From Patescibacteria group bacterium (GTDB lineage: Bacteria > Patescibacteriota > Patescibacteriia > 2-01-FULL-39-33), in contig JBAZMW010000005.1 in the NCBI GenBank assembly GCA_041649575.1, positions 38,734 through 102,733 on the forward strand: a stretch of 64,000 nt of DNA. Direction: 5' to 3'. The notes below the pieces were generated by a model. That model ran no database searches, was not told the origin of the DNA, and was given only the letters and a program-made list of their open reading frames with translations. Position 1 is the stretch's first letter; every line of letters starts with the position of its first letter. A program made the translations under genes and the position numbers. Positions 1-64,000 of the stretch are shown here, piece after piece.

Positions 1-7
1 GCTAAAA

Positions 8-1753
8 TTGATTAATCAGGCCAAGGCTTTTGATAGGCCGCTTTCCTATAAATCCGATGACACTTTGGTGACGGCTGACGGCAAGATCAAGGTTTGGTAT
101 CTGGAAAAAAAGGAAATGGTTAACGGCGAAGAAAAAATCACCAAACTTTATTATAATGTGGCTCAAAAAATTGTCTCAAACTTGAACACTGACGGCGCCT
201 ACGCTCAGTTCGTCGGACTACTGGGCAAGACTCCGCCATCAGACGGCACTTTGGGCGGCGACAATAAAACCGATATTTTTATCGCCACCGGCGCTCATGT
301 TCATCTGGCTGATTCTAAAGGCGGCTCGCCTTCCCAGGGCGTGAATGTGCCGGATAATGGCACAGGCAAAAGCAGCTATATCATCCTGCGAGAAAATTTA
401 AATGACAAATACTTGAGGACCACAACCGTTCATGAATTATTTCATGCTTTCCAGCGGGCGTTTGATTGCGTACTAACAGTTAAAAATTGGTGGTGGATTG
501 AAGGCACGGCCACTTGGTCAGAAGATATGATTTATCCAAACGACAATACTGAACAAGGTTATCTTGAAAGTTATATTAAAAACCCGGAGTTAAGCTTATT
601 TAGCAATGGTAAAAATTTTGAATATGGCGCTTATGTTTTCCCTTTTTTCTTGTCAAACACTTATGACCGGATGATCGTCACCAAAATCTTTGAAGGCTGC
701 ACTGGCGGCAAAAATCCGCTGGCTTCGGTGGATAAAACCATTGATGGCGGCTTCAAAAAAAATTGGAAAGAATTTACCCTTTTAAATTTCAATAAAAAAC
801 CAGTGGAAAAATACAAGGATTTTGACAAAAGCAAAAAATTCCCCAAAGACTCTACTCAAAGCGGTGCTAATGCCGACATGGCATTTTTATCTCCGGGAGA
901 AACTTCAGTCCCCAGTAAAGAGTTGCCGGCCTTGACTTCGCAAGTAATGGAAACTTATTTTGCGGAAAGAGCCGGAGTACGAAAAGCGGTCTTTAAAGAT
1001 CTTAAAAATTTCACCGGCAAAAACCCAAACGCCGCGATTAAAGCCATAATTTATCCAAGAAACAACGGCCAACCCTACACTGAGGATTGGACCGAAAAAG
1101 AAAGCCGCAGCTTTTGTTTTGACAAAGCCGATGAGGATTTTGATAGAATTATTCTGATATTCAGTAATGCCGACATGAAAAATAAAATAACCGAAAGCCA
1201 GATTAAGGTCAAAACCCAAGAATCGTGCTTTGAAATCAACCAAAGTGAAACCATGACTTCCAAACCGATATTTAGTGTTAATCCCGAATATAGAGGCACG
1301 GTAAAATACCAGGCCGAGGGCGAATTGGTCAAAGATTCGGTGCCGGCTAATGCCAAATATGCCTATTTAGGCAAATGGAAAGTCAAAGTGATTTATCGCG
1401 AAGATTGGCCGGGCCAAACTGCAATGTTCATCACCTCAAGTGCAATGTATTTTTCTTATGATCATTACCTGGAATTTGATTTAAGCGGGCAATCGGTCAT
1501 GAAAGACGGCACGTTTGAAGCCGTGACCAAGGAAGGCAAATTTGAATCTCCGGGCTGGACGATTCATAATGAAATTTCCGGTGACAGCGTCACTGTCCCG
1601 AAAAATGACACTTCTTGGGACGTGCCCAAAAAAGGCGTGATTTCGGAAATGACGGAAAACGGCGCAAAAATCAGTCTGCCCGATTTTGTCTTATACAACT
1701 CCGGCGGCTACCGCGAGTTGCCGCACCCGATTATTTTTGAGATCAAGAAATAA
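8..1753 (+). CDS. Putative zinc metallopeptidase (HEXXH motif), possibly 5-prime partial
   Basis: 581-aa ORF starting with TTG at the window edge. Contains VHELFHAFQ (a HExxH zinc-binding signature). No signal peptide is seen, consistent with N-terminal truncation at the window start. Confidence 0.45.
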   Translation: MINQAKAFDRPLSYKSDDTLVTADGKIKVWYLEKKEMVNGEEKITKLYYNVAQKIVSNLNTDGAYAQFVGLLGKTPPSDGTLGGDNKTDIFIATGAHVHLADSKGGSPSQGVNVPDNGTGKSSYIILRENLNDKYLRTTTVHELFHAFQRAFDCVLTVKNWWWIEGTATWSEDMIYPNDNTEQGYLESYIKNPELSLFSNGKNFEYGAYVFPFFLSNTYDRMIVTKIFEGCTGGKNPLASVDKTIDGGFKKNWKEFTLLNFNKKPVEKYKDFDKSKKFPKDSTQSGANADMAFLSPGETSVPSKELPALTSQVMETYFAERAGVRKAVFKDLKNFTGKNPNAAIKAIIYPRNNGQPYTEDWTEKESRSFCFDKADEDFDRIILIFSNADMKNKITESQIKVKTQESCFEINQSETMTSKPIFSVNPEYRGTVKYQAEGELVKDSVPANAKYAYLGKWKVKVIYREDWPGQTAMFITSSAMYFSYDHYLEFDLSGQSVMKDGTFEAVTKEGKFESPGWTIHNEISGDSVTVPKNDTSWDVPKKGVISEMTENGAKISLPDFVLYNSGGYRELPHPIIFEIKK

Positions 1754-1767
1754 ATAAACCATTTTTT

Positions 1768-1974
1768 ATGCCGATTAAAATCGATTATCAAAAGTGTTGT
1801 TTTAAAGACGGCAAGTGTGTTTCTTGCTGTGGCAGCAGTTGCAGCGGCTGCGTGGAGGCTTGTCCTGGTGGCGCCTTGTCCAGGGGTAAGCTGGTGGAAT
1901 ATGCGGAAGATAAGTGCAATAATTGCGGCAGCTGTATCAGCGCCTGTAAATATCAAGCCATCACCTTTTGTTAA
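1768..1974 (+). CDS. Small 4Fe-4S dicluster ferredoxin-like protein
   Basis: 68 aa with two cysteine clusters (CCGSSCSGCVEACP and CNNCGSCISAC), typical of Cx2Cx2Cx3C(P) ferredoxin motifs. Its stop sits immediately before the tsaD start. Confidence 0.5.
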   Translation: MPIKIDYQKCCFKDGKCVSCCGSSCSGCVEACPGGALSRGKLVEYAEDKCNNCGSCISACKYQAITFC

Positions 1975-1976
1975 TT

Positions 1977-3008
1977 ATGAAAATTTTAGCCATTGAGACC
2001 TCATGCGATGAGACATCAGCCAGTGTTTTGTCTGGCCAGAAAAACAAGCTGGAAATTTTATCTAATGTCGTTTCCTCGCAAATTGATATTCACAAAAAAT
2101 ATGGCGGCGTGGTACCGGAGGTGGCCGCGCGCCATCATGTGCAAAATATTTTGCCGGTGGTGGACGAGAGTTTGGCGTTAGCCAAAGCGGGGCCAAAAGA
2201 GATTGATCTACTGGTGACGACGGCCGGGCCGGGGCTGGTCACTTCTCTGATCATCGGTGTGGAAGCGGCCAAGACACTAAGCTTCGCTTGGCAGAAGCCG
2301 CTACTGGCTATTAATCATATGTACGGCCACATCGCCGGCAATTTTTTGAACGACAAAATAACTTTTCCGGCTGTTTGTCTGGTGGTTTCTGGCGGCCACA
2401 CGGAGATCGTTTATTTAAAAAATTATTGGCAATTCAAAAAAATTGGTCAGACAGTCGACGACGCGGCCGGCGAGGCCTTTGACAAAGTGGCCAAGCTTTT
2501 GGGCCTGGGTTATCCCGGGGGGCCGATTGTTTCATCCAAGGCCGAGGAATTTAAAAACATTAACTTGCAGAGCAAACTAAAACTGCCGCGGCCGATGCTT
2601 AAAAGCGCGGATTTTAATTTTTCCTTTTCCGGGCTCAAGACGGCGGTTTTGTATTTGGTTCAGAAGATGTCTGAAGCTGAAAAAAGGGAAAGAATTCCCG
2701 AGATTTGTTTTGAGTTTCAGCAGGCGGTGATTGATGTTTTGGTGACTAAGACCGTCAGAGCCGCCAGGGAATATAGGGTAAAAACGGTGATGCTGGCCGG
2801 CGGCGTGGCGGCTAATAAAAAATTAAGAGAAAGTTTGCGGCTGGCAGCCGAAAGAGGTGGCTATAAGTTTCTGGTGCCGGAATTTAAGTTGTGCACCGAT
2901 AACGCGGCGATGGTCGCTTTGGCTGGTTATTATCTGGCGCGAAAGAAAAAGATTAAGCTGGATAATTGGAAAAGAGTTAAAGTCGATCCGAATTGGGAGT
3001 TGAAGTGA
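1977..3008 (+). CDS. tsaD: tRNA N6-adenosine threonylcarbamoyltransferase TsaD (Kae1/Gcp family)
   Basis: MKILAIETSCDETS N-terminus, HHMYGHIAGN and VVSGGHTEIV motifs of the Kae1/TsaD family. The likely true start is the ATG at 1977, just after the upstream stop. Confidence 0.9.
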   Translation: MKILAIETSCDETSASVLSGQKNKLEILSNVVSSQIDIHKKYGGVVPEVAARHHVQNILPVVDESLALAKAGPKEIDLLVTTAGPGLVTSLIIGVEAAKTLSFAWQKPLLAINHMYGHIAGNFLNDKITFPAVCLVVSGGHTEIVYLKNYWQFKKIGQTVDDAAGEAFDKVAKLLGLGYPGGPIVSSKAEEFKNINLQSKLKLPRPMLKSADFNFSFSGLKTAVLYLVQKMSEAEKRERIPEICFEFQQAVIDVLVTKTVRAAREYRVKTVMLAGGVAANKKLRESLRLAAERGGYKFLVPEFKLCTDNAAMVALAGYYLARKKKIKLDNWKRVKVDPNWELK

Positions 3009-3012
3009 TTTG

Positions 3013-3070
3013 TCACTTTTCTTTTTTTAGAAAAAAGAAAAGCTGACGCAAAAGAAAAAAGCGCGAGCTA
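3013..3070. repeat. Conserved ~58-nt intergenic element, copy A (palindrome TTTTCTTTTTTTAGAAAAAAGAAAAG plus AAAAGAAAAAAGCGCGAGC)
   Basis: About 85% identical to a second copy at 14473-14530. Contains a TCTAGA-centred inverted repeat. Confidence 0.45.
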
Positions 3071-3225
3071 GATGAAAATTTGGCGCTTTAAGGCAAAATT
3101 CTAACAAAATTTTTAAACTCCCCCGCCAAAGGCGGGGTCAAACAATAAAAATTTAGTAACGAATTTTACCTTACGCTTATTCCAAATTTTCATAGGCTCG
3201 CAGTGAAGAATCTTTAAAAAATGTT

Positions 3226-3696
3226 ATGAGGTTTATTTCCAAGTCCGAAAAAGAAACCTATAATCTTGCCAAAAAATTTGCCGCCAAGTTGAAAGGCGGA
3301 GAGGTCTTGTGTTTGATTGGCGATTTGGGTGCCGGCAAGACGGCTTTTACCAAAGGTCTGGCTAAGGGCTTGGGCGTAAAAGATATTATTACCAGCCCGA
3401 CTTTTGTGTTGATGAAAAATTATCCAATAATCAATAACCGGAAACAGTCAGCCGCAAAAACGGTTGGCGGTAAAGGGTCAGCGGTAGACATGTTAGCGCA
3501 TATTGACGCCTATCGTTTGGATAGCGGCGCGCAGTTGCAGTATATTGGCGTGGAGGAATATTTCAAGGATAAAAATTGCGTGACAGTGATAGAGTGGGCG
3601 GACCGGGTTCGTGACATTTGGCCCAAGAAGGTGATTAAAATTAAATTTAAGATTCTTAGCGAAAATAAAAGGGAAATAAAAATCACCACGGATTAA
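3226..3696 (+). CDS. tsaE: tRNA threonylcarbamoyladenosine biosynthesis ATPase TsaE (YjeE)
   Basis: 156 aa with P-loop GDLGAGKT followed by ITSPTFVL, characteristic of TsaE. Adjacent to tsaD. Confidence 0.8.
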   Translation: MRFISKSEKETYNLAKKFAAKLKGGEVLCLIGDLGAGKTAFTKGLAKGLGVKDIITSPTFVLMKNYPIINNRKQSAAKTVGGKGSAVDMLAHIDAYRLDSGAQLQYIGVEEYFKDKNCVTVIEWADRVRDIWPKKVIKIKFKILSENKREIKITTD

Positions 3697-3724
3697 TGTG
3701 GTGATTTTAAAAATTTTTATATTT

Positions 3725-6700
3725 TTATTTAGCTACCCGAAAGACTTCTTCCACGGTCGTCTCGCCGTCGACGGCTTTGAGAATGCCATCTTGGAGGACC
3801 AGGATAGCGCCATTTTTGACCGCCGCTTTTTCGATGTCGGTATTGGTGACGTCTTCCAGCTGAATTAATTTTTGCAACTCCGGCGTCATTTCCAAAACCT
3901 CATAAAGCCCGAGTCGGCCCTTGTAGCCGATATTGCCGCACTTAGAGCAACCCTTGGCCTGATAGAATTCCAGCGGCTGGGGAATTTTTATGTTGGCTTT
4001 GGGGCTGATTTGGGAGAGGATTTCTTCTACCTCTTTGAGTACTGCCGGCTCCAGTTTGGTCTTGACTTTGCAATAGGGGCAGATTTTTCTAACCAATCTT
4101 TGGCCAATAGAGCATTCGATGGAATTGGCCAGCATCTGGCGGTCGATGCCCAGGCCGACAAAACGGGGAATGGCGCCGGCGGCGCTATTGGTATGAATGG
4201 TAGAGAGAACCAGGTGGCCGGTCATGGCCGCCTCAATAGCGACTTTGGCAGTCTCCGGATCGCGGATTTCACCAATCATCATGATGTTGGGATTTTGCCG
4301 CAGGAGCGAACGCATGGCGCTGGCAAAAGTATAGCCCTGCTCGGTGTTTATCTGGGTCTGCATGATGCCCTCCAGGTGGTATTCGATCGGGTCTTCCACG
4401 GTAATAATTTTGATATCCGGACGGTTGAGTTTGTTTAAAATACTGTAGAGCGTGGTGGTTTTGCCGCTGCCAGTGGGGCCGGTGGTAATGATAATGCCCT
4501 TGGTTTTGGCCATGGATTTTTCCAATGAGGACAGGGAGTACGGCCGCATGCCCAAATCTTTAATATCCAAGGCGCTGGCCTGGCTGGAAAGCAGGCGGAT
4601 AACCACGGTCTCGCCATAGCCGCCGGAAATAATGGAAACGCGAGAATCCATTTTGGCGTCTTTTAGAAAAATAGCAAAGCGCCCGTCCCAGGCGGCTTTT
4701 TTGACGTTGGTGGGGAAGCCGGCCAGGATTTTAATATTGGAGAGCAGCGGCAAATACTGTTCTTTGGGCAAGTCGACAATATCGTGCAAGATGCCATCGA
4801 TGCGAAAACGAATTTTGACGTCGGTGTCGGTGGGCTCAATATGGATGTCGCCCGCCTCGCTCTTTAGAGCGGCGGCAATTACCAAATTGATCATCTCTTT
4901 GGTGGGGGTGTCGGCGATGGCTCTGGTGACACTGGTCAGATCTTTGGATAGTTCGGCGCCGCGGGCCAGTTCTGCCTCGCTGATTTTGATGCCACGGCCG
5001 ATGGTTTGCGAGATAACAATATCGTACAAAGCGTCGACGTAATCTAGTTTGCCGATAACACGATAAACTTCCTCTAGAGAAGTGATGCCGGACAGACATT
5101 TCAAGACGCCATCTTGCAGCATGGTGATCATGCCGCTCTCAATGGCCTGTTCCAGGATTTTGAAAGTGGGAGCGCCTTCGGAAGTCAGCTGCTTGATCTC
5201 TTCGTTCATGACAAAAATCTCATAAATGCCGACGCGGCCTTGGTAGCCGATACCGTTACAATAATCACAGCCGTCAGGTTTGGCCTGGTAGACCCTGGAC
5301 AAAACGGTGGGAATATCAACTCCTGATTTAGGGGAGATGACCGCCAAAATTTTTTCTACGGTTTCTTTTTCTGCTTCGCCAAGCTGATGCTCGATTTTGC
5401 ACCGGGGGCAGAGTTTGCGCACCAGACGCTGGCCGATAATCGCATTAATAGAGGGAACAATAAAAAAAGGTTTGACGCCCATATCTACCAACCTGGGAAT
5501 AACGCCGGCGGCATCATTGGTGTGGACGGTAGAGAGAACCAAGTGCCCGGTCAGACTGGATTGAATGGAGATTTCGGCGGTTTCCAAATCGCGGATTTCG
5601 CCAACCATAATAATATCGGGGTCTTGCCTTAGAACTGAACGCAAACCATTGGCAAAAGTATAACCTTTTTTAACATCGACTTGGCTCTGATTGATGCCTT
5701 TGAGCTGGTATTCGATGGGATCTTCCAGGGTAATTATTTTGACATCGGGCTGGTTGAGTTTGTTTAAGATGGCATAAAGCGTGGTGGTTTTGCCGCTGCC
5801 CGTGGGGCCGGCAGTCAGGAGCAGGCCGTTGGGCTTTTTAATTTCCTGTTCCAGGATTTTGTAGGCCTGGGGCATCAGCCCTAGATCCTCAAAGGACAGG
5901 ACGACCGAAGCAGACTTTAAGAGGCGCATGACCACGCTCTCGCCGTAAGCGGTGGGCAGAAAAGAACAGCGGACTTCGATTTTTTCTTTGGTCAGGAAGA
6001 TGGAAAAACGGCCGTCCTGAGGCCTGCCCTCGATGTTGATTTTTACTTTGGCCATTATTTTCAGGCGGGAGATGATTTTTTTCCAATTCTCTTTGTTGAC
6101 TGTCGCCGCTTCTTGCAAAACGCCATCGACTCGGAAGCGAACGGTCACGCCAAACTCCTCGGCTTCGATGTGGATGTCGGAAGCGTCGATTTTGATGGCG
6201 GTGGCGACAATCAGAGTGACGGTATCGCTGATATTGACTTGATTGATTTTTTCGTTGAGTTCGCGGAAATCTTTCAGCTCATTCTCAAAACGCTCCAAGT
6301 CCGCTTGTTTTATTTCGATGCCGGGGACAAATTTTCTGATTTTTGGCAGAGAGTCGTAGAGCCTGACGGCAGTTTCAAGGCTGTGTTGGGAAACCAGATA
6401 GGTAGAAACGTTGGTGTGGAATTTATCTCTCAACTCGTTTTCCAATTGTTTTATCTCGTCGTTGTAGCCGACGGCAGCCAGGCGAATATCCGAGCCATTG
6501 TTTAGAAAACAAACGACCTGCAGCTTGAGGCTGGTTTCTTTGGGCAGAGTGGTCAGGGTATCGGGAGAAATACCAAAGCCTATCAAATTAATGTAAGGCA
6601 GGCCGATGATGGCGGCTTTGTTTTCGACTTCCCGCTCTTTTTCTTTGAGAGTGATTTCCTGAATCTTTTTTTGCAACTGTCCTTGGGTGGAATCGTCGTC

Positions 6701-6757
6701 GCTAGCCGATGGTTGCTTACTGGGAAGCAGGTCTTCCAGTGAAGGGCCGATAGTCAT
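3725..6757 (-). CDS. pilB: Tandem-duplicated (fused) type IV pilus / type II secretion assembly ATPase PilB/GspE
   Basis: 1010 aa containing two complete GspE/PilB modules. Each has Walker A GPTGSGKTTTLY, an Asp box, Walker B with the His box (GEIRD..LVLST(V/I)HTN) and a tetracysteine zinc motif (CPRCK..CDYCNGIGYQGR; CPYCK..CSKCGNIGYKGR). A GspE_N-like domain is present at the N-terminus. Confidence 0.85.
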   Translation of the reverse strand: MTIGPSLEDLLPSKQPSASDDDSTQGQLQKKIQEITLKEKEREVENKAAIIGLPYINLIGFGISPDTLTTLPKETSLKLQVVCFLNNGSDIRLAAVGYNDEIKQLENELRDKFHTNVSTYLVSQHSLETAVRLYDSLPKIRKFVPGIEIKQADLERFENELKDFRELNEKINQVNISDTVTLIVATAIKIDASDIHIEAEEFGVTVRFRVDGVLQEAATVNKENWKKIISRLKIMAKVKINIEGRPQDGRFSIFLTKEKIEVRCSFLPTAYGESVVMRLLKSASVVLSFEDLGLMPQAYKILEQEIKKPNGLLLTAGPTGSGKTTTLYAILNKLNQPDVKIITLEDPIEYQLKGINQSQVDVKKGYTFANGLRSVLRQDPDIIMVGEIRDLETAEISIQSSLTGHLVLSTVHTNDAAGVIPRLVDMGVKPFFIVPSINAIIGQRLVRKLCPRCKIEHQLGEAEKETVEKILAVISPKSGVDIPTVLSRVYQAKPDGCDYCNGIGYQGRVGIYEIFVMNEEIKQLTSEGAPTFKILEQAIESGMITMLQDGVLKCLSGITSLEEVYRVIGKLDYVDALYDIVISQTIGRGIKISEAELARGAELSKDLTSVTRAIADTPTKEMINLVIAAALKSEAGDIHIEPTDTDVKIRFRIDGILHDIVDLPKEQYLPLLSNIKILAGFPTNVKKAAWDGRFAIFLKDAKMDSRVSIISGGYGETVVIRLLSSQASALDIKDLGMRPYSLSSLEKSMAKTKGIIITTGPTGSGKTTTLYSILNKLNRPDIKIITVEDPIEYHLEGIMQTQINTEQGYTFASAMRSLLRQNPNIMMIGEIRDPETAKVAIEAAMTGHLVLSTIHTNSAAGAIPRFVGLGIDRQMLANSIECSIGQRLVRKICPYCKVKTKLEPAVLKEVEEILSQISPKANIKIPQPLEFYQAKGCSKCGNIGYKGRLGLYEVLEMTPELQKLIQLEDVTNTDIEKAAVKNGAILVLQDGILKAVDGETTVEEVFRVAK

Positions 6758-6821
6758 GGGAAAAAGTTAAAGTTTATTGAAGCTACTATAATTATAGTTT
6801 TTATGGAGGTTTATTTCAAGC

Positions 6822-6866
6822 AACAAAAACTCGCCGAACTGACAGGCGGGCCAAGTTCAGCGAGTT
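6822..6866. terminator. Bidirectional hairpin terminator downstream of the 6877-7902 gene
   Basis: 13-bp imperfect stem AACTCGCCGAACT/AGTTCAGCGAGTT flanked by A-run and T-run. Confidence 0.4.
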
Positions 6867-6876
6867 CTGTGATTGT

Positions 6877-7902
6877 TTATTTTTTCGAAAAGAGACTAGG
6901 CAGCTTGAGATTCTGCGAGCTGCGGATAATTCTGCTAAGGCCTTCGCCGGAGCTGAGGCGGTTGAAGAGCAGTGTCCAACTAGACCACTGAAAAGCGGAG
7001 AGGAAAGCAGTGATAAAAAAGGTAATGGCCAGCAGTAGCAGAAACAGGATCAGGCCGAAAATACCGGCCAGCCACAGGGGCGCCGCGTAGCCGTAGAAAA
7101 CCAGGAACAAGAGGGCCAAAAACAGTTCGCCGATCAGCCCGGTAATGATAGCGGCCACCAGGTAAATGATAAAGATTATCAGAGCCATTTCCAGCGATAC
7201 CAGCCAGTTGGCCAAAAATAATTTTTTGGCGGAAAAAAAGGATTCGCCCAGGCGCTGTTTTTTAAGAATTAAATAAAAAATTTGATAGCGTAACAGGAAA
7301 GAGACAGAAAAAATAATGATTATGAAAACAATAAACGACAGGTAATAGATTGTTCTGCCAAAAATTCCCTGGTCGGTCAGGGCCAGCAGCTCGGCGCCAA
7401 GAATCATAAAGAGCAGAAAGAGGACAACCTTAAGGATGAAATTAATCAAAAGTACCGGCCAGAATTTGCCCAGGGCAAAATCGATGCCTTCGTTGATGGT
7501 GGCAACTTTGTTCTTATTGGCCAGGTCGATGTTTCTGATCAGGCCGACTTGGGAGACAATGGCCAGCCAGATGATGAAGATAATAATAGCGACGGCGATG
7601 ATGACAACCACAATGGCAAACAACAGTCCTTGCGGATAATGGATAATGGCCGACCAAATATTAAGCCAGAGATTGCCGCCGGCCTTAAGGCCATCGGCCA
7701 GGCCGTTTTGAAAACTGTTTAGCGTGTCAGCCAGGATACCGCGGCTGTTGAAAGGATTGATAAGGGCGCGGCCTAGAATTTCGTATTCGCCGCCAGTGCC
7801 CAACAGCGCGGCGAAGAGACCAAAAAACCACAGGCCTTTCTTTTTTCTGACTAATTGCCAAGATTTTTTCAGAATTGGCCGATAAAGAGCGGAGTCCTCC
7901 AT
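6877..7902 (-). CDS. Integral membrane protein, function unknown
   Basis: 341 aa, highly hydrophobic with multiple predicted TM helices and no recognisable catalytic motif. Confidence 0.5.
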   Translation of the reverse strand: MEDSALYRPILKKSWQLVRKKKGLWFFGLFAALLGTGGEYEILGRALINPFNSRGILADTLNSFQNGLADGLKAGGNLWLNIWSAIIHYPQGLLFAIVVVIIAVAIIIFIIWLAIVSQVGLIRNIDLANKNKVATINEGIDFALGKFWPVLLINFILKVVLFLLFMILGAELLALTDQGIFGRTIYYLSFIVFIIIIFSVSFLLRYQIFYLILKKQRLGESFFSAKKLFLANWLVSLEMALIIFIIYLVAAIITGLIGELFLALLFLVFYGYAAPLWLAGIFGLILFLLLLAITFFITAFLSAFQWSSWTLLFNRLSSGEGLSRIIRSSQNLKLPSLFSKK

Positions 7903-8035
7903 ATATTTTGATTTATTTTATAATTGTCGGTTATGATTATTATAACATAATTATAACACAAGATAAAAATAACTGAAACTCGTCGGCGAGAGTTGCCGGG
8001 TTTTGAAATTAATAAAATTTTCTGCTGATATCAAA

Positions 8036-8066
8036 AAGTCAGCCCAAGCGGGCTGACTTTTTGGCT
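8036..8066. terminator. Bidirectional intrinsic terminator downstream of ftsH
   Basis: AAAAAGTCAGCCC-AAGC-GGGCTGACTTTTT: an 8-bp GC stem flanked by A and T runs. Confidence 0.55.
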
Positions 8067-8092
8067 ATTGATTTGGCAGGCGCTGGAAATTT

Positions 8093-9901
8093 TTAAGCTT
8101 TAAAGATGGCGGCAAATTCCTCGCTTTCAAGAGTTTCTTTTTCCAAAAGCTGGGTGACTATCTTTTCTAAATAATCTCTTTTTGCAATAATTATGCTTTC
8201 GGCCAGTTTGGCCGCTTCCTCGGTGAGGCGATGAATTTCTTTGTCGATTTCTTCGGCGCTTTTTTCCGAATAGTCGCGTTGCTCATGGAGCTCGCGTCCC
8301 AAAAAGATCAGCTCTTCTTTTTCGCCAAAAGTCCTTAGTCCTAATTTGTCGCTCATGCCATATTCGGCGATAAGTTTCTTGGCCAGCCGAGTGGCTTCAT
8401 GCAAATCGCTTTGGGCGCCGGTAGTGACTTCGCTGAAAACAATTTTTTCGGCAATCCGGCCGGCCAAAAGTACGGCCAGCTCTTCCAAAAATTCGGATTT
8501 GGAATGGAGTTTTCGGTCTTCGGAAGGCAGCTTCAGAGTGAAACCGGCGGCCAGGCCGCGGGCAATGATAGAAACTTTTCGAACCGGATCGGTGTGCGGC
8601 AATTCGTGAGCCACCAAAGCGTGGCCAGCTTCGTGGTAGGCGGTGATTTTTTTCTCGTTTTCGTTGAGGATGTGGCTTCTTCTTTCCGGGCCCAAGATAA
8701 TTTTGTCGATACTTTTTAAAATATTGTCAGAATTGATTTCTTTTTTGTTTTGCAGCGCAGTGAGAATGGCCGCTTCATTGAGCAGGTTGGACAAATCGGC
8801 GCCGGAAAAACCGGGAGTGCGTTCGGCCATCTTTCTTAGTTCTACTTCTTTGGCCAGCGGTTTTTCTCTGGCGTGGACTTTCAGAATCGCCTCGCGGTCG
8901 TTGATGTCGGGCATATCCAGAGTGACGCGGCGGTCAAAGCGGCCGGGGCGCAACAGGGCGGCGTCCAAGACATCGGGACGGTTGGTGGCGGCCATAATGA
9001 TAACGTTGGTGGCCGGGTCAAAGCCGTCCATTTCCACCAGTATTTGATTGAGGGTTTGCTCGCGTTCATCATGAGACCCGCCCAGCCCCGCTCCGCGCTG
9101 GCGGCCGACGGCGTCTATTTCATCGATAAAGATAATGCAAGGGGCGCTCTTTTTGGCGCGGCGGAACAAATCGCGGACACGAGAAGCGCCTACGCCGACA
9201 AACATCTCCACAAATTCGGAGCCGGAAATGCTGAAAAAAGGCACATTGGCTTCGCCGGCGACGGCGCGTGCTAGTAGGGTTTTACCGGTGCCGGGAGCGC
9301 CCAAAAGCAAAACTCCTTTGGGAATGCGCGCGCCTAGCGCTAGAAACTTTTTGGGATTTTTCAGAAAATCGACTACTTCCAGCAGTTCTTGCTTGGCCTC
9401 TTTGACTCCGGCCACGTCGACAAAAGTGATTTTATTCTTGTCGGGATTGAACTCCCGAGCGCCGCTTTGGCCGAAGCTCATGGCTTTGTTGTTGGCGCCC
9501 TGGGCCTGACGCATCATAAACCAGATAAAACCGACAAAGAAAATCAGAGGAATAATAAAAGGCAAAGTGGCCGACAACCAAAATTTCAGGCTGGTATCGC
9601 TTTTTATTTCAACAGAAACTTTTTCTAATTTTTTGGTGTCAATGTTGTAGTTTTTCAGCAGGGTGCTCAAACTGTCCAGGCTTTCTTTCTGCAGCGTTTC
9701 TTTTTGTTCGTCGGTGGTGACTATTTCCAGCTGGTTTTCTTTGACCACCACGGACTTGATTTGTTCCTGGTTGATTTGGTTGATAAATTCGCTGATATTG
9801 ATTTTTTTGGTTTTTTCGGTCGGCAGGCTGTACAAACTAAGCAGAGCCAACAGCGCCAGAAAGATCAGGGCGGCGATCAGTATTTGTTTGGTTATTTTCA
9901 T
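8093..9901 (-). CDS. ftsH: ATP-dependent zinc metalloprotease FtsH
   Basis: N-terminal TM, AAA module [31 protein letters not shown] zinc motif, 602 aa. Confidence 0.93.
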
Positions 9902-10001
9902 TTGTTTAATTTAAGTTTTTAGTTAAGGCCAAGGATCGGGCCTTTCCGATCAATTGGGCAAACTGTTATAATTTATATTATAAATAGGATAATGATTTTT
10001 T

Positions 10002-10598
10002 TTGAAAATGTCAAACCGACAGATAAAAATAGTCGATGTCATTTGGCAAAAAACTTTATTTAGAATTTTGCCAGAAAAAATTACGCCTAATTTTTTCACA
10101 GTGGTTCGTTTACTGTTGATACCGACGATACTGGTGTTTCTGGCTTTGGAAAATTTCATTTTAGCTTTGGTTTTTTTTGTTTTGGCCGCCGTCGTTGACA
10201 CGATCGACGGCGCTCTGGCCAGATACCGAAAACAGACTTCTTTTTGGGGAACCTGGCTCGATCCTTTGGCCGACAAACTGCTGGTCGTTTTGGTGGTTTT
10301 GTTTTTGTTTTATTATTACCCTTATCCCGCTCTGCTAGTGGGAGCGATATTTTTTGATTTGCTTTTGGGCTTGGGCGCCCTGGCTTTTCTGGTAGTGTTT
10401 AGAAACAAAGAAGCGATACCGGCCAATTGGCTGGGCAAAAGCAAAATGGTTTTGGCGGTGGCCGGCGTTTTACTGGTTTTTGTTTATTTGATTTCTGGCC
10501 AATTAATTTTTTTATGGTTGTCGGTTGTTATTTTATTCTTGGCCATTATTTTTGGCGCTTTAAGCTTCATAGTCTACGGCTTGAAGGCCATGGTTTAA
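10002..10598 (+). CDS. pgsA: CDP-alcohol phosphatidyltransferase (PgsA-like)
   Basis: DTIDGALARYRKQTSFWGTWLDPLADK matches D-G-x2-A-R-x8-G-x3-D-x3-D. Multi-TM, 198 aa. Confidence 0.7.
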   Translation: MKMSNRQIKIVDVIWQKTLFRILPEKITPNFFTVVRLLLIPTILVFLALENFILALVFFVLAAVVDTIDGALARYRKQTSFWGTWLDPLADKLLVVLVVLFLFYYYPYPALLVGAIFFDLLLGLGALAFLVVFRNKEAIPANWLGKSKMVLAVAGVLLVFVYLISGQLIFLWLSVVILFLAIIFGALSFIVYGLKAMV

Positions 10599-10669
10599 TT
10601 TTTGATTTTTAATAGTCCCGACCAAGCGCGTTAACGCTCGGTCGGGACTAGTTGTAACTGGTTGGCGGA

Positions 10670-11551
10670 TCAGAATTCGAACCGGAGTCCGAGTCCTGCC
10701 ACCAACTTATTGCCGTCGACATAGTCCTTGTCGCCGTCGGTTTGACCCGGTCCGGCGATTTGGTACATCAGAGACGGCACGAGGAACAGCCCTTCGTGCA
10801 GACGGAAGTCGGTGCTGACCACTATCCTGGTGTAGACATAGCCGCCGTCCTTGCCAAGGAACCCGGTGGTTAGGGCGCTTCTGACGCCCAAATCCAGCTT
10901 TTGTTCCTTGCCCAGCGGCAGGTGGAAATTGACACCGGGAAACAGATACCAACCTCCTTGGGGACTGTGGTGGCCAACCTCGCCGTAGTAGGTCAGCTTC
11001 AGGTAAGGTTCGACCCACTTGGCCTTGGTGACCGTGGCTTGGACTTGAGCTCCCCACTGGTCGTCGTCGAGCTTTTCCAGCTCGTTGAAGCCGTAGTAGG
11101 ACAGGTTCAGGTCGAGCTTGAGCCAATCTCTTAGCTGGCATTCACGACCAAGGTAGAGGTCGATCTCGCCCTCAAACGGCGGAGCTGGTTCGGGCGGGGG
11201 GTTGAGCAGCAACTGCAGCTTGCCGACAGCGTCAGCCAGTTTGTCCAGATCGGGATTTTCCGGCACTTGACTGGTCGTCGCCGCTGTTTCGGCGTCGGGT
11301 TCGGCCGCTTCCTGCCGTTCGAACGGGAAGGAAGACCAGATGCCAGCATACCAACCAGACTCACCAAACCTCAAGGTCAGTTCGTTCTCCCAGACCGGCT
11401 GGTCGTGAACTAAGATGCCGGCCTCGGCGATGTAGGCGCCCTTTATTTCGCTGCGCCAGCTACCTTTCAGTTGAAGCTTGCCCGCTTCGTCCGCGCTGGC
11501 GGCGAAGACGATCGAGGTGATGACCAATATTGTACCCATGATTTTCTTCAT
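10670..11551 (-). CDS. Secreted beta-barrel-like outer-membrane protein (C-terminal Phe)
   Basis: Signal peptide MKKIMGTILVITSIVFAASA. Alternating amphipathic strands. Ends ..LGLRFEF with a terminal aromatic as in OMP beta-barrels. Strong SD (AAGGAG). GC-rich segment. Confidence 0.5.
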   Translation of the reverse strand: MKKIMGTILVITSIVFAASADEAGKLQLKGSWRSEIKGAYIAEAGILVHDQPVWENELTLRFGESGWYAGIWSSFPFERQEAAEPDAETAATTSQVPENPDLDKLADAVGKLQLLLNPPPEPAPPFEGEIDLYLGRECQLRDWLKLDLNLSYYGFNELEKLDDDQWGAQVQATVTKAKWVEPYLKLTYYGEVGHHSPQGGWYLFPGVNFHLPLGKEQKLDLGVRSALTTGFLGKDGGYVYTRIVVSTDFRLHEGLFLVPSLMYQIAGPGQTDGDKDYVDGNKLVAGLGLRFEF

Positions 11552-11620
11552 GCTAGTGCTCCTTAGTTGCGGGAACGATTTGCGTGTTCCCTGACAGTCA
11601 ATTGATCCAGTTCATCCGGT

Positions 11621-12952
11621 TCAGGCCATCAGGGATTTGGGCACATGATCTATCCTCTCGAACGCCCCCAGGCTTAGATGTGAAACCGTCACGACCATTA
11701 ATTGCTCGACTACTTCTATTACCGCCAGCAGAACTCTCTCTGGCAGAAGCGTCGGATTGCTGGTCGGCCCGTCTCTAGCGCAGTGCACCAGCGTTTCAGT
11801 ACTGGAGACGGAACAAACCATGGTCGGCTGTCGTTCTTCCAGCGCTTGCGCTCGGGCCAGGGCAGAACAAATCAGCCCGAAGAGCATCAGCAGGCCCACC
11901 GTCGCCAACGCTTTGCGCCTGGCCAAGTCTTGCTCGGCTTGGATTAGCGCCAGGAGTTGGTGGAGCTGGAAGCGTGGCTGACTGGCCAATTCGGCGAGGT
12001 AGGCTTTCTCGGCCGCGGACAACTGATAGCCGCTCGGTTTGTCGCGCAGGTATTCCGCCTTGAGACGCAGGCGTCTCAGCTCGGTGGCCGCCGTGGTTTC
12101 GTGCGGGTAGAGCCAGACATACACCGGCCAACCAACCAGCATTTTGGCGAAACGTAACGGCGCCAAACCTATTTCGCTACGCAACCCTAGGGTGTCGTCA
12201 GCCCAAAGGCGAACGAGGTAGAGGATAAAACAGACCACTATTCCCTTAAGGTAGGTAGTGAGAAGCCACCGGGCGATGGCCAGCCAGTCGATCTTGGGGT
12301 CGGCAATTGCTGTCGCCCTCGAATACCAGTTGCTGTATTGCTCCTCTCTCTTCATCTGTGCCAGACTGTCGAAGTCCTCTTCATTCTTCTTGTCTCGCCA
12401 GCCGTTTTTCATGGCTAGCTGCTGGGCGTCGTCCATACCACTTCCCCAGGCATCAACGTCGAAAGAGTAGCGCAGGGGCATGAGGTTGGCCTTACAAAGA
12501 TCCAGTTGCTTCTGGAGATCTGCAAAGTAGTCTTCGAGGAAGTACTGTTCTTCTTTGGCCAACCCTTGTTGCCAGAGGTTCTTGACTGTGGTCGAGTAGA
12601 ACTTAGCCGTCTCTTCTGGAGACGGCCTGGTCGGCCTGATCTCCGGCAGGATGACACAGTTGTTCATCCGACCGATGATTTGCCACTGTTTTTCGATTTC
12701 TTCGGCCGTCGGGTGATGCACGAAGCAGGCGCCCTTGAAGACAAAGAAGCGGTCTCCTTGCGGATTCCAGGGGATGACTATTCCCTGAATAGCCCAGACT
12801 ACCCCGAGCAGACACAGGATGGCCGTGATTCGGTTCAGCCAGCTGGCTGGTCTCCAAGGCCACCTTGTTTCTGATGGTGGATGGTCGATGTTGCAGTCGT
12901 CGACCAACACTCGCACCGAACCAGCTGGTCCGTCGTGATATCGCCAAGCCAT
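11621..12952 (-). CDS. Hypothetical membrane protein (GC-rich island)
   Basis: 443 aa with a few TM segments and a strong SD (AAGGAGGTG). No recognisable motifs. Confidence 0.5.
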   Translation of the reverse strand: MAWRYHDGPAGSVRVLVDDCNIDHPPSETRWPWRPASWLNRITAILCLLGVVWAIQGIVIPWNPQGDRFFVFKGACFVHHPTAEEIEKQWQIIGRMNNCVILPEIRPTRPSPEETAKFYSTTVKNLWQQGLAKEEQYFLEDYFADLQKQLDLCKANLMPLRYSFDVDAWGSGMDDAQQLAMKNGWRDKKNEEDFDSLAQMKREEQYSNWYSRATAIADPKIDWLAIARWLLTTYLKGIVVCFILYLVRLWADDTLGLRSEIGLAPLRFAKMLVGWPVYVWLYPHETTAATELRRLRLKAEYLRDKPSGYQLSAAEKAYLAELASQPRFQLHQLLALIQAEQDLARRKALATVGLLMLFGLICSALARAQALEERQPTMVCSVSSTETLVHCARDGPTSNPTLLPERVLLAVIEVVEQLMVVTVSHLSLGAFERIDHVPKSLMA

Positions 12953-13049
12953 GGCTTTTGTTCACCTCCTTCCGTATAGATTGTAGAGTGCATTGTTCAG
13001 CGGAATGCTAAACATTATATTTTATACTAATTTCTAGTTTTTGTCAAGT

Positions 13050-13093
13050 TTGAATTTGAAAAAACAAAATCCCCGACTTTAGTCGGGGATTGG
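13050..13093 (-). terminator. Intrinsic terminator of rpsA
   Basis: Hairpin ATCCCCGAC-TTTA-GTCGGGGAT followed on the minus strand by TTTTGTTTTTT. Confidence 0.5.
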
Positions 13094-13104
13094 GTAGTTA
13101 ATTT

Positions 13105-14322
13105 TTATTCTTCTTCTTTTTCTTCTTCCGTCTTTGGTGCTGGCGCTGCTTTTGGCTCTTCGGTTTTTTCCGGTTCAATTTTTTCTTTGGGTTCCGCTGT
13201 TTTTTTGGCTTCTTCGGCCGGCTTTTCTTTTGGCTTGGTCAAACTAAGTCCCAGCCGATGATTTTTGGAATCCATGGAAACAATATAAAAATCCATTTGG
13301 TCGCCGGCCTTGGCGATTTCTTCGATATTATTTATCGGCTTGTCGCTTAATTGGGAAATATGGGCCAAGCCCTGGATGTCTTTGTCTATTTCCACAAACA
13401 AGCCAAAAGGGTTGGCTTTGATTACGGTGCCAGAGATTTTTTGGCCGATCTGAAAGCGATTTTCCAAGCCTTCCCAAGGATCTTTCTGCAGCTTTTTGGT
13501 TGATAAAAATATTTTGGAATTTTCAATGGAGATAATTTCCGCTTTGATTCGCTGGCCCACTTTGACAAAATCATTGGGATCGTCGATTCTTTGCCAGGCG
13601 ATTTCCGAAATGTGAATCAGCCCTTCCAGCTTGTCGAATTCCACAAAAATGCCGAAGTCGGTGACGGCGGTGACCAAGCCATCAACCACCTCGCCCACTT
13701 TATATTTATTGATAATGTCTTGCTGGGTTTCTTCCCAAGCGGCTTTTTCGGAAACTATTAATTTGTCTTCGCCCTCATTGGCGTCAATCACTTTGACTTC
13801 GAATTTTTTGCCGATATAGGATTTGAGAATTTCCAGAATTCGATTTTTGTCGCCGCCAGGCACGCGCGGGTAATGCTCGGGAGACAACTGGGAAACCGGC
13901 AGAAAGCCCACCGTGCTTTCCAGCTTGACCATTAGGCCGCCTTTGTTGGCGTCGGTGACCGTCACCTCGATAATGGAGGCCCCTTTCTCGTATTGTTTGA
14001 TGCTTTGCCAGGCCCTTTGGCGGCCGGCATAGCGGAAAGACAATTCTACTTCGCCGTTTTCGTTTTCCAATTCCAAAACAGTGGCTTCGACTTCGTCGCC
14101 AGGTTTGAGGTTGCGGTATTCATCGGCTTCGCTGTAGCGTTCTTTGCCGCGCACCAAACCGGTGGCGATGCCGTTTAAATCCAGATGCGCTTCGTTTTTG
14201 TTGGCGCTAATAACCGTGCCTCTGACCAAATCGCCGATTTTTGGCAAATTAAAATACTGCTTATCTTCAAGCAGTTTGGCCATAGGTGAATCTTTCTTTT
14301 CTTTCTTTTCCTTAGTTTTCAT
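13105..14322 (-). CDS. rpsA: 30S ribosomal protein S1 (multiple S1 RNA-binding domains)
   Basis: 405 aa with repeated S1-domain signatures (GDLVRGTV.., GEVVDGLVTAVTDFGIFVE, GQKISGTVIKANPFGLFVE) and a Lys/Glu-rich tail. Confidence 0.8.
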   Translation of the reverse strand: MKTKEKKEKKDSPMAKLLEDKQYFNLPKIGDLVRGTVISANKNEAHLDLNGIATGLVRGKERYSEADEYRNLKPGDEVEATVLELENENGEVELSFRYAGRQRAWQSIKQYEKGASIIEVTVTDANKGGLMVKLESTVGFLPVSQLSPEHYPRVPGGDKNRILEILKSYIGKKFEVKVIDANEGEDKLIVSEKAAWEETQQDIINKYKVGEVVDGLVTAVTDFGIFVEFDKLEGLIHISEIAWQRIDDPNDFVKVGQRIKAEIISIENSKIFLSTKKLQKDPWEGLENRFQIGQKISGTVIKANPFGLFVEIDKDIQGLAHISQLSDKPINNIEEIAKAGDQMDFYIVSMDSKNHRLGLSLTKPKEKPAEEAKKTAEPKEKIEPEKTEEPKAAPAPKTEEEKEEE

Positions 14323-14472
14323 AAAAATTTATTTAGCCCTCGTCTTGAATAGCGACAGAGCCCCGCTTTTTAATAATTAAATTAGTGGTTGCGGGTATTA
14401 ATTAGCTAAGCATTAGCATAGCAGATTGACGAGAGAATGTCAATGGAGTATATTTAGAATAATTTATTTTAT

Positions 14473-14530
14473 GTAAATATGTTTTACTTTTTCTTTTCTA
14501 GAAAAGAAAAAGCTAACAAAAAGAAAAAAG
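14473..14530. repeat. Conserved ~58-nt intergenic element, copy B
   Basis: TTTTTCTTTTCTAGAAAAGAAAAAGCTAACAAAAAGAAAAAAGCGCTCGC, about 85% identical to 3013-3070. Confidence 0.45.
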
Positions 14531-14556
14531 CGCTCGCAGAATAATGTTTATAAATC

Positions 14557-14871
14557 ATGTCATTTACTAGAAAAAAAGAGGATTTTGTCTGCGGTAACTG
14601 CGGACACGAAGTTGAGGGCGACGGTTATACCAATCACTGTCCGAAGTGTTTATGGTCTAAGCATGTGGACAAGAATCCCGGCGATCGGCAAGAGGAATGC
14701 GGCGGGCTGATGAAGCCAGTTGATATATATCTGGAGCATCAAAATTGGATTATTGTGCATCAGTGTCAGACTTGCAGCGCCCAGAAGCGCAATCGAGTGA
14801 ATGACGGCGATGATTTTGAAGAGGTGATCAGATTGGAAAAAGAAATAAATGACAAAAAAATAAAGGGCTAA
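14557..14871 (+). CDS. RNHCP-domain zinc-ribbon protein
   Basis: FVCGNCGHEV..YTNHCPKCLWSKHVD..CQTCSAQKRNR: paired CxxC motifs with the NHCP signature of RNHCP domain proteins. Confidence 0.65.
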   Translation: MSFTRKKEDFVCGNCGHEVEGDGYTNHCPKCLWSKHVDKNPGDRQEECGGLMKPVDIYLEHQNWIIVHQCQTCSAQKRNRVNDGDDFEEVIRLEKEINDKKIKG

Positions 14872-14928
14872 AAATAATTGGATTGCTATTAAAAGTAGCG
14901 TTTTAGGCGCTATTTTTTATTTTTTTAA

Positions 14929-14979
14929 GTTATCCACAGAAAAGCTATTGACCATAAATATTAAAAGAGTTAGTATAAT
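14929..14979 (+). promoter_or_regulatory. DnaA-box 11-mer GTTATCCACAG followed by a sigma70-like promoter (TTGACC-17-TAGTATAAT)
   Basis: TTATCCACA at 14930-14938. -35 TTGACC at 14948-14953, a 17-nt spacer, -10 TAGTAT(AAT) at 14971-14979. Identical architecture at 20088-20148. Confidence 0.45.
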
Positions 14980-14984
14980 TATAC

Positions 14985-15239
14985 GAACATTGGAAGGCCT
15001 AGTGAGAGAATCTAGGGAGTAGAAACTCTCACAGAAAAGGCGAGTGCCCTCTATGTACTCAACACCGCGGAACTTTCCAGGGTTCCAACCATCACGCATT
15101 GTACTGGACGAGAGGAGTACACAGGGTAACTCAACGTTGCAAACCGCTAGCTCACGACCCGAGCGCGCATCCGAAGCGTTTAGCAACGCACATCACTCCC
15201 ATCGCCGAGACCATCGCAAGACGGTCTCTTCCTTTTTTT
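14985..15239 (+). ncRNA. Candidate structured small RNA (about 250 nt), class unknown
   Basis: GC-rich segment with no credible ORF. It starts just after the promoter above and ends in a rho-independent terminator (GAGACCATCGCAAGACGGTCTC plus TTCCTTTTTTT at 15207-15239). Not matched by me to tmRNA, RNase P or SRP consensus. Confidence 0.3.
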
Positions 15240-15394
15240 ATGAAAAATTTTTGATTTTAATTTTTTAAAGGTAGTAAGGGATTATATTAGAGACATGAAT
15301 TTATTAAGTCATTTTTTAGATACAAAAAAAGACGGGCATGGAGAGTGAGATTCAACTCTCCGCCCGTCTTCGTGAGGTGCAAAGGCCACTATCG

Positions 15395-16603
15395 TCAGAA
15401 TTTCCACGCCGTTTCGGCGAAACAGCGTGGATTTTCTCGATATTGACCCATGAAGGTGTCCTTTTCTCCCAAAGGCACACCCAGGCCAGCCTTAACCTCG
15501 AAGTCGTCCTTCCTCCAAGTCAGGGACGGTTCAAAGTAGGCGTCGCCGTGTTCAAGGTTCAGAGAGCCGCTGAGCTCCACCGACCAACGACCCGTGTCAT
15601 TGGGAGTATACTTTATCCGGTAGAGCAGGGCTCCGTCGAGGCCTCGACGAAAGTCTTTCGCCCGGAACAAATCCGGGGTTTCTTTCCGAGTCTCGACTTC
15701 GAAAGCGTACTGCAGCAGGACAGACAAGCTGTCTGTTTTCCTGAATGGCTTGTTCCATTCGTGATCCACTCCCACGACACACTGGAGGAAATCGTCGGCG
15801 TTCTTCTGTCTGAAGTAGCCGGCTTCGGCGCGCAGGTTGTAGCCGCTAGAGATTTCCGTCGCCAGGGAGATGGCGATGACTTGTTCTTCGCGGTAGGTGG
15901 GAATAATCTGTTTCGGTAGCTTCAGCTCAAACGACGGAGTGTAGCTCAAGCCGTCGTAGAAGCTTGCGCCCAGGTCCCAGCCCTTTATTGTACAACCAGC
16001 ACGAAGCGCGAGTTGGCCGTGGCCGTTTTCTGGTTCGCCTAGCTCCAGATTGTTTGGGAGCGCTTGTCCCCAACGTTCACTGGCAGGGAGTCTTGACGGG
16101 GTGAACCACGGAACGTAGACCAGTTCCAGGTACTTGTCATAGCCTAGGCGGATATCAACGGCTGGCACTCCCATTCTCTCCCAGTCAATAACATCTGTCA
16201 GGTCGCGGGGACAGATATTGTCGTTTGGCGAGACGGTGTCGGTCACCGACCAGTCGAATACCTGTTTGCCAAGACGTAGCCGAAGCCACTTCCAAGAGGT
16301 TTCTGCGTACAGTTCCCTCGCGCCGACTATCGGTCGGTGTCCAGTCGAGTCGTCGAACACGCCTTGGGCAAATCCGGCGCTGTCCAAGCGAAGGTCGCCT
16401 TCGGCATGAATTAGGAAATGCTTTGAGAATACGGCCGTCACCTTTGGCTTAAGCCGCATTTCTGCAAAAGCATCTTCCGCTTCACTGGACTTGTGGCTGA
16501 AATAGCCATCTCCCCGCAACTCGAGCTGCCCGCCGGTTTTCCATTCCAACCCTTGGGCGACTAGCGACAGGGAGATCAGGAGCAGGATAGTAGTACCTTT
16601 CAT
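15395..16603 (-). CDS. Outer-membrane beta-barrel-like protein (partner of the MMPL/LolA-like cassette)
   Basis: 402 aa. Signal peptide MKGTTILLLISLSLVAQG. Beta-strand-rich. Ends ..ETAWKF (C-terminal Phe). GC-rich. Confidence 0.5.
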   Translation of the reverse strand: MKGTTILLLISLSLVAQGLEWKTGGQLELRGDGYFSHKSSEAEDAFAEMRLKPKVTAVFSKHFLIHAEGDLRLDSAGFAQGVFDDSTGHRPIVGARELYAETSWKWLRLRLGKQVFDWSVTDTVSPNDNICPRDLTDVIDWERMGVPAVDIRLGYDKYLELVYVPWFTPSRLPASERWGQALPNNLELGEPENGHGQLALRAGCTIKGWDLGASFYDGLSYTPSFELKLPKQIIPTYREEQVIAISLATEISSGYNLRAEAGYFRQKNADDFLQCVVGVDHEWNKPFRKTDSLSVLLQYAFEVETRKETPDLFRAKDFRRGLDGALLYRIKYTPNDTGRWSVELSGSLNLEHGDAYFEPSLTWRKDDFEVKAGLGVPLGEKDTFMGQYRENPRCFAETAWKF

Positions 16604-16607
16604 CGCG

Positions 16608-17384
16608 TTACTCCTTTGTCAGGTGAGCGGTTGTGAAGATGGAAGGCTCAATAGAGTCAGGAAACTCTCTCTTCACGACTCGCAACACAGTCGTCCTTCC
16701 TAGCGCGACATTCTCAATCGCGGTAGCGCCAGCTCGCCATAGCCCGCCTTCTTTTGCTTCGACGTCTTTGTTGACAAGCGTTTTGACTAGCCTGTCGGCT
16801 TGGTCGTAGAAGCGAATCTCCCTGGTGATGAAGCTTCTATCTATCAGAAAGACCCTCTTTCCGTAGCCGGATTTGATTCCAGGCTTGGATCGCGCTTCAA
16901 CCGCCCAGACGCCCTCCTTGCACTCCAGTGTCTGGTAATCGAAGTCATCGAGGCGTTCGCCGGTGAGTTGCCTGGCGTCCTCGTAGCTGAAATCAGTCCC
17001 GGCGAAATACTTACTCTCGTCACCGACAGAGATTCGTCGAACCTTGTCGAACGATGGCAGCTTGAGCCATAGGTCGTCAGCATTTCCCGGATGACGGTTG
17101 ACCAGCAGGCCTAACCCGCGATCCATGGCTGGTTCGCCAAAGATCATGCACGTCTTGTCCTCGCCATTTGGCTCGAACAAGATCCAGCGAGTATAGGCCT
17201 TTTCCGTCTTCCGGCCGCTGTATCCCGTCACGACGACTTGCACGTTCTCGATTTCGTAGACTGACTGGCGATACAGCTGCCAGCTTTTGCCTACGATTTC
17301 TCGGCCGTTGTCGGTGGTGGTTTGCGCCGAAGCGACAACTGTCGACAACATGGCCGCTATTACTATTAGCATGGTTTTCTTCAT
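16608..17384 (-). CDS. LolA-like outer-membrane lipoprotein-sorting-like protein
   Basis: Start placed at MKKTMLIVIAAM (ATG 17384, RBS GGGAGA) with a signal peptide. Only the genomic position next to the MMPL gene supports the LolA-like/DUF1329-type call; no LolA motif was identified. The longer track ORF overlaps the MMPL gene and is rejected. Confidence 0.5.
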   Translation of the reverse strand: MKKTMLIVIAAMLSTVVASAQTTTDNGREIVGKSWQLYRQSVYEIENVQVVVTGYSGRKTEKAYTRWILFEPNGEDKTCMIFGEPAMDRGLGLLVNRHPGNADDLWLKLPSFDKVRRISVGDESKYFAGTDFSYEDARQLTGERLDDFDYQTLECKEGVWAVEARSKPGIKSGYGKRVFLIDRSFITREIRFYDQADRLVKTLVNKDVEAKEGGLWRAGATAIENVALGRTTVLRVVKREFPDSIEPSIFTTAHLTKE

Positions 17385-17446
17385 GTTGTGTCTCCCGATG
17401 TGGTTGAGCCGGGCAAGCAACCAAAGGTTGCCGCCCGGCTTGTTTC

Positions 17447-19894
17447 TCATTTCTTTTCTCGCCCTACCACGCAGAGTGGCAGAGCGGCCAGCATGGCCAC
17501 CATGGCGCCGAAGCCGCAAGCGATTAGCATGGCAATCATCACCCATCCCAGCCGTGCGACCGGAATGAAATTTGATGCCGTAAGAGGCAAGAAACAAAAG
17601 CAGTTCAGCGTAATGTCAACCAAAACCGCTCGTCCCTTGTCTCTCATACTGCCTCGCAGCGCTTCAAGTCGGCCTGTGGTCTGGATGATCGGTTGATACG
17701 CAGCTACCAAGTACAAGCCGAAGTCCATGGCCGCGTTTATCGCCATGGCGGTAACGCAGGCAGTGGCTTGGTCTAGCGGTATTCTTAGTACCATCATTAA
17801 TACAGCGATGACCGCAGTAGCGAAGATAAACGGCACGTTCATGACCAGTCCGGTGCGCCAGCTGCTAAGGCACGTCGTACCTCCTCTTATTCCGCGGTTG
17901 CGCCAGAAGATCCAGAGCCCGCAGATAATAGCGACAATCCATTGCGAAGTCAGCAGGTTTAGCGGCTTGCCTTCACGGATGTATTTGTCGTTACGAGGAT
18001 AGATCGGTACTTTGCCAAACGGCAAGATTTGCAGTCCGGGAAATTGCTCTCCCAGTTCTCTTATCTCGTCGCAGAGCTGGCCCAGGACATTGGAGTCTTC
18101 CATGGCTGTAGAGGCAAAGATCACGACCCCTTGGTCGAACCACAGTTGTTGCTGCACTGGTGGTCCTACGTCCCAGGAGATGATCTCCCAGATGTCGTGA
18201 GCTTGCTGAGTGGTTGTTGGCCACTTTACGCCATATGACTCTCGCGATACCACGCCGACCGTGTCTAGAGCGGATTTGACTTCTCGGACATTGGCCAGCC
18301 TGGCGATCGCGTTTTGGAACTCGACCGCTTTTTGGATGAAGGCGGGGTCGTCCACCGTTGTCGCTCTTGAGGGCATAACCAGGACTGACACGCGGTCGAA
18401 ACCGTACCTGTCGTTCTCGTTGAGGAATTTGCTGGCGCGATATACTATCGTGCCAGGGATATATTCCAAGGGTCTGGTCCGGACTTCTATGAAGTCAAAG
18501 TCCTTGCTAACCCCAGGGATATAATCCAAACTGATCATGCCGATCGTGGCAACAACCAGCGCCCCAACCAGAGACAGTGACAGCCAGCCAATCTTTCGGT
18601 AGGCAAAGCGCCCTTTCTTGTTTCGGCCGATGACAGCGGTGATCAGACGGACGATGCCACAGAGGAATCTGTCCCAGATCGCCGCCGCCCAGGCTATACG
18701 ACTCAGACTGTTTTTCACAGATACCGCTTCGCCACCCACCAACGAGTGGAGGGCTGGCAAAAACAGTAGTGATAACAGGATGAGATACGCGATGCCGAGA
18801 CTGGCGAAAATCCCTACCTCCATAATTCCTCTGACGCCGATCTGGTAGAGGGTCAGGAAGTTGAGGATGGCAATCAGCGCTGTCACGCCTATCACGCCAT
18901 TGATGGATCGGGATCGGCGCCAGACAGCAGCCATCGTGGCCTGGTTGTCGGCTAGTCGGTTTTCGTTGTAGGCACAGAACTTGTGCACTGCGAACGAAAT
19001 GCCGGCTACGATGATGGCGGTGTCAACCAGCAGGAAATACACCCGTTCGTAAACAGGCAGTCCTGCTATTTGTGCCAGCCCGATTGATCCCCGCGCCCAG
19101 ATAAAGCAGATCAAAACCACGAGAGTGGCAATCACTGCCTGTCTTAGCGATCTTAGAGACACCCAGGCGATGAGGCAGACAAGACCCAGTCCGATCGTAG
19201 ACAGCCTCATGACGTCGGCTGTAAGCGAAGAGAAGATCAGGCCTCGGCCAATCACCCAGCCAGCCGGCATGACTCTTTCGAATCTGCCTGTCGGCTTAAT
19301 GTCTGACTTGAAAAACCACTCCCATTCGGGGATCTCCCTCTGCTCCAGCATATTCGCCACGTTTCGAAACGTCTTCATCTCCTCGTAGCCGACCGGTAGC
19401 AGCAGGATTATTTGGGAGTAATCAAATTCTTTCCCAATCAGCAGGCCGTATACCCCGGAATCCCGGCGAACATCAGCTTTCCATCTTTCGATGTCAAACC
19501 GAGGATCGTCCAGGAGTTTCTGGGATATGTAGGGGTCACTGGAGAGAGCGTCACCAGTGTCTTGGTAGTGGGCCGCTTTGGACAAACTCAGAATTCCAAA
19601 ACCCGGAAAGCTTTTTTCCAGCGTTTCCGTGAACCAAGAGACGTACTCCATGTCTTCTTTGGTGATGGCTTTTGGAAACTGAACTACGAAAGAAATGGCA
19701 TCTCCGGTTTTCAGGCCTTGAGAAGCCAGTCCTTTCACTCGTTCATCTAGGAGGCGGTAGGGGTCTTGCTTGTTAAGCAGGGCGTCGTCGAGATCTCCCG
19801 CTTTTTTGACGTAGAGATTGCCATACAACATCGGTACGGTCAATACCAATACGGCGATCACTACAACCAGAGCAAAACGCTTGTCGTGCTTCAT
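17447..19894 (-). CDS. MMPL/RND-superfamily exporter
   Basis: 815 aa. Two blocks of about 6 TM helices each follow large extracytoplasmic loops, typical of MMPL/RND (HpnN-like) architecture. RBS GGGAGGA. Confidence 0.75.
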   Translation of the reverse strand: MKHDKRFALVVVIAVLVLTVPMLYGNLYVKKAGDLDDALLNKQDPYRLLDERVKGLASQGLKTGDAISFVVQFPKAITKEDMEYVSWFTETLEKSFPGFGILSLSKAAHYQDTGDALSSDPYISQKLLDDPRFDIERWKADVRRDSGVYGLLIGKEFDYSQIILLLPVGYEEMKTFRNVANMLEQREIPEWEWFFKSDIKPTGRFERVMPAGWVIGRGLIFSSLTADVMRLSTIGLGLVCLIAWVSLRSLRQAVIATLVVLICFIWARGSIGLAQIAGLPVYERVYFLLVDTAIIVAGISFAVHKFCAYNENRLADNQATMAAVWRRSRSINGVIGVTALIAILNFLTLYQIGVRGIMEVGIFASLGIAYLILLSLLFLPALHSLVGGEAVSVKNSLSRIAWAAAIWDRFLCGIVRLITAVIGRNKKGRFAYRKIGWLSLSLVGALVVATIGMISLDYIPGVSKDFDFIEVRTRPLEYIPGTIVYRASKFLNENDRYGFDRVSVLVMPSRATTVDDPAFIQKAVEFQNAIARLANVREVKSALDTVGVVSRESYGVKWPTTTQQAHDIWEIISWDVGPPVQQQLWFDQGVVIFASTAMEDSNVLGQLCDEIRELGEQFPGLQILPFGKVPIYPRNDKYIREGKPLNLLTSQWIVAIICGLWIFWRNRGIRGGTTCLSSWRTGLVMNVPFIFATAVIAVLMMVLRIPLDQATACVTAMAINAAMDFGLYLVAAYQPIIQTTGRLEALRGSMRDKGRAVLVDITLNCFCFLPLTASNFIPVARLGWVMIAMLIACGFGAMVAMLAALPLCVVGREKK

Positions 19895-20087
19895 GTTCTA
19901 TATCCTCCCGAAGCCATTTCAGGCCCCGTAGTTTAGGTCTTAATTGTCAACGTTCTTGGCTTTAAGTTGCTTTTTAAGCAACTATTAATATTAACATATT
20001 TATTTTTTTATGTCAAGTATTATTAAAGTAATATTATCTTTAAAATGCTGTTATAAATATTTTATTTTGTTAATATTTTATTTTTGA

Positions 20088-20148
20088 GTTATCCACAGCT
20101 ATTGATTTTATTGCTATTGACAAACTTATATTTTTTTGCTAGTATAAT
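20088..20148 (+). promoter_or_regulatory. DnaA-box 11-mer GTTATCCACAG followed by a sigma70-like promoter (TTGACA-17-TAGTATAAT)
   Basis: TTATCCACA at 20089-20097. TTGACA at 20117-20122, a 17-nt spacer, TAGTAT(AAT) at 20140-20148. Confidence 0.45.
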
Positions 20149-20154
20149 CATACT

Positions 20155-20330
20155 AAGTAGTGTACCTTGGCTTCATCTTTGGGCAGCTCTCTATAGTAGG
20201 GGTAGAGGGCAAGTAGTTGTGAGGCCGATTGCTGCGGCGATCGCGACCAAAATCGACAGGGCGGACCTAGTTCGCCCATCCCCTCATTCTGAAGTGGCTG
20301 GCACAGGTATGTGTTCAGCCCCTTTTTTGT
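20155..20330 (+). ncRNA. Candidate small RNA (about 175 nt) ending in a terminator, class unknown
   Basis: Begins after the promoter above. GC-rich with internal hairpins (for example GGGCG..CGCCC). Ends with GGCTGGCACAGGTATGTGTTCAGCC plus CCTTTTTT (20296-20328). The overlapping 94-aa ORF starts upstream of the promoter and is judged spurious. Confidence 0.25.
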
Positions 20331-20345
20331 TTAAGTGGTTAGATG

Positions 20346-20374
20346 TTGACAAAATTTTATACTTGTGATACAAT
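20346..20374 (+). promoter_or_regulatory. Sigma70-like promoter of the methyltransferase gene
   Basis: TTGACA (20346-20351), 17 nt, TACAAT (20369-20374). The RBS AAGGAGACGGG precedes the ATG at 20444. Confidence 0.45.
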
Positions 20375-20443
20375 AATATGAAACCCTCTTGGTTTCGTTT
20401 GGCACATTGAAAGCCGAATTATTCGGCAACAAGGAGACGGGAC

Positions 20444-21412
20444 ATGTCGCACAGAGGAAGTCTAGGAAGACTTTTGCGACGCCATCCCGCGTCGCCAAAA
20501 GTAGCAGCCGAGATGATTCGTCGTCGCACCAGGATTCACTTCGCGCAAGTCACTGACGATTTGATTCCGGATGCCTTCGAGATATACGAAGGGGATTGTT
20601 TCAAGACCGCGATCAAGAAGCATCCCAGGGTGAAAGGGTTCATAAAGGATTTCTGGCGGTGGAATGAATACGCCTTGTCGCTTATGAACCAGAACTCATT
20701 CCCCTACATCAGCATGCAGCAGCTTCTGGCCAAGATGATCGCTCCCTTTACCGGGGAAGTTCTGGCCGACATCGGCTGTGGCGCTGGTGATTTCTGTGCT
20801 CGTTTGCTTCAGCAAGACGGACACTGGATCCGGAAGATCTTCGCTGTCGATATTGATGCTTGGGGCTCACTCGCCAGGGTGCCGCAGACTCTCAAGGATG
20901 CTGGGTACAGGGGGAAAGTGGCCTTGGCTCAAGACTCGACGATGTCCAGACTGCCAATCTGGGACGAAACCGTGGACTGTGTTGTTTCCAGTCTGGGCGG
21001 TGTCACCTATGCGGGTTGGTGGTTCGAAGACGGCGAGCTGGTTTGTGAAGGAAGGGAGGCACTGCGGAGAAGCCTGAAAGACATCCGTCGCATTCTGAAG
21101 CCGGGTGGGTATCTAGGATTTTCAGGTTTGATGCCGAATCCCGACTTCATGATGATCTTCAAGTATTCGCTGTGGGAGCCGCTACGTCACTGTCGCCTCA
21201 AGCCGTTGTGGATGACTCTTAAGCACGGCTTGCGGATCAAGAAGATCTCCGCTTTCATGCACGAGTGTGAGTGCAAGCAGACCGCGCACTACCTCACCCT
21301 GGAGGAGTGGGCTGCTTATCTAAAGGAAGCGGGATTCGAAGTTGTCGACGCTAGCGTCGGCGAGTCGTACGCTAAGCAGGGCATCGTAGTAGTCGCACGT
21401 AAGGTCAGTTGA
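20444..21412 (+). CDS. Class I SAM-dependent methyltransferase
   Basis: Motif I VLADIGCGAGDF. 322 aa. GC-rich. Confidence 0.7.
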   Translation: MSHRGSLGRLLRRHPASPKVAAEMIRRRTRIHFAQVTDDLIPDAFEIYEGDCFKTAIKKHPRVKGFIKDFWRWNEYALSLMNQNSFPYISMQQLLAKMIAPFTGEVLADIGCGAGDFCARLLQQDGHWIRKIFAVDIDAWGSLARVPQTLKDAGYRGKVALAQDSTMSRLPIWDETVDCVVSSLGGVTYAGWWFEDGELVCEGREALRRSLKDIRRILKPGGYLGFSGLMPNPDFMMIFKYSLWEPLRHCRLKPLWMTLKHGLRIKKISAFMHECECKQTAHYLTLEEWAAYLKEAGFEVVDASVGESYAKQGIVVVARKVS

Positions 21413-21424
21413 CTTCGATCCTCT

Positions 21425-21470
21425 CAAGATCGCGAGATTGAGAGGGGGTCGGAGTTTTATTTTTCCATAA
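21425..21470 (+). terminator. Intrinsic terminator after the methyltransferase gene
   Basis: CCTCTCAA-GATCGCGAGAT-TGAGAGG hairpin followed by GGGGTCGGAGTTTTATTTTT. Confidence 0.4.
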
Positions 21471-21507
21471 ATAATGATAAAATATTTATATAAAGACGGG
21501 AAGAATT

Positions 21508-23151
21508 ATGGATATAAGAAACATAATTTTATTTATTGTATCGGTTTTGGATATAATCGTAGCGCTGGTTATATTTATTCATAACCCCAAAAAGGTTATG
21601 AATATAGCTTATTCTCTGACTGCTGTCTGGGCTGGCTTGTGGGGTTTTGGCATTGCAATGTTTAGGATGTCCACTATTCACTTAGAACAATTGGTTTGGA
21701 ACCAGTTTTTTATTTTTGTAGCGGCGTTGGTCGGCAGCGGTTTTTTACACTTCTCTTTGGTTTTCGGCGACAAGGCCGCAAAGTTGGATTTGAGAAGGTT
21801 TATATTGGTATACGCCCCTAATCTGATAGTTTTATGGGCAGTTTTGACTCCGGGAGTCATGATTAAGGATATCGTTGTCAGGAGCTGGGGCAACGAGAGT
21901 ATTTTGGGTTGGGGCTATATTTATTACGGCTTGTATTTTGCCTTGTTGTGGCTGTGGGCGACTTTCAACTTGTTTAAAAAATATGCTAAAGGCGAACCAT
22001 CCCTAAGACAACAAATACTTTTTATCTATATTGGCATTGGCGTATCAATAGTTTTTGGCGCCACCTTTAACCTGATTTTTATTTTACTGGGCAATTATCA
22101 ATACATTTGGCTGGGGCCATATGCCATGTTTTGCTTTGTTATCGCCACTTCTTATGCGGTGGCCAAACATCAGCTATTGGATATAAAGGTGGTGACAACA
22201 GAAATTTTTGCTATCTTTTTGAGTCTGTTGACCTTTTCCGATCTGTTCAGGACTAGTGGTGGTTGGGAGTTTTCCGGAAAATTAGCTTTATTTTTATTAA
22301 CTTTATTTTTTTCCATCCTTCTCATCCGCTCTGTCCTAAATGAAGTTCGCCGCCGCGAAGAAATGGAAAAACTCACCGAAGAATTAAAAAAGACCACCAA
22401 GAAGTTGGCTTCTGCCAACAAGGAACTGGAAAGGCTGGACGAAGCCAAGTCGGAATTTTTGTCCATCGCCAGCCACCAGCTGCGCACTCCCTCCACCATT
22501 ATCAAAGGCTATATTTCCATGATGCTCGAGGGCAGTTTTGGCAAGGTGCCAAAAATAATCAAAGAGAATTTAGATAAGGTCTATATTTCCAACGAGCGCT
22601 TGTTAAATTTGATAGAAACATTATTAAATATTTCCCGCATTGAATCTGGCCGACTAGAATTCAACACCCAGCCGGTGGATTTGGTGAAGACCATCGAGCC
22701 GATTGTGGCCGACTTTCAGAAGAAGGCCAAGGAGAAGGGCTTGAAACTGGAATTTAGAGCCGAAAAAGATATCCCACAGGCCAAGGCCGACCCGCAGAAA
22801 GTCAAGGAAGTGATTTCCAACCTGATAGACAACTCTGTCAAATATACCAAGGAGGGTGAGGTGATTATCGGTTTGCATCAGGAGGGCCAGTCGGTGGTTT
22901 TTACCTGCCAGGACACGGGTATTGGCATTGATCCAGAAGATGTGCCGCGGCTGTTTAATAAGTTTGTGCGCGGCAAGGGCATGATGCAGGTGTATACCGA
23001 AGGCACGGGCTTGGGACTATACTTCGCGCGGATGGTGATAGAAAATATGGGCGGCCGTATTTGGGCGGAATCGCCAGGCAAAGGCAAGGGCAGCAAATTT
23101 TCTTTTTCTCTGACGATGGCCGATAAAAATAAGGCTAAGAAAGTGAGCTAG
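21508..23151 (+). CDS. Sensor histidine kinase with N-terminal 7TM sensor domain
   Basis: About 7 TM helices, then a coiled coil. HisKA H-box SIASHQLRTP. HATPase_c G-boxes DTGIGI and GTGLGLYFARMV. 547 aa. Confidence 0.85.
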   Translation: MDIRNIILFIVSVLDIIVALVIFIHNPKKVMNIAYSLTAVWAGLWGFGIAMFRMSTIHLEQLVWNQFFIFVAALVGSGFLHFSLVFGDKAAKLDLRRFILVYAPNLIVLWAVLTPGVMIKDIVVRSWGNESILGWGYIYYGLYFALLWLWATFNLFKKYAKGEPSLRQQILFIYIGIGVSIVFGATFNLIFILLGNYQYIWLGPYAMFCFVIATSYAVAKHQLLDIKVVTTEIFAIFLSLLTFSDLFRTSGGWEFSGKLALFLLTLFFSILLIRSVLNEVRRREEMEKLTEELKKTTKKLASANKELERLDEAKSEFLSIASHQLRTPSTIIKGYISMMLEGSFGKVPKIIKENLDKVYISNERLLNLIETLLNISRIESGRLEFNTQPVDLVKTIEPIVADFQKKAKEKGLKLEFRAEKDIPQAKADPQKVKEVISNLIDNSVKYTKEGEVIIGLHQEGQSVVFTCQDTGIGIDPEDVPRLFNKFVRGKGMMQVYTEGTGLGLYFARMVIENMGGRIWAESPGKGKGSKFSFSLTMADKNKAKKVS

Positions 23152-23191
23152 CTTATGCCAGCAAAACAATTTTTGCTAAAAGGTTGTCTTT

Positions 23192-23220
23192 TACCATAAC
23201 TATGGTATAATTATACCATA
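23192..23220. promoter_or_regulatory. Operator-like nested palindrome overlapping the -10 region upstream of the MNT/HEPN pair
   Basis: TACCATA-AC-TATGGTA-TAATTA-TACCATA. TATGGTATAATTATACCATA is a perfect 20-bp palindrome containing TATAAT. Confidence 0.45.
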
Positions 23221-23239
23221 ATCAAGGTGATAATAACTT

Positions 23240-23779
23240 ATGGTTTTCAAGGGTAAAGCAGAGAATAAAATTCTAGACTACTTTTTTGTAAACGTGTCAG
23301 CCAGGCATTATATTAATGAATTGGCGAGAATTTTGGATCTTGACCCCAAAAATACCTACCGCAAGCTTCTAGAGCTGGAAGAAAGAGGGGTGTTGGGAAG
23401 TGAATTTTCAGGCAAACAGAGGTATTTTTTTCTGGCTGCCAAAAATCGGTCGTTAAAAAATTTGCGATCACTTTTTTTGAGCACAGCGGGGCTGGAAAGA
23501 CGGCTAAGAGAGATAATGAAAGTAGATAAAAAAATAAAGCAAGCCTATCTTTTTGGCTCTTATGCCCAAGACAAAATGAGTCTTTCCAGTGATATTGATC
23601 TTTTGGTTGTCGGCCATCACTCGCCTTTGAAATTACAAAAAGAGATAGGCAGGATTCAAAAGGAAGTCGGGCGAGAGATCAACGTGATCAATTTAAGCGA
23701 AACCGAGTTTAAGGAAAAAAGGGAAAAGGATGCTTTTTTAAAGAATATTTTTTCAAAAAAAATAATCAGATTGAAGTGA
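23240..23779 (+). CDS. Minimal nucleotidyltransferase (MNT) with N-terminal wHTH; antitoxin-like partner of HEPN
   Basis: GSYAQDKMSLSSDIDLLVVG nucleotidyltransferase signature (GS..D.D). Its stop overlaps the start of the downstream HEPN gene (ATGA). Confidence 0.7.
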   Translation: MVFKGKAENKILDYFFVNVSARHYINELARILDLDPKNTYRKLLELEERGVLGSEFSGKQRYFFLAAKNRSLKNLRSLFLSTAGLERRLREIMKVDKKIKQAYLFGSYAQDKMSLSSDIDLLVVGHHSPLKLQKEIGRIQKEVGREINVINLSETEFKEKREKDAFLKNIFSKKIIRLK

Positions 23780-24180
23780 CGATTTTTGAAAATGACTATT
23801 TCCAGCCGCTGAAGTTTGAACCGGAGCAAATCAGTCAATATGTGGCCTCGGCCAAAAGAGATTTTTCCATAGCTAAAAACTCATCTGAGCCCGAGGTGGT
23901 CTTTAGGTTTGCTTATGACGCGATGATAAAATTAGGCCTGGCTTTAATTGCCAAACACGGGTATCGGGTCAGAAGCGCGCCCGGACACCATATCAAAATT
24001 ATAGAAAAGATAGGATCGGTTTTGCATGACGGAGACATTGAAATGATGGGCAACCAGATGAGACAAAAACGCAACCTTGACTTATACAGCGGCGGATTTT
24101 TGATTTCAGAAAAAGATAGCAAAGAATATCTAGTTTTTGTGGAGAAGCTTTTTAAAAAGGCGGATAATCTTTTGTTATGA
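23776..24180 (+). CDS. HEPN-domain protein (toxin-like partner of MNT)
   Basis: 134 aa. Rx4-6H motif RVRSAPGHH. Translationally coupled to the upstream nucleotidyltransferase. Confidence 0.6.
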   Translation: MTIFENDYFQPLKFEPEQISQYVASAKRDFSIAKNSSEPEVVFRFAYDAMIKLGLALIAKHGYRVRSAPGHHIKIIEKIGSVLHDGDIEMMGNQMRQKRNLDLYSGGFLISEKDSKEYLVFVEKLFKKADNLLL

Positions 24181-24220
24181 TTCCTAAAGTAATCTTTTGT
24201 TACGTCTGTATTTAAATTAT

Positions 24221-24964
24221 ATGTGCAGACTCTTAGCCATTAAAGGAAAGATAAGCCAGGCCGACTTGGCTTTTGTTTTAGGTGAATTCAAAAAACAGGC
24301 GGTAATCGGCCGAGTGCCTCATGGCGTTAAGCCCGGTCATCGCGATGGCTGGGGTTTTTCGGTTTATCAAAAAGGCAAGGTAAAAATATATGAGCGCAGC
24401 AACCAAGATGCCAGCCAGGACAAAAAATATGATCAAACTGTAAATAAGATTTTAAAAATTGATAGCCAGATAATTATCGGGCATCTAAGAAAGGCGTCGG
24501 TCGGAGAAAATAATGCCAAAAACAACCATCCGTTTGTGTATAAGAATTTTTCTTTCTGCCATAACGGCAAAATACTTGAAAGTGACAAGATAAAAATCAA
24601 AGCCAAATTTAAAAAATCAATCAAGGGCAGTACCGATTCGGAGCGGCTGTTTTATTTTATCCTTGGCAATCTGACCACCAGCATTAAGTTAAAAGTTGAT
24701 TTTATAAAAGCGATTAAGAAGATAAAAAAAGATTTTGATTATACCGGTTTGAACTTACTGTTTTCTAACGGCCGGAAACTGATCGCCATAAGGGAAGTGA
24801 ATTTAAAGAATAAGGTAGTAAAAGAAAAGAAGATGCTGGGCTATTATGGTTTGTTTGTTGGCATTAATAAAAAATATAGCTATCAGATAGTCGCCTCTGA
24901 AAAAATAAAACTACCAGGAACAAGCTGGCGGTTGATGAAGAATGCAGAAATAATAGAATTATAA
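24221..24964 (+). CDS. Class II (Ntn-type) glutamine amidotransferase, YafJ-like
   Basis: Start placed at MCRLLAIKG so that Cys2 is the Ntn nucleophile. Downstream GHLRKAS..NNHPF and TDSERLFY motifs are typical of class II GATases. Confidence 0.65.
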   Translation: MCRLLAIKGKISQADLAFVLGEFKKQAVIGRVPHGVKPGHRDGWGFSVYQKGKVKIYERSNQDASQDKKYDQTVNKILKIDSQIIIGHLRKASVGENNAKNNHPFVYKNFSFCHNGKILESDKIKIKAKFKKSIKGSTDSERLFYFILGNLTTSIKLKVDFIKAIKKIKKDFDYTGLNLLFSNGRKLIAIREVNLKNKVVKEKKMLGYYGLFVGINKKYSYQIVASEKIKLPGTSWRLMKNAEIIEL

Positions 24965-25087
24965 AATTCAGCTCAGCCTTCAAAGGTTGGGCTGAATTGT
25001 TTTTGTTTGACACTGATATGGCCGGGTGATAAGATAATCTCGGTTCCTTCAACAGCCGTAATGATACGGCAGAAAGAGAGGTGCATC

Positions 25088-26188
25088 ATGGGAACTGCAG
25101 TGTCTACGTCGCCAACGCCGACTTCCACCGAGACGGCGGAAGAAAGCGTCCCCGACCACCATTCGGAAAGTGAGGTGGCAGGAGAATTGACGAGGCTGTA
25201 CGCTTTCACCTGGGATTTGGGAGAGAAAATGCAGTGTTTCTCCGCGCTCGGGCTGAACGTACCTCCCGCCAACGCCAAGATCTACACCGAGACGGTAAAC
25301 GACGTGATCAACGAGCTCAACCGCGTTCTCAAACCGACGCAAGCCAGAGTGGAGGCCAGGTCGACGCAGGATTTGGCCAGGGCAATCGTGTCCAGGGCCT
25401 TGCGTCATCAATCGGATCTCAGGTCGCGTGCTATGCGAGAATCGTTTGTCGTCAGCACCTGTCCGGAGATCGCCAATATCCGCCAGGGCGTTTCCTTGCA
25501 GATCAATCGTCTCATCGATGAGAACGGTCGGGTGATTGGCCTGGGTCCGCGTCCGGGTACTGAGCCAATCGAGGACCAAATGGAGGCCATCGCACACGCT
25601 TCGGGTGGGCATCCGGTGATACTCATGGAGGATGGAGCGTTCACCGGCGGCACGATGCGTTTTGTGATCGAGAAGATGCGCGAGTATCGTCTCCAGGTGA
25701 TCGCTGTGGTCATCGGCATGGCCTTTCCTACGGCCAAAGAGAAGATCGCCGAGGTCTTCGACGGTGAGATTATCTGCGAGGAGGAGAAAGACTGGCTGGA
25801 CTGGATGCCCGACCACGACTTCTTCCCCTTCGTGCCCAACAGCGGCCGAGTATTCGGCGTTTCTTGGCGAGGCAATCTGGGCCCGCTCTACACTCGCGAG
25901 GGTATCAGTCTGAGCGCGCCATACATCCAACCCTTCGCTCCGTCGAGCAAGTGGGCGAGTATCCCGGAGGCGAGCTTCCTGGAATTCTCGCGTTTCTGTC
26001 TGGACAAGACGTTGCGGATTTTCCAGGATCTCTGCCACCGCAACGGCGATCGCCAGCTCACTATCGGTGACATCATCGACACAAAACCGCGCGTCAGCGT
26101 TCCGATGGGCATGGGCCAGAAGCGCTTTCCGTCTCCGAGTACGCGGATTCTCGATTACCTCAAAGACTGCATCGAGGAGATCGACTGA
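25088..26188 (+). CDS. Phosphoribosyltransferase (type I PRT fold)-domain protein, function unknown
   Basis: PRPP-binding-like motif VILMEDGAFTGGTMR. GC-rich. Start chosen at MGTAVS (RBS AGAGAGG); the track ORF begins at 25007. The fully overlapping minus-strand ORF is rejected. Confidence 0.45.
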   Translation: MGTAVSTSPTPTSTETAEESVPDHHSESEVAGELTRLYAFTWDLGEKMQCFSALGLNVPPANAKIYTETVNDVINELNRVLKPTQARVEARSTQDLARAIVSRALRHQSDLRSRAMRESFVVSTCPEIANIRQGVSLQINRLIDENGRVIGLGPRPGTEPIEDQMEAIAHASGGHPVILMEDGAFTGGTMRFVIEKMREYRLQVIAVVIGMAFPTAKEKIAEVFDGEIICEEEKDWLDWMPDHDFFPFVPNSGRVFGVSWRGNLGPLYTREGISLSAPYIQPFAPSSKWASIPEASFLEFSRFCLDKTLRIFQDLCHRNGDRQLTIGDIIDTKPRVSVPMGMGQKRFPSPSTRILDYLKDCIEEID

Positions 26189-26247
26189 TCCATGATGCAC
26201 TACAACACTAACAACCAGCCTGTTTCCCGCGAGGGAGATGGGCTGTA

Positions 26248-26787
26248 TTATTTTTTATTTTTTGCTAGTTTGATGGCCAGTTTTACGGCCACCGCCGGAT
26301 TTTTTGCGGTCTGAATCTTTAATCTTTTTCTGCGGTCAAAATATTTACCGGCCATTTCATCGGCCCAACCGCCAGTTCCTTTGATGGCGACAATGGGAAT
26401 ATTGAGCTGATAGGCAATGGCCATTTCGGTCAGCGTGCCGGAACCGCCGGAGATGGCAACGATAGCATCACAGCTGTTAACTAAGACAAATTCACGTCCA
26501 CCGCCACGCTCCATCCCGCTGACAATTAATACATCGGTGTTGATGCCCTTGTCCCAGATTTCTTTGCCTTGTCCGTAAGTCACTCCGACGGTTAGGCCCT
26601 TGCCGGCTTTAGCGCCTCGAGCAGCGGCGGTGGAAAGTGAATCATAATCTTTTTCGGCGCCGTAAACGGTGATATTACCAGACTCGGCTATCAGTTTGCC
26701 AGCCTGGTAGGCCAATTTTTCAAGCTCTGAGGAGTATTTGAGATCAGCTGCGGAACCCATGACTCCGATTTGTAATTTTTTGCCCAT
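26248..26787 (-). CDS. LOG-family / TIGR00725-like Rossmann-fold protein
   Basis: GGSGTLTE matches the LOG PGGxGTxxE motif. 179 aa. Confidence 0.65.
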   Translation of the reverse strand: MGKKLQIGVMGSAADLKYSSELEKLAYQAGKLIAESGNITVYGAEKDYDSLSTAAARGAKAGKGLTVGVTYGQGKEIWDKGINTDVLIVSGMERGGGREFVLVNSCDAIVAISGGSGTLTEMAIAYQLNIPIVAIKGTGGWADEMAGKYFDRRKRLKIQTAKNPAVAVKLAIKLAKNKK

Positions 26788-26788
26788 A

Positions 26789-27496
26789 TTATTTATTTAT
26801 TTTTTTCATTTTATAGCAAAGAATTCCCAAGCGGGCGTACTGATTTACCAATAAGGGATAGAACTCTTCTCCCTGGAAAGTGTTGGCTTGGAAATTTTCC
26901 GGCAACGGGCGGTCTTTTTCCCAATCAGTTAGACTAATAGTGCCATCAACGCGATAAACCGTTTTTTCTTTTGGAGAATGATTTTGATTTTTTTCCATGG
27001 CCAAAATAAAATTTTCTACTACCTCTGTCGCTTCTGTGACCACTTGTTGGTAGTCGCGTCCCATTATTCCAAACTCCAACTCAACGCAATTATCCAAGAT
27101 ACCGCCCAATGGTCCTTGCGGGTCGGGCCAGAGCAACACGGTATCCAAGCTCAACCAATCGAGCGGAAATTTAGTCGGCAAGTCTGGTCTAGGCGCAATA
27201 ATGAAATTATTATTGCCTTTGCCGGCTTTATGAATATCAATGATGTATTGGTATTTTTTGGCCACTTCCAAATTTTCGGCCGCTCGGCGCAGTTCGTATT
27301 TGTCGCTTTTAGGATCTCCCGGGTAAGCACGATTTAAATCATAGTCGATGAAGCGTTCGTTTTTTTCCAAAGCCAAAGGGTTGCCGATAAGCACATCAAA
27401 ATAGTCGGATAATTTTTTATCATTCAGATTCTTTATCACTTCAAGTCCGATTGGTTCATCACCATGAGTGGCGGCGATTAGTAGTAGTTTTTTCAT
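26789..27496 (-). CDS. Succinylglutamate desuccinylase/aspartoacylase (AstE/AspA) family zinc hydrolase
   Basis: N-terminal LLLIAATHGDEPIG (HxxE zinc ligands of the AstE_AspA/M14-like family). 235 aa. Confidence 0.65.
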   Translation of the reverse strand: MKKLLLIAATHGDEPIGLEVIKNLNDKKLSDYFDVLIGNPLALEKNERFIDYDLNRAYPGDPKSDKYELRRAAENLEVAKKYQYIIDIHKAGKGNNNFIIAPRPDLPTKFPLDWLSLDTVLLWPDPQGPLGGILDNCVELEFGIMGRDYQQVVTEATEVVENFILAMEKNQNHSPKEKTVYRVDGTISLTDWEKDRPLPENFQANTFQGEEFYPLLVNQYARLGILCYKMKKINK

Positions 27497-27565
27497 ATTT
27501 AAAGTTGGTTAAAAATGGTGTTGAGGAACAGCCGGAGCTGTTCCTCGGTAAGGTGCGGTTACGGT

Positions 27566-28120
27566 TTAGAGCGCCAATAACCAGTAGCTGCGATCGGTTT
27601 CCGCGCCGTCGCGAACGTCAAGCTCGCGAAAGCCCAAATTGGCGTAGAGTGAACGCGCCGGTACGGCGCGCATGTCGGTGCGCAGGATAGCCTGCTGGTG
27701 GCCCAAGGTCTTGGCGCGCGCAATCAGTATGCGGCTTAGCAACTTACCCAGGTTTTTGCCGCGAAAACGCGAGTCGACGCCCAGCTCATCAACGTAGAAT
27801 ACGCGTCGGTCATCAGTGAAGATGAAGTCGAGCTGTCGGGAGCTGGCGATCAGTCTCATATCCTCTTGACTGACGGTATAGCCAAGCGTGAAGCCAGCGA
27901 GTTCTGGTTGCGGCTTACCGTTTTGTGCAAAAACCAGTAAGGCGGCAACCCCGGGTAGCCGGAGATGATTAGCAATATCGCCTTTGACTCCCCGCGGTGT
28001 CCAAAAGTCCTCTAGCCACGGCGGCTCTTTCCAGATTTGACAATACAGGGCAGCGTAAGCATCGTGTATCCAACTGTCGAGATGGGATATGTTGAATTCC
28101 GAGATTTCGAAGTTCGCCAT
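27566..28120 (-). CDS. GNAT family N-acetyltransferase
   Basis: Motif A FRGKNLGKLLL. 184 aa. GC-rich. Confidence 0.6.
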   Translation of the reverse strand: MANFEISEFNISHLDSWIHDAYAALYCQIWKEPPWLEDFWTPRGVKGDIANHLRLPGVAALLVFAQNGKPQPELAGFTLGYTVSQEDMRLIASSRQLDFIFTDDRRVFYVDELGVDSRFRGKNLGKLLSRILIARAKTLGHQQAILRTDMRAVPARSLYANLGFRELDVRDGAETDRSYWLLAL

Positions 28121-28460
28121 GGTGTCTCTCCTTGGTTGTCACGAGCCGGGCTCGATGATCGCTTCTAAAAAGATGGGGTACAAAAAACCCCTTTCTCTAT
28201 CCGAGAAAGGGATTATCTCAAAGCCAATTCTAACTTATGGAATTAGCTTCGCAATAATCCCTTTTTTGTGATGATGTCTTAAAATTGTTTTAGGACTCCC
28301 GATCATATTAATCAAATTATAGATGGAATTTATTAAAAAGTCAAATAAAAATTACAGTTGACAGAAAAAATTTTTAATGGTAGTTTATAAATACCTTTTT
28401 AATTAAGGCAGGAAAACAGGCTTGCCGACGGCAAGAACTATAAGGAAAGGATCCGATACC

Positions 28461-29849
28461 ATGTCAAACAAAACCGTAAAGCCAGAAATTCTGGGTGGCT
28501 TCCGCGATATGCTACCCAGGGACGCATTGATGTTGCAGGAGATAGTCGACATTGTCAGAAGGGTGTATGAATCCTTTGGCTTCTTGCCGCTGGAGACGCC
28601 CTGTATGGAACGGCAAGAGGTGCTGACGGGCGGCGATCCGCATTTCAACAAAACCATCTTCATTGCCCGCACTTTGCGCGGCACGGAAGACAGGGGCGTT
28701 GAGGAGAGCTGGGACAACGACTTCGCGCTGAGGTTTGATCTGACTGTGTCTCTGGCTCGGGTGGTGGCTGCCTATCCCGACTTGCTCAAGCCGTTCAAGC
28801 GCTACCAGTTGGGCAAGGTGTGGCGCGGCGAGAGCCAGCAGTCGGGGCGTTTTCGTGAGTTCTTTCAGTTGGACTTTGACACCATCGGTTCGCGTTCGCT
28901 CAACGCCGACATCGAGACCATCCAGGTGATTTACGAGTGCCTCAAGGAGCTCGGCATCGCCAACTTCACTATTCGGTTCAACACCCGTAAGGTTCTCAAC
29001 GGGTTGGCCCAGGTGGTGCAAGTGGGTGATCGGGCCAGGAATTTCTTCCGCATTCTCGACAAGCTGGACAGGATCGGCGCCGACGGAGTGAAGGCCGATT
29101 TGATGCGTCAGCCGGACAACGAGTTCGACGAATCGGCCGTGGCCTTGAGTGAGTCGGAAGCGGACAAGGTTCTGGGTTTTTTGTCCATCAAGGATGAACG
29201 ACCCGAGGACACCTTGGCACGGCTGGAGGAGTTTTTTGCCGGTGCTCAAGGCGATGGTCAGGAAGGTCTGGCCGAACTGCGGGGCATTGTCGAGGCGCTT
29301 GATCTCTTGGGCATTCCTCGCGCCAACTGGAAGCTGGATTTGTCGGTAGCCCGTGGCCTGGACTACTACACCGGGCCGGTGTTTGAGACGATACTCAATG
29401 ACTATCCGGAGCTCGGTTCGGTGGTCGGCGGCGGGCGTTTCGATGGCCTGACCAACCGTTTCATCCCGGACAGCAATATTGCGGGCGTGGGTGCCTCGGT
29501 CGGCGTGGACCGGCTGATCGTGGGTATGCAGAAACTCGGTCTGCTCAAGGCCAAGGACTCTCTGACTCAGGTGCTGGTCACCATCTTCGATCCCAAGTAC
29601 GAGCGCGAGTCAAGGGCGATGGCGGCCTACTTGAGACGTTTCGGAGTACGAACCGAGCTCTACCTGGGCGAGGATCGCACACTGCGGGCGCAGTTCGCTT
29701 ACGCCACCAAGAAGGGCATCCCGTTCGTCGTGGTTCTGGGCGAAGAGGAAATCGAGGCCGATAAGGTAGCCTTGAAGGATATGGCCAGTCGCAGCCAGGA
29801 GCTCTTGACAAGAGAGGAGGTTCTTGCTAAGCTGGCAAGAGCAGAATAA
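28461..29849 (+). CDS. hisS: Histidine--tRNA ligase (class II aaRS)
   Basis: Start at MSNKTVKPE (RBS AAGGAAAGG). ILGGFRDMLP N-terminal motif, GGGRFDGL (HisRS GGGRYDGL motif), C-terminal anticodon-binding domain. The tRNA-His gene follows. Confidence 0.85.
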   Translation: MSNKTVKPEILGGFRDMLPRDALMLQEIVDIVRRVYESFGFLPLETPCMERQEVLTGGDPHFNKTIFIARTLRGTEDRGVEESWDNDFALRFDLTVSLARVVAAYPDLLKPFKRYQLGKVWRGESQQSGRFREFFQLDFDTIGSRSLNADIETIQVIYECLKELGIANFTIRFNTRKVLNGLAQVVQVGDRARNFFRILDKLDRIGADGVKADLMRQPDNEFDESAVALSESEADKVLGFLSIKDERPEDTLARLEEFFAGAQGDGQEGLAELRGIVEALDLLGIPRANWKLDLSVARGLDYYTGPVFETILNDYPELGSVVGGGRFDGLTNRFIPDSNIAGVGASVGVDRLIVGMQKLGLLKAKDSLTQVLVTIFDPKYERESRAMAAYLRRFGVRTELYLGEDRTLRAQFAYATKKGIPFVVVLGEEEIEADKVALKDMASRSQELLTREEVLAKLARAE

Positions 29850-29870
29850 GACGCATGTTCGTTCTTAGGT

Positions 29871-29947
29871 GGGCATGTAGCTCAGTTGGCCAGAGCGCAG
29901 GGTTGTGGCCCCTGAGGTCGTGGGTTCGAGCCCCATCGTGCCCCCCA
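29871..29947 (+). tRNA. tRNA-His (anticodon GTG) with encoded CCA
   Basis: Acceptor GGGCATG/CGTGCCC, D-arm GCTC AGTTGGCCAGA GAGC, anticodon arm CAGGG-TTGTGGC-CCCTG (GTG at positions 34-36), T-arm GTGGG TTCGAGC CCCAT, discriminator C plus CCA. Position -1 is T rather than the usual encoded G. Confidence 0.85.
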
Positions 29948-29960
29948 GGCAATCCTAGGT

Positions 29961-29997
29961 CGTTTCCGAAGTTTCAGGAAACGGCCTTTCTTTTTTT
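29961..29997. terminator. Intrinsic terminator between tRNA-His and the thrS 3-prime end
   Basis: CGTTTCC-GAAGTTTCAG-GAAACG hairpin followed by GCCTTTCTTTTTTTTT. A second perfect 12-bp palindrome CACCGCTCCTAG/CTAGGAGCGGTG lies at 30012-30035. Confidence 0.55.
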
Positions 29998-30046
29998 TTG
30001 TTTTTAAATCACCGCTCCTAGCTAGGAGCGGTGGTTGGCTTTTATT

Positions 30047-31801
30047 TTATTTTTTTTCTTTGATTTCCATTTCTATCTCTTCGATAAACTGGGCCACTTT
30101 TTTGCTACCTAGGTCGCCCTCACCACGTTTTCTAATAGCCACGGCGGCGGCGGATTCTTCTTTCTCTCCAACCACTAAAATGTAAGGCACCTTTTCTTTC
30201 TCCGCGTTTCTGATTCTTTTGCCCAGACTCTCGTCGCTGTTGTCCAATTCGACGCGGACATTTTTTTTGAATAATTGGTCTCTAACTTTTTGGCCATAAT
30301 TGTTGAATTTTTCGGAGACGGGGATAATAACTGCTTGCACCGGAGCCAGCCAGGTCGGGAAAGCTCCTGCATAGCGTTCGATCAAAAAGGCCATGGTGCG
30401 CTCCAGGCAGCCGATAGAAGAACGGTGGATGACGATGGGCCGCTCATTTTTCCCTTCTTTGTTGGTGAAAGTTAGGTCGAAGCGTTCCGGCATAACAAAG
30501 TCATATTGGACAGTAAAGGCAGTTTCTTCTTTGCCGCCGGTTCTTTTCATTTGGATATCGATTTTCGGGCCATAGAAAGCGGCTTCGTTGGCGGCCTCAT
30601 AGAACGGAGCCTTAACTTCTATCAGAACCTCGCGCAAAACATTTTCGGCAAAATCCCAGGCATCGTCGTCTTTATAATATTTTTTGGTGTCCGAACGGTC
30701 GCCCAGAGACAGACGATAGCGATAGTCCACGCCCTTTTCCAGGCCCAGCGTCCCATTGATAAAATCAATAAGGTCGAGAACTTCCTTGATGACTTGTTTG
30801 GCCTGGTCTTTGGCAGCGATGATGTGGGCGTCGGCCAAGCAAAACATGCGGACACGGGTCAGACCGGACAATTCGCCGCTTTTCTCGTAGCGATATTGAT
30901 GAGCGATTTCGCCGATGCGGTAAGGCAGCTCGCGGTAGCTGTGCTTTTCGGATTTATAAAACATGAAATGATGCGGGCAGGTCATGGGCTTGAGGATCAA
31001 TTCTTCCTCATCGATTTTCATCACCGGATACATGGTGTCTTTGTAGTAAGGATAGTGGCCGGATTTTTTGTAGAGATCGACTTTGGCCAAATCGGGAGTG
31101 ACCACATGGTGATAACCGCGTTTTAATTCTTCGTCTATAGTAAAGCGCTCAAGCTCTCTTTTGATGGTGGCGCCTTTGGGGCCGAAAGTCGGCAGGCCTT
31201 TGCCAACAAGCTCGGAAAAGACGAAGAGCTTTAAATCTTGGCCGATAACTCGGTGGTCTCTTTTTTTGGCTTCTTCTTGCAGTTTTAAATATTCGTCCAA
31301 TTCTTTTTGGGTGGCAAAAGCAGCGCCATAAATCCGCTGGAGCATTTTATTTTTCTCATTGCCTCGCCAATAAGCGCCAGCGACAGATAATAGCTTGAAA
31401 ATCTTAACTTCGCCGGTGGACTTCAAATGGGGACCACGGCACATATTGGAGAAGTCGCCTTGCTCATAGAAACCAACTTCTTTCTCATCCGCTTGTTTCA
31501 GTTCTTTAGCCAACTCCGCAGTGTAGGTGTATTTTTTGCTTTTTAGAAGTTTGATCGCCTCATCAATCGGCAACAGCTTTTTTTCAATTTTTAAATCTTC
31601 TTTGACAATTTTTTTCATTTCAGCCTCGATGTCGGCCAGGTCGTCTTCGGTCACTTGATTTTGGGCTTCAAAATCATGATAAAAGCCGTTTTCAATGGCC
31701 GGGCCGACACCGGGAACGGCGCCATAAAGTCGTTCAAGCGCCTGCATCATGATGTGTGCCGCGCTGTGATTGAGGATTTCTTGCTGGTCTTGGTTATTCA
31801 T
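30047..31801 (-). CDS. thrS: Threonine--tRNA ligase
   Basis: HSAAHIM editing-domain motif, class II catalytic core, C-terminal anticodon-binding domain. 584 aa with no TGS domain. Confidence 0.9.
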   Translation of the reverse strand: MNNQDQQEILNHSAAHIMMQALERLYGAVPGVGPAIENGFYHDFEAQNQVTEDDLADIEAEMKKIVKEDLKIEKKLLPIDEAIKLLKSKKYTYTAELAKELKQADEKEVGFYEQGDFSNMCRGPHLKSTGEVKIFKLLSVAGAYWRGNEKNKMLQRIYGAAFATQKELDEYLKLQEEAKKRDHRVIGQDLKLFVFSELVGKGLPTFGPKGATIKRELERFTIDEELKRGYHHVVTPDLAKVDLYKKSGHYPYYKDTMYPVMKIDEEELILKPMTCPHHFMFYKSEKHSYRELPYRIGEIAHQYRYEKSGELSGLTRVRMFCLADAHIIAAKDQAKQVIKEVLDLIDFINGTLGLEKGVDYRYRLSLGDRSDTKKYYKDDDAWDFAENVLREVLIEVKAPFYEAANEAAFYGPKIDIQMKRTGGKEETAFTVQYDFVMPERFDLTFTNKEGKNERPIVIHRSSIGCLERTMAFLIERYAGAFPTWLAPVQAVIIPVSEKFNNYGQKVRDQLFKKNVRVELDNSDESLGKRIRNAEKEKVPYILVVGEKEESAAAVAIRKRGEGDLGSKKVAQFIEEIEMEIKEKK

Positions 31802-31944
31802 ATATTTTGTATTAATTTTAGAGTTTTTTTATGAATTGGTCAAATATTATAATTGTCAGAAAAGAAAAGCCTTGTTAAGATAATTATTGCTCGTTACGGA
31901 GCGCACTCTGCACGCTTGAGTCGAGTATGGCAGCGTCTACTCTG

Positions 31945-31990
31945 GCAGCGCGCACCAAGGGATGGGGTTTTCGATGAGAGAATCCCATCA
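31945..31990 (+). repeat. Boundary copy of the GC-hairpin repeat family, followed by a T-run
   Basis: CCAAGGGATGGGG..TCCCATC plus ATTATTTTTG. Preceded by a GGAGCGCACTCTGCACGC-type motif like the array units. Confidence 0.5.
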
Positions 31991-32037
31991 TTATTTTTGT
32001 TTAAATTTAGATATTTAAAAATTTTTAATTTTTAGTA

Positions 32038-32066
32038 TTGACAAAAATATTAATATATGTTAGGAT
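32038..32066 (+). promoter_or_regulatory. Putative promoter of the 226-aa orphan gene, with a ~130-nt leader
   Basis: TTGACA, 17 nt, TAGGAT. The leader contains the palindrome ATGACGCGTCGTCAT. The RBS GGTAGGAG precedes the ATG at 32196. Confidence 0.3.
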
Positions 32067-32195
32067 ATGGGGTCAATGACGCGTCGTCATCTGACGGGAC
32101 AGGCAACTGTGTTGTCCTGGCCAAAGCGAGGGCGGTTTGAGTCATTGAGGCTTAAATCGCAAGTGAGTATTTCAACAAGGTAGGAGTAACTAGTC

Positions 32196-32876
32196 ATGGC
32201 GAAAGTCAAGCCGGAAGTCGAGCCGGAAGTCAAGTCGGGAGAATCGAAATCGAAGGTAGTGAGAGTGAAAGTGGAGGGGGTTTACCCAATCCTCATGAAT
32301 CCCATGACCGAGGCCACGCTCGACAGCTTGATCACGGGCAATCGCCTGCCGCCGACCAAGGATTTGGCGTTCGAGGAGGTCGCGAGCAGGAAGATTTACC
32401 GTGAAGGCGGCGAGCCCGATGGCGCTATCGGTATTCCCGTGGAGAATCTGTGCTCCTGTCTGGTGCGGGCGGGACGCGAAGTCAAGAATGGCAAGAAGCA
32501 GATCAGCACGGCGGAAAGCACCACGCTGTTCTCATTTCTCTCCATTCGCGGCGAGTTCCTGCCGTTCACCAACGATCTGACCCGGCACGGCGACGGCAAG
32601 GGTTGGGTTGTCGACAAACGTCGCGGTTGCCTGCACGACAAGGGCAAATCCACGGCGGTCGGCATCCTGCGGCCGAAATTCCCCGTCTGGGCATTCGAGT
32701 TCGTCATGGACCTCGACTTGACCGAGATCGACGAGGGCGTCGTGCGGAAGCTTGTCGAGGTCGCGGGCAAGAAAGTCGGCCTGGGCGATTTCCGGCCCAC
32801 CTGCAAGGGGCCGTTCGGTCGGTTCCAGGTCGTGAGCTGGGAAGAGGCCAAGAAAGAAGTTCCGGCCGCGGCCTAG
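32196..32876 (+). CDS. Hypothetical protein (226 aa), first gene of the hairpin-array island
   Basis: GC-rich ORF with a good RBS and no motif recognised by me. Immediately followed by the hairpin repeat array. Confidence 0.55.
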   Translation: MAKVKPEVEPEVKSGESKSKVVRVKVEGVYPILMNPMTEATLDSLITGNRLPPTKDLAFEEVASRKIYREGGEPDGAIGIPVENLCSCLVRAGREVKNGKKQISTAESTTLFSFLSIRGEFLPFTNDLTRHGDGKGWVVDKRRGCLHDKGKSTAVGILRPKFPVWAFEFVMDLDLTEIDEGVVRKLVEVAGKKVGLGDFRPTCKGPFGRFQVVSWEEAKKEVPAAA

Positions 32877-32949
32877 CTCCGGTGTACATCATGTAACACG
32901 GCTACCCTGTCACGTGGGGTTTTCCAACCTCGTGCCAGGCACGCCGCAC

Positions 32950-34990
32950 CATGGGGCGGGAGAGCAGCAATGTTCTCCCGCCAGCACTTATACATTATTA
33001 TCAATGCGTGCCGATGCCACCAAAGGCACGGCTTGGTCCGGTGGCGTCCGCTGCTGCAATGAGCTGCATGGGGTGGGAGTTCGCAAGAATTCCCGCCAAC
33101 TAATCAATGCGTGTTATAATGAAAATAATAAATATTGATTAGTACATTCTTCTGCGTGTGGTGTTGTTTCGCTCGGTTGCGTAGAGCGTCGCATCGCATG
33201 GTCGACCTCACCACGGGGCGAGGGTTCATCGCAATCCTCGCCGACTAATCAGTGATTATTACGGTTTAATAATTAGTGATCAGTTCTTTTTCACAGTCCT
33301 TGGTGCGGCTAAGCTCCGCTCCGCGCAGTCCGCTCTGCTGTTGTTTGCCAGGGGGCGGGAGAGCAGAGATGTTCTCCCGCCAGAGTGTATCACCCATTTT
33401 CCCAACTGGCCAAGGCGTGGCCCGGCGGTGTGGGCAATGGTTCGGCTCGGGGCGGGAGTCCATCGCGACTCCCGCCAGCTAATCAATGGTTGTTAAAAAA
33501 TTTAGTAATTATTGATTAGTTCGTTTATAAATCATGATGTGGCTGGCCGTCGCATGTCTTAGTTGCGTATCGTGTAGCCGCGCTTTCCCTGGGGCGAGGA
33601 TTGAAATACATCCTCGCCAGCTAATCAATGTCCATTAATTAATTAGTGGTTATTGATTAGTACCTTTTCACTTTGACTCAGCTAGCCGCCGTAGCGCGGA
33701 GTAAGCTGCAGTGGGGCTCACCCCAGCTATGTTGAGCTCGCCATGGGGCGGGGATGGGAAACTGTCTCCGCCAAAACTACTATCACCGTGTCGTTGGGTC
33801 GGCTTCGGCTACCTTTGATCCGGCGAACCGGCGCAGAGCGTGGGGCGGGGATTGTAACAAATCCCCGCCAACTAATCAGTGTGTATTATGCAAATAGTAA
33901 ATATCGATTAGCTCTTTCTGGTCCTAGCATTCTTGGCCGCCGTGGTGTGAGGCACTGCAAGACGGAGCGGAGCTGCGCACGGGGCGGGAGGTAGCAATAC
34001 TCTCCCGCCAATATCTACCAAACACTTCTCAATGGCAGGGCTTTCCGGCGCGTAGTTCAGCCCCGCCAGGCGAAGCGTTCTGTTGCAAGGGGCGGGGGTT
34101 CAGTGATGTTCTCCCGCCGTACCTTTTGCTTTTTAGGCCGCCCAGAGCAGTCAGCGGTAGAGCCTGGTCCTCTGTGGCAGTCCATGGGCGGGAGTCCTCA
34201 CCCGGCTCCCGCAACTATTTATTGGCGTTTGTTCCTCGGCGGAGCTACGCAGCCTGCCGCATAGTTCGGCCAGGTGTAGCGACGCACTCCCTGGGGCGGA
34301 GGTCGGTAGTCATGATCTCCGCCGACTAATCAGTGTTCATAATAATTTGTGATTAATGATTAGTTCATTTGTTAGACGGTTATGCTCAGGCGCAGTTCCG
34401 CGGAGCAGAGTATAGCTCGGCAGACACCGGCGTACTTGTCCATGGGGCGGAGACGGGAAACTGTTTCCGCCGAGCGATCAACCAGCTTCGGCTGTCAGAA
34501 AAGGATAATCGGTATGACTGGTGGTATGGGCATGCACAAACATGGCACGAGCGGTCATGTGCATAATGACCAGCATTTCACTGGCAAGAAGGGCGGCAAG
34601 CGTGCTGAGCGGAAAGGAAAGACGCACAAACAGCGTCGCCTGAACCGCGGGACGCACAAGAACAGGTTCAAGGAAGACTAGCTGACATTAGGCCATGGTG
34701 CCGCGGAGCAAACATCTCTCCGGCATTGCGGGCTGTGGCGCGGGGCGGAAATCGGCAACGGTTTCCGCCATTAATCAATGTTTATTAAGAATTTAGTAAT
34801 TATTGATTAGTTTTAGTTCTTTCGGCAAAGCTGAGTAAAGCTGCCTGTTGTCCGCCGACGCACGGGGCGGGAGTTCGCAAGAATTCCCGCCAAGCACATC
34901 TCATCTTTGGCGGCATCGTTGGGCGCAGTATGGCTCGGCATGCTTTGCCAGAGTGCGGCGCGGAACGGAGATCGGTAACGGTCTCCGTTA
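32950..34990 (+). repeat. Array of 16 compound hairpin repeat units (GC stem-loop GGCGGGAG-N9-14-CTCCCGCC, 7 of them followed by an AT-rich hairpin with CTAATCAATG/CATTGATTAG arms)
   Basis: GC hairpins start near 32953, 33070, 33215, 33352, 33449, 33591, 33745, 33842, 33981, 34089, 34186, 34294, 34444, 34742, 34864 and 34964. All are in the same orientation, preceded by CCAWGG/CACGG. Loops vary. Stems show compensatory changes. No ORF over 2.2 kb except a 55-aa candidate. Confidence 0.8.
34514..34681 (+). CDS. Candidate small basic His-rich protein (55 aa) inside the repeat array
   Basis: MTGGMGMHKHGTSGHVHNDQHFTGKKGGKRAERKGKTHKQRRLNRGTHKNRFKED. SD-like AAGGA upstream. Occupies the one long (about 300 nt) gap between hairpins. 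Confidence 0.3.
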   Translation: MTGGMGMHKHGTSGHVHNDQHFTGKKGGKRAERKGKTHKQRRLNRGTHKNRFKED

Positions 34991-35013
34991 TTATATTTTT
35001 AATAAATTTATTG

Positions 35014-35042
35014 TTGACAATTTTAATATTTTTTGTTAATAT
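35014..35042 (+). promoter_or_regulatory. Near-consensus sigma70 promoter upstream of the helicase gene
   Basis: TTGACA (35014-35019), a 17-nt AT-rich spacer, TAATAT (35037-35042). The leader carries a 9-bp hairpin CAGGCCAAA/TTTGGCCTG. Confidence 0.5.
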
Positions 35043-35150
35043 ATGGTGTCAGGCCAAAATCAATAACAAGCAGTTCTTTGACACTTTGGCCTGTGAGAAT
35101 ATAGGAAATTGAAGAAGCGAAGTAAAACCAGGCGAGAAGGAAGACAAATC

Positions 35151-36938
35151 ATGAAACATCCGAAACATCTGGACCTTTGGAGTTGTTTCCCGCATGACTG
35201 TTATCCAAATATCTTGGATAATCAGAGGGACGCTCTCCGGGTCATCGAGCAGGAAGGCGGTTGCGCTCTATTGCAACTGCCGACCGGCTCAGGCAAGACA
35301 GCAGTGGGGTACGCTTTTCTCAAGGCCGTCTTGAAGAGGGCTGAGGGGCCGGTGTACTATGTCGTTCCCACCAAGACGCTGGTGGAGCAGGTCAGAAGGC
35401 TCCACCCCGACGTCAAGATCATATTTGGTCGAAACGAATACTCATGTCTGTTCTACCCCGATCAGGAGCTGAAGGCCGACGAAGTGCCTTGCTCGATGCT
35501 GCACGATTGCCCGCATCGCGTGGACCAGGAAACTGGCCAGACCGCTGTGCCCGGCGTCAAGCCCTGTCCTTATTTGCAGAAGAAGTGGGAGGCGAGCCAA
35601 GGCGGTATCGTGGTTTGCACTACGGCGTTCTTTCTCTTCACCCACTTGTTCGCCAGCGAAGACGCCAAGCCGGCAGCGCTGGTGATCGACGAAGCCCATG
35701 GCATTGCTCATACGGTTCGCGGTTGTCTCTCCTACGAGATTACCGACTACCATCTTGGGCGGGCGGTGGAGCTACTACGGCCAGTGGACAACGAACAGGC
35801 CGAGCGACTTGACGCTTTCTTGCGGACGATGGTTCGTATCATCAAGAAGAAGGCGTCTGGCGAGCGGCAGATCATCGAGGATGAGGAGGTCGCCAAGCTG
35901 CTGGATAAGCTCAAGCAGATCAACATCACGCGACTGGGAGAAAAGGTGCGCCAGGCGATTAGGCAGGGAGTAATCGACGCCAAAGCGGAACGCGAAACCC
36001 TGCGTCGGCTGGAGATTGTCTTACGCGACTTGTCGCATTATGCCCGATCGCTCGAATACTCCCGGCCTAACGAGAAGCGTAACGCCCTCAACTACACCTA
36101 TGCGTTTTGGAGCCAGGAGCGCGCCGAAGGCGAGCGGGTGAAGTACCGTCTGTTCATCAAGTGCTACTATGTGGCGCCGCTCATACGGCGGATGTTGCCG
36201 GAGATGACTGTGGCTTACTCGGCGACCATCGGCGATCCCGAAGTGTTCGGTTTCGAGACTGGCATTGAGGCGCCGTTTCACAGCTTCGGTTCGGACTTCC
36301 CGGTTGGCAAAACGCAGATTTTTGTGCCGACCGATACGCCGAATTTGGCCGTCAACGTTCGTGGTCGTCAGGATCGCACCAGGGCGCTAAGGAGGATCGC
36401 CAAGGCCTGCCGCCGTTTTGCCGATCAAGGCAGGCGGTCGCTGGTGGTGGTGATCTCCAACGAGGAACGCGCTAAGTTCCTGACGCTCGCCGGCGAGGAA
36501 GGCGTCGCAGCCGTCAGCTACGGTAATGGCGTCAAGCCAAAAGACGCGGCCCTGAAGTTCAAGGAGGGTGAGGGTGATGTCTTGGTTGGCACAGCGGCCA
36601 ATTACGGAGAGGGCTTTGACTTACCCAAGGGCATCGCTCCGGTCATCTTCTTTCTCCGGCCAGGATTTCCGCATCCGCACGATCCGGCGACAGTGTTTGA
36701 GGAGAGGCGATTCGGCGGCATGCGTTGGCGGATCTGGAATTGGCGTGTGATGATGGAGGCCTTGCAGGTGCGGGGTCGCAACATCAGAAGCGCCGAGGAT
36801 GTGGGCGTCTGCTTCTTCATTTCCCAGCAGTTCCGGCGGTTCGTTTTCGCCGCCCTGCCCGACTGGTTGCAGCCGGCGTATTGTGGCGATAAGGACTGGG
36901 AGGAGTGCCTTGAAGAGGCGGAGCGATTGCTTTCCTAG
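35151..36938 (+). CDS. XPD/Rad3/DinG-family Fe-S DNA helicase (superfamily 2, DEAH)
   Basis: Walker A LQLPTGSGKT, motif Ia YYVVPTKTL, four Cys between Ia and II (C-SCLF..PCSM..DCPH..KPCPY) as in the XPD/DinG Fe-S domain, motif II LVIDEAHG, motif VI QVRGRNIRSAEDVGV. Start at ATG 35151 (RBS GAAGGAAG); the track start at 35109 is TTG. Confidence 0.8.
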   Translation: MKHPKHLDLWSCFPHDCYPNILDNQRDALRVIEQEGGCALLQLPTGSGKTAVGYAFLKAVLKRAEGPVYYVVPTKTLVEQVRRLHPDVKIIFGRNEYSCLFYPDQELKADEVPCSMLHDCPHRVDQETGQTAVPGVKPCPYLQKKWEASQGGIVVCTTAFFLFTHLFASEDAKPAALVIDEAHGIAHTVRGCLSYEITDYHLGRAVELLRPVDNEQAERLDAFLRTMVRIIKKKASGERQIIEDEEVAKLLDKLKQINITRLGEKVRQAIRQGVIDAKAERETLRRLEIVLRDLSHYARSLEYSRPNEKRNALNYTYAFWSQERAEGERVKYRLFIKCYYVAPLIRRMLPEMTVAYSATIGDPEVFGFETGIEAPFHSFGSDFPVGKTQIFVPTDTPNLAVNVRGRQDRTRALRRIAKACRRFADQGRRSLVVVISNEERAKFLTLAGEEGVAAVSYGNGVKPKDAALKFKEGEGDVLVGTAANYGEGFDLPKGIAPVIFFLRPGFPHPHDPATVFEERRFGGMRWRIWNWRVMMEALQVRGRNIRSAEDVGVCFFISQQFRRFVFAALPDWLQPAYCGDKDWEECLEEAERLLS

Positions 36939-36989
36939 TATCACGGACTGGCTCGCCATGGCTGCGCCTTGCTTGCCACTGCCTGCCGT

Positions 36990-37486
36990 CGTCCGCCAAG
37001 GGGCGGAGATCTGGTCCATCCGGGTCTCCGCCACATTCTTTGTTTTCAAACGTCGCTCGGCAACGTTGGGTCTTCAATGGCTTACCGCTGTTGCGCGTCG
37101 CAAGGGGCGAGGATGGTCTTTGACTAATTCTCGCCATTCTACACTTGTCAAAGAGATTCTTTGGCAGATGTGGTCTTTATGAGGTAGCGTATTCTTCAGT
37201 TGAGCTCAGTCTAGCTCGGTACAGCTGAGCGCCGCAGCCATTTCCAAGGGGCGGGGGTTGGGCTTGCCCAAATCTCCGCCAACGCTTATCTTCTCGGCAA
37301 TGCTTGGCACAGTATCCCAGTGTTGTGCGTCGCTGAGTTAGCCAAGGGATGGGACTGGTCAAACGGTCTCATCAAGATTATTTTTCTGGGCACGTCTCAG
37401 TATTCAATGGCCCGCTGCTGTTGAGTAGTGCAGAGCCCCCAGTCCAAGGGGCGGGAATCCATCGTGGTTCCCGTCGATTTTTTTTA
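36990..37486 (+). repeat. Second block of the GC-hairpin repeat family (5 copies) downstream of the helicase, ending in a T-run
   Basis: Copies near 37000, 37105, 37248, 37342 (variant GATGGGAC/GTCTCATC) and 37448. All are preceded by CCAAGGGG. The last is followed by TTTTTTTT. Confidence 0.7.
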
Positions 37487-37540
37487 TTTAAAATTAATTG
37501 CTAAATTCTAGGTTTTAAGCTAAAATATTCGTAAATCCCC

Positions 37541-39247
37541 ATGTCTTACACCATAGAAAAAATCAAAAAGCAAATTATCGAACAGGTCTCTGGCGCCGTA
37601 GGCCAGAAAATCGATAAAAGCCAGCTGGAAGTGACGGTGCCGCCGGACGCCTCTTTAGGCGATTTGGCCGTGCCCTGTTTTTATCTGACCAAACTGCTGC
37701 GGCGTTCGCCCAACCAGATTGCCGACGAGCTGCAGGCCAGAATCCGTCCGACAGGACTGATCAAGTCGGTGCAAAATGTCGGGCCTTATTTGAATTTTTT
37801 TGTCAGTAGCGGAGTTTTTGGCAAGGAGGTTTTAAAAGAAATAGCCAGATTAAAAGATAAATACGGCCGCGGCAAATTAGGCGAAGAAAAAGTAATGATT
37901 GAGTTTTCCCAGCCCAATACCCACAAAGAATTTCATATCGGCCACGTGCGTAATGCGGTTTTGGGTGATAGTTTGGTGAAGCTTAATAAGTTCGCCGGAC
38001 GCAAAGTGGTGGCGGTCAATTATATTGGCGATATCGGCGCTCATGTGGCCAAGTGTTTGTGGGCGCTTAAAAAATTTCACCAGCAGGAAGAACCGCCAAA
38101 GAATAAAGGCAAATTTTTAGGTCAGATTTATACCGAAGCGGTGAGAAAAATAGAAAGCAATCCCCAGTTCAAGCGAGAGGCCGATGAGGTTTTGCAAAAA
38201 TTGGAGCGAGGCGACAAAAAGATGCTGGCTTTGTGGCAGAAAACCAGGAAGTGGAGTTTGGTGGAGTTTGAGGCGATTTACAAAACGCTGGGCATCAAGT
38301 TTGATCAAATTTTTTATGAGAGCGAGGTGGAGCAGCCGGGCAAAAAGATCGTTGAGAAGCTGCTAAAAGACGGCTTGGCCGAAAAATCGGAAGGTGCCGT
38401 AATTATCAATTTGGAAAAATACAATTTAAAAAATTTTTTACTGCTCAAATCCGACGGCTCATCGCTTTATTCCACCAAAGACCTGGCCTTGGCCGAGCTC
38501 AAATTCAAAAAATTCAAAATTGACAAAAGCGTGGTGGTAGTCGACAGCCGACAAACTTTTTATTTGCAGCAACTATTCAAAACCCTGGAAGTCATCGGCT
38601 TCAAAAAAAAGATGGAACATATCGCTTACGAGTTCGTCACCTTAAAGGATGGCGCCATGTCTTCGAGAGCGGGCAACGTGGTGTTGTTTGAAGATTTTTT
38701 TGAAGAAATGAAAGCTCTGGCCAAAAACGAAACCAAGAAAAGGCACGAGAATTGGCCGGCCAAAAAAATCAGCCAAGTGGCCCGACAGCTGACTTTATCG
38801 GCTGTTAAATTCAATATGCTGAAAATCAGCAACAGCAGCATCATTGTTTTTGACAAAAATGAAGCTTTGAGTTTTGAGGGCTTTACCGGCCCTTACCTGC
38901 AATACACTTTAAGCCGCATTGCCAGTTTGCTAAAAAAGAGCCAGACCGTTGTCGCCGCCAACATTGATTACAGTAAATTAAACAGTGACTTGGAAAAAGA
39001 AATTATTTTGAAGCTGGCGGAGCTGCCGGAGGTTATTAAGCGGGCGACAGCAACCAGCGAACCCAGCGAACTGGCCAAGTATTTATTTGATTTGTCCAGG
39101 CTGTTTTCTAATTTTTATCAGAGTTTGTCGATTTTGACCGCCGAAGAAAAAACCAAAAAAGCGCGATTGACGCTAGTGGTGGCGGTCAGGCAGGTTTTGG
39201 TTAACGGTTTGAATCTGTTGGGCCTGGAAGCACTGGAGCAAATGTAG
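37541..39247 (+). CDS. argS: Arginine--tRNA ligase
   Basis: HIGH motif HIGHVRNAVLGD, class I core, DALR anticodon-binding C-terminus ending in ..EQM. 568 aa. Confidence 0.9.
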   Translation: MSYTIEKIKKQIIEQVSGAVGQKIDKSQLEVTVPPDASLGDLAVPCFYLTKLLRRSPNQIADELQARIRPTGLIKSVQNVGPYLNFFVSSGVFGKEVLKEIARLKDKYGRGKLGEEKVMIEFSQPNTHKEFHIGHVRNAVLGDSLVKLNKFAGRKVVAVNYIGDIGAHVAKCLWALKKFHQQEEPPKNKGKFLGQIYTEAVRKIESNPQFKREADEVLQKLERGDKKMLALWQKTRKWSLVEFEAIYKTLGIKFDQIFYESEVEQPGKKIVEKLLKDGLAEKSEGAVIINLEKYNLKNFLLLKSDGSSLYSTKDLALAELKFKKFKIDKSVVVVDSRQTFYLQQLFKTLEVIGFKKKMEHIAYEFVTLKDGAMSSRAGNVVLFEDFFEEMKALAKNETKKRHENWPAKKISQVARQLTLSAVKFNMLKISNSSIIVFDKNEALSFEGFTGPYLQYTLSRIASLLKKSQTVVAANIDYSKLNSDLEKEIILKLAELPEVIKRATATSEPSELAKYLFDLSRLFSNFYQSLSILTAEEKTKKARLTLVVAVRQVLVNGLNLLGLEALEQM

Positions 39248-39345
39248 GAAAAATTTAAAACTAAAAGTTTAAAGCTCAAAAGGTAAAGTAGGTTAGAGGG
39301 AATGTTTTAAGTTTTTAGTTGTTTGTGCTATAATATAACTGCAAT

Positions 39346-39729
39346 ATGAATAGTAGCGACTATAAAATCTTATTAGTCGAAGACGAGCCGGAACTGGTCC
39401 AGTTGTTCAGTAACGCTCTGAAAAACGAGGGTTTTAAGATGGAGTTGGCCACTGACGGCCATATTGCTTTGAAAAAAATCGCCGAATTCAAGCCAGATTT
39501 AATGCTTTTGGATTTGGTAATTCCCCAGCTGGATGGTTTTCAGGTTTTGGAAAAAATTAAAAAAGAAAAACAGGACAAGAAGATGCTGGTCTATGTTTGG
39601 AGCAATCTGACCCAGGAGAGCGAAATCGGCCGTGCCAAGAAATTAGGCGCTAGCGGCTATCTAATCAAGTCGGATTATACGCCCACCAAACTAGTTGCCA
39701 AAATAAAAGAAATTTTACGGATTCAATAA
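39346..39729 (+). CDS. Single-domain response regulator (CheY-like receiver)
   Basis: KILLVEDEPEL.. and DLMLLDLVIPQLDGF (phospho-acceptor Asp). 127 aa. Extended -10 TGCTATAAT upstream. Confidence 0.8.
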   Translation: MNSSDYKILLVEDEPELVQLFSNALKNEGFKMELATDGHIALKKIAEFKPDLMLLDLVIPQLDGFQVLEKIKKEKQDKKMLVYVWSNLTQESEIGRAKKLGASGYLIKSDYTPTKLVAKIKEILRIQ

Positions 39730-39769
39730 AATATTAAATTGAAAATAGATAATTAATAAAGAAATTGTT

Positions 39770-39964
39770 ATGAAACCAGCAGTTAACGACAGTTGCATCG
39801 GTTGCGGCACTTGCGAAAGTATTTGCCCGGCAGTCTTTAAGGTGACCGAAAAGGATGGCCGAATGGTCGCCATAGTTTTGGAAGCCGACTTGGCGGCGGA
39901 AAAAGCCAAGATCGAGGAATCTATCAGTTCTTGTCCGGTGCAAGCCATTACTTTGGGAGAGTAA
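39770..39964 (+). CDS. Ferredoxin (single 4Fe-4S/3Fe-4S cluster)
   Basis: CIGCGTCESICP plus a distal CP motif. 64 aa. Confidence 0.7.
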   Translation: MKPAVNDSCIGCGTCESICPAVFKVTEKDGRMVAIVLEADLAAEKAKIEESISSCPVQAITLGE

Positions 39965-40073
39965 GGGAATTGTAAAAAAGGTGTCCGCGAGTCGGGCGTC
40001 TTTTTTGTTTAATTAAAAATTGACTAAAACAGCAGAAATTGTTAAGATAAGAGCAATTTTTAAATTAAAAATT

Positions 40074-43000
40074 ATGAACAATATAATTGCTGACAAAGAA
40101 AAAGAAATTCAAAAATTTTGGCAAGATAATCAAATTTTTGAAAAGTCATTGGCGCAAACCAAAAACGGCCAGCGTTACAGTTTTTATGATGGCCCGCCGT
40201 TTGCCACCGGCACCCCGCATTACGGGCACCTAGTGGCCAGTCTTATGAAAGACGTGGTGCCGCGGTTTTGGACGATGCGCGGGCATTATGTGGAGCGGCG
40301 TTGGGGCTGGGATTGCCACGGACTGCCGATAGAAAACATGGTGGAGAAAGAGCTGGGTTTTAAGAATAAAAAAGACATTGTCGAATATGGCATTGCCAAC
40401 TTCAACGAGTACTGCCGCAGCAAAGTTTTGACGTATGTGGCGGAATGGAAAAAAACCATCAAACGATTCGGCCGCTGGGCAGACATGGAAAACCCCTACA
40501 AGACCATGGACGTGGATTATATGGAAAGTATTTGGTGGGTTTTCAGACAGTTGTGGGACAAAGGCTTAATTTATGAGGGCTACCGCTCAATGCATATTTG
40601 TCCCAGGTGCGAAACGACTCTAAGTCAGTCGGAAGTGAGTGAGGGCTATCGCGACGTTGAAGATCTTTCCGTCACTTGGAAATTCAAAGTGCTCCCACCC
40701 CCCCATTCCCCCCCTCGGGCAGAGGGGGAAGATATTCCCACCTATTTATTGGCCTGGACAACAGTGCCTTGGAGCACCCTGAGCACCATGGGCCTGGCCA
40801 TTGGCGCTGATTTTGATTATGTCAAAGCTAAAGTAAAAAACGAACACCTTATTTTTATCAAAGATAAACTGGAAGAAGTAATGGCCGGTGTTAGCAATTA
40901 TGAAATTATTGAAGAGTTTAAGGGCAGCAAGATGATTGGCTGGGAATATGAGCCGGTCAGCGATATTTTCAAAAATTTGCCGGAAGTGAAAAATAAAAAA
41001 AATGCCTATCATGTTTTTGCCGCCGATTATGTGGAAGCGACCGAGGGCACGGGCATCGTGACGATTAACGGCTCATATGGCGAGGTGGATTTGCTCTCCG
41101 CCCAGCAAAATGATTTGCCGGTACTGATGGATGTGAAGCTGGATGGCAGGTTTGCCGATTTTGCCGGTGCTTATGCCGGCCTGGATGTCAAAGACGCCCA
41201 GGTCAAGTTTGTGGCTGATATGGAAAAGAAGGGTTTGGTTTGGAGCAGTGAGAAATACACCCATTCCTATCCCCATTGCTGGCGCTGTGATACCCCGCTT
41301 TTAAATTATTCGACTTCCTCCTGGTTTGTCAAAGTGACAAAAATCAAAAACCAGGCGCTGGCTTTGGCCAAACAGATCAATTGGTCGCCAGCGCATATCA
41401 AGGAAGGCCGTTTTGGCAAGTGGCTCGAAGGCGCACGCGACTGGTCGATTAGTCGTCAGCGGTTTTGGGCGAGCGTGATTCCGATTTGGAAATGCGTTTG
41501 TGGCGAGATGAAGGTCTTGGGTTCGGTCGACGAGTTATATAAAAGCTCTAGCGATAACCCCCCGCAGATTACTAAGGTTATTTTTGTCAGGCACGGTGAA
41601 GCCGAAAACAATATTAGCCATATTAATTCCAACTCCTTGGATAAATATCCATTAACCAAAAAGGGCGCTGGACAAGTAAGTGAATCGGCGGCAAAAATAA
41701 AAGAAATTTTGGCAGAATCTTCGACAAAAGCCGTAATTTTCAGTTCTCCTGTCTTAAGAACTAAAGAAAGCGCGGAAATAATTTCTCATTATTTGGGATT
41801 GAAATATGAATTATCCGACGAAATTAAAGAGGTTGATTTTGGTATCGTGGAAGGAAAACAACTGGATGAATTAATGGATGAATATAATCCTTTGCCGGCG
41901 GATAAAAAGTGGAATTTTAAAAATGGTCAAACCGGAGAATCTCAAAAAGATATACAAGAACGGATGTATAAATGGTTCAAAAAAGTTTTAGAGGAAAATA
42001 AAAACAAAATAATAATCATAATTTCTCATGGCGACCCCCTTATGGCGTTGATAAATAAGATTAAAGGCAAGACAATAGAGGAACATGTTTTATCTTTAGA
42101 GAGCGATTCATATATTCAAAAAGGAGAAGTCAGAGTTGCTTATGTTATGAATGAAACTAAATTGGAAATAGATTTACATAAGCACAGCATCGATAGGGTG
42201 GTTTTAAAATGCGAGAAGTGCGGAAACGAGATGAGTCGTATTCCCGATGTTTTGGACACCTGGTTTGATAGCGGCTCTATGCCTTATGCGCAGCAGCACT
42301 ATCCGTTTGCCAATAAGGAAAAATTTGAAGCCGGCTTTCCGGCGCAGTTCATTGCCGAAGGCGTGGATCAGTGTCGCGCTTGGTTTTACTATCTGCACGT
42401 CAACGCCGCCGCCATTACAAACAAAATCGCCTACGAAAACGTCATTGCCAACGGTATTGTACTCGCCCAGGACGGTCGCAAAATGAGTAAAAAATTACAA
42501 AACTATCCGGAGCCAGAAGCGTTGATGGAAAAGTATGGCGCCGATGCCCTGCGTTTTTATTTATTATCCGCGCCGGTGATGGCGGCCGAGAATTTGAATT
42601 TCTCCGAAGCCGGAGTAAAAGAAGCGATGCAGAAAGTGGTGATGCTTTTAAATAACATTTTGAATTTTTATAAGTTGTATGCTGATGTCATCCCGACTGA
42701 AGCTGTGGGTCGAGTGGAAGGATCCCTTAGAAAAGAAAGGGATTCCTCCGTTACTTCGCCAGCTGGCGACTCCGGTCGGAATGACAATGTGCTGGATCAG
42801 TGGCTCTTGGCCAAATTAAATTTATTAATTAAAGAGGTGGCTGGAGCGATGGAGGCGTATGACCTGCCGCGGGCGGTGCGTCCGATCGCCGGATTTATAG
42901 ATGAATTTTCCACTTGGTGGCTAAGGCGTTCGCGTGACAGATTTAAGGGGGCAGACGAAAAAGATAAACAGCAAGCCCTGGCTGTTTTTGGGCATACGCT

Positions 43001-43670
43001 TTTAGAATTATCAAAAGTGATGGCGCCGTTTACTCCGTTTATCGCCGAGCAGGTTTATAAGGAAGTGGGCCCGTCCAGCCAGGGTGGCCGGGCAAGCGGT
43101 GAGCAGGAATCAGTGCATTTAGAAAAATGGCCTGAAGAATCAGAAATATTAATTAAGGAAGAGGTTATTAAACAAATGGAACAGGTGAGAAAAATCGTAG
43201 AATTAGGCTTGGCCAAACGGGCCGAAGCGGGAATTAAGATTCGGCAGCCGCTCGGAAACTTTCAATTTTCAATTTTCAATTTTCAAAATAACGCCGACCA
43301 GTATTTAAAAATTATCGCCGACGAACTTAATGTAAAAAAAGTTGTTTATAACAAAAATCTCGGCCAAGAAATAGAGTTAGACACGGAGATTACCAAGGAG
43401 CTGAAGCTGGAGGGCGTGGCGCGAGAATTGGTTCGCACTATTAATAATTTGCGCAGAGAGGCCGGGCTGACAATTCAAGATCAGATTAAAATTGACTGGC
43501 AATCGGAGGGCGAAACAATCAGGCAGGTTTTTGCGGTTGAAAGTTTAGTCGAGGAGTTGAAAAGGGCAACGATTACCAAGGAATTTTTAGACAAGGACAA
43601 CCAGGGCCAAGTGGCGGAAATCAATGGTGAAAAAATTAAGCTGGAAATAAACAGGACCATACCTTCTTAA
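40074..43670 (+). CDS. ileS: Isoleucine--tRNA ligase with an inserted histidine-phosphatase (PGAM-like) domain
   Basis: HIGH (PHYGHL) and KMSKKLQNYP motifs. About 230 extra residues between the two halves of the zinc knuckle (WKCVCGE ... KCEKCGNEM) carry RHGEAENN, SSPVLRTKESAE, EVDFGIVEG and ISHGDPL. Start placed at MNNIIADKEKE. Confidence 0.9.
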   Translation: MNNIIADKEKEIQKFWQDNQIFEKSLAQTKNGQRYSFYDGPPFATGTPHYGHLVASLMKDVVPRFWTMRGHYVERRWGWDCHGLPIENMVEKELGFKNKKDIVEYGIANFNEYCRSKVLTYVAEWKKTIKRFGRWADMENPYKTMDVDYMESIWWVFRQLWDKGLIYEGYRSMHICPRCETTLSQSEVSEGYRDVEDLSVTWKFKVLPPPHSPPRAEGEDIPTYLLAWTTVPWSTLSTMGLAIGADFDYVKAKVKNEHLIFIKDKLEEVMAGVSNYEIIEEFKGSKMIGWEYEPVSDIFKNLPEVKNKKNAYHVFAADYVEATEGTGIVTINGSYGEVDLLSAQQNDLPVLMDVKLDGRFADFAGAYAGLDVKDAQVKFVADMEKKGLVWSSEKYTHSYPHCWRCDTPLLNYSTSSWFVKVTKIKNQALALAKQINWSPAHIKEGRFGKWLEGARDWSISRQRFWASVIPIWKCVCGEMKVLGSVDELYKSSSDNPPQITKVIFVRHGEAENNISHINSNSLDKYPLTKKGAGQVSESAAKIKEILAESSTKAVIFSSPVLRTKESAEIISHYLGLKYELSDEIKEVDFGIVEGKQLDELMDEYNPLPADKKWNFKNGQTGESQKDIQERMYKWFKKVLEENKNKIIIIISHGDPLMALINKIKGKTIEEHVLSLESDSYIQKGEVRVAYVMNETKLEIDLHKHSIDRVVLKCEKCGNEMSRIPDVLDTWFDSGSMPYAQQHYPFANKEKFEAGFPAQFIAEGVDQCRAWFYYLHVNAAAITNKIAYENVIANGIVLAQDGRKMSKKLQNYPEPEALMEKYGADALRFYLLSAPVMAAENLNFSEAGVKEAMQKVVMLLNNILNFYKLYADVIPTEAVGRVEGSLRKERDSSVTSPAGDSGRNDNVLDQWLLAKLNLLIKEVAGAMEAYDLPRAVRPIAGFIDEFSTWWLRRSRDRFKGADEKDKQQALAVFGHTLLELSKVMAPFTPFIAEQVYKEVGPSSQGGRASGEQESVHLEKWPEESEILIKEEVIKQMEQVRKIVELGLAKRAEAGIKIRQPLGNFQFSIFNFQNNADQYLKIIADELNVKKVVYNKNLGQEIELDTEITKELKLEGVARELVRTINNLRREAGLTIQDQIKIDWQSEGETIRQVFAVESLVEELKRATITKEFLDKDNQGQVAEINGEKIKLEINRTIPS

Positions 43671-43733
43671 GCTTAAATAAAAAAGACGAGCCCGATCCTT
43701 GCGTCTCGGGCTCTAACCTGCCGGTAGCAGTCC

Positions 43734-43862
43734 CTTATTCTTCGGGGCTGCTCCCATCGTCTTCTTCATCGCCAGTCCGCTCGCCTCTGGCGCCCACTAG
43801 ATGGGCTACCATTGGTGCTTGCAGGACTGCCTGAAGGTGTTCTGGCAGAATTTCTGTCGGCA
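43734..43862 (-). CDS. Candidate small acidic protein (42 aa), GC-rich
   Basis: MPTEILPEHLQAVLQAPMVAHLVGARGERTGDEEDDGSSPEE. A strong SD AAGGAG lies 7 nt upstream of the ATG. Below the ORF-track size cutoff. Confidence 0.25.
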
Positions 43863-43971
43863 TGCTTTTCTCCTTGTATCAGCCAATGTGCGTAGGGTTT
43901 ATTATATGTTATAAAGCTTCTTTCGTCAAGCTTTCTAGAATTTTTACTATTTTTATGTATAATAAAGGTAT

Positions 43972-44550
43972 ATGATCGCTTATCTCAAGGGCCAAATTTA
44001 TCATAAGTCCAGTTTTTTAAAAAAGGACAATTTTGTTGTTGTCAGTGTCGGCGGGGTGGGCTATAAAGTTTTTATTTTAAACAGGGAGGCGGAACATTTC
44101 AGTGTTAATGAGGAAGTGGAATTTCATGTTTACACTCAAGTGGCCGAGGGAGTGTTGGATTTGTATGGCTTTGTTTCCCGCGAAGAACTGGAGTTTTTTG
44201 AAGTGTTGATTTCTATTTCCGGCATCGGGCCGCGAAGCGCCCTGGGAATTTTACAAAAAGCCAAACTTGATGATTTGAAAAAAGCGGCGCAATCGGGCAA
44301 TGCCGAAGTGCTCAATAAAATTTCCGGCATCGGGCCCAAAACTGCGCAAAAAATAGTTATTGGACTGAAAGACAAGCTGGCCGACAGCGATGGTGGCGGC
44401 GAGTGGGACGCACGGTTCGGCGACGCTTTGGAAGCGCTCATAGGGCTGGGTTACTCTGCCAGTCAGGCACGAGAAGCGCTGAATTTGTGTCAGTCGCAAG
44501 AGATGACGGAAAAAGTCAAAGAGGCTTTAAAAATTCTAAGTCAAAAATAG
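43972..44550 (+). CDS. ruvA: Holliday junction DNA helicase subunit RuvA
   Basis: MIAYLKGQI N-terminus, OB domain, two HhH motifs (ISGIGPRSALGIL, ISGIGPKTAQKIV), C-terminal domain III. Confidence 0.85.
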   Translation: MIAYLKGQIYHKSSFLKKDNFVVVSVGGVGYKVFILNREAEHFSVNEEVEFHVYTQVAEGVLDLYGFVSREELEFFEVLISISGIGPRSALGILQKAKLDDLKKAAQSGNAEVLNKISGIGPKTAQKIVIGLKDKLADSDGGGEWDARFGDALEALIGLGYSASQAREALNLCQSQEMTEKVKEALKILSQK

Positions 44551-44566
44551 ATCAAAAAATAAAAAC

Positions 44567-44594
44567 AGACCGCCAGTTGGCGGCCTGTTTTTAG
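44567..44594. terminator. Bidirectional terminator between ruvA and typA
   Basis: AAAAACAGACCGCCA-GT-TGGCGGCCTGTTTTT. Confidence 0.5.
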
Positions 44595-44602
44595 CTAAAA
44601 AG

Positions 44603-46390
44603 TTAAGAAGCTTTTCGGGCCTGTCTTAGTCTGTCTATTTCGGTCAGCAGTTGTTTGCGCAGGCGGATGCTCTGGGGAGTGATTTCTAAATATTCATCCT
44701 CGGCCATGGTTTCCAGCCCTCTTTCCAGGGTCAGCTGCCAAGGCGGAGTCAGCTTGATAGTTTCATCCGAGCCGGAGGCACGCATATTGGTTAGGTTTTT
44801 ACCCTTAATGGGATTGACGGTTAAATCGTTGCCTTTGGCCACGTTGCCAATAACTTGTCCCTCATAGAGATTCTCTCCCGGACCGATATAAAGCCAGCCG
44901 CGATTTTGCAGATTTTCCAAAGCATAGGCGGCGGCTTTGCCGCTGGACAGGGAAACCATCGAACCAACATCACGCTTATCGATGTTGCCAGCATAGGGCT
45001 TAAAGCCGATGAAGCGCGAGCAAAGAATGCCCTCGCCCCTGGTGTCGATGGTAAATTCGCCACGATAACCCAAAAGTCCGCGAGTCGGGATGTTAAAAAT
45101 AATTTGATTCTGATTGTTGGTTTGTTTCATTTCCAAAATATTGGCGCGGCGTTTGGAGAGTTTTTCAATTACTACCCCGGCATAATCGCCAGGGACGCTA
45201 ATGGTCACTTCTTCGTAAGGCTCTAGTTTTTGCCCGTCGGTTTCTTTGATAATTACCTGTGGTTGGGAGATTTGCAGCTCAAAACCCTCGCGGCGCATGT
45301 TCTCTATCAGAATGGCGATATGCAATTCGCCGCGGCCGTAGACTTTGTAGAATTCCGAAGCGGAAAAATCAACCTTTAGACCGACGTTAACCTCCAGTTC
45401 TTTAAGCAGACGTTCTTTAATTTGTTTGCTGGTGACCAGCTTACCTTCGCGGCCGCCGAACGGCGAGTTATTGACCAAAAAATTCAGACAGATGGTCGGC
45501 TCGTCAATGGAAATCGCCGGCAACGGCTCCTGGTCGGCGAAAGAACAGACGGTTTCCCCGATATAAATATCGGGCAGCCCCGCAATAATTATAATATCGC
45601 CGGCAGTGGCGCTCTGCGCCTCTTCTCTTTTTAGGCCGTTGAAAGTAAAAAGTTTGGTGATTTTTCCGCTGCGGGTTTCGCCGTTGGCTTTTTTTATTAT
45701 CACATTGTCGCCGGTTCCAACCAGGCCTTCATAAATACGGCCAATAGCCAGACGCCCCAAAAAATCATCATAAGCCAGATTGAAAGGTTGGAGCCGCAGG
45801 GGCTTGGCGGTGTCGGAAAGGGCGGGAGCGACTTTGGCAATAATTGTCTCCAGTAGCGGCGTTAAATCATTTGAGCGGTCGTCTAGGTTTAATTTGGCGA
45901 CTCCTTCACGGGCCACCGTATAAACCACCGGAAAATCCAATTGTTCATCACTGGCTCCCAAATCCAAAAATAACTCATAGACTTCTTCTTGCACTATTTC
46001 CGGCCGGGCGGCGGTTTTGTCGATTTTATTGATCACCACTATCGGTTCGAGTCCCAATTCCAGTGATTTTTTTAGAACAAAACGGGTTTGAGGCATGGGG
46101 CCTTCCTGGGCGTCAACCACCAAAATGACCGAGTCGATTGAGCGCAATACCCGCTCCACTTCCGAACCAAAATCAGCGTGTCCGGGAGTATCGACGATGT
46201 TGATTTTGGTGTTTTTATAGAATAAAGAAGCGTTTTTTGAATAAATAGTTATGCCACGTTCTTTTTCCAAGGCATTGGTGTCCATGCTAAAATCAGCCGT
46301 CACCATGCCGGTTTGTTTAAGCAACTGATCGGTTAAAGCGGTTTTGCCATGATCGACGTGAGCGATGATGGCGATATTTCTGATTTCCAT
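44603..46390 (-). CDS. typA: Translational GTPase TypA/BipA
   Basis: [20 protein letters not shown]1 motif. EF-G-like domain layout without domain IV. 595 aa. Confidence 0.9.
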
Positions 46391-46506
46391 GAATTTTTAA
46401 AAATAAATCGTCTGAGTAGAAACTCTAACACATTTTTTGTTTTTAGTCAAAATAAAAAAGCCAACATAGCTTTAAAAGATGGTTGATTATTAATTTTTTA
46501 CGGAGA

Positions 46507-47145
46507 TTATTTTTTACTAGGCAGTTTGCGTCTTAGTAATTCGACCAATATAGGGACTAAGGAAATGACTATAATTGCCATGATAGCCAGACTGAAGTTT
46601 TCTTTCACCCAACTAATATTGCCGAAGAAATAGCCGGTTAAAAAGAAGAGGAGTACCCAAATAATCCCCCCAAAAATATTATAAGCTAAAAATTTGGGAT
46701 ACTTCATCTTGCCCATGCCGGCGACAAAAGGAGCAAAAGTCCTGATAATAGGAATGAACCGGGCAAGGATAATTGTTTTGGCACCGTGCTTTTCATAAAA
46801 ATTTTCAGCCCTTTTCAGATTACCCTGGTTAAAGAACCAGCTGTTTTCTCGGGTAAAAAGCTTCCTGCCGAATTTTTTCCCCAGCCAGTAATTGACGGAA
46901 TCGCCCAAAACTGCCGCCAAGCAGAAAATAAGAAGAGTCAGATAAAAGTGAAGCAAACCGATAGCGGCAAAAGTTCCAGCCGCGAACAATAAAGAATCGC
47001 CGGGCAGAAAGGGCATAACAACCAATCCGGTCTCCACAAAAATAATCAGAAATAACAAAGAATAAATCAAAGAGCCATAGGTGTTAATTATTAATCCCAG
47101 GTACTCGTCGATGTGTAAAATGATTTCTAGCAGTTGAATAAACAT
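46507..47145 (-). CDS. DedA/SNARE-associated family membrane protein
   Basis: VMPFLPGDSLLFAAG signature. 212 aa with multiple TM helices. Confidence 0.7.
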   Translation of the reverse strand: MFIQLLEIILHIDEYLGLIINTYGSLIYSLLFLIIFVETGLVVMPFLPGDSLLFAAGTFAAIGLLHFYLTLLIFCLAAVLGDSVNYWLGKKFGRKLFTRENSWFFNQGNLKRAENFYEKHGAKTIILARFIPIIRTFAPFVAGMGKMKYPKFLAYNIFGGIIWVLLFFLTGYFFGNISWVKENFSLAIMAIIVISLVPILVELLRRKLPSKK

Positions 47146-47207
47146 AAAAATATTATAACCTCTGGCTGTTTTTCTGGCAATTGTCAGAAAAATAAGGAAG
47201 TGATAAG

Positions 47208-48593
47208 ATGTTGGTAATAAAGAAAATTATAAGGATGAAAACACTGTTAAAAAAAATAATTCCCAAAAATTTACTAAACCAATATTATAGAATGTTGGCG
47301 CTTTTTGCTAATTATTTTTACTTAAAACCAGCGGAGAAGATGGTGGTTATTGGTGTCACTGGCACCAATGGCAAATCCACCACCTGCCTGCTAATAGCCA
47401 AAATCTTAGAAGAGGCTGGCTATAAGGCAGGAATCACCTCCACCGCGATTTTTAAAGTGGCCGACCAGGAATGGCTCAATGATATTAAAATGACTATGCC
47501 GGGCCGTTTGGCTTTGCAAAAAATGTTAAAGAGAATGCTAAAAGCCGGCTGCAGGTATGCGGTGGTCGAGACCTCGTCAGAAGGGATCAAACAGTTCAGG
47601 CATTTGGGAATCCATTATGATCTCGGCGTTTTTACCAACCTAACCCCAGAGCACATAGAGTCGCACGGCGGTTTTGCCAACTATAAAAAAGCCAAATTAA
47701 AATTATTTGAGCATTTAGAGAAGCAGCCGAACAAAATCATAGCAAACAAAAAAATTAAAGAGGTAATCGTGGCCAATGGCGATGATGAGCACGTCAAGGA
47801 CTTTCTAAATTTTAAAGTTGATGAAAAATATGTTTATCAAGTTCAAGGTTCAGAAGCGGAAATCTCGGACAAATTTAGGACTGAAAATTTAGAACTGAAA
47901 ATTCTCAAAGCCGAAGAAGTTAGGTTTTTGAATCAAGGAATTTATTTTAGGCTGGAAAACATAGAATTTAATTTGAAATTGTTTGGGCGGTTTAATGTTT
48001 ATAATGCCTTGGCGGCGATAGCGGTGGCGTTGTCGCAAGGCGTGCCGCTAACAATTTGTAAGGCGGCTCTGGAAAAGGTGGAGGTGATGCCCGGCCGGAT
48101 GGAATTCATAAACGAAGGTCAGGATTTTAAATTTTTGGTTGATTACGCGCCCGAACCGGAGAGTATGAAGCAACTTTATCAGGCTATAGACGATTATAAC
48201 ATCAGGGCCGGAGGTAGAATTATACATATTTTTGGTTCTTGTGGCGGCGGGCGGGATAAGGCGCGTCGGCCGATTTTGGGACAGATGGTGGCGCAGAGGG
48301 CGGATTTTTTGATTATAACCAACGAAGATCCTTATGACGACAGTCCCCAACTGATCATTGATCAGGTGGCTCAAGGGGCGCAAAGCGAAGGAAAAGTAGT
48401 AGGAGAAAATTTATTTAAAATTTTAGATCGGCGTGAAGCCATAAAATTTGCTTTAAATTTAGCCAAGAAAAATGATTTAATAATACTTACCGGAAAGGCC
48501 TGTGAGCAAGCAATCTGCGTGGCTAATGGTCAAAAAATTCCCTGGGACGATCGAAAAGTGGCCAGAGGAGAATTAAAAATGATTAAAAAATAA
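47208..48593 (+). CDS. murE: Mur ligase family protein, probably UDP-MurNAc-tripeptide synthetase MurE
   Basis: VIGVTGTNGKSTT P-loop, DYAPEPESM (the DYAHTP-like motif of MurE), C-terminal ligase domain. The true start may be downstream of 47208. Confidence 0.7.
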   Translation: MLVIKKIIRMKTLLKKIIPKNLLNQYYRMLALFANYFYLKPAEKMVVIGVTGTNGKSTTCLLIAKILEEAGYKAGITSTAIFKVADQEWLNDIKMTMPGRLALQKMLKRMLKAGCRYAVVETSSEGIKQFRHLGIHYDLGVFTNLTPEHIESHGGFANYKKAKLKLFEHLEKQPNKIIANKKIKEVIVANGDDEHVKDFLNFKVDEKYVYQVQGSEAEISDKFRTENLELKILKAEEVRFLNQGIYFRLENIEFNLKLFGRFNVYNALAAIAVALSQGVPLTICKAALEKVEVMPGRMEFINEGQDFKFLVDYAPEPESMKQLYQAIDDYNIRAGGRIIHIFGSCGGGRDKARRPILGQMVAQRADFLIITNEDPYDDSPQLIIDQVAQGAQSEGKVVGENLFKILDRREAIKFALNLAKKNDLIILTGKACEQAICVANGQKIPWDDRKVARGELKMIKK

Positions 48594-48607
48594 GGAATTT
48601 TTTAATA

Positions 48608-48700
48608 ACTGTGGATAACTTGGGTAAATTATTTTTTAATATAAAGGCATTTTTTGATTTTAATTGTTAATTTTTATCAATTTTTATCTAAATTTAGATA
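48608..48700. promoter_or_regulatory. rpoB upstream region with a DnaA-box 11-mer (minus strand) and a TATCTAAATTTAGATA palindrome
   Basis: TGTGGATAA at 48610-48618 (CTGTGGATAAC is the reverse complement of GTTATCCACAG). Perfect 16-bp palindrome at 48685-48700 followed by AAAAATAAATTAATT, also found at 56211-56245. Confidence 0.35.
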
Positions 48701-48972
48701 AAAAATAAATTAATTTGACTTTTTTATTTTTTTTACTTAAAACCGTTGACTTTTTAAGGTCGTTTCTGTTAATATAAAGTTAATGGTTTTTTAGTTCGAT
48801 TTTTTCTAAAAATCACTCTAACAAACCCTACTATTAGAAGTCATTGGGTTAATAACCTTCAGAAATAGTGGGTAAAAGCAAAAAACAAACCTAAATTCAC
48901 ATCTGACTCATTTCTAGTTTAATCAAAATCCGGCCGGGAACCGGAAAAAAACGAAAGAAATGAGGATTTTTT

Positions 48973-51900
48973 ATGTCTCAACAAAACCAGGACAATAAAA
49001 AAGTCATTAATGGCCGGGTTAGTTTTTCTGGCCAAGATTCTTGGCAGCAACCGCCAGATCTTATAGAATTGCAAAAAAAGTCTTACAAACTTTTTTGGCA
49101 GGAAGGATTGAACGAGTTGTTTGAGGAAGTCTCTCCGATTACGGATTTTATTGGCCGTGACCTGGAACTCTATTTTGGTAATTACTTTTTGGACGAAGCC
49201 AAATTTGACGAAGCTACTTCCAAGGAAAAGAATATTTCTTTTGAAGCGCCGCTAAGAGTCAACGCCAAGCTGGTCAATAAAAAAACAGGCCAGACAATGG
49301 AGCAGGAAGTTTTCTTGGGCGATTTTCCGCTAATGACCGAAAGGGGAACTTTCATTATTAATGGTATTGAGAGAGTAGTGGTGTCGCAACTAATCCGCTC
49401 GGCCGGAGTTTTTTTTACGGCTCAAAAATGGGGTGACCGTAATTTTTATGGCGCTAAAATCATTCCCAACCGAGGCTCCTGGCTGGAGTTTGAAACAGAT
49501 TCCAATGGAGTGGTTTGGGTAAAAATCGATCGCAAAAGAAAAGTAGCCGCCACCGCCCTGTTAAGAGCCTTTGGTTTTTCTAGCGATGAAGAGATAACGA
49601 ATTTATTTAAAGAGACGACGGATAAGTTTGAAATTAACAATATCGAAGCCACCTTAAGAAAAGATTCTTCCAAAAACGAGGTTGACGGTCTGATAGAGGT
49701 TTATAAACGCATTCGGCCTGGTGATTTGGCGACTGCCGATAACGCCAAGCAGCTGATTGACAATATGTTTTTTAATTTTGCTCGCTATGATTTTGGCAGC
49801 ATTGGCCGTTACAAAATGAACCAACGTTTTGTTCAGAAGTTGGCAATCAATAAAGAAAACAGAGTTTTATTGAAGGACGACATTATTAATATTTTGAAAG
49901 AAATCGTCCGTCTGAACAACACCCAAGAGGGGCCGGACGACATCGATCATTTGGGTAATCGCCGGGTGCGCGCCGTGGGCGAATTGATTCAAAATAAATT
50001 TCGAATCGGTTTGATCAGGATGGAACGCATCGTCAAAGATCGGATGAGCACCCTAGACATTAATACCTTGACGCCCAACAAGCTGATTAACGCTCGGCCG
50101 GTTATCAGCGCGGTAAAAGAATTTTTTATGTCCAGCCAATTGTCGCAATTTATGGATCAGGTCAATCCTTTGGCTGAACTGGAGCACAAAAGAAGGTTGT
50201 CAGCCATGGGTCCGGGTGGCTTGTCCAGAGAACGGGCCAGTTTTGAAGTTCGTGACGTGCACCAAACTCATTATGGTCGCATTTGTCCGATTGCCACTCC
50301 GGAAGGCCCGAATATCGGTTTGGTGGGGCATTTATCAACTTTTGCTCGGGTCAACAATTACGGTTTTATTGAGACGCCCTATTATAAAACGGAAAAGGAT
50401 CAAGCTGGCCGGCCGCGAGTCACCAAAGAGCTGGTTTATATCGACGCTATCGAAGAAAGCCGTTCTACTACCACTCCTTCAACCACCAAAATTGATAAAG
50501 ACGGGTATTTTTTGGAAGAAAAAACGGAGGCCAGAGTTAGGCTTAACCCGACTATCACCAATGTTAAAAACATTGATTATATGGACGTGGCCTCCAATCA
50601 GATTGTCTCGGTGGCGACATCCTTGATTCCTTTTTTGGAGCATGACGACGCGGTGAGAGCGCTGATGGGAACGAACATGCAACGCCAGGCGGTTTCTTGC
50701 ATCAGGCCACAGGCGCCGCTAGTGGGCACGGGCATCGAGGCCAAGGCCGCTTATGATTCTGGTCATTTGATTATTGCCGAAGAGGCGGGCGAAGTGATAG
50801 ATATTAGCGGCGATAAAATCGAGGTTCTGAACAAAAATAATCACATTAATTCTTATCGTTTGAATAAGTTTGTCCGTTCCAACGCCACCACCTGCATCAA
50901 TCAAAAGCCGCTAGTGGAAAAGGGACAGAAGGTTAAAAAGGGCGAGATTCTGGCTGACGGACCGTCTATTGATCATGGCGAACTGGCTTTGGGCCAAAAT
51001 ATTCTGGTGGCCTTCATGCCTTGGCAAGGCTATAACTACGAAGACGCGATTATTATCTCTGAACGTTTAATCCAGCAAGATCGTTACTCTTCGATTCATA
51101 TAGAAAATTATGTTTGCGAAGTGCGGGAAACCAAACTGGGTCCGGAAGTGGTCACTTCCGACATACCAAACGTTTCGGAAGAAAAATTAAAAGATTTGGA
51201 TGAAGAGGGAATTGTGCGAATCGGCGCCAATGTGAGAAGCGGCGATATTTTGGTCGGCAAAATCACACCCAAAGGCGAAACGGAATTATCGGCGGAAGAA
51301 AAGCTACTGCGGGCAATTTTCGGAGAAAAAGCCAGAGACGTCCGTGATTCTTCTCTGTATCTCGAGCACGGGTCTTCGGGCAAGGTGATTGATATCAAGA
51401 TTTTTTCCAGAGAGAATGGCGATAAATTGTCGGCTGGCATGATTAAGATGGTCCAGGTGACGGTGGCTTCTTTACGCAAGGTTCAGGTGGGCGACAAAAT
51501 GGCCGGCCGTCATGGCAATAAGGGAGTTATTTCCAAAGTGGTGCCGGTGGAAGACCTGCCTTATTTGGAAGATGGCCGGCCGGTGGATATCATTCTTTCT
51601 CCTTTAGGCGTTGTTTCGCGTATGAATCTGGGACAAATTTTGGAAACCCACATGGGTCTGGCCGCCAAAGCCCTGGGTTACAAAGTGATGACGCCGGTTT
51701 TCAACGGAATTAGCGAAGAGACGATAAGAGACGAACTAGAACTGGCCGGCTTTAGTCGCGATGGCCGGATTCAGCTCTATGACGGCCGAACCGGAGAGCC
51801 TTTCGATAAAAAAACCACGGTGGGTTATATTTATATGATGAAATTAAATCATCTGGTGGAAGATAAAATCCACCAGCGATCTATTGGCCCTTATTCTTTG

Positions 51901-52245
51901 ATTACTCAGCAGCCTTTGGGCGGCAAGGCGCAGTTTGGCGGCCAGAGATTTGGCGAGATGGAAGTCTGGGCCCTGGAAGGTTATGGCGCGGCTCATACTT
52001 TGCAAGAAATTTTAACCATCAAATCCGACGACGTGGTCGGCCGCTCCAAAACCTATGAAGCCATCATCAAAGGCGAGCCGATAGATAATTTGAATATCCC
52101 AGAGAGTTTCAACGTTTTGGTCAGGGAGTTGAAAGGATTGTGCCTGAACGTGGATTTGCTCGGTGGCGGCAAAGTACAGCCCGAACCATCGGTGGAAGAA
52201 GAAATTGAGGCGGAAGAGATGCCCAAAAAAAGAAAAAATAAATAA
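48973..52245 (+). CDS. rpoB: DNA-directed RNA polymerase subunit beta
   Basis: 1090 aa. Conserved beta-subunit blocks (for example [20 protein letters not shown]). Confidence 0.95.
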
Positions 52246-52271
52246 TCGTTTTAATTTTTTCAGCAAAGCCT

Positions 52272-55200
52272 ATGATTACCAGTCAGGATCCCAATTTAGA
52301 CTTTGAGGCCATCAAGCTTAGGCTGGCTTCTTCAAATGATATAAAAGCCTGGTCTCATGGCGAAGTGACTCGGCCGGAAACCATTAATTACCGCACCCAA
52401 AAACCGGAGCGGGATGGTTTGTTTTGTGAGAGAATTTTTGGTCCGGTCAAGGATTGGGAATGTTATTGCGGTAAATACAAAAAAATTCGCTATAAGGGGA
52501 TTGTTTGCGATAAGTGCGGCGTGGAAGTGACAAAAGCCATTGTTCGCCGGGAGCGCATGGGTCATATTGAACTGGCGTCGCCGGTTTCTCATATTTGGTT
52601 TTTGCGGGGCGTGCCTTCTCGCATCGGCTTAGCTTTGGATTTATCGGTTCAGTCTCTGGAAAAGGTTGTTTATTTCGCCAGCTTTATTATTACTTCCGTC
52701 AACGAGGAGTTAAAGGCGGAGACGCTGGGTCAAATCAAGGCTGAGTATAAACAATATCGTAAACAAATTGAAAATGAATCGGAAAGAAAGGTGGAACAAC
52801 TGAAAAAAATTGGCGAAACCAAGGCGGGTGTTCTAGAAAAAGAAACGGAGAAAATATTTGTCCAAAAAGAGGACAAATTAAAAGAGCTGGAAAATACCAT
52901 GATAGTGGCGGAAAACGAATTGAAAGACTTGAAACCCTTGAAAATTATTTCGGAACACGCTTTTCACGATTTGTCTTTGAAATATGGTCATATTTTTGAG
53001 GCCGATACCGGCGGCGAAGCGGTGCGCCGGCTGCTGTCGAAAATCAATCTGGAAGAAACTGTAAAAAAACTGGAAATAGAAACCGTTAAGGCGACGGGAG
53101 TCAAAAGAGGCAAGTTGATTAGGCGGGCTAAATTTTTTAACCAGCTTATCAAAAATGGAATTCGTCCCGAATGGATGATTTTAACTACCATCCCCGTTAT
53201 TCCTCCGGATTTACGGCCGATGGTGCCTTTGGACGGCGGTCGTTTTGCCACCTCTGATTTGAATGATCTTTATCGTCGGGTGATTAACCGCAATAATCGT
53301 TTAAAACAACTCTTGGAGTTAAACGCCCCGGAGGTCATTACCAGAAACGAGAAAAGAATGCTTCAGGAAGCGGTTGATGCCTTAATTGATAATAACGCCC
53401 GCCATGGTAAAACCGTGGTGGCTTCAACCGGCCAAAAAAGAATGTTAAAAAGTATCGCCGATATGCTCAAAGGCAAGCAGGGCCGTTTCCGACAAAATTT
53501 ATTAGGCAAAAGAATTGACTACAGCGGCCGCAGCGTGATCGTTGTCGGTCCGGAGCTCAAGATGGATCAGTGCGGTCTGCCCAAAATTATGGCCCTGGAA
53601 TTGTTTAAGCCGTTTATTATTTCCAAATTAATCCAGCGCGGGTTGGTTCATAATGTTAGAAGCGCTAATCGCTATATCGAAAGTGGACACGAAGAAATTT
53701 GGGATTTACTAGAAGAAGTAGTGGAGGGTTCATATGTTTTATTGAATCGCGCTCCCACTTTGCATCGCCTGGGCATCCAGGCCTTCCGCCCGATTTTAAT
53801 CGATGGTCGGGCAATCCAGGTTCATCCCTTGGTTTGTCCGGCGTTTAATGCCGACTTTGATGGCGACCAAATGGCGGTTCATGTGCCATTGACCGAAGGG
53901 GCCCGCAAAGAAGCCAAGGAAATCATGCTCTCCACCAATAATATTTTGAAGCCGGCCGACGGCCGGCCAGTGGTGACGCCGCAGCAAGATATTATTTGGG
54001 GCTGCTATTACTTGACCACCATTAAAGAGACCGCAGAGCCAAAAGTTTTTTCGTCCCAAAATGAAGCGTTGTTGGCTTTTGAAAAGAAGCAAATAACCTT
54101 TCAGGATAAAATCAGGATTCGTTTTAAAAAGGGAGTCAAAAAAAGCAAAAAACAAGCCGCGGAAAAAATAGAGCTATTGGAAACCACTTTGGGCAGGATT
54201 CTTTTTAATTCGGTTTTGCCGGTCAGTTTGGATTTTATCAATGAAAGAGTGGGCAAAAAAGAATTGAGCAAAATTTTAAGCAATATTTTACGTCGGTTTG
54301 GTTCGGAGGAAACCGTTCGGACTCTTGATGATCTAAAAGAGCTTGGTTTTCGCCATTTGACCCGATCGGGACAGTCGCTGGGTATGGATGACTTGTCAGA
54401 AATTAAGGAACGAGAGGAGTTAATTAAGCAAGGTAATAAGAATTTGGATGAGATTGAGCAACAGTATCAGATGGGGCTTTTAACCGATGACGAAAGGCAT
54501 GAAAAAATCGTGGAAATGTGGCTAAACATCAATAACAGCATTTTAAGCAAAGTAAAGGACTCTCTTTCCCAGGATAATTCTATTTTTAGCATGATTGATT
54601 CCGGCGCTCGTGGTTCTTGGGGGCAGCTGAGCCAGCTTATCGGCATGAAAGGCCCCGTGGTCAACCCAGCCTATGAAGTCATTGAATTGCCGGTTAAAGG
54701 TAATTTCAAAAAAGGTTTTGATGTTTTGGAATTTTTTATCTCCACTCACGGCGCTCGCAAAGGATTAACCGATACCGCTCTGCGCACTTCTTCCGCCGGC
54801 TATCTGACCAGAAGGCTGGTTGACGTCTCTCAAGACGTGGTGGTGGCCGAAGAGGATTGCGGCGACAAAGACGGATTGGTTCTGACCAGGACGGAAAGCG
54901 AAGCCATGAATAAAAATTTAGTCGACAGAATAGTTGGCCGTTATTTGGCTGAAGATATCAGCGATCCCAAAACCGGTAAGACCGTAGTGGCCAAGGGAGA
55001 ATTAGTCAAAGAAGAATTAGTTGATAAACTGAAGGAATTAAAGCTAAATCAGGTTCGTATTCGTTCGGTTTTGACTTGTAAGAGCCTGGAAGGCGCTTGT
55101 CAGAAATGTTATGGCTATGATCTGGCTCATAATCAATTGGTGGAAAAGGGCACGGCGGTGGGAATTATCGCGGCGCAAAGCGTGGGCGAACCGGGCACCC

Positions 55201-56168
55201 AGCTGACCATGAGAACCTTTCATACCGGCGGCGTGGCTTCGGAAGGCGATATCACTCAAGGCTTGCCCAGAGTAGAAGAATTGTTTGAGGCTCGAATGCC
55301 AAAAGCAAAAGCGGTAATTGCCGAGGTGGCCGGAAAATTAAGTATCAAAGAAGGACAAAGAGAGGTCAAAAACACCGAAGGTAAAACCGTCATGGCCACT
55401 TCAAGTCGGGAAAGAATCTTGCAGATTAGCTATAAAGATCAGGTTGAAGATAAAATCAATTTCACCAGCAAGAGCGCCAAGTTAAAAGTCAAGGATAGTG
55501 AGAAGGTAAAATTGGGACAAGTATTATTTGTTGAAGACGAGAAAGAGACTACCAGTCCTTTTGAGGCCAAGGTGCGATTAGAAAAAGACGGCGTGGTTTT
55601 GATCAGTGACGGTTTGGGAGTGAAGGAATATATTATTCCGATTTCTCGTGCCATATTGGTCAAAGATGGCGACGAGGTGGAGGCCGGCGATCAATTAACC
55701 GAAGGCAGTCTGGATTTACATCAGACTTACAGTCTGAAAGGACAGGAGTTCACCCAGAAATACATCATGAAAGAGATTCATCTGGTTTATTCTTCCCAGG
55801 GACAAAATTTGAACGACAAACACGTGGAAATTATTGTCAGGCAAATGTTTTCCAAGGTTTACATTAAAGACGCTGGCGACAGCGATCTGATGCCGGGAGA
55901 GGTGATCGGCTACATGGAAATCGCCAATATCAACAAAGAACTGAAAAAACAGGGTAAAAAAGAAGTTGCATTCGACAGATTACTCTTGGGCATTACCAAG
56001 GTTTCTTTGTCCACCAGCAGCTGGTTGGCGGCCGCCTCTTTCCAGGAGACAGCCAAGGTATTAATTGATGCTTCCATTTCCGGTCGAACAGACGACCTTT
56101 CCGGATTAAAAGAAAATATAATTATCGGCCGCCTGATTCCGGCCGGTACCGGTTTCAAAAAAACCTAG
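52272..56168 (+). CDS. rpoC: DNA-directed RNA polymerase subunit beta-prime
   Basis: 1298 aa. Zn-finger [18 protein letters not shown] and catalytic NADFDGDQM. Confidence 0.95.
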
Positions 56169-56187
56169 CGAATCTTAATAAAATTAA

Positions 56188-56213
56188 GCCCCGTTAAAAG
56201 CGGGGTTTTTTTT
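56188..56213 (+). terminator. Intrinsic terminator after rpoC
   Basis: GCCCCG-TTAAAA-GCGGGG followed by TTTTTTTT. Confidence 0.7.
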
Positions 56214-56320
56214 ATTTAAATTTAGATAAAAATAATTTAATTAATAAGACTTTAAGAGACATTAGAGATATTCAGTGATATGTATTACTTATAATTTGAC
56301 ATTAATATACAATTTTTGTT

Positions 56321-56569
56321 ATGCTGAAAGTAGTTGGGGAAAAGTTAAATTTTTATTATCTAATGTTTAACTCGGAATATAATTTGTTGACAATGGAACA
56401 GGTGGCCCAGCGTCTGGGAGTTTCGTTAAAGACGATTTATCGCTGGATAGAATCCGGCCAATTACCGGTATCTTTGGTTGGCCGGAGAACTTATCGTATT
56501 TTTGAACGTGATTTTGTCAGATTTGTTTATTCCAGACAAATCAACAGACACGTAAATAAAAAAAGATAA
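56321..56569 (+). CDS. Excisionase-family (Xis/MerR-like) helix-turn-helix DNA-binding protein
   Basis: MEQVAQRLGVSLKTIYRWIESGQLP HTH. Paralog of the 61731 ORF. The true start may be the internal Met at about 56366. Confidence 0.6.
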   Translation: MLKVVGEKLNFYYLMFNSEYNLLTMEQVAQRLGVSLKTIYRWIESGQLPVSLVGRRTYRIFERDFVRFVYSRQINRHVNKKR

Positions 56570-56580
56570 TTTTTAAAGAA

Positions 56581-57297
56581 ATGTTAAAACGAAGTAAAAA
56601 ATTTATTTTACTGATGGCAGCGGTCGGCGTGTTGTTTTTTGGCGTTAATTTCTCCGGTGCCGCCATGAGTTCTGATAATTATCAGATTTGGGCGGACGTT
56701 ATTTCCGTCGGCGGGATTGAGAAGGCTAGCTCCACTAATTATCGGATGCACACCACCTTGGGCGAAGGAGCCAGTGGTCGCTTCTCCTCCAGCGGTGATT
56801 CGGGCCGAGCCGGCTTCAGAGAAATGCAAAAGTTTCATTTAACCTTGAGTCTCGGCGCCAGCGCTTTGGCCCTGGGCGAATTAAAAACAACAGAAACCAA
56901 GTCCGCCAGCCATACCTTAACCGTCGAATCAAATTCTGACACGGGCATCAGCGTCACTTTTTCTGGCAGCACTCTGGCTTGCGCCAGTTGCTCCGGCACC
57001 AATAGTGTCAGCGGCATCGGAGGCACCGCTGCCAGCTCGGCGATTGGCACCAGCCAGTTCGGCTTTAACTCGATTATTGATTTGAGCCAGAGCGCCTCGA
57101 CTCCGCTGGCGGGCGCGGTGTCTCCTTATAACACTTCCGGCCAATACGCTTTTAGTAGCGGCTCACAGGTTATTAGCGCCACCACGGCAGTCAATCGAAG
57201 CGTTTTTAATATTAATTATATCGCCAACATCAATGGCAATGAAACGGGCGGCAGCTACAACACAACCATTACCTACACGGCGACTGCCAACTTTTAA
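56581..57297 (+). CDS. Secreted Ser/Thr/Gly-rich protein
   Basis: Signal peptide MLKRSKKFILLMAAVGVLFFG. Low complexity. 238 aa. Confidence 0.5.
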   Translation: MLKRSKKFILLMAAVGVLFFGVNFSGAAMSSDNYQIWADVISVGGIEKASSTNYRMHTTLGEGASGRFSSSGDSGRAGFREMQKFHLTLSLGASALALGELKTTETKSASHTLTVESNSDTGISVTFSGSTLACASCSGTNSVSGIGGTAASSAIGTSQFGFNSIIDLSQSASTPLAGAVSPYNTSGQYAFSSGSQVISATTAVNRSVFNINYIANINGNETGGSYNTTITYTATANF

Positions 57298-57317
57298 TTA
57301 ACAAATACTTAATCAAA

Positions 57318-58277
57318 ATGAGGATAAAAAAAATTTATATTTTACCGGCAATTTTGTTTCTGGCCATTATTTTGCCCAATTTGGCCAAGGCGTTCTCGGT
57401 TTCGCCGCCGATAATAGAGACAGATTTGAATCCCGGCCAATCTGGTCTAGAAAATCTGGTTTTGTTTAACGAAACCGAACAGGAAGTTTTTTTAAACGGC
57501 TACGTAGAGACATTTAGGCCCAGAGGCGAGGCGGGCGAGGTGGAAGTGGTGCCACCGGCTGTTTCCCAGCAGGCGGTTGCCTGGCTTAAATTGCCTGAAA
57601 ATTCTCTAAGCTTGAAGCCGGGAGAAGAAAAAACAGTGCCTCTGATAATTAACGTGTCCAAAACCGCCCAGGTTGGCGGCTATTATTTGGCGGTTATGTG
57701 GGAAACGTCGCTAGGGCCCAAAAAACAAACCAACCAGGTTCAGGTTTCCGGGCGGCTGGGCGTTTTGATTTTTTTGCGGGTTGAAGGCGCAGCCAAGGAA
57801 GAAATTTCTTTGAAGGATTTTCGGCTGGCAGAAAAAAAACAGGTGTTCGATCGTTTGCCGGTCGGTTTTGTGAGTCGCCTAGAAAACACCGGCAACGTTC
57901 ATCTAAAACCAAAAGGATTAATTATCATCAAAAGTATTTTTGGCGTTGACGAGGTTTTGCCTTTTAACGAGGAGGAAAAAAATATCATGCCCCAGAGCAT
58001 CAGAAGTTTTAACAATGACTGGGTTAAGGCCGGAGACAGGGCAAAGGCTGGTGGTTTTTGGTCGGAACTGAAGGCGGAACTAGGGCAATTTGCCTGCGGC
58101 CGGTTTTCGGCCCAGTTACAAGCGGAATACGGTCCAGATCATCAAAAAATAAATTCGGAAAAAATTTATTTTTGGGTGTTGCCCTGGCGCCTCTTACTTT
58201 TAGCCGCAATCGGATTAATAATTTTTTTAGTTGCAACATTAACCTTAAGAAAAATTAGCAAAAATAAGAGCGCTTAA
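57318..58277 (+). CDS. Cell-surface protein with N-terminal signal peptide and C-terminal TM anchor
   Basis: Signal peptide MRIKKIYILPAILFLAIILPNLAKA. C-terminal LLLLAAIGLIIFLVATLTL plus a basic tail. The 1-nt stop/start overlap (TAATG) with the next gene indicates an operon. Confidence 0.5.
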   Translation: MRIKKIYILPAILFLAIILPNLAKAFSVSPPIIETDLNPGQSGLENLVLFNETEQEVFLNGYVETFRPRGEAGEVEVVPPAVSQQAVAWLKLPENSLSLKPGEEKTVPLIINVSKTAQVGGYYLAVMWETSLGPKKQTNQVQVSGRLGVLIFLRVEGAAKEEISLKDFRLAEKKQVFDRLPVGFVSRLENTGNVHLKPKGLIIIKSIFGVDEVLPFNEEEKNIMPQSIRSFNNDWVKAGDRAKAGGFWSELKAELGQFACGRFSAQLQAEYGPDHQKINSEKIYFWVLPWRLLLLAAIGLIIFLVATLTLRKISKNKSA

Positions 58278-61200
58278 TGAAAAAAATATTTTTTTTAATA
58301 ATCATTTTTATCGTTTTAACCAGCTTGATCTGGGCGGGTGTGGTTTTGGCTGTTAGCGAGAGTCGCGGCAGTAGTGTCAATATTAATGCCACCATTCCTA
58401 CTTCCGGCGGCCCGCCGGGCTGTCCGCCGAATTGTCCGCCCAAGCCGGATTCTTTGGTAATCGACCAGATTTCGGCTGTCGGCTTCTGCACCTCGGCCAC
58501 GGTTAACTGGCATACCTACCTTAGTCCCAGCGGCAAAGTAGCCAAAAGTACCGGCGTAGTCAGCTACTGGCCCAGTGGCCATCCAGAAGAAAAAGCTACA
58601 GTCAGCTCAACAGTGCCTTCGGAGTTTCACTCAGTGAATTTAAACGATTTAGAGCCACTGACTGCTTATGATTATGACATCACCGCTACCGCTGCAATCG
58701 GAGGAGCGTCTAGTGGCACCCTTAACTTCACTACCACTTGCGGCATCATTAATGCTTCGATTGTCGCCGAGCCGGAAGAGCGGGGAGTGAAAATTATCGT
58801 CAGCTATCCCGACGACCCGGATATTAGCAAAGTGATTATCAGAAAAAAAATCAACAGCGTTCCCCTTGATCAAAGCGATGGCGTTGAATTCTACTACGAC
58901 GCGCAGCCGCATCCGCCTTTAAGCAGTGAGTTATTTTTTGACCCGCATTTAGCCGGTGATCCGGGGCAACGCGATTATGACAATTTTTCTAATTTGAATG
59001 ATAATTACTGTTACGCGGTTTTTATTTGCAACAGCCACAATAACTGCTCCTCCGGTTCTTACGATTGCGCTCGCAGAGCCATACCAGAAGCCGATGGACT
59101 AATGGCTGTGCCCGGAAATGGGCGAATCGAGCTGCTCTGGTCCAATCCCGGCGATAATAGCGCCAGCGATTTTATTTTTAGCAAGACGCGACTGATAAAA
59201 ACCGGAGAGAATTGCTTGGCAGCTGACCCTACAGGAGGCGTGCTTCTAAGAGAAGGCGAGGCTACCGGCTATTTGGACGGCGCTTTGGAAAACAATCAGA
59301 CTTATTATTACAAACTATTTGTCAAAAATAGCTATGGCGAATATTCCGACGGCTTATGCTTAAGAGCCGTGCCTTCGGCTCAGGCTCAAGCCAGGTGTAT
59401 TAGCGGCGTTCGTTTGCAAAATGGCGACAAAAAAATAGAGGCTACTTGGATAAATCCGGAAAATGAAGCCGGGGTTTTTGAGCTGGACAGTGTCCAGTGG
59501 CAGAGAGATTCTTCTTGTGTTGTCTCTGCCGGTAGCGGCCAGACCATTTACAGCGGCCTGGGAAATAGTTTTTCTGATACCAACGTTAATAACGGTTCTC
59601 TCTATGCTTATAGCAGTTTTGTAAATTATAATAATGATAGTACCGCCAGCTGCGGTTGTTTTTACGGCTTACCTGCGACAGAAACCGAGTTGCCAGAAGA
59701 AGTTTGTCCGGAGTGTTCGCTTAGTTTACAGCGGCCCAGCTTTAAATTTTATGTCAACTCCGGAGCCTTAGAACTTTTGGCCAACCAAAACAAACTAGAC
59801 CTCCTGGCCGGCTACGATTTTTCAATCATCGCCGACCAAAGGGCTTTGCCTAAGCCGGTATCGCTTATGGTGGCCCAGCTTCAAGGCAAGAATTATTTTT
59901 TTTCGCTAAATAATTTACAGCAATCATATCAGGCTTCGCTAGCAACGCCTTTTAAGGAAGGAAGTTATAGTTTACAAATTACCACGGTTTACCAAGACAA
60001 AACCAAATCGGTGGAAACTTGGTATTTGATGATTTGGCCGCGCGGCGTGATCTTAGACGAAATCGGTCGTCCCATTAAAGGAGCCACTGTCTCGCTTTGG
60101 GCCGATAATGGCTCTTTGTCGGCCGGCCTGGGTTTTGCCAACCCCCAATCAACCGATACTTTTGGATCATACGGTTTAATGGTGGCCAGTGGCAAGTATT
60201 ATCTGGAAGTCGAATATAGGGGCTACCAAAAAGAGCGCTTGGCTGTCGAGATTAAAAACAACATTGTCAATGCCAACTTCAGGCTGATAAAAATAAAAAG
60301 TTTTTTGGAACAAGTTGTCGGGTCTTTGTCTAACTTGCTGCCGCCAGCCCGCCAAGCCAACAATTACATTGCTCCGGGCATAATGCTAATGGCTTTAATT
60401 AATACGGCGGCGGCTGTGCCTTTTTGGAATTTTGTTTATTATTTACAATATCTTTTCACCGAGCCGTTGGCTTGGCTGTTTAGGCGGCGGCGACAGGGCT
60501 GGGGAGTGGTCTTTAACTCTATCACTAAAAAACCGGTTGACCTGGCAGTAGTGCGGCTCTATGACCGTCAAGCGGGGCGGTTGTTGCGTTCACGGGTGAC
60601 GGATAAGGAGGGAAGATACAGTTTTTTGGTGGGTCAGGGAGTTTATTACTTGGAGGTGATCAAGGCGGGATTTGTCTTTCCCTCGAACATTTTAAAAGGC
60701 GTTAATGAGGACAGGAGTTACACCGATATTTATCATGGTCAAAACATTGAAATTAGAGACGACCAAAAAGGAATTATTATCGCCAACATACCTCTGGATC
60801 AAGAGGAACTAAAGATTACCGACAAACAGGTAATCAGTCGTGACTTTTGGAGAAAGGTTAAAGAGAATATTAGCGTTGTCAGCCCGATTTTAGCCATCAT
60901 TTCTTTCGCAGTGTCGCCCACGATTTTGATTGGTTCTTTTACCATCTTGCATCTGATTTTGTATCTTTTCTTTAGAAGGCTGGCCAAAACCAGACAGGCC
61001 AAGCCCTGGGGCGTCATTTACAATAAAGACAATAAAAAGTCATTGGCTAAGTCGGTAGTTCGAATTATCGCGCCGGAATACAACCGGATGCTCGAAGCCC
61101 AGGTGACCGACAATTATGGGCGTTATGGTTTTTTGGTGGACAATAATATTTATTATGTTACGGCCAACAAAGATGGTTACCGGGAGAAAAAGAGCGACGA

Positions 61201-61480
61201 GATTAATCTGGTTGGCAAAAAATCGAGCGAGGTGGTGGGGCAGGATTTGTCGCTGGAGCCGGTGAGCGGCAAGGGCGCAGTTGATTTTGGCGTCGGCTCG
61301 GAAACGGAAAAAACCACTGCAACGGAGGTTTTGGCTTCGCCCCAAGCGGCAGGTGGCCAGGATAATACCGCGCCAGAATCCAAGGAAGAAGCTAAGCAGC
61401 CGGACGAAATCGTCGCTGCCGCCGTTTCTGAAGTCAAAAGCGAAAACAAAGAAGTTATAAAAGAGGATTATCGTGGTTAA
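58277..61480 (+). CDS. Large envelope protein with three carboxypeptidase-regulatory-like (prealbumin-fold) repeats and internal TM helices
   Basis: 1067 aa. N-terminal signal/anchor. Repeats GATVSLWADNG..SGKYYLEV, GVVFNSITKKP..GVYYLEV, GVIYNKDNKKS..NIYYVTA. Two hydrophobic clusters. Acidic/Lys-rich tail. Confidence 0.55.
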   Translation: MKKIFFLIIIFIVLTSLIWAGVVLAVSESRGSSVNINATIPTSGGPPGCPPNCPPKPDSLVIDQISAVGFCTSATVNWHTYLSPSGKVAKSTGVVSYWPSGHPEEKATVSSTVPSEFHSVNLNDLEPLTAYDYDITATAAIGGASSGTLNFTTTCGIINASIVAEPEERGVKIIVSYPDDPDISKVIIRKKINSVPLDQSDGVEFYYDAQPHPPLSSELFFDPHLAGDPGQRDYDNFSNLNDNYCYAVFICNSHNNCSSGSYDCARRAIPEADGLMAVPGNGRIELLWSNPGDNSASDFIFSKTRLIKTGENCLAADPTGGVLLREGEATGYLDGALENNQTYYYKLFVKNSYGEYSDGLCLRAVPSAQAQARCISGVRLQNGDKKIEATWINPENEAGVFELDSVQWQRDSSCVVSAGSGQTIYSGLGNSFSDTNVNNGSLYAYSSFVNYNNDSTASCGCFYGLPATETELPEEVCPECSLSLQRPSFKFYVNSGALELLANQNKLDLLAGYDFSIIADQRALPKPVSLMVAQLQGKNYFFSLNNLQQSYQASLATPFKEGSYSLQITTVYQDKTKSVETWYLMIWPRGVILDEIGRPIKGATVSLWADNGSLSAGLGFANPQSTDTFGSYGLMVASGKYYLEVEYRGYQKERLAVEIKNNIVNANFRLIKIKSFLEQVVGSLSNLLPPARQANNYIAPGIMLMALINTAAAVPFWNFVYYLQYLFTEPLAWLFRRRRQGWGVVFNSITKKPVDLAVVRLYDRQAGRLLRSRVTDKEGRYSFLVGQGVYYLEVIKAGFVFPSNILKGVNEDRSYTDIYHGQNIEIRDDQKGIIIANIPLDQEELKITDKQVISRDFWRKVKENISVVSPILAIISFAVSPTILIGSFTILHLILYLFFRRLAKTRQAKPWGVIYNKDNKKSLAKSVVRIIAPEYNRMLEAQVTDNYGRYGFLVDNNIYYVTANKDGYREKKSDEINLVGKKSSEVVGQDLSLEPVSGKGAVDFGVGSETEKTTATEVLASPQAAGGQDNTAPESKEEAKQPDEIVAAAVSEVKSENKEVIKEDYRG

Positions 61481-61730
61481 ATTTTGTCAATTGAGAACAA
61501 TTAAGTATATAAATACTACAAATAGTAATTATTCTTTATTTAATTATCTAAATTAGGTATTTATATATAAATTTAATACCTGTTGATAACTTTTTATTGA
61601 CAATTGAGAACATAATCTTTTATAATTAACTTAAATACCAACAGCTAAAAATTAGCATAAAATGAGTAAAAACAGATTGTTTTATAAGCCATAATATTTT
61701 TTTATTCTGGCTTTTTATTTTTAAATAATA

Positions 61731-61925
61731 ATGAGCAATCGGATTCTGACAATTGAAGAAGTGGCCAAAACCATGAAGGTCAGTCTAAAAACTGTTTACC
61801 GCTGGATTAGTGCCGGCCAGTTGCCGGCTGCCAAAATTGGCTATAAAACCTACCGAGTTTTTGAAGGCGATTTAATTAAATTTTTAAGGCGCCATATGTT
61901 TTCTTCGGCGCGCCGTCTAAGATAG
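61731..61925 (+). CDS. Excisionase-family HTH DNA-binding protein (paralog of 56321)
   Basis: IEEVAKTMKVSLKTVYRWISAGQLP. Heads a second surface-protein gene. Confidence 0.6.
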   Translation: MSNRILTIEEVAKTMKVSLKTVYRWISAGQLPAAKIGYKTYRVFEGDLIKFLRRHMFSSARRLR

Positions 61926-61939
61926 AACAAACAACCGCC

Positions 61940-64000
61940 ATGTCTTTTTTAACGATAGAAAAATTTACTCCTAACTACAAAACCAGAATTATTAAAAAGC
62001 TAGTTTTAGCTATAGTTTTGCTTGTCGTGCCCCTAGTGGTTTTGGCGGCTTGGGCTTTTTTGGGAATGATGACCAATTCGGAATTCTTTTTGGCCCAAGC
62101 CGCCGTCGGGATTAACAAACAAATAAATTATCAGGGCAAGATTGCCAACTCCAGCGGCAATAATTTAACCGACGGTAATTACAGTTTTAAATTTGAATTA
62201 TACGATGCGCCGGATGCCGGCACCTTGCTTTGGAGCGAGGAATGGAAGACCGGCAGCGGGGCTGGTCCGGTGCAGTTAGTCGATAGTGTTTTTTCGGTGG
62301 CTCTGGGCACTTCGACGGCTTTGACCTCCAGTTTGTTTGCCAATGATAATTTATATTTACAGGTCTATTTGGATGCTGACAGTAACGGCGTTTATGAAGA
62401 AACTTTTTCTCCAAGAAAAAGAATTACCGCCAGTCCCTATGCTTTTAATTCCGATACGCTCGATGGTTATGACGCTACTACCACAGCCACAGCCAATAAG
62501 TTGTTGGTTTTAGACGGTAGCGCCGGTCTGACTTTAAATAGCGTGACCACCACTGGTTCTTTTTATGCCGGCAGTTATGCTTCTTCCACCGGCGGGCTCT
62601 ATAGCCAAGGCAACGGGCATTTTGGCGGGACTTTGACGGTTGATGGCAATGCCACCACCAGCGGCCATTATTATGTTGGAGGCGATCTGACTGTCGACGA
62701 CAATTTTTATGTCTTGGACAGCTCCAACGCCGCTGCATTATACAGCCTGAATCCAAGCTTGAATTTTTCTTTTCTGGCTTCCACCACCTTTACCAGTCTA
62801 AGCAATCATACTTACAGTTATACTTTCAATTCTTACCTTGATCCCAGCGCTGATTCGAGCTATTACCACTATAATTTTTTAAACGCCATAAATATTAACT
62901 CCAATAACACCAAAAACATACAAGCATTAGTAGCCGACAGCAACGTGGTTGTTCATTATGGCACCGGCAATTTGACTTACGGTTATGGCCAATTGAGCAC
63001 CGTGGAGTTAGCTGGCCTGGGCAACATAACCACGGCTAGCGGCGGCTGGTTTGAAGTCGCCAGTGGCGTGGATGTTGCGGCCGGTAATATTACCAACGCC
63101 TTGGGTGTTATGGGTAAGGTAAATAATGACGTTTATGGTGGCGCTATCACCAGCGCTCAAGCTATTTCGGGCATTATAAATAATGATGGCGGGACAATAA
63201 CCGATGCTTATGGCCTAAGAATATACGTGCCCAGCGGTAGTGGGGTCATTAATAATGACTATGGCGTTTATATCGAAAATCAAAATCGTGGCGGTAGCTT
63301 AAATTATAATATTTATTCCGCTGGTACCACGGGCCTTAATTATTTTGGCGGGCAGGTGGGCATTGCCACCACTACCCCCTGGTCTGGCTATGAACTAGCC
63401 GTTACTGGTGACGAAGTCTTGACGGGTAATCTCAAAGTCCTTGGCTACGGCCAATTTAACAATGTCTCCACCACCGATACTCTCTATGTTGGCGGTTATG
63501 CCTCTACCACCGGGGGCCTCTATACCCAAAGCAATGGCTGGTTTGGCAGTGCCGTGACAGTTGGTTCTAAACTGGGCATTGCCACCACCACTCCCTGGGA
63601 TAGCTACGAGTTAGCCATTACCGGTGACGCTATTTTGACGGGTAATCTCAAAGTGCTCGGCTACGGCCAATTCAACAATGTCTCCACCACCGATACCCTT
63701 TATGTGGGCGGCTATGCTTCCACCACCGGAGGATTATATACCCAGGGCAATGGGCATTTTGGTGGCAATCTCACAGTTGATAATAACGCCACCACCACCG
63801 GCTATCTCACGGTTGGCACTGCTCCCACGGGCGCCACTTTCTCCAGTGGCAACCTAAACATCCAGAATAGCTTGGTAGTGGGAGGCGGCATCACTCTGGG
63901 CGGAGTCTACCGCGACACTTGGCCCGCCGGCAGCGTTGGCAGCGCCGGTAGTTTCTGGGCCACCACCTCTAACAGTCTGATAGGTTATCCCGACCTAAGC
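61940..64000 (+). CDS. Large secreted repeat protein (3-prime partial, runs off the window), tail-fibre/adhesin-like
   Basis: The open frame from ATG 61940 shows no stop before the window end. N-terminal anchor LVLAIVLLVVPLVVLAAWAFLG. Repeated YVGGYASTTGGLYTQ(G/S)NG(H/W)FGG..T(V)DGNATTTG motifs. Two ~180-nt direct repeats (about 63349-63530 and 63560-63740). Absent from the ORF track because it has no in-window stop. Confidence 0.55.
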   Translation, partial: MSFLTIEKFTPNYKTRIIKKLVLAIVLLVVPLVVLAAWAFLGMMTNSEFFLAQAAVGINKQINYQGKIANSSGNNLTDGNYSFKFELYDAPDAGTLLWSEEWKTGSGAGPVQLVDSVFSVALGTSTALTSSLFANDNLYLQVYLDADSNGVYEETFSPRKRITASPYAFNSDTLDGYDATTTATANKLLVLDGSAGLTLNSVTTTGSFYAGSYASSTGGLYSQGNGHFGGTLTVDGNATTSGHYYVGGDLTVDDNFYVLDSSNAAALYSLNPSLNFSFLASTTFTSLSNHTYSYTFNSYLDPSADSSYYHYNFLNAININSNNTKNIQALVADSNVVVHYGTGNLTYGYGQLSTVELAGLGNITTASGGWFEVASGVDVAAGNITNALGVMGKVNNDVYGGAITSAQAISGIINNDGGTITDAYGLRIYVPSGSGVINNDYGVYIENQNRGGSLNYNIYSAGTTGLNYFGGQVGIATTTPWSGYELAVTGDEVLTGNLKVLGYGQFNNVSTTDTLYVGGYASTTGGLYTQSNGWFGSAVTVGSKLGIATTTPWDSYELAITGDAILTGNLKVLGYGQFNNVSTTDTLYVGGYASTTGGLYTQGNGHFGGNLTVDNNATTTGYLTVGTAPTGATFSSGNLNIQNSLVVGGGITLGGVYRDTWPAGSVGSAGSFWATTSNSLIGYPDLS

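Follow-up and report, generated by a model that had tools for sequence, protein, structure and literature searches.

When the gene of an aminoacyl-tRNA synthetase (aaRS) contains the motifs of a second enzyme, it has to be asked whether both enzymes are intact, how the one came to lie within the other, and whether the two have anything to do with each other. Such a gene, coding for an isoleucyl-tRNA synthetase (IleRS), is found in the 64,000-nucleotide stretch of Patescibacteria DNA that was analysed here and that is referred to as the window. The original prediction had described a complete histidine phosphatase domain which is inserted between the two halves of the zinc knuckle of this synthetase.

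The synthetase and the site of the insertion

The gene and its surroundings have the following features. The two upstream genes are taken from the ORF list and the knuckle halves were placed by the location of their motifs.

37541-39247, + strand: ArgRS gene, upstream of the IleRS gene
39346-39729, + strand: single-domain response regulator, also upstream
40074..43670, + strand: IleRS gene (type 2, IleRS2-like) with nested phosphatase, 1198 aa plus stop
40218..40229, + strand: HIGH signature (HYGH); H49 and G51 are invariant in an alignment of 85 sequences
41487..41507, + strand: first zinc-knuckle half, WKCVCGE (Cys474, Cys476)
41541..42167, + strand: inserted module of ~209 aa (aa 490-698), made up of a short linker and then a complete histidine phosphatase fold
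42207..42233, + strand: second zinc-knuckle half, KCEKCGNEM (Cys713, Cys716); the Rossmann-fold strand WFDSGSMP comes next
42480..42494, + strand: KMSKS signature (KMSKK); K803 and K806 do not vary among the 85 aligned sequences

The reading frame had been described as continuous and indeed a single unbroken ORF extends on the forward strand from 40020, or from the ATG at 40074 where the public annotation (P0160) starts, to 43670. P0160 is 100% identical to the window protein and is present in NCBI, JGI and ENA. NCBI names it 'class I tRNA ligase family protein [Patescibacteria group bacterium]'. With the ileS model TIGR00392 the protein scores 811.6 bits, above the equivalog cutoff of 621.4, even though the match is split by the insert. 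Pfam matches on the whole protein are tRNA-synt_1 (in two parts), Anticodon_1 and DUF5915, and the best secondary NCBIfam matches are MupA/MupB-type (type 2) models. In the AF2 model of the full protein (pLDDT 88.3, pTM 0.83), the fold includes a CP1 editing domain and type-2 C-terminal domains and lacks a C-terminal zinc-binding domain. The best PDB match of this model is IleRS2 from Priestia megaterium (8C8V) with a target-normalised TM of 0.82. This enzyme and the IleRS from T. thermophilus (1ILE) share the architecture, the HIGH and KMSKS signatures, CP1 and the type-2 C-terminal domains with the window protein. The CP1 motif is GTGIVTINGSYGEVD in the subgroup to which the window IleRS belongs, while the canonical form is GTGVVHIAPAYGEED. 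Three short extra loops of the protein are GC-rich, and no repeat of them was found anywhere in the window. The window IleRS keeps the signature motifs and the overall IleRS2 fold.

Alignments to Pfam, NCBIfam, yeast IleRS (8WND) and orthologs agree in placing the insert between the two knuckle halves, as had been proposed. The zinc-binding motif belongs to the CP3 subdomain. It has been described for the IleRS from T. thermophilus (PMC7191050), the zinc-binding CP3 of which resembles that of the window protein. CP3 is peripheral, and its topology differs among IleRS structures (PMC7191050). While CP3 is compact in the known structures, the knuckle loop of the window protein accommodates a second enzyme of ~206 aa. 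In the HMMER alignment to 8WND, residues 8-489 and 699-1094 of the query correspond to residues 13-489 and 498-885 of the chain. Five insert-less orthologs (P0163-P0166, P0178) have zero residues at the insert position. The IleRS2 reference alignment did not reveal a native insertion of comparable length, as only a short native loop is found at this site in references and orthologs. The insert junctions read ...ELYK / SSSDN... and ...KLE / IDLHKH....

Two details of the original prediction had to be adjusted. Its estimate of ~230 residues holds for the distance between the two Cys pairs (233 aa), but ~25-30 of these residues are the native knuckle, and the net insertion is just ~206-209 aa when yeast IleRS 8WND and the insert-less orthologs are taken as reference. 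Also, both knuckle halves had been described as CxxC, which is correct for the second (KCEKCG), while the first is CxC (KCVCG). Relatives have either CxC or CxxC at this position. All four cysteines (C474, C476, C713, C716) are invariant in 85 IleRS sequences, with and without insert, and would staple the base of the insertion.

Fold and catalytic residues of the inserted domain

Each of the motifs that had been quoted for the phosphatase was recovered at its place in the translated ORF. They are listed together with the predicted active-site residues, for which conservation is given as counts among 82 Patescibacterial IleRS inserts.

41577..42083, + strand: Pfam His_Phos_1 (PF00300), aa 502-670, E=1.8e-28, profile positions 1-165 of 194
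41589-41612, + strand: RHGEAENN
41589..41597, + strand: RHG with Arg506 (82/82), predicted catalytic nucleophile His507 (82/82) and Gly508 (77/82)
41652-41675, + strand: LTKKGAGQ
41742-41777, + strand: SSPVLRTKESAE
41757..41759, + strand: Arg562, second phosphate-binding arginine (SSPVLRTKE motif), 82/82
41829-41855, + strand: EVDFGIVEG
41829..41831, + strand: Glu586, predicted general acid (EVDFG motif), 74/82, aligned to the E-x-x-x-G of PhoE
42021-42041, + strand: ISHGDPL
42027..42029, + strand: His652, second active-site histidine (ISHGDPL), 82/82

As originally predicted, the domain is a complete histidine phosphatase, and it belongs to branch 1, with a PF00300 match, the full alpha/beta/alpha fold and all catalytic residues. 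When the insert is excised, PF00300 is matched with E=1e-29. The match of the whole protein and that of the excised stretch score 99.9-104.1 bits, far above the gathering score of 21.7. Seven residues (R506, H507, S558, R562, E622, R630, H652) are conserved in all 82 inserts. For R562 this is independent of the search pattern, which did not include this residue. Both the R and H of RHG and the second histidine (His652) are also invariant in an alignment with free-standing homologs, and the insert can be aligned end to end with free-standing proteins of ~195 aa. Its pLDDT is ~95 in the full model, and the insert-only model reaches a pLDDT of 93 and a pTM of 0.90. With the latter, Foldseek returned 310 matches in the PDB (E<=0.001), and the 50 listed ones all belong to the superfamily. 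At the top are phosphoserine phosphatase from H. thermophilus (4IJ5/4IJ6), a mycobacterial hydrolase, CobC, GpgP and PhoE, with query-normalised TM values of 0.67-0.75. As judged from sequence and structure model, the insert is a whole, confidently folded PhoE/PspA-like branch-1 histidine phosphatase. Between P0161 and P0162, two insert-bearing IleRS, dN/dS is ~0.09 for the insert and ~0.04 for the flanks. Throughout much of the phylum, strong purifying selection has kept the catalytic set (Arg506, His507, Arg562, Glu586, His652, Glu622, Arg630), and the nested phosphatase is apparently active.

Among characterized enzymes, PhoE (YhfR) from Geobacillus stearothermophilus (PDB 1EBB, 1H2E) has the same fold, the same set of RHG histidine, two arginines, glutamate and second histidine, and a size of ~200 aa. 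The insert matches PhoE by sequence with E=1.4e-9 and PhoE-type structures with a Foldseek probability of 1.0 and a query-normalised TM of ~0.7. The metal-independent phosphoserine phosphatase PspA (4IJ5), CobC (6E4B) and GpgP (4PZ9) are related small branch-1 enzymes with the same fold and catalytic constellation. However, all four are free-standing, while the domain from the window is nested and only ~22% identical to them. Because of this low identity, and because all curated equivalog cutoffs are missed, the substrate of PhoE-type enzymes cannot be transferred to the insert. A true phosphoglycerate mutase was rejected by the scores for dPGM_arch (100 bits, cutoff 225), pgm_1 (31.7, cutoff 81.7) and GpmB (57, cutoff 261), and also by the substrate motif, which is EVDFGIVEG (E-x-x-x-G-x-x-E-G) rather than the ERHYG of dPGM. 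The equivalog cutoffs for PspA (61 bits, cutoff 350), CobC (81, cutoff 163) and SixA (29, cutoff 74.5) are missed as well. Judged by its motifs and by the family thresholds, the domain is more in keeping with a phosphatase than with a mutase. The bifunctional RNase H/acid phosphatase (NF005567; Rv2228c type) likewise has a PhoE/CobC-like phosphatase fused to a nucleic-acid-handling enzyme, but in this case the fusion is terminal and the partner enzyme is another one. The insert scores 77 bits on its phosphatase half, with a cutoff of 326.

Distribution of the nested and the operonic form

A search for the same insertion in related genomes, as had been suggested, found it in frame in at least 80 Patescibacteria species genomes. 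The best 80 loci among GTDB species-representative genomes are all from Patescibacteria MAGs and show a continuous flank-insert-flank match. Among the best 150 representatives of 50%-identity clusters, the match to the flank-insert-flank profile is complete and unbroken in most cases. The in-frame architecture recurs in more than 100 protein clusters, and PF00300 is present in 70 of the 120 best full-length relatives.

At the loci of P0161 and P0162, the gene order is ArgRS - response regulator - (ferredoxin) - IleRS, as in the window. The part with response regulator, ferredoxin and IleRS is conserved at the loci of the insert-less P0163 and P0164, and this shared gene order shows that these loci are orthologous. 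In trees, orthologous and syntenic IleRS with and without the insert are interleaved. As these are neighbour-joining trees without support values, the number and direction of gains and losses are uncertain. A free-standing copy of the phosphatase was not found in the window, the flanks of insert-bearing loci yielded only one weak match (L013), and no stand-alone phosphatase was found beside P0163 and P0164.

In the window, the GC content at third codon positions (GC3) is 0.317 for the insert and 0.56 and 0.50 for its flanks, with a sharp step at each junction. This value is below the minimum (0.393) of 722 segments of equal length from 13 other ORFs. There is no GC3 step at the insert in P0161 and P0162. 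Averaged over 74 loci, the GC3 of the insert is 0.045 lower than that of the flanks. Probably, the insert in the window came, or was replaced, by recombination from a relative with lower GC content. The low GC3 could partly reflect weaker codon selection instead of transfer.

The same phosphatase subfamily also occurs as a separate gene directly before an insert-less ileS, the start of which it adjoins or overlaps. An example is P0309, the gene of which has a 4-nt overlap with the start of ileS. Free-standing loci were collected from metagenomes by a scan with a 7-sequence alignment. In 45 of the 68 evaluable loci, which were seeded from one subfamily (P0309-like) and many of which stem from a small number of digester and sediment metagenomes, the IleRS starts at most ~110 nt from the stop of the phosphatase. 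It lies within 1.5 kb in a further 11 of the 68. Two of these 11 loci (L090, L129) were inspected, and in both a second phosphatase stands in tandem between the first one and the IleRS. The genes downstream of free-standing phosphatases exceed the IleRS equivalog cutoff. The inserted copies L149, L157 and L165, which again lie at the CP3 site, have the phosphatase signature of the operon type. In the source databases, free-standing homologs are annotated as PhoE or 'probable phosphoglycerate mutase'. The linkage by operon or fusion proves co-expression and selection for linkage but is no proof of mechanistic coupling.

Several IleRS have two phosphatase copies or an additional NUDIX, GNAT or rhodanese domain. 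NUDIX is nested in P0253, P0254 and P0136, P0253 also has a nested rhodanese, and GNAT occurs together with the phosphatase in P0149. In addition, a NUDIX gene adjoins the free-standing phosphatase P0283, and one is located directly downstream of ileS in L060, L070 and L077. An abutting NUDIX gene is a recurrent but minority pattern (3 of 85 insert loci, 0 of 80 operon loci). A precedent for an unrelated enzyme domain nested in IleRS is NF040702 (ileS_w_GNAT, 'isoleucine--tRNA ligase, N-acetyltransferase domain-containing'), where GNAT is probably located at CP1 (profile gap ~283-463), while the phosphatase of the window is located at CP3. The window protein was rejected as a member of this family (261.9 bits, cutoff 1999, no GNAT match). 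With the CP1 editing domain of class Ia synthetases, IleRS has another hydrolytic domain within its Rossmann fold. However, this domain has a different fold, deacylates mischarged tRNA and is inserted at another point, and it is universal in IleRS while the phosphatase is lineage-restricted and dispensable. In the literature, including the AARS Online paper and a survey from 2026 that covers 96,219 IleRS sequences, we found no account of an IleRS insertion that is a phosphatase, a NUDIX domain or specific to Patescibacteria.

Possible functions of the nested phosphatase

We consider it likely, with a probability of about 0.6, that an active phosphatase is nested in the CP3 knuckle loop of the IleRS of Patescibacteria (CPR) as a dedicated partner of this synthetase. 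The domain would be a phosphomonoesterase that operates via a phospho-His507 intermediate with Glu586 as general acid, and it would serve the IleRS either in cis (nested) or in trans (operon). Since there are orthologs that lack the domain, aminoacylation itself would not require it. The substrate would most likely be a small phosphomonoester, and probably a nucleotide-derived one because NUDIX hydrolases recur as nested or adjacent partners. A glycolytic intermediate would be less likely, as would be an aminoacyl-adenylate, which had originally been suggested beside a nucleotide substrate or a regulatory moonlighting role. An aminoacyl-adenylate is a chemically unlikely substrate for a phosphomonoesterase that uses a phospho-histidine intermediate.

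It is conceivable, but we doubt it, that in these reduced genomes the domain is an ordinary housekeeping phosphatase (phosphoserine phosphatase, PGM-like or PhoE-like) without any interplay with IleRS, which hitch-hikes on ileS since fusion or operon placement ensures its constitutive co-expression. Among solved structures, the domain comes closest to general phosphatases of small molecules (PhoE, PspA, CobC and the riboflavin-pathway HFP), and the database annotation of free-standing homologs is in line with this. It would also fit that orthologs do without the insert and that CP3 is peripheral and of variable topology (PMC7191050). However, a random process is expected to scatter over many highly expressed genes, while the linkage among aaRS was restricted to IleRS in the searches made. 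It has two independent genomic forms, nested and as an overlapping upstream gene, it spans two divergent IleRS lineages, and one nesting site has been used repeatedly. In addition, every metabolic equivalog threshold that was tested is missed. A macromolecular target (tRNA(Ile), IleRS itself or a partner protein) is improbable. The phosphatase might, for example, remove a 2'/3'-phosphate from the acceptor end after nuclease damage or reverse the modification by a kinase toxin, and its tether to the synthetase core would bring it near the bound tRNA. The histidine phosphatase superfamily does include protein phosphatases (SixA, PGAM5, Sts), and the insert resembles the phosphatase half of the RNase H fusion, although below its cutoff. 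On the other hand, the score for the SixA model is far too low, and we know of no branch-1 histidine phosphatase that acts on RNA ends. For the yeast IleRS-tRNA complex, the part of the publication considered here describes few acceptor-stem contacts, which are made to the catalytic domain, and no contact of CP3 with tRNA (PMC11685878).

A role in immunity or detoxification has a similarly low, if not slightly lower, probability. Here, the phosphatase together with GNAT, NUDIX and rhodanese would inactivate a phosphate-bearing IleRS inhibitor or a toxic nucleotide analogue directly at its target. The latter three are small-molecule-modifying enzymes that are nested in Patescibacterial IleRS, NCBIfam holds a separate model for IleRS with GNAT, and the patchy, recombining distribution is like that of accessory or defence traits. 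An enzymatic precedent is provided by HIT hydrolases, which detoxify aminoacyl-adenylate mimics and have homologs in Parcubacteria (bioRxiv 10.1101/2020.03.04.977132). However, the loci show no tie to biosynthetic or toxin genes, and for a resistance trait the domain is unusually widespread and ancient. Also, no phosphorylated IleRS inhibitor is known to us. It is very improbable that the domain is a dead structural or regulatory spacer, a pseudo-enzyme kept as ligand sensor or scaffold. This is a general possibility for nested domains, with nothing direct in its favour, and it is at odds with core residues that are kept in 82 sequences (E586 in 74) at only ~35% domain identity and with the low dN/dS of the insert. 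The probability of an assembly chimera, an intein or another selfish mobile insertion is negligible, even though the GC drop across the insert and the patchy phyletic distribution might suggest such an origin. The original prediction had already noted the absence of intein boundary residues, and there are neither Cys/Ser ... His-Asn residues at the junctions nor a Pfam match to a Hint or intein domain. An intein or mobile element was rejected, as an endonuclease domain, splice residues and flanking terminal repeats were not found either. A misassembled chimeric read is excluded because more than 80 independent species genomes and more than 100 protein clusters show the same in-frame architecture, and because the identical protein is found in three archives.

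Beyond the reading as a dedicated partner, we tentatively suggest that the IleRS of Patescibacteria might be the hub of a hitherto unrecognised, IleRS-specific accessory enzyme system, consisting of the phosphatase (sometimes duplicated) and sometimes of NUDIX, GNAT or rhodanese. The phosphatase would then act on a product, an inhibitor or an RNA end tied to the synthesis of Ile-tRNA. If this is true, it would be the first non-editing hydrolase that is functionally integrated in the catalytic core of an aaRS, and it would be exchangeable between a nested and an operon form.

Aminoacyl-tRNA synthetases are among the most studied enzymes, and new biology has come to light time and again from their accessory domains, such as those for editing, tRNA binding and eukaryotic signalling. 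In the case described here, the catalytic core of IleRS contains an intact second enzyme throughout much of a major bacterial radiation, and a zinc knuckle is seen to be able to act as a permissive, stapled docking site that takes the insertion of a whole domain. The occurrence of one pair both in nested form and as overlapping genes is a classic Rosetta-stone signal of functional partnership. There are also consequences for automated metabolic reconstructions. These may score IleRS as missing because NCBI names insert-bearing proteins only 'class I tRNA ligase family protein', and they may count the nested domain as a phosphoglycerate mutase. For the CPR, which are largely uncultured and have many unexplained protein insertions, the nested phosphatase provides a testable entry into their physiology.

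A phosphatase domain nested in the IleRS zinc knuckle

The synthetase is encoded by a single long ORF in the window (40020/40074-43670, forward strand); residue numbers count from the ATG at 40074, where the public annotation likewise begins the gene. According to Pfam, the class-I synthetase domain tRNA-synt_1 is split in two by a His_Phos_1 match at residues 502-670 (E=1.8e-28 in the whole protein, 1e-29 with the stretch excised), and all motifs quoted in the original prediction of a complete histidine phosphatase domain were found in this ORF where they had been placed. The host is an IleRS by the NCBIfam model TIGR00392 (811.6 bits, cutoff 621.4); next in rank come MupA/MupB-type (type 2) models. 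The nested phosphatase is real, being well above chance level. A full-length AlphaFold model has a pLDDT of 88.3 (about 95 in the insert) and a pTM of 0.83; in comparison with P. megaterium IleRS2 it reaches a TM of 0.82, normalised to the target. The synthetase is intact.

With HMMER, residues 8-489 were aligned to residues 13-489 of the yeast IleRS chain (8WND) and residues 699-1094 to 498-885, so that about 209 query residues stand in place of about 8 chain residues; the predicted insertion is thereby delimited against a reference IleRS. In orthologs without the insert the native element consists of two C-x(1-2)-C pairs about 34 residues apart, after which comes the WFDSGSMP strand. Because this is the CP3 knuckle, the insert is assigned to its loop:

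41541-42167, forward strand: insert, in the zinc-knuckle loop of CP3

CP3 links CP2 to the second half of the Rossmann fold; its topology differs among all solved IleRS, and a zinc motif is present in CP3 of T. thermophilus IleRS (Candida IleRS structure paper, PMC7191050). The four knuckle cysteines are invariant across 85 IleRS sequences, whether or not the insert is present, and the zinc site is inferred to hold the N- and C-terminal ends of the inserted domain together.

Free-standing proteins of about 195 aa align with the insert over its whole length, up to and including the last beta-strand, so that it represents a complete enzyme. By sequence, the nearest solved structure is the broad-specificity phosphatase PhoE (E=1.4e-9), other close ones being metal-independent phosphoserine phosphatase, the riboflavin-pathway histidine phosphatase and CobC. 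A model of the insert only (pLDDT 93, pTM 0.90) retrieved the histidine-phosphatase superfamily in 50 of 50 listed structural matches. Identity with dPGM_arch, pgm_1, GpmB, CobC, PspA or SixA was rejected, as the insert is below every curated NCBIfam equivalog threshold. While dPGM has an ERHYG motif, the insert has the phosphatase-type acid-residue motif E-x-x-x-G-x-x-E-G. On the basis of this motif and the missed thresholds, the insert is filed as a probable PhoE/PspA-like phosphatase, not a mutase.

Recurrence and evolutionary history of the insert

Such proteins have been public for years with precomputed PF00133 and PF00300 annotations. At NCBI, those with the insert are named "class I tRNA ligase family protein" and orthologs lacking it "isoleucine--tRNA ligase". 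A protein identical to that of the window (P0160, on a 114-kb "Patescibacteria group bacterium" contig) is deposited in NCBI, JGI and ENA. The best 80 loci in GTDB species-representative genomes are all from Patescibacteria MAGs, and each gives an unbroken match to the flank-insert-flank query, so the continuous frame described for the window recurs in at least 80 such loci. Record titles include Paceibacterota/Parcubacteria, Minisyncoccia, Buchanan-, Azam-, Colwell-, Liptonbacteria, Harrison-, Yanofsky-, Magasanik- and Moraniibacteria. An assembly artefact is thus rejected, both by the three archives and by this recurrence. When a profile was run exhaustively against 1.84 billion cluster representatives, 1782 matched at E<=1e-30; most of the best 150 matched the whole flank-insert-flank profile in one stretch, and PF00300 is present in 70 of the 120 best full-length relatives.

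The insert is not an intein: Pfam revealed neither a Hint nor an endonuclease domain in the window protein, splice-junction residues are absent from the insert ends, as had been stated from the sequence, and no terminal repeats flank it. Nor is it a dead domain. In an alignment of 82 insert-bearing IleRS, with about 35% identity inside the insert, R506, H507, S558, R562, E622, R630 and H652 are invariant, and G508 (77/82), N513 (73/82) and E586 (74/82) are less strict; a bias from the search pattern is possible for the RHG region only. For P0161 and P0162, the two closest relatives with available DNA sequence, dN/dS comes to about 0.09 for the insert and to about 0.04 for the flanks. The phosphatase active site is intact and under selection.

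The window and the insert-bearing P0161 and P0162 loci share the gene order ArgRS, response regulator, IleRS and, further downstream, RuvA, with a ferredoxin gene between response regulator and IleRS in the relatives. The portion from response regulator via ferredoxin to IleRS also occurs in the insert-less P0163 and P0164 loci, and these loci, with and without the insert, are therefore orthologous. The single-domain response regulator directly upstream of ileS (39346-39729) is conserved irrespective of the insert, and the small ferredoxin gene usually follows it in relatives (L082-L084). Directly upstream of the insert-less ileS, the P0164 locus has a pair resembling a diversity-generating retroelement (bAvd accessory protein and reverse transcriptase).

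In a neighbour-joining backbone tree without support values, insert-less IleRS fall repeatedly within insert-bearing groups. The sister group of the window protein is P0163-P0165, which lack the insert and are 77% identical to it in the flanks; with its nearest insert-bearing relatives, identity is 73% for the flanks and 64% for the insert. Flank and insert divergence are correlated (r=0.64), and the two insert length classes (about 187 and 207 aa) have a distribution that does not follow the backbone. The insert is compositionally foreign within the window. GC3 of the insert, 0.317, contrasts with 0.56 and 0.50 for the two flanks, changes sharply at both junctions, and lies below the minimum (0.393) of 722 equal-length windows from 13 other ORFs in this stretch (mean 0.545, sd 0.079). 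There is no such step in P0161 and P0162, and the mean deficit over 74 other loci is only 0.045. We infer that the insert has been lost repeatedly and, at least occasionally, replaced or acquired by homologous recombination; as support values are absent, the trees do not fix the number of events. NCBI lists one insert-bearing IleRS (P0212, 1304 aa) under the label "Candidatus Nanoarchaeia archaeon". This label and those of free-standing homologs from Diapherotrites and Bathyarchaeia could reflect mis-binning or CPR-DPANN gene exchange.

Three short segments of the window IleRS are rich in GC (0.54-0.69), missing from most relatives and not repeated elsewhere in the window:

40686-40745: first GC-rich segment, PPPHSPPRAEGEDIP, pLDDT about 64
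42687-42791: second GC-rich segment, longer and containing EAVGRVEGSLRKERDSSVTSPAGDSGRNDN, pLDDT <50
43062-43112: third GC-rich segment, GPSSQGGRASGEQ, pLDDT <50

Within the second lies a 14-nt palindrome; at this position P0163 carries an extra segment too, but a different one. The window protein and its closest relatives (P0160-P0166) have GTGIVTINGSYGEVD as the motif of the CP1 editing domain (about 41040-41085, aa 323-338), irrespective of the insert. The canonical motif is GTGVVHIAPAYGEED, and replacement of its conserved His-x-Ala-Pro could affect post-transfer editing. Elsewhere, GC reaches 0.58-0.61 at 36000-37200 (ORF 35109-36938, forward strand) versus a window mean of 0.47, the peak of the profiled stretch 36000-48000.

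Free-standing phosphatases upstream of ileS

Proteins of about 200 aa that stand free are the closest relatives of the insert (named sources are Paceibacterota, Roizmanbacteria, Diapherotrites, Bathyarchaeia and Bdellovibrionales), and among the best 120 matches the domain is fused to no other synthetase family. The free-standing P0309 ends 4 nt within the start of an insert-less ileS on a Paceibacterota contig. A metagenome scan seeded with its subfamily gave 80 loci from more than 25 datasets (38-100% identity to P0309): 76 are free-standing ORFs and three lie inside an IleRS (L149, L157, L165); L154, with an ORF truncated where the contig ends, is not counted. For 68 free-standing loci at least 450 nt of downstream sequence were available. 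In 45 of these, IleRS starts at most about 110 nt from the phosphatase stop codon, mostly with overlap, and in 11 more it lies within 1.5 kb; it is absent downstream in 12, of which 11 form one tight clade. Five downstream genes, drawn from two divergent lineages, score 646-947 bits, each above the IleRS equivalog cutoff.

In the two loci of the 1.5-kb group that were inspected (L090, L129), a tandem second phosphatase copy intervenes, each copy having about 195 aa; L093, L094 and L133 are spaced alike, and each is represented in the tree by a second phosphatase-like ORF as well. L092 and L131 are also two-phosphatase loci, with the first copy outside the inspected stretch. Such tandem phosphatases mirror the two-copy nested forms.

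The inserted copies of L149, L157 and L165 carry the operon-type signature RHGQT.YQ...YPWPE and are nested in the same CP3 knuckle of a different IleRS lineage. The pair is therefore linked in two independent genomic ways, with repeated use of the nesting site. This is strong evidence for selection for a partnership of the phosphatase with IleRS specifically.

Accessory domains and possible substrates

Additional domains are found in several other IleRS of Patescibacteria. Two His_Phos matches occur in the IleRS P0010, P0035, P0116 and P0126; the second match of P0010 lies between the catalytic and anticodon-binding domains and would be a second insertion site. There is a NUDIX domain in the CP1 region of P0253, P0254 and P0136, a C-terminal rhodanese in P0253, and GNAT matches in P0149, NCBIfam already having a separate "IleRS with GNAT" model. 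A NUDIX gene directly follows the free-standing phosphatase P0283, and one adjoins the ileS 3' end in three insert-bearing loci.

Judged by superfamily chemistry, the domain would hydrolyse phosphomonoesters via phospho-His507, with phosphate bound by Arg506, Arg562 and His652 and Glu586 as general acid. An aminoacyl-adenylate, one of the substrates originally proposed, is unlikely since it is an acyl-phosphate anhydride, not a monoester. Our best guess, held with modest confidence, is a small phosphomonoester, probably nucleotide-derived in view of the NUDIX association. Alternatively, the phosphatase may hitch-hike on ileS for co-expression only, or may act on tRNA or protein phosphates; the available excerpts of the yeast IleRS-tRNA study (PMC11685878) describe few acceptor-stem contacts, made with the catalytic domain, and no CP3 contact. 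It may also detoxify an IleRS-directed compound, for which HIT hydrolases acting on aminoacyl-adenylate mimics, with homologs in Parcubacteria, are a conceptual precedent (bioRxiv 10.1101/2020.03.04.977132).

In the literature searched, a scope outside which most subscription journals fall, nothing was found that describes this architecture, its operon counterpart or the set of accessory domains, and a 2026 survey covering 96,219 IleRS sequences makes no mention of phosphatase, NUDIX or Patescibacteria. The feature belongs with synthetases in which an accessory enzyme is nested. What makes the partnership of IleRS and phosphatase of interest is that it is specific, widespread and under selection.
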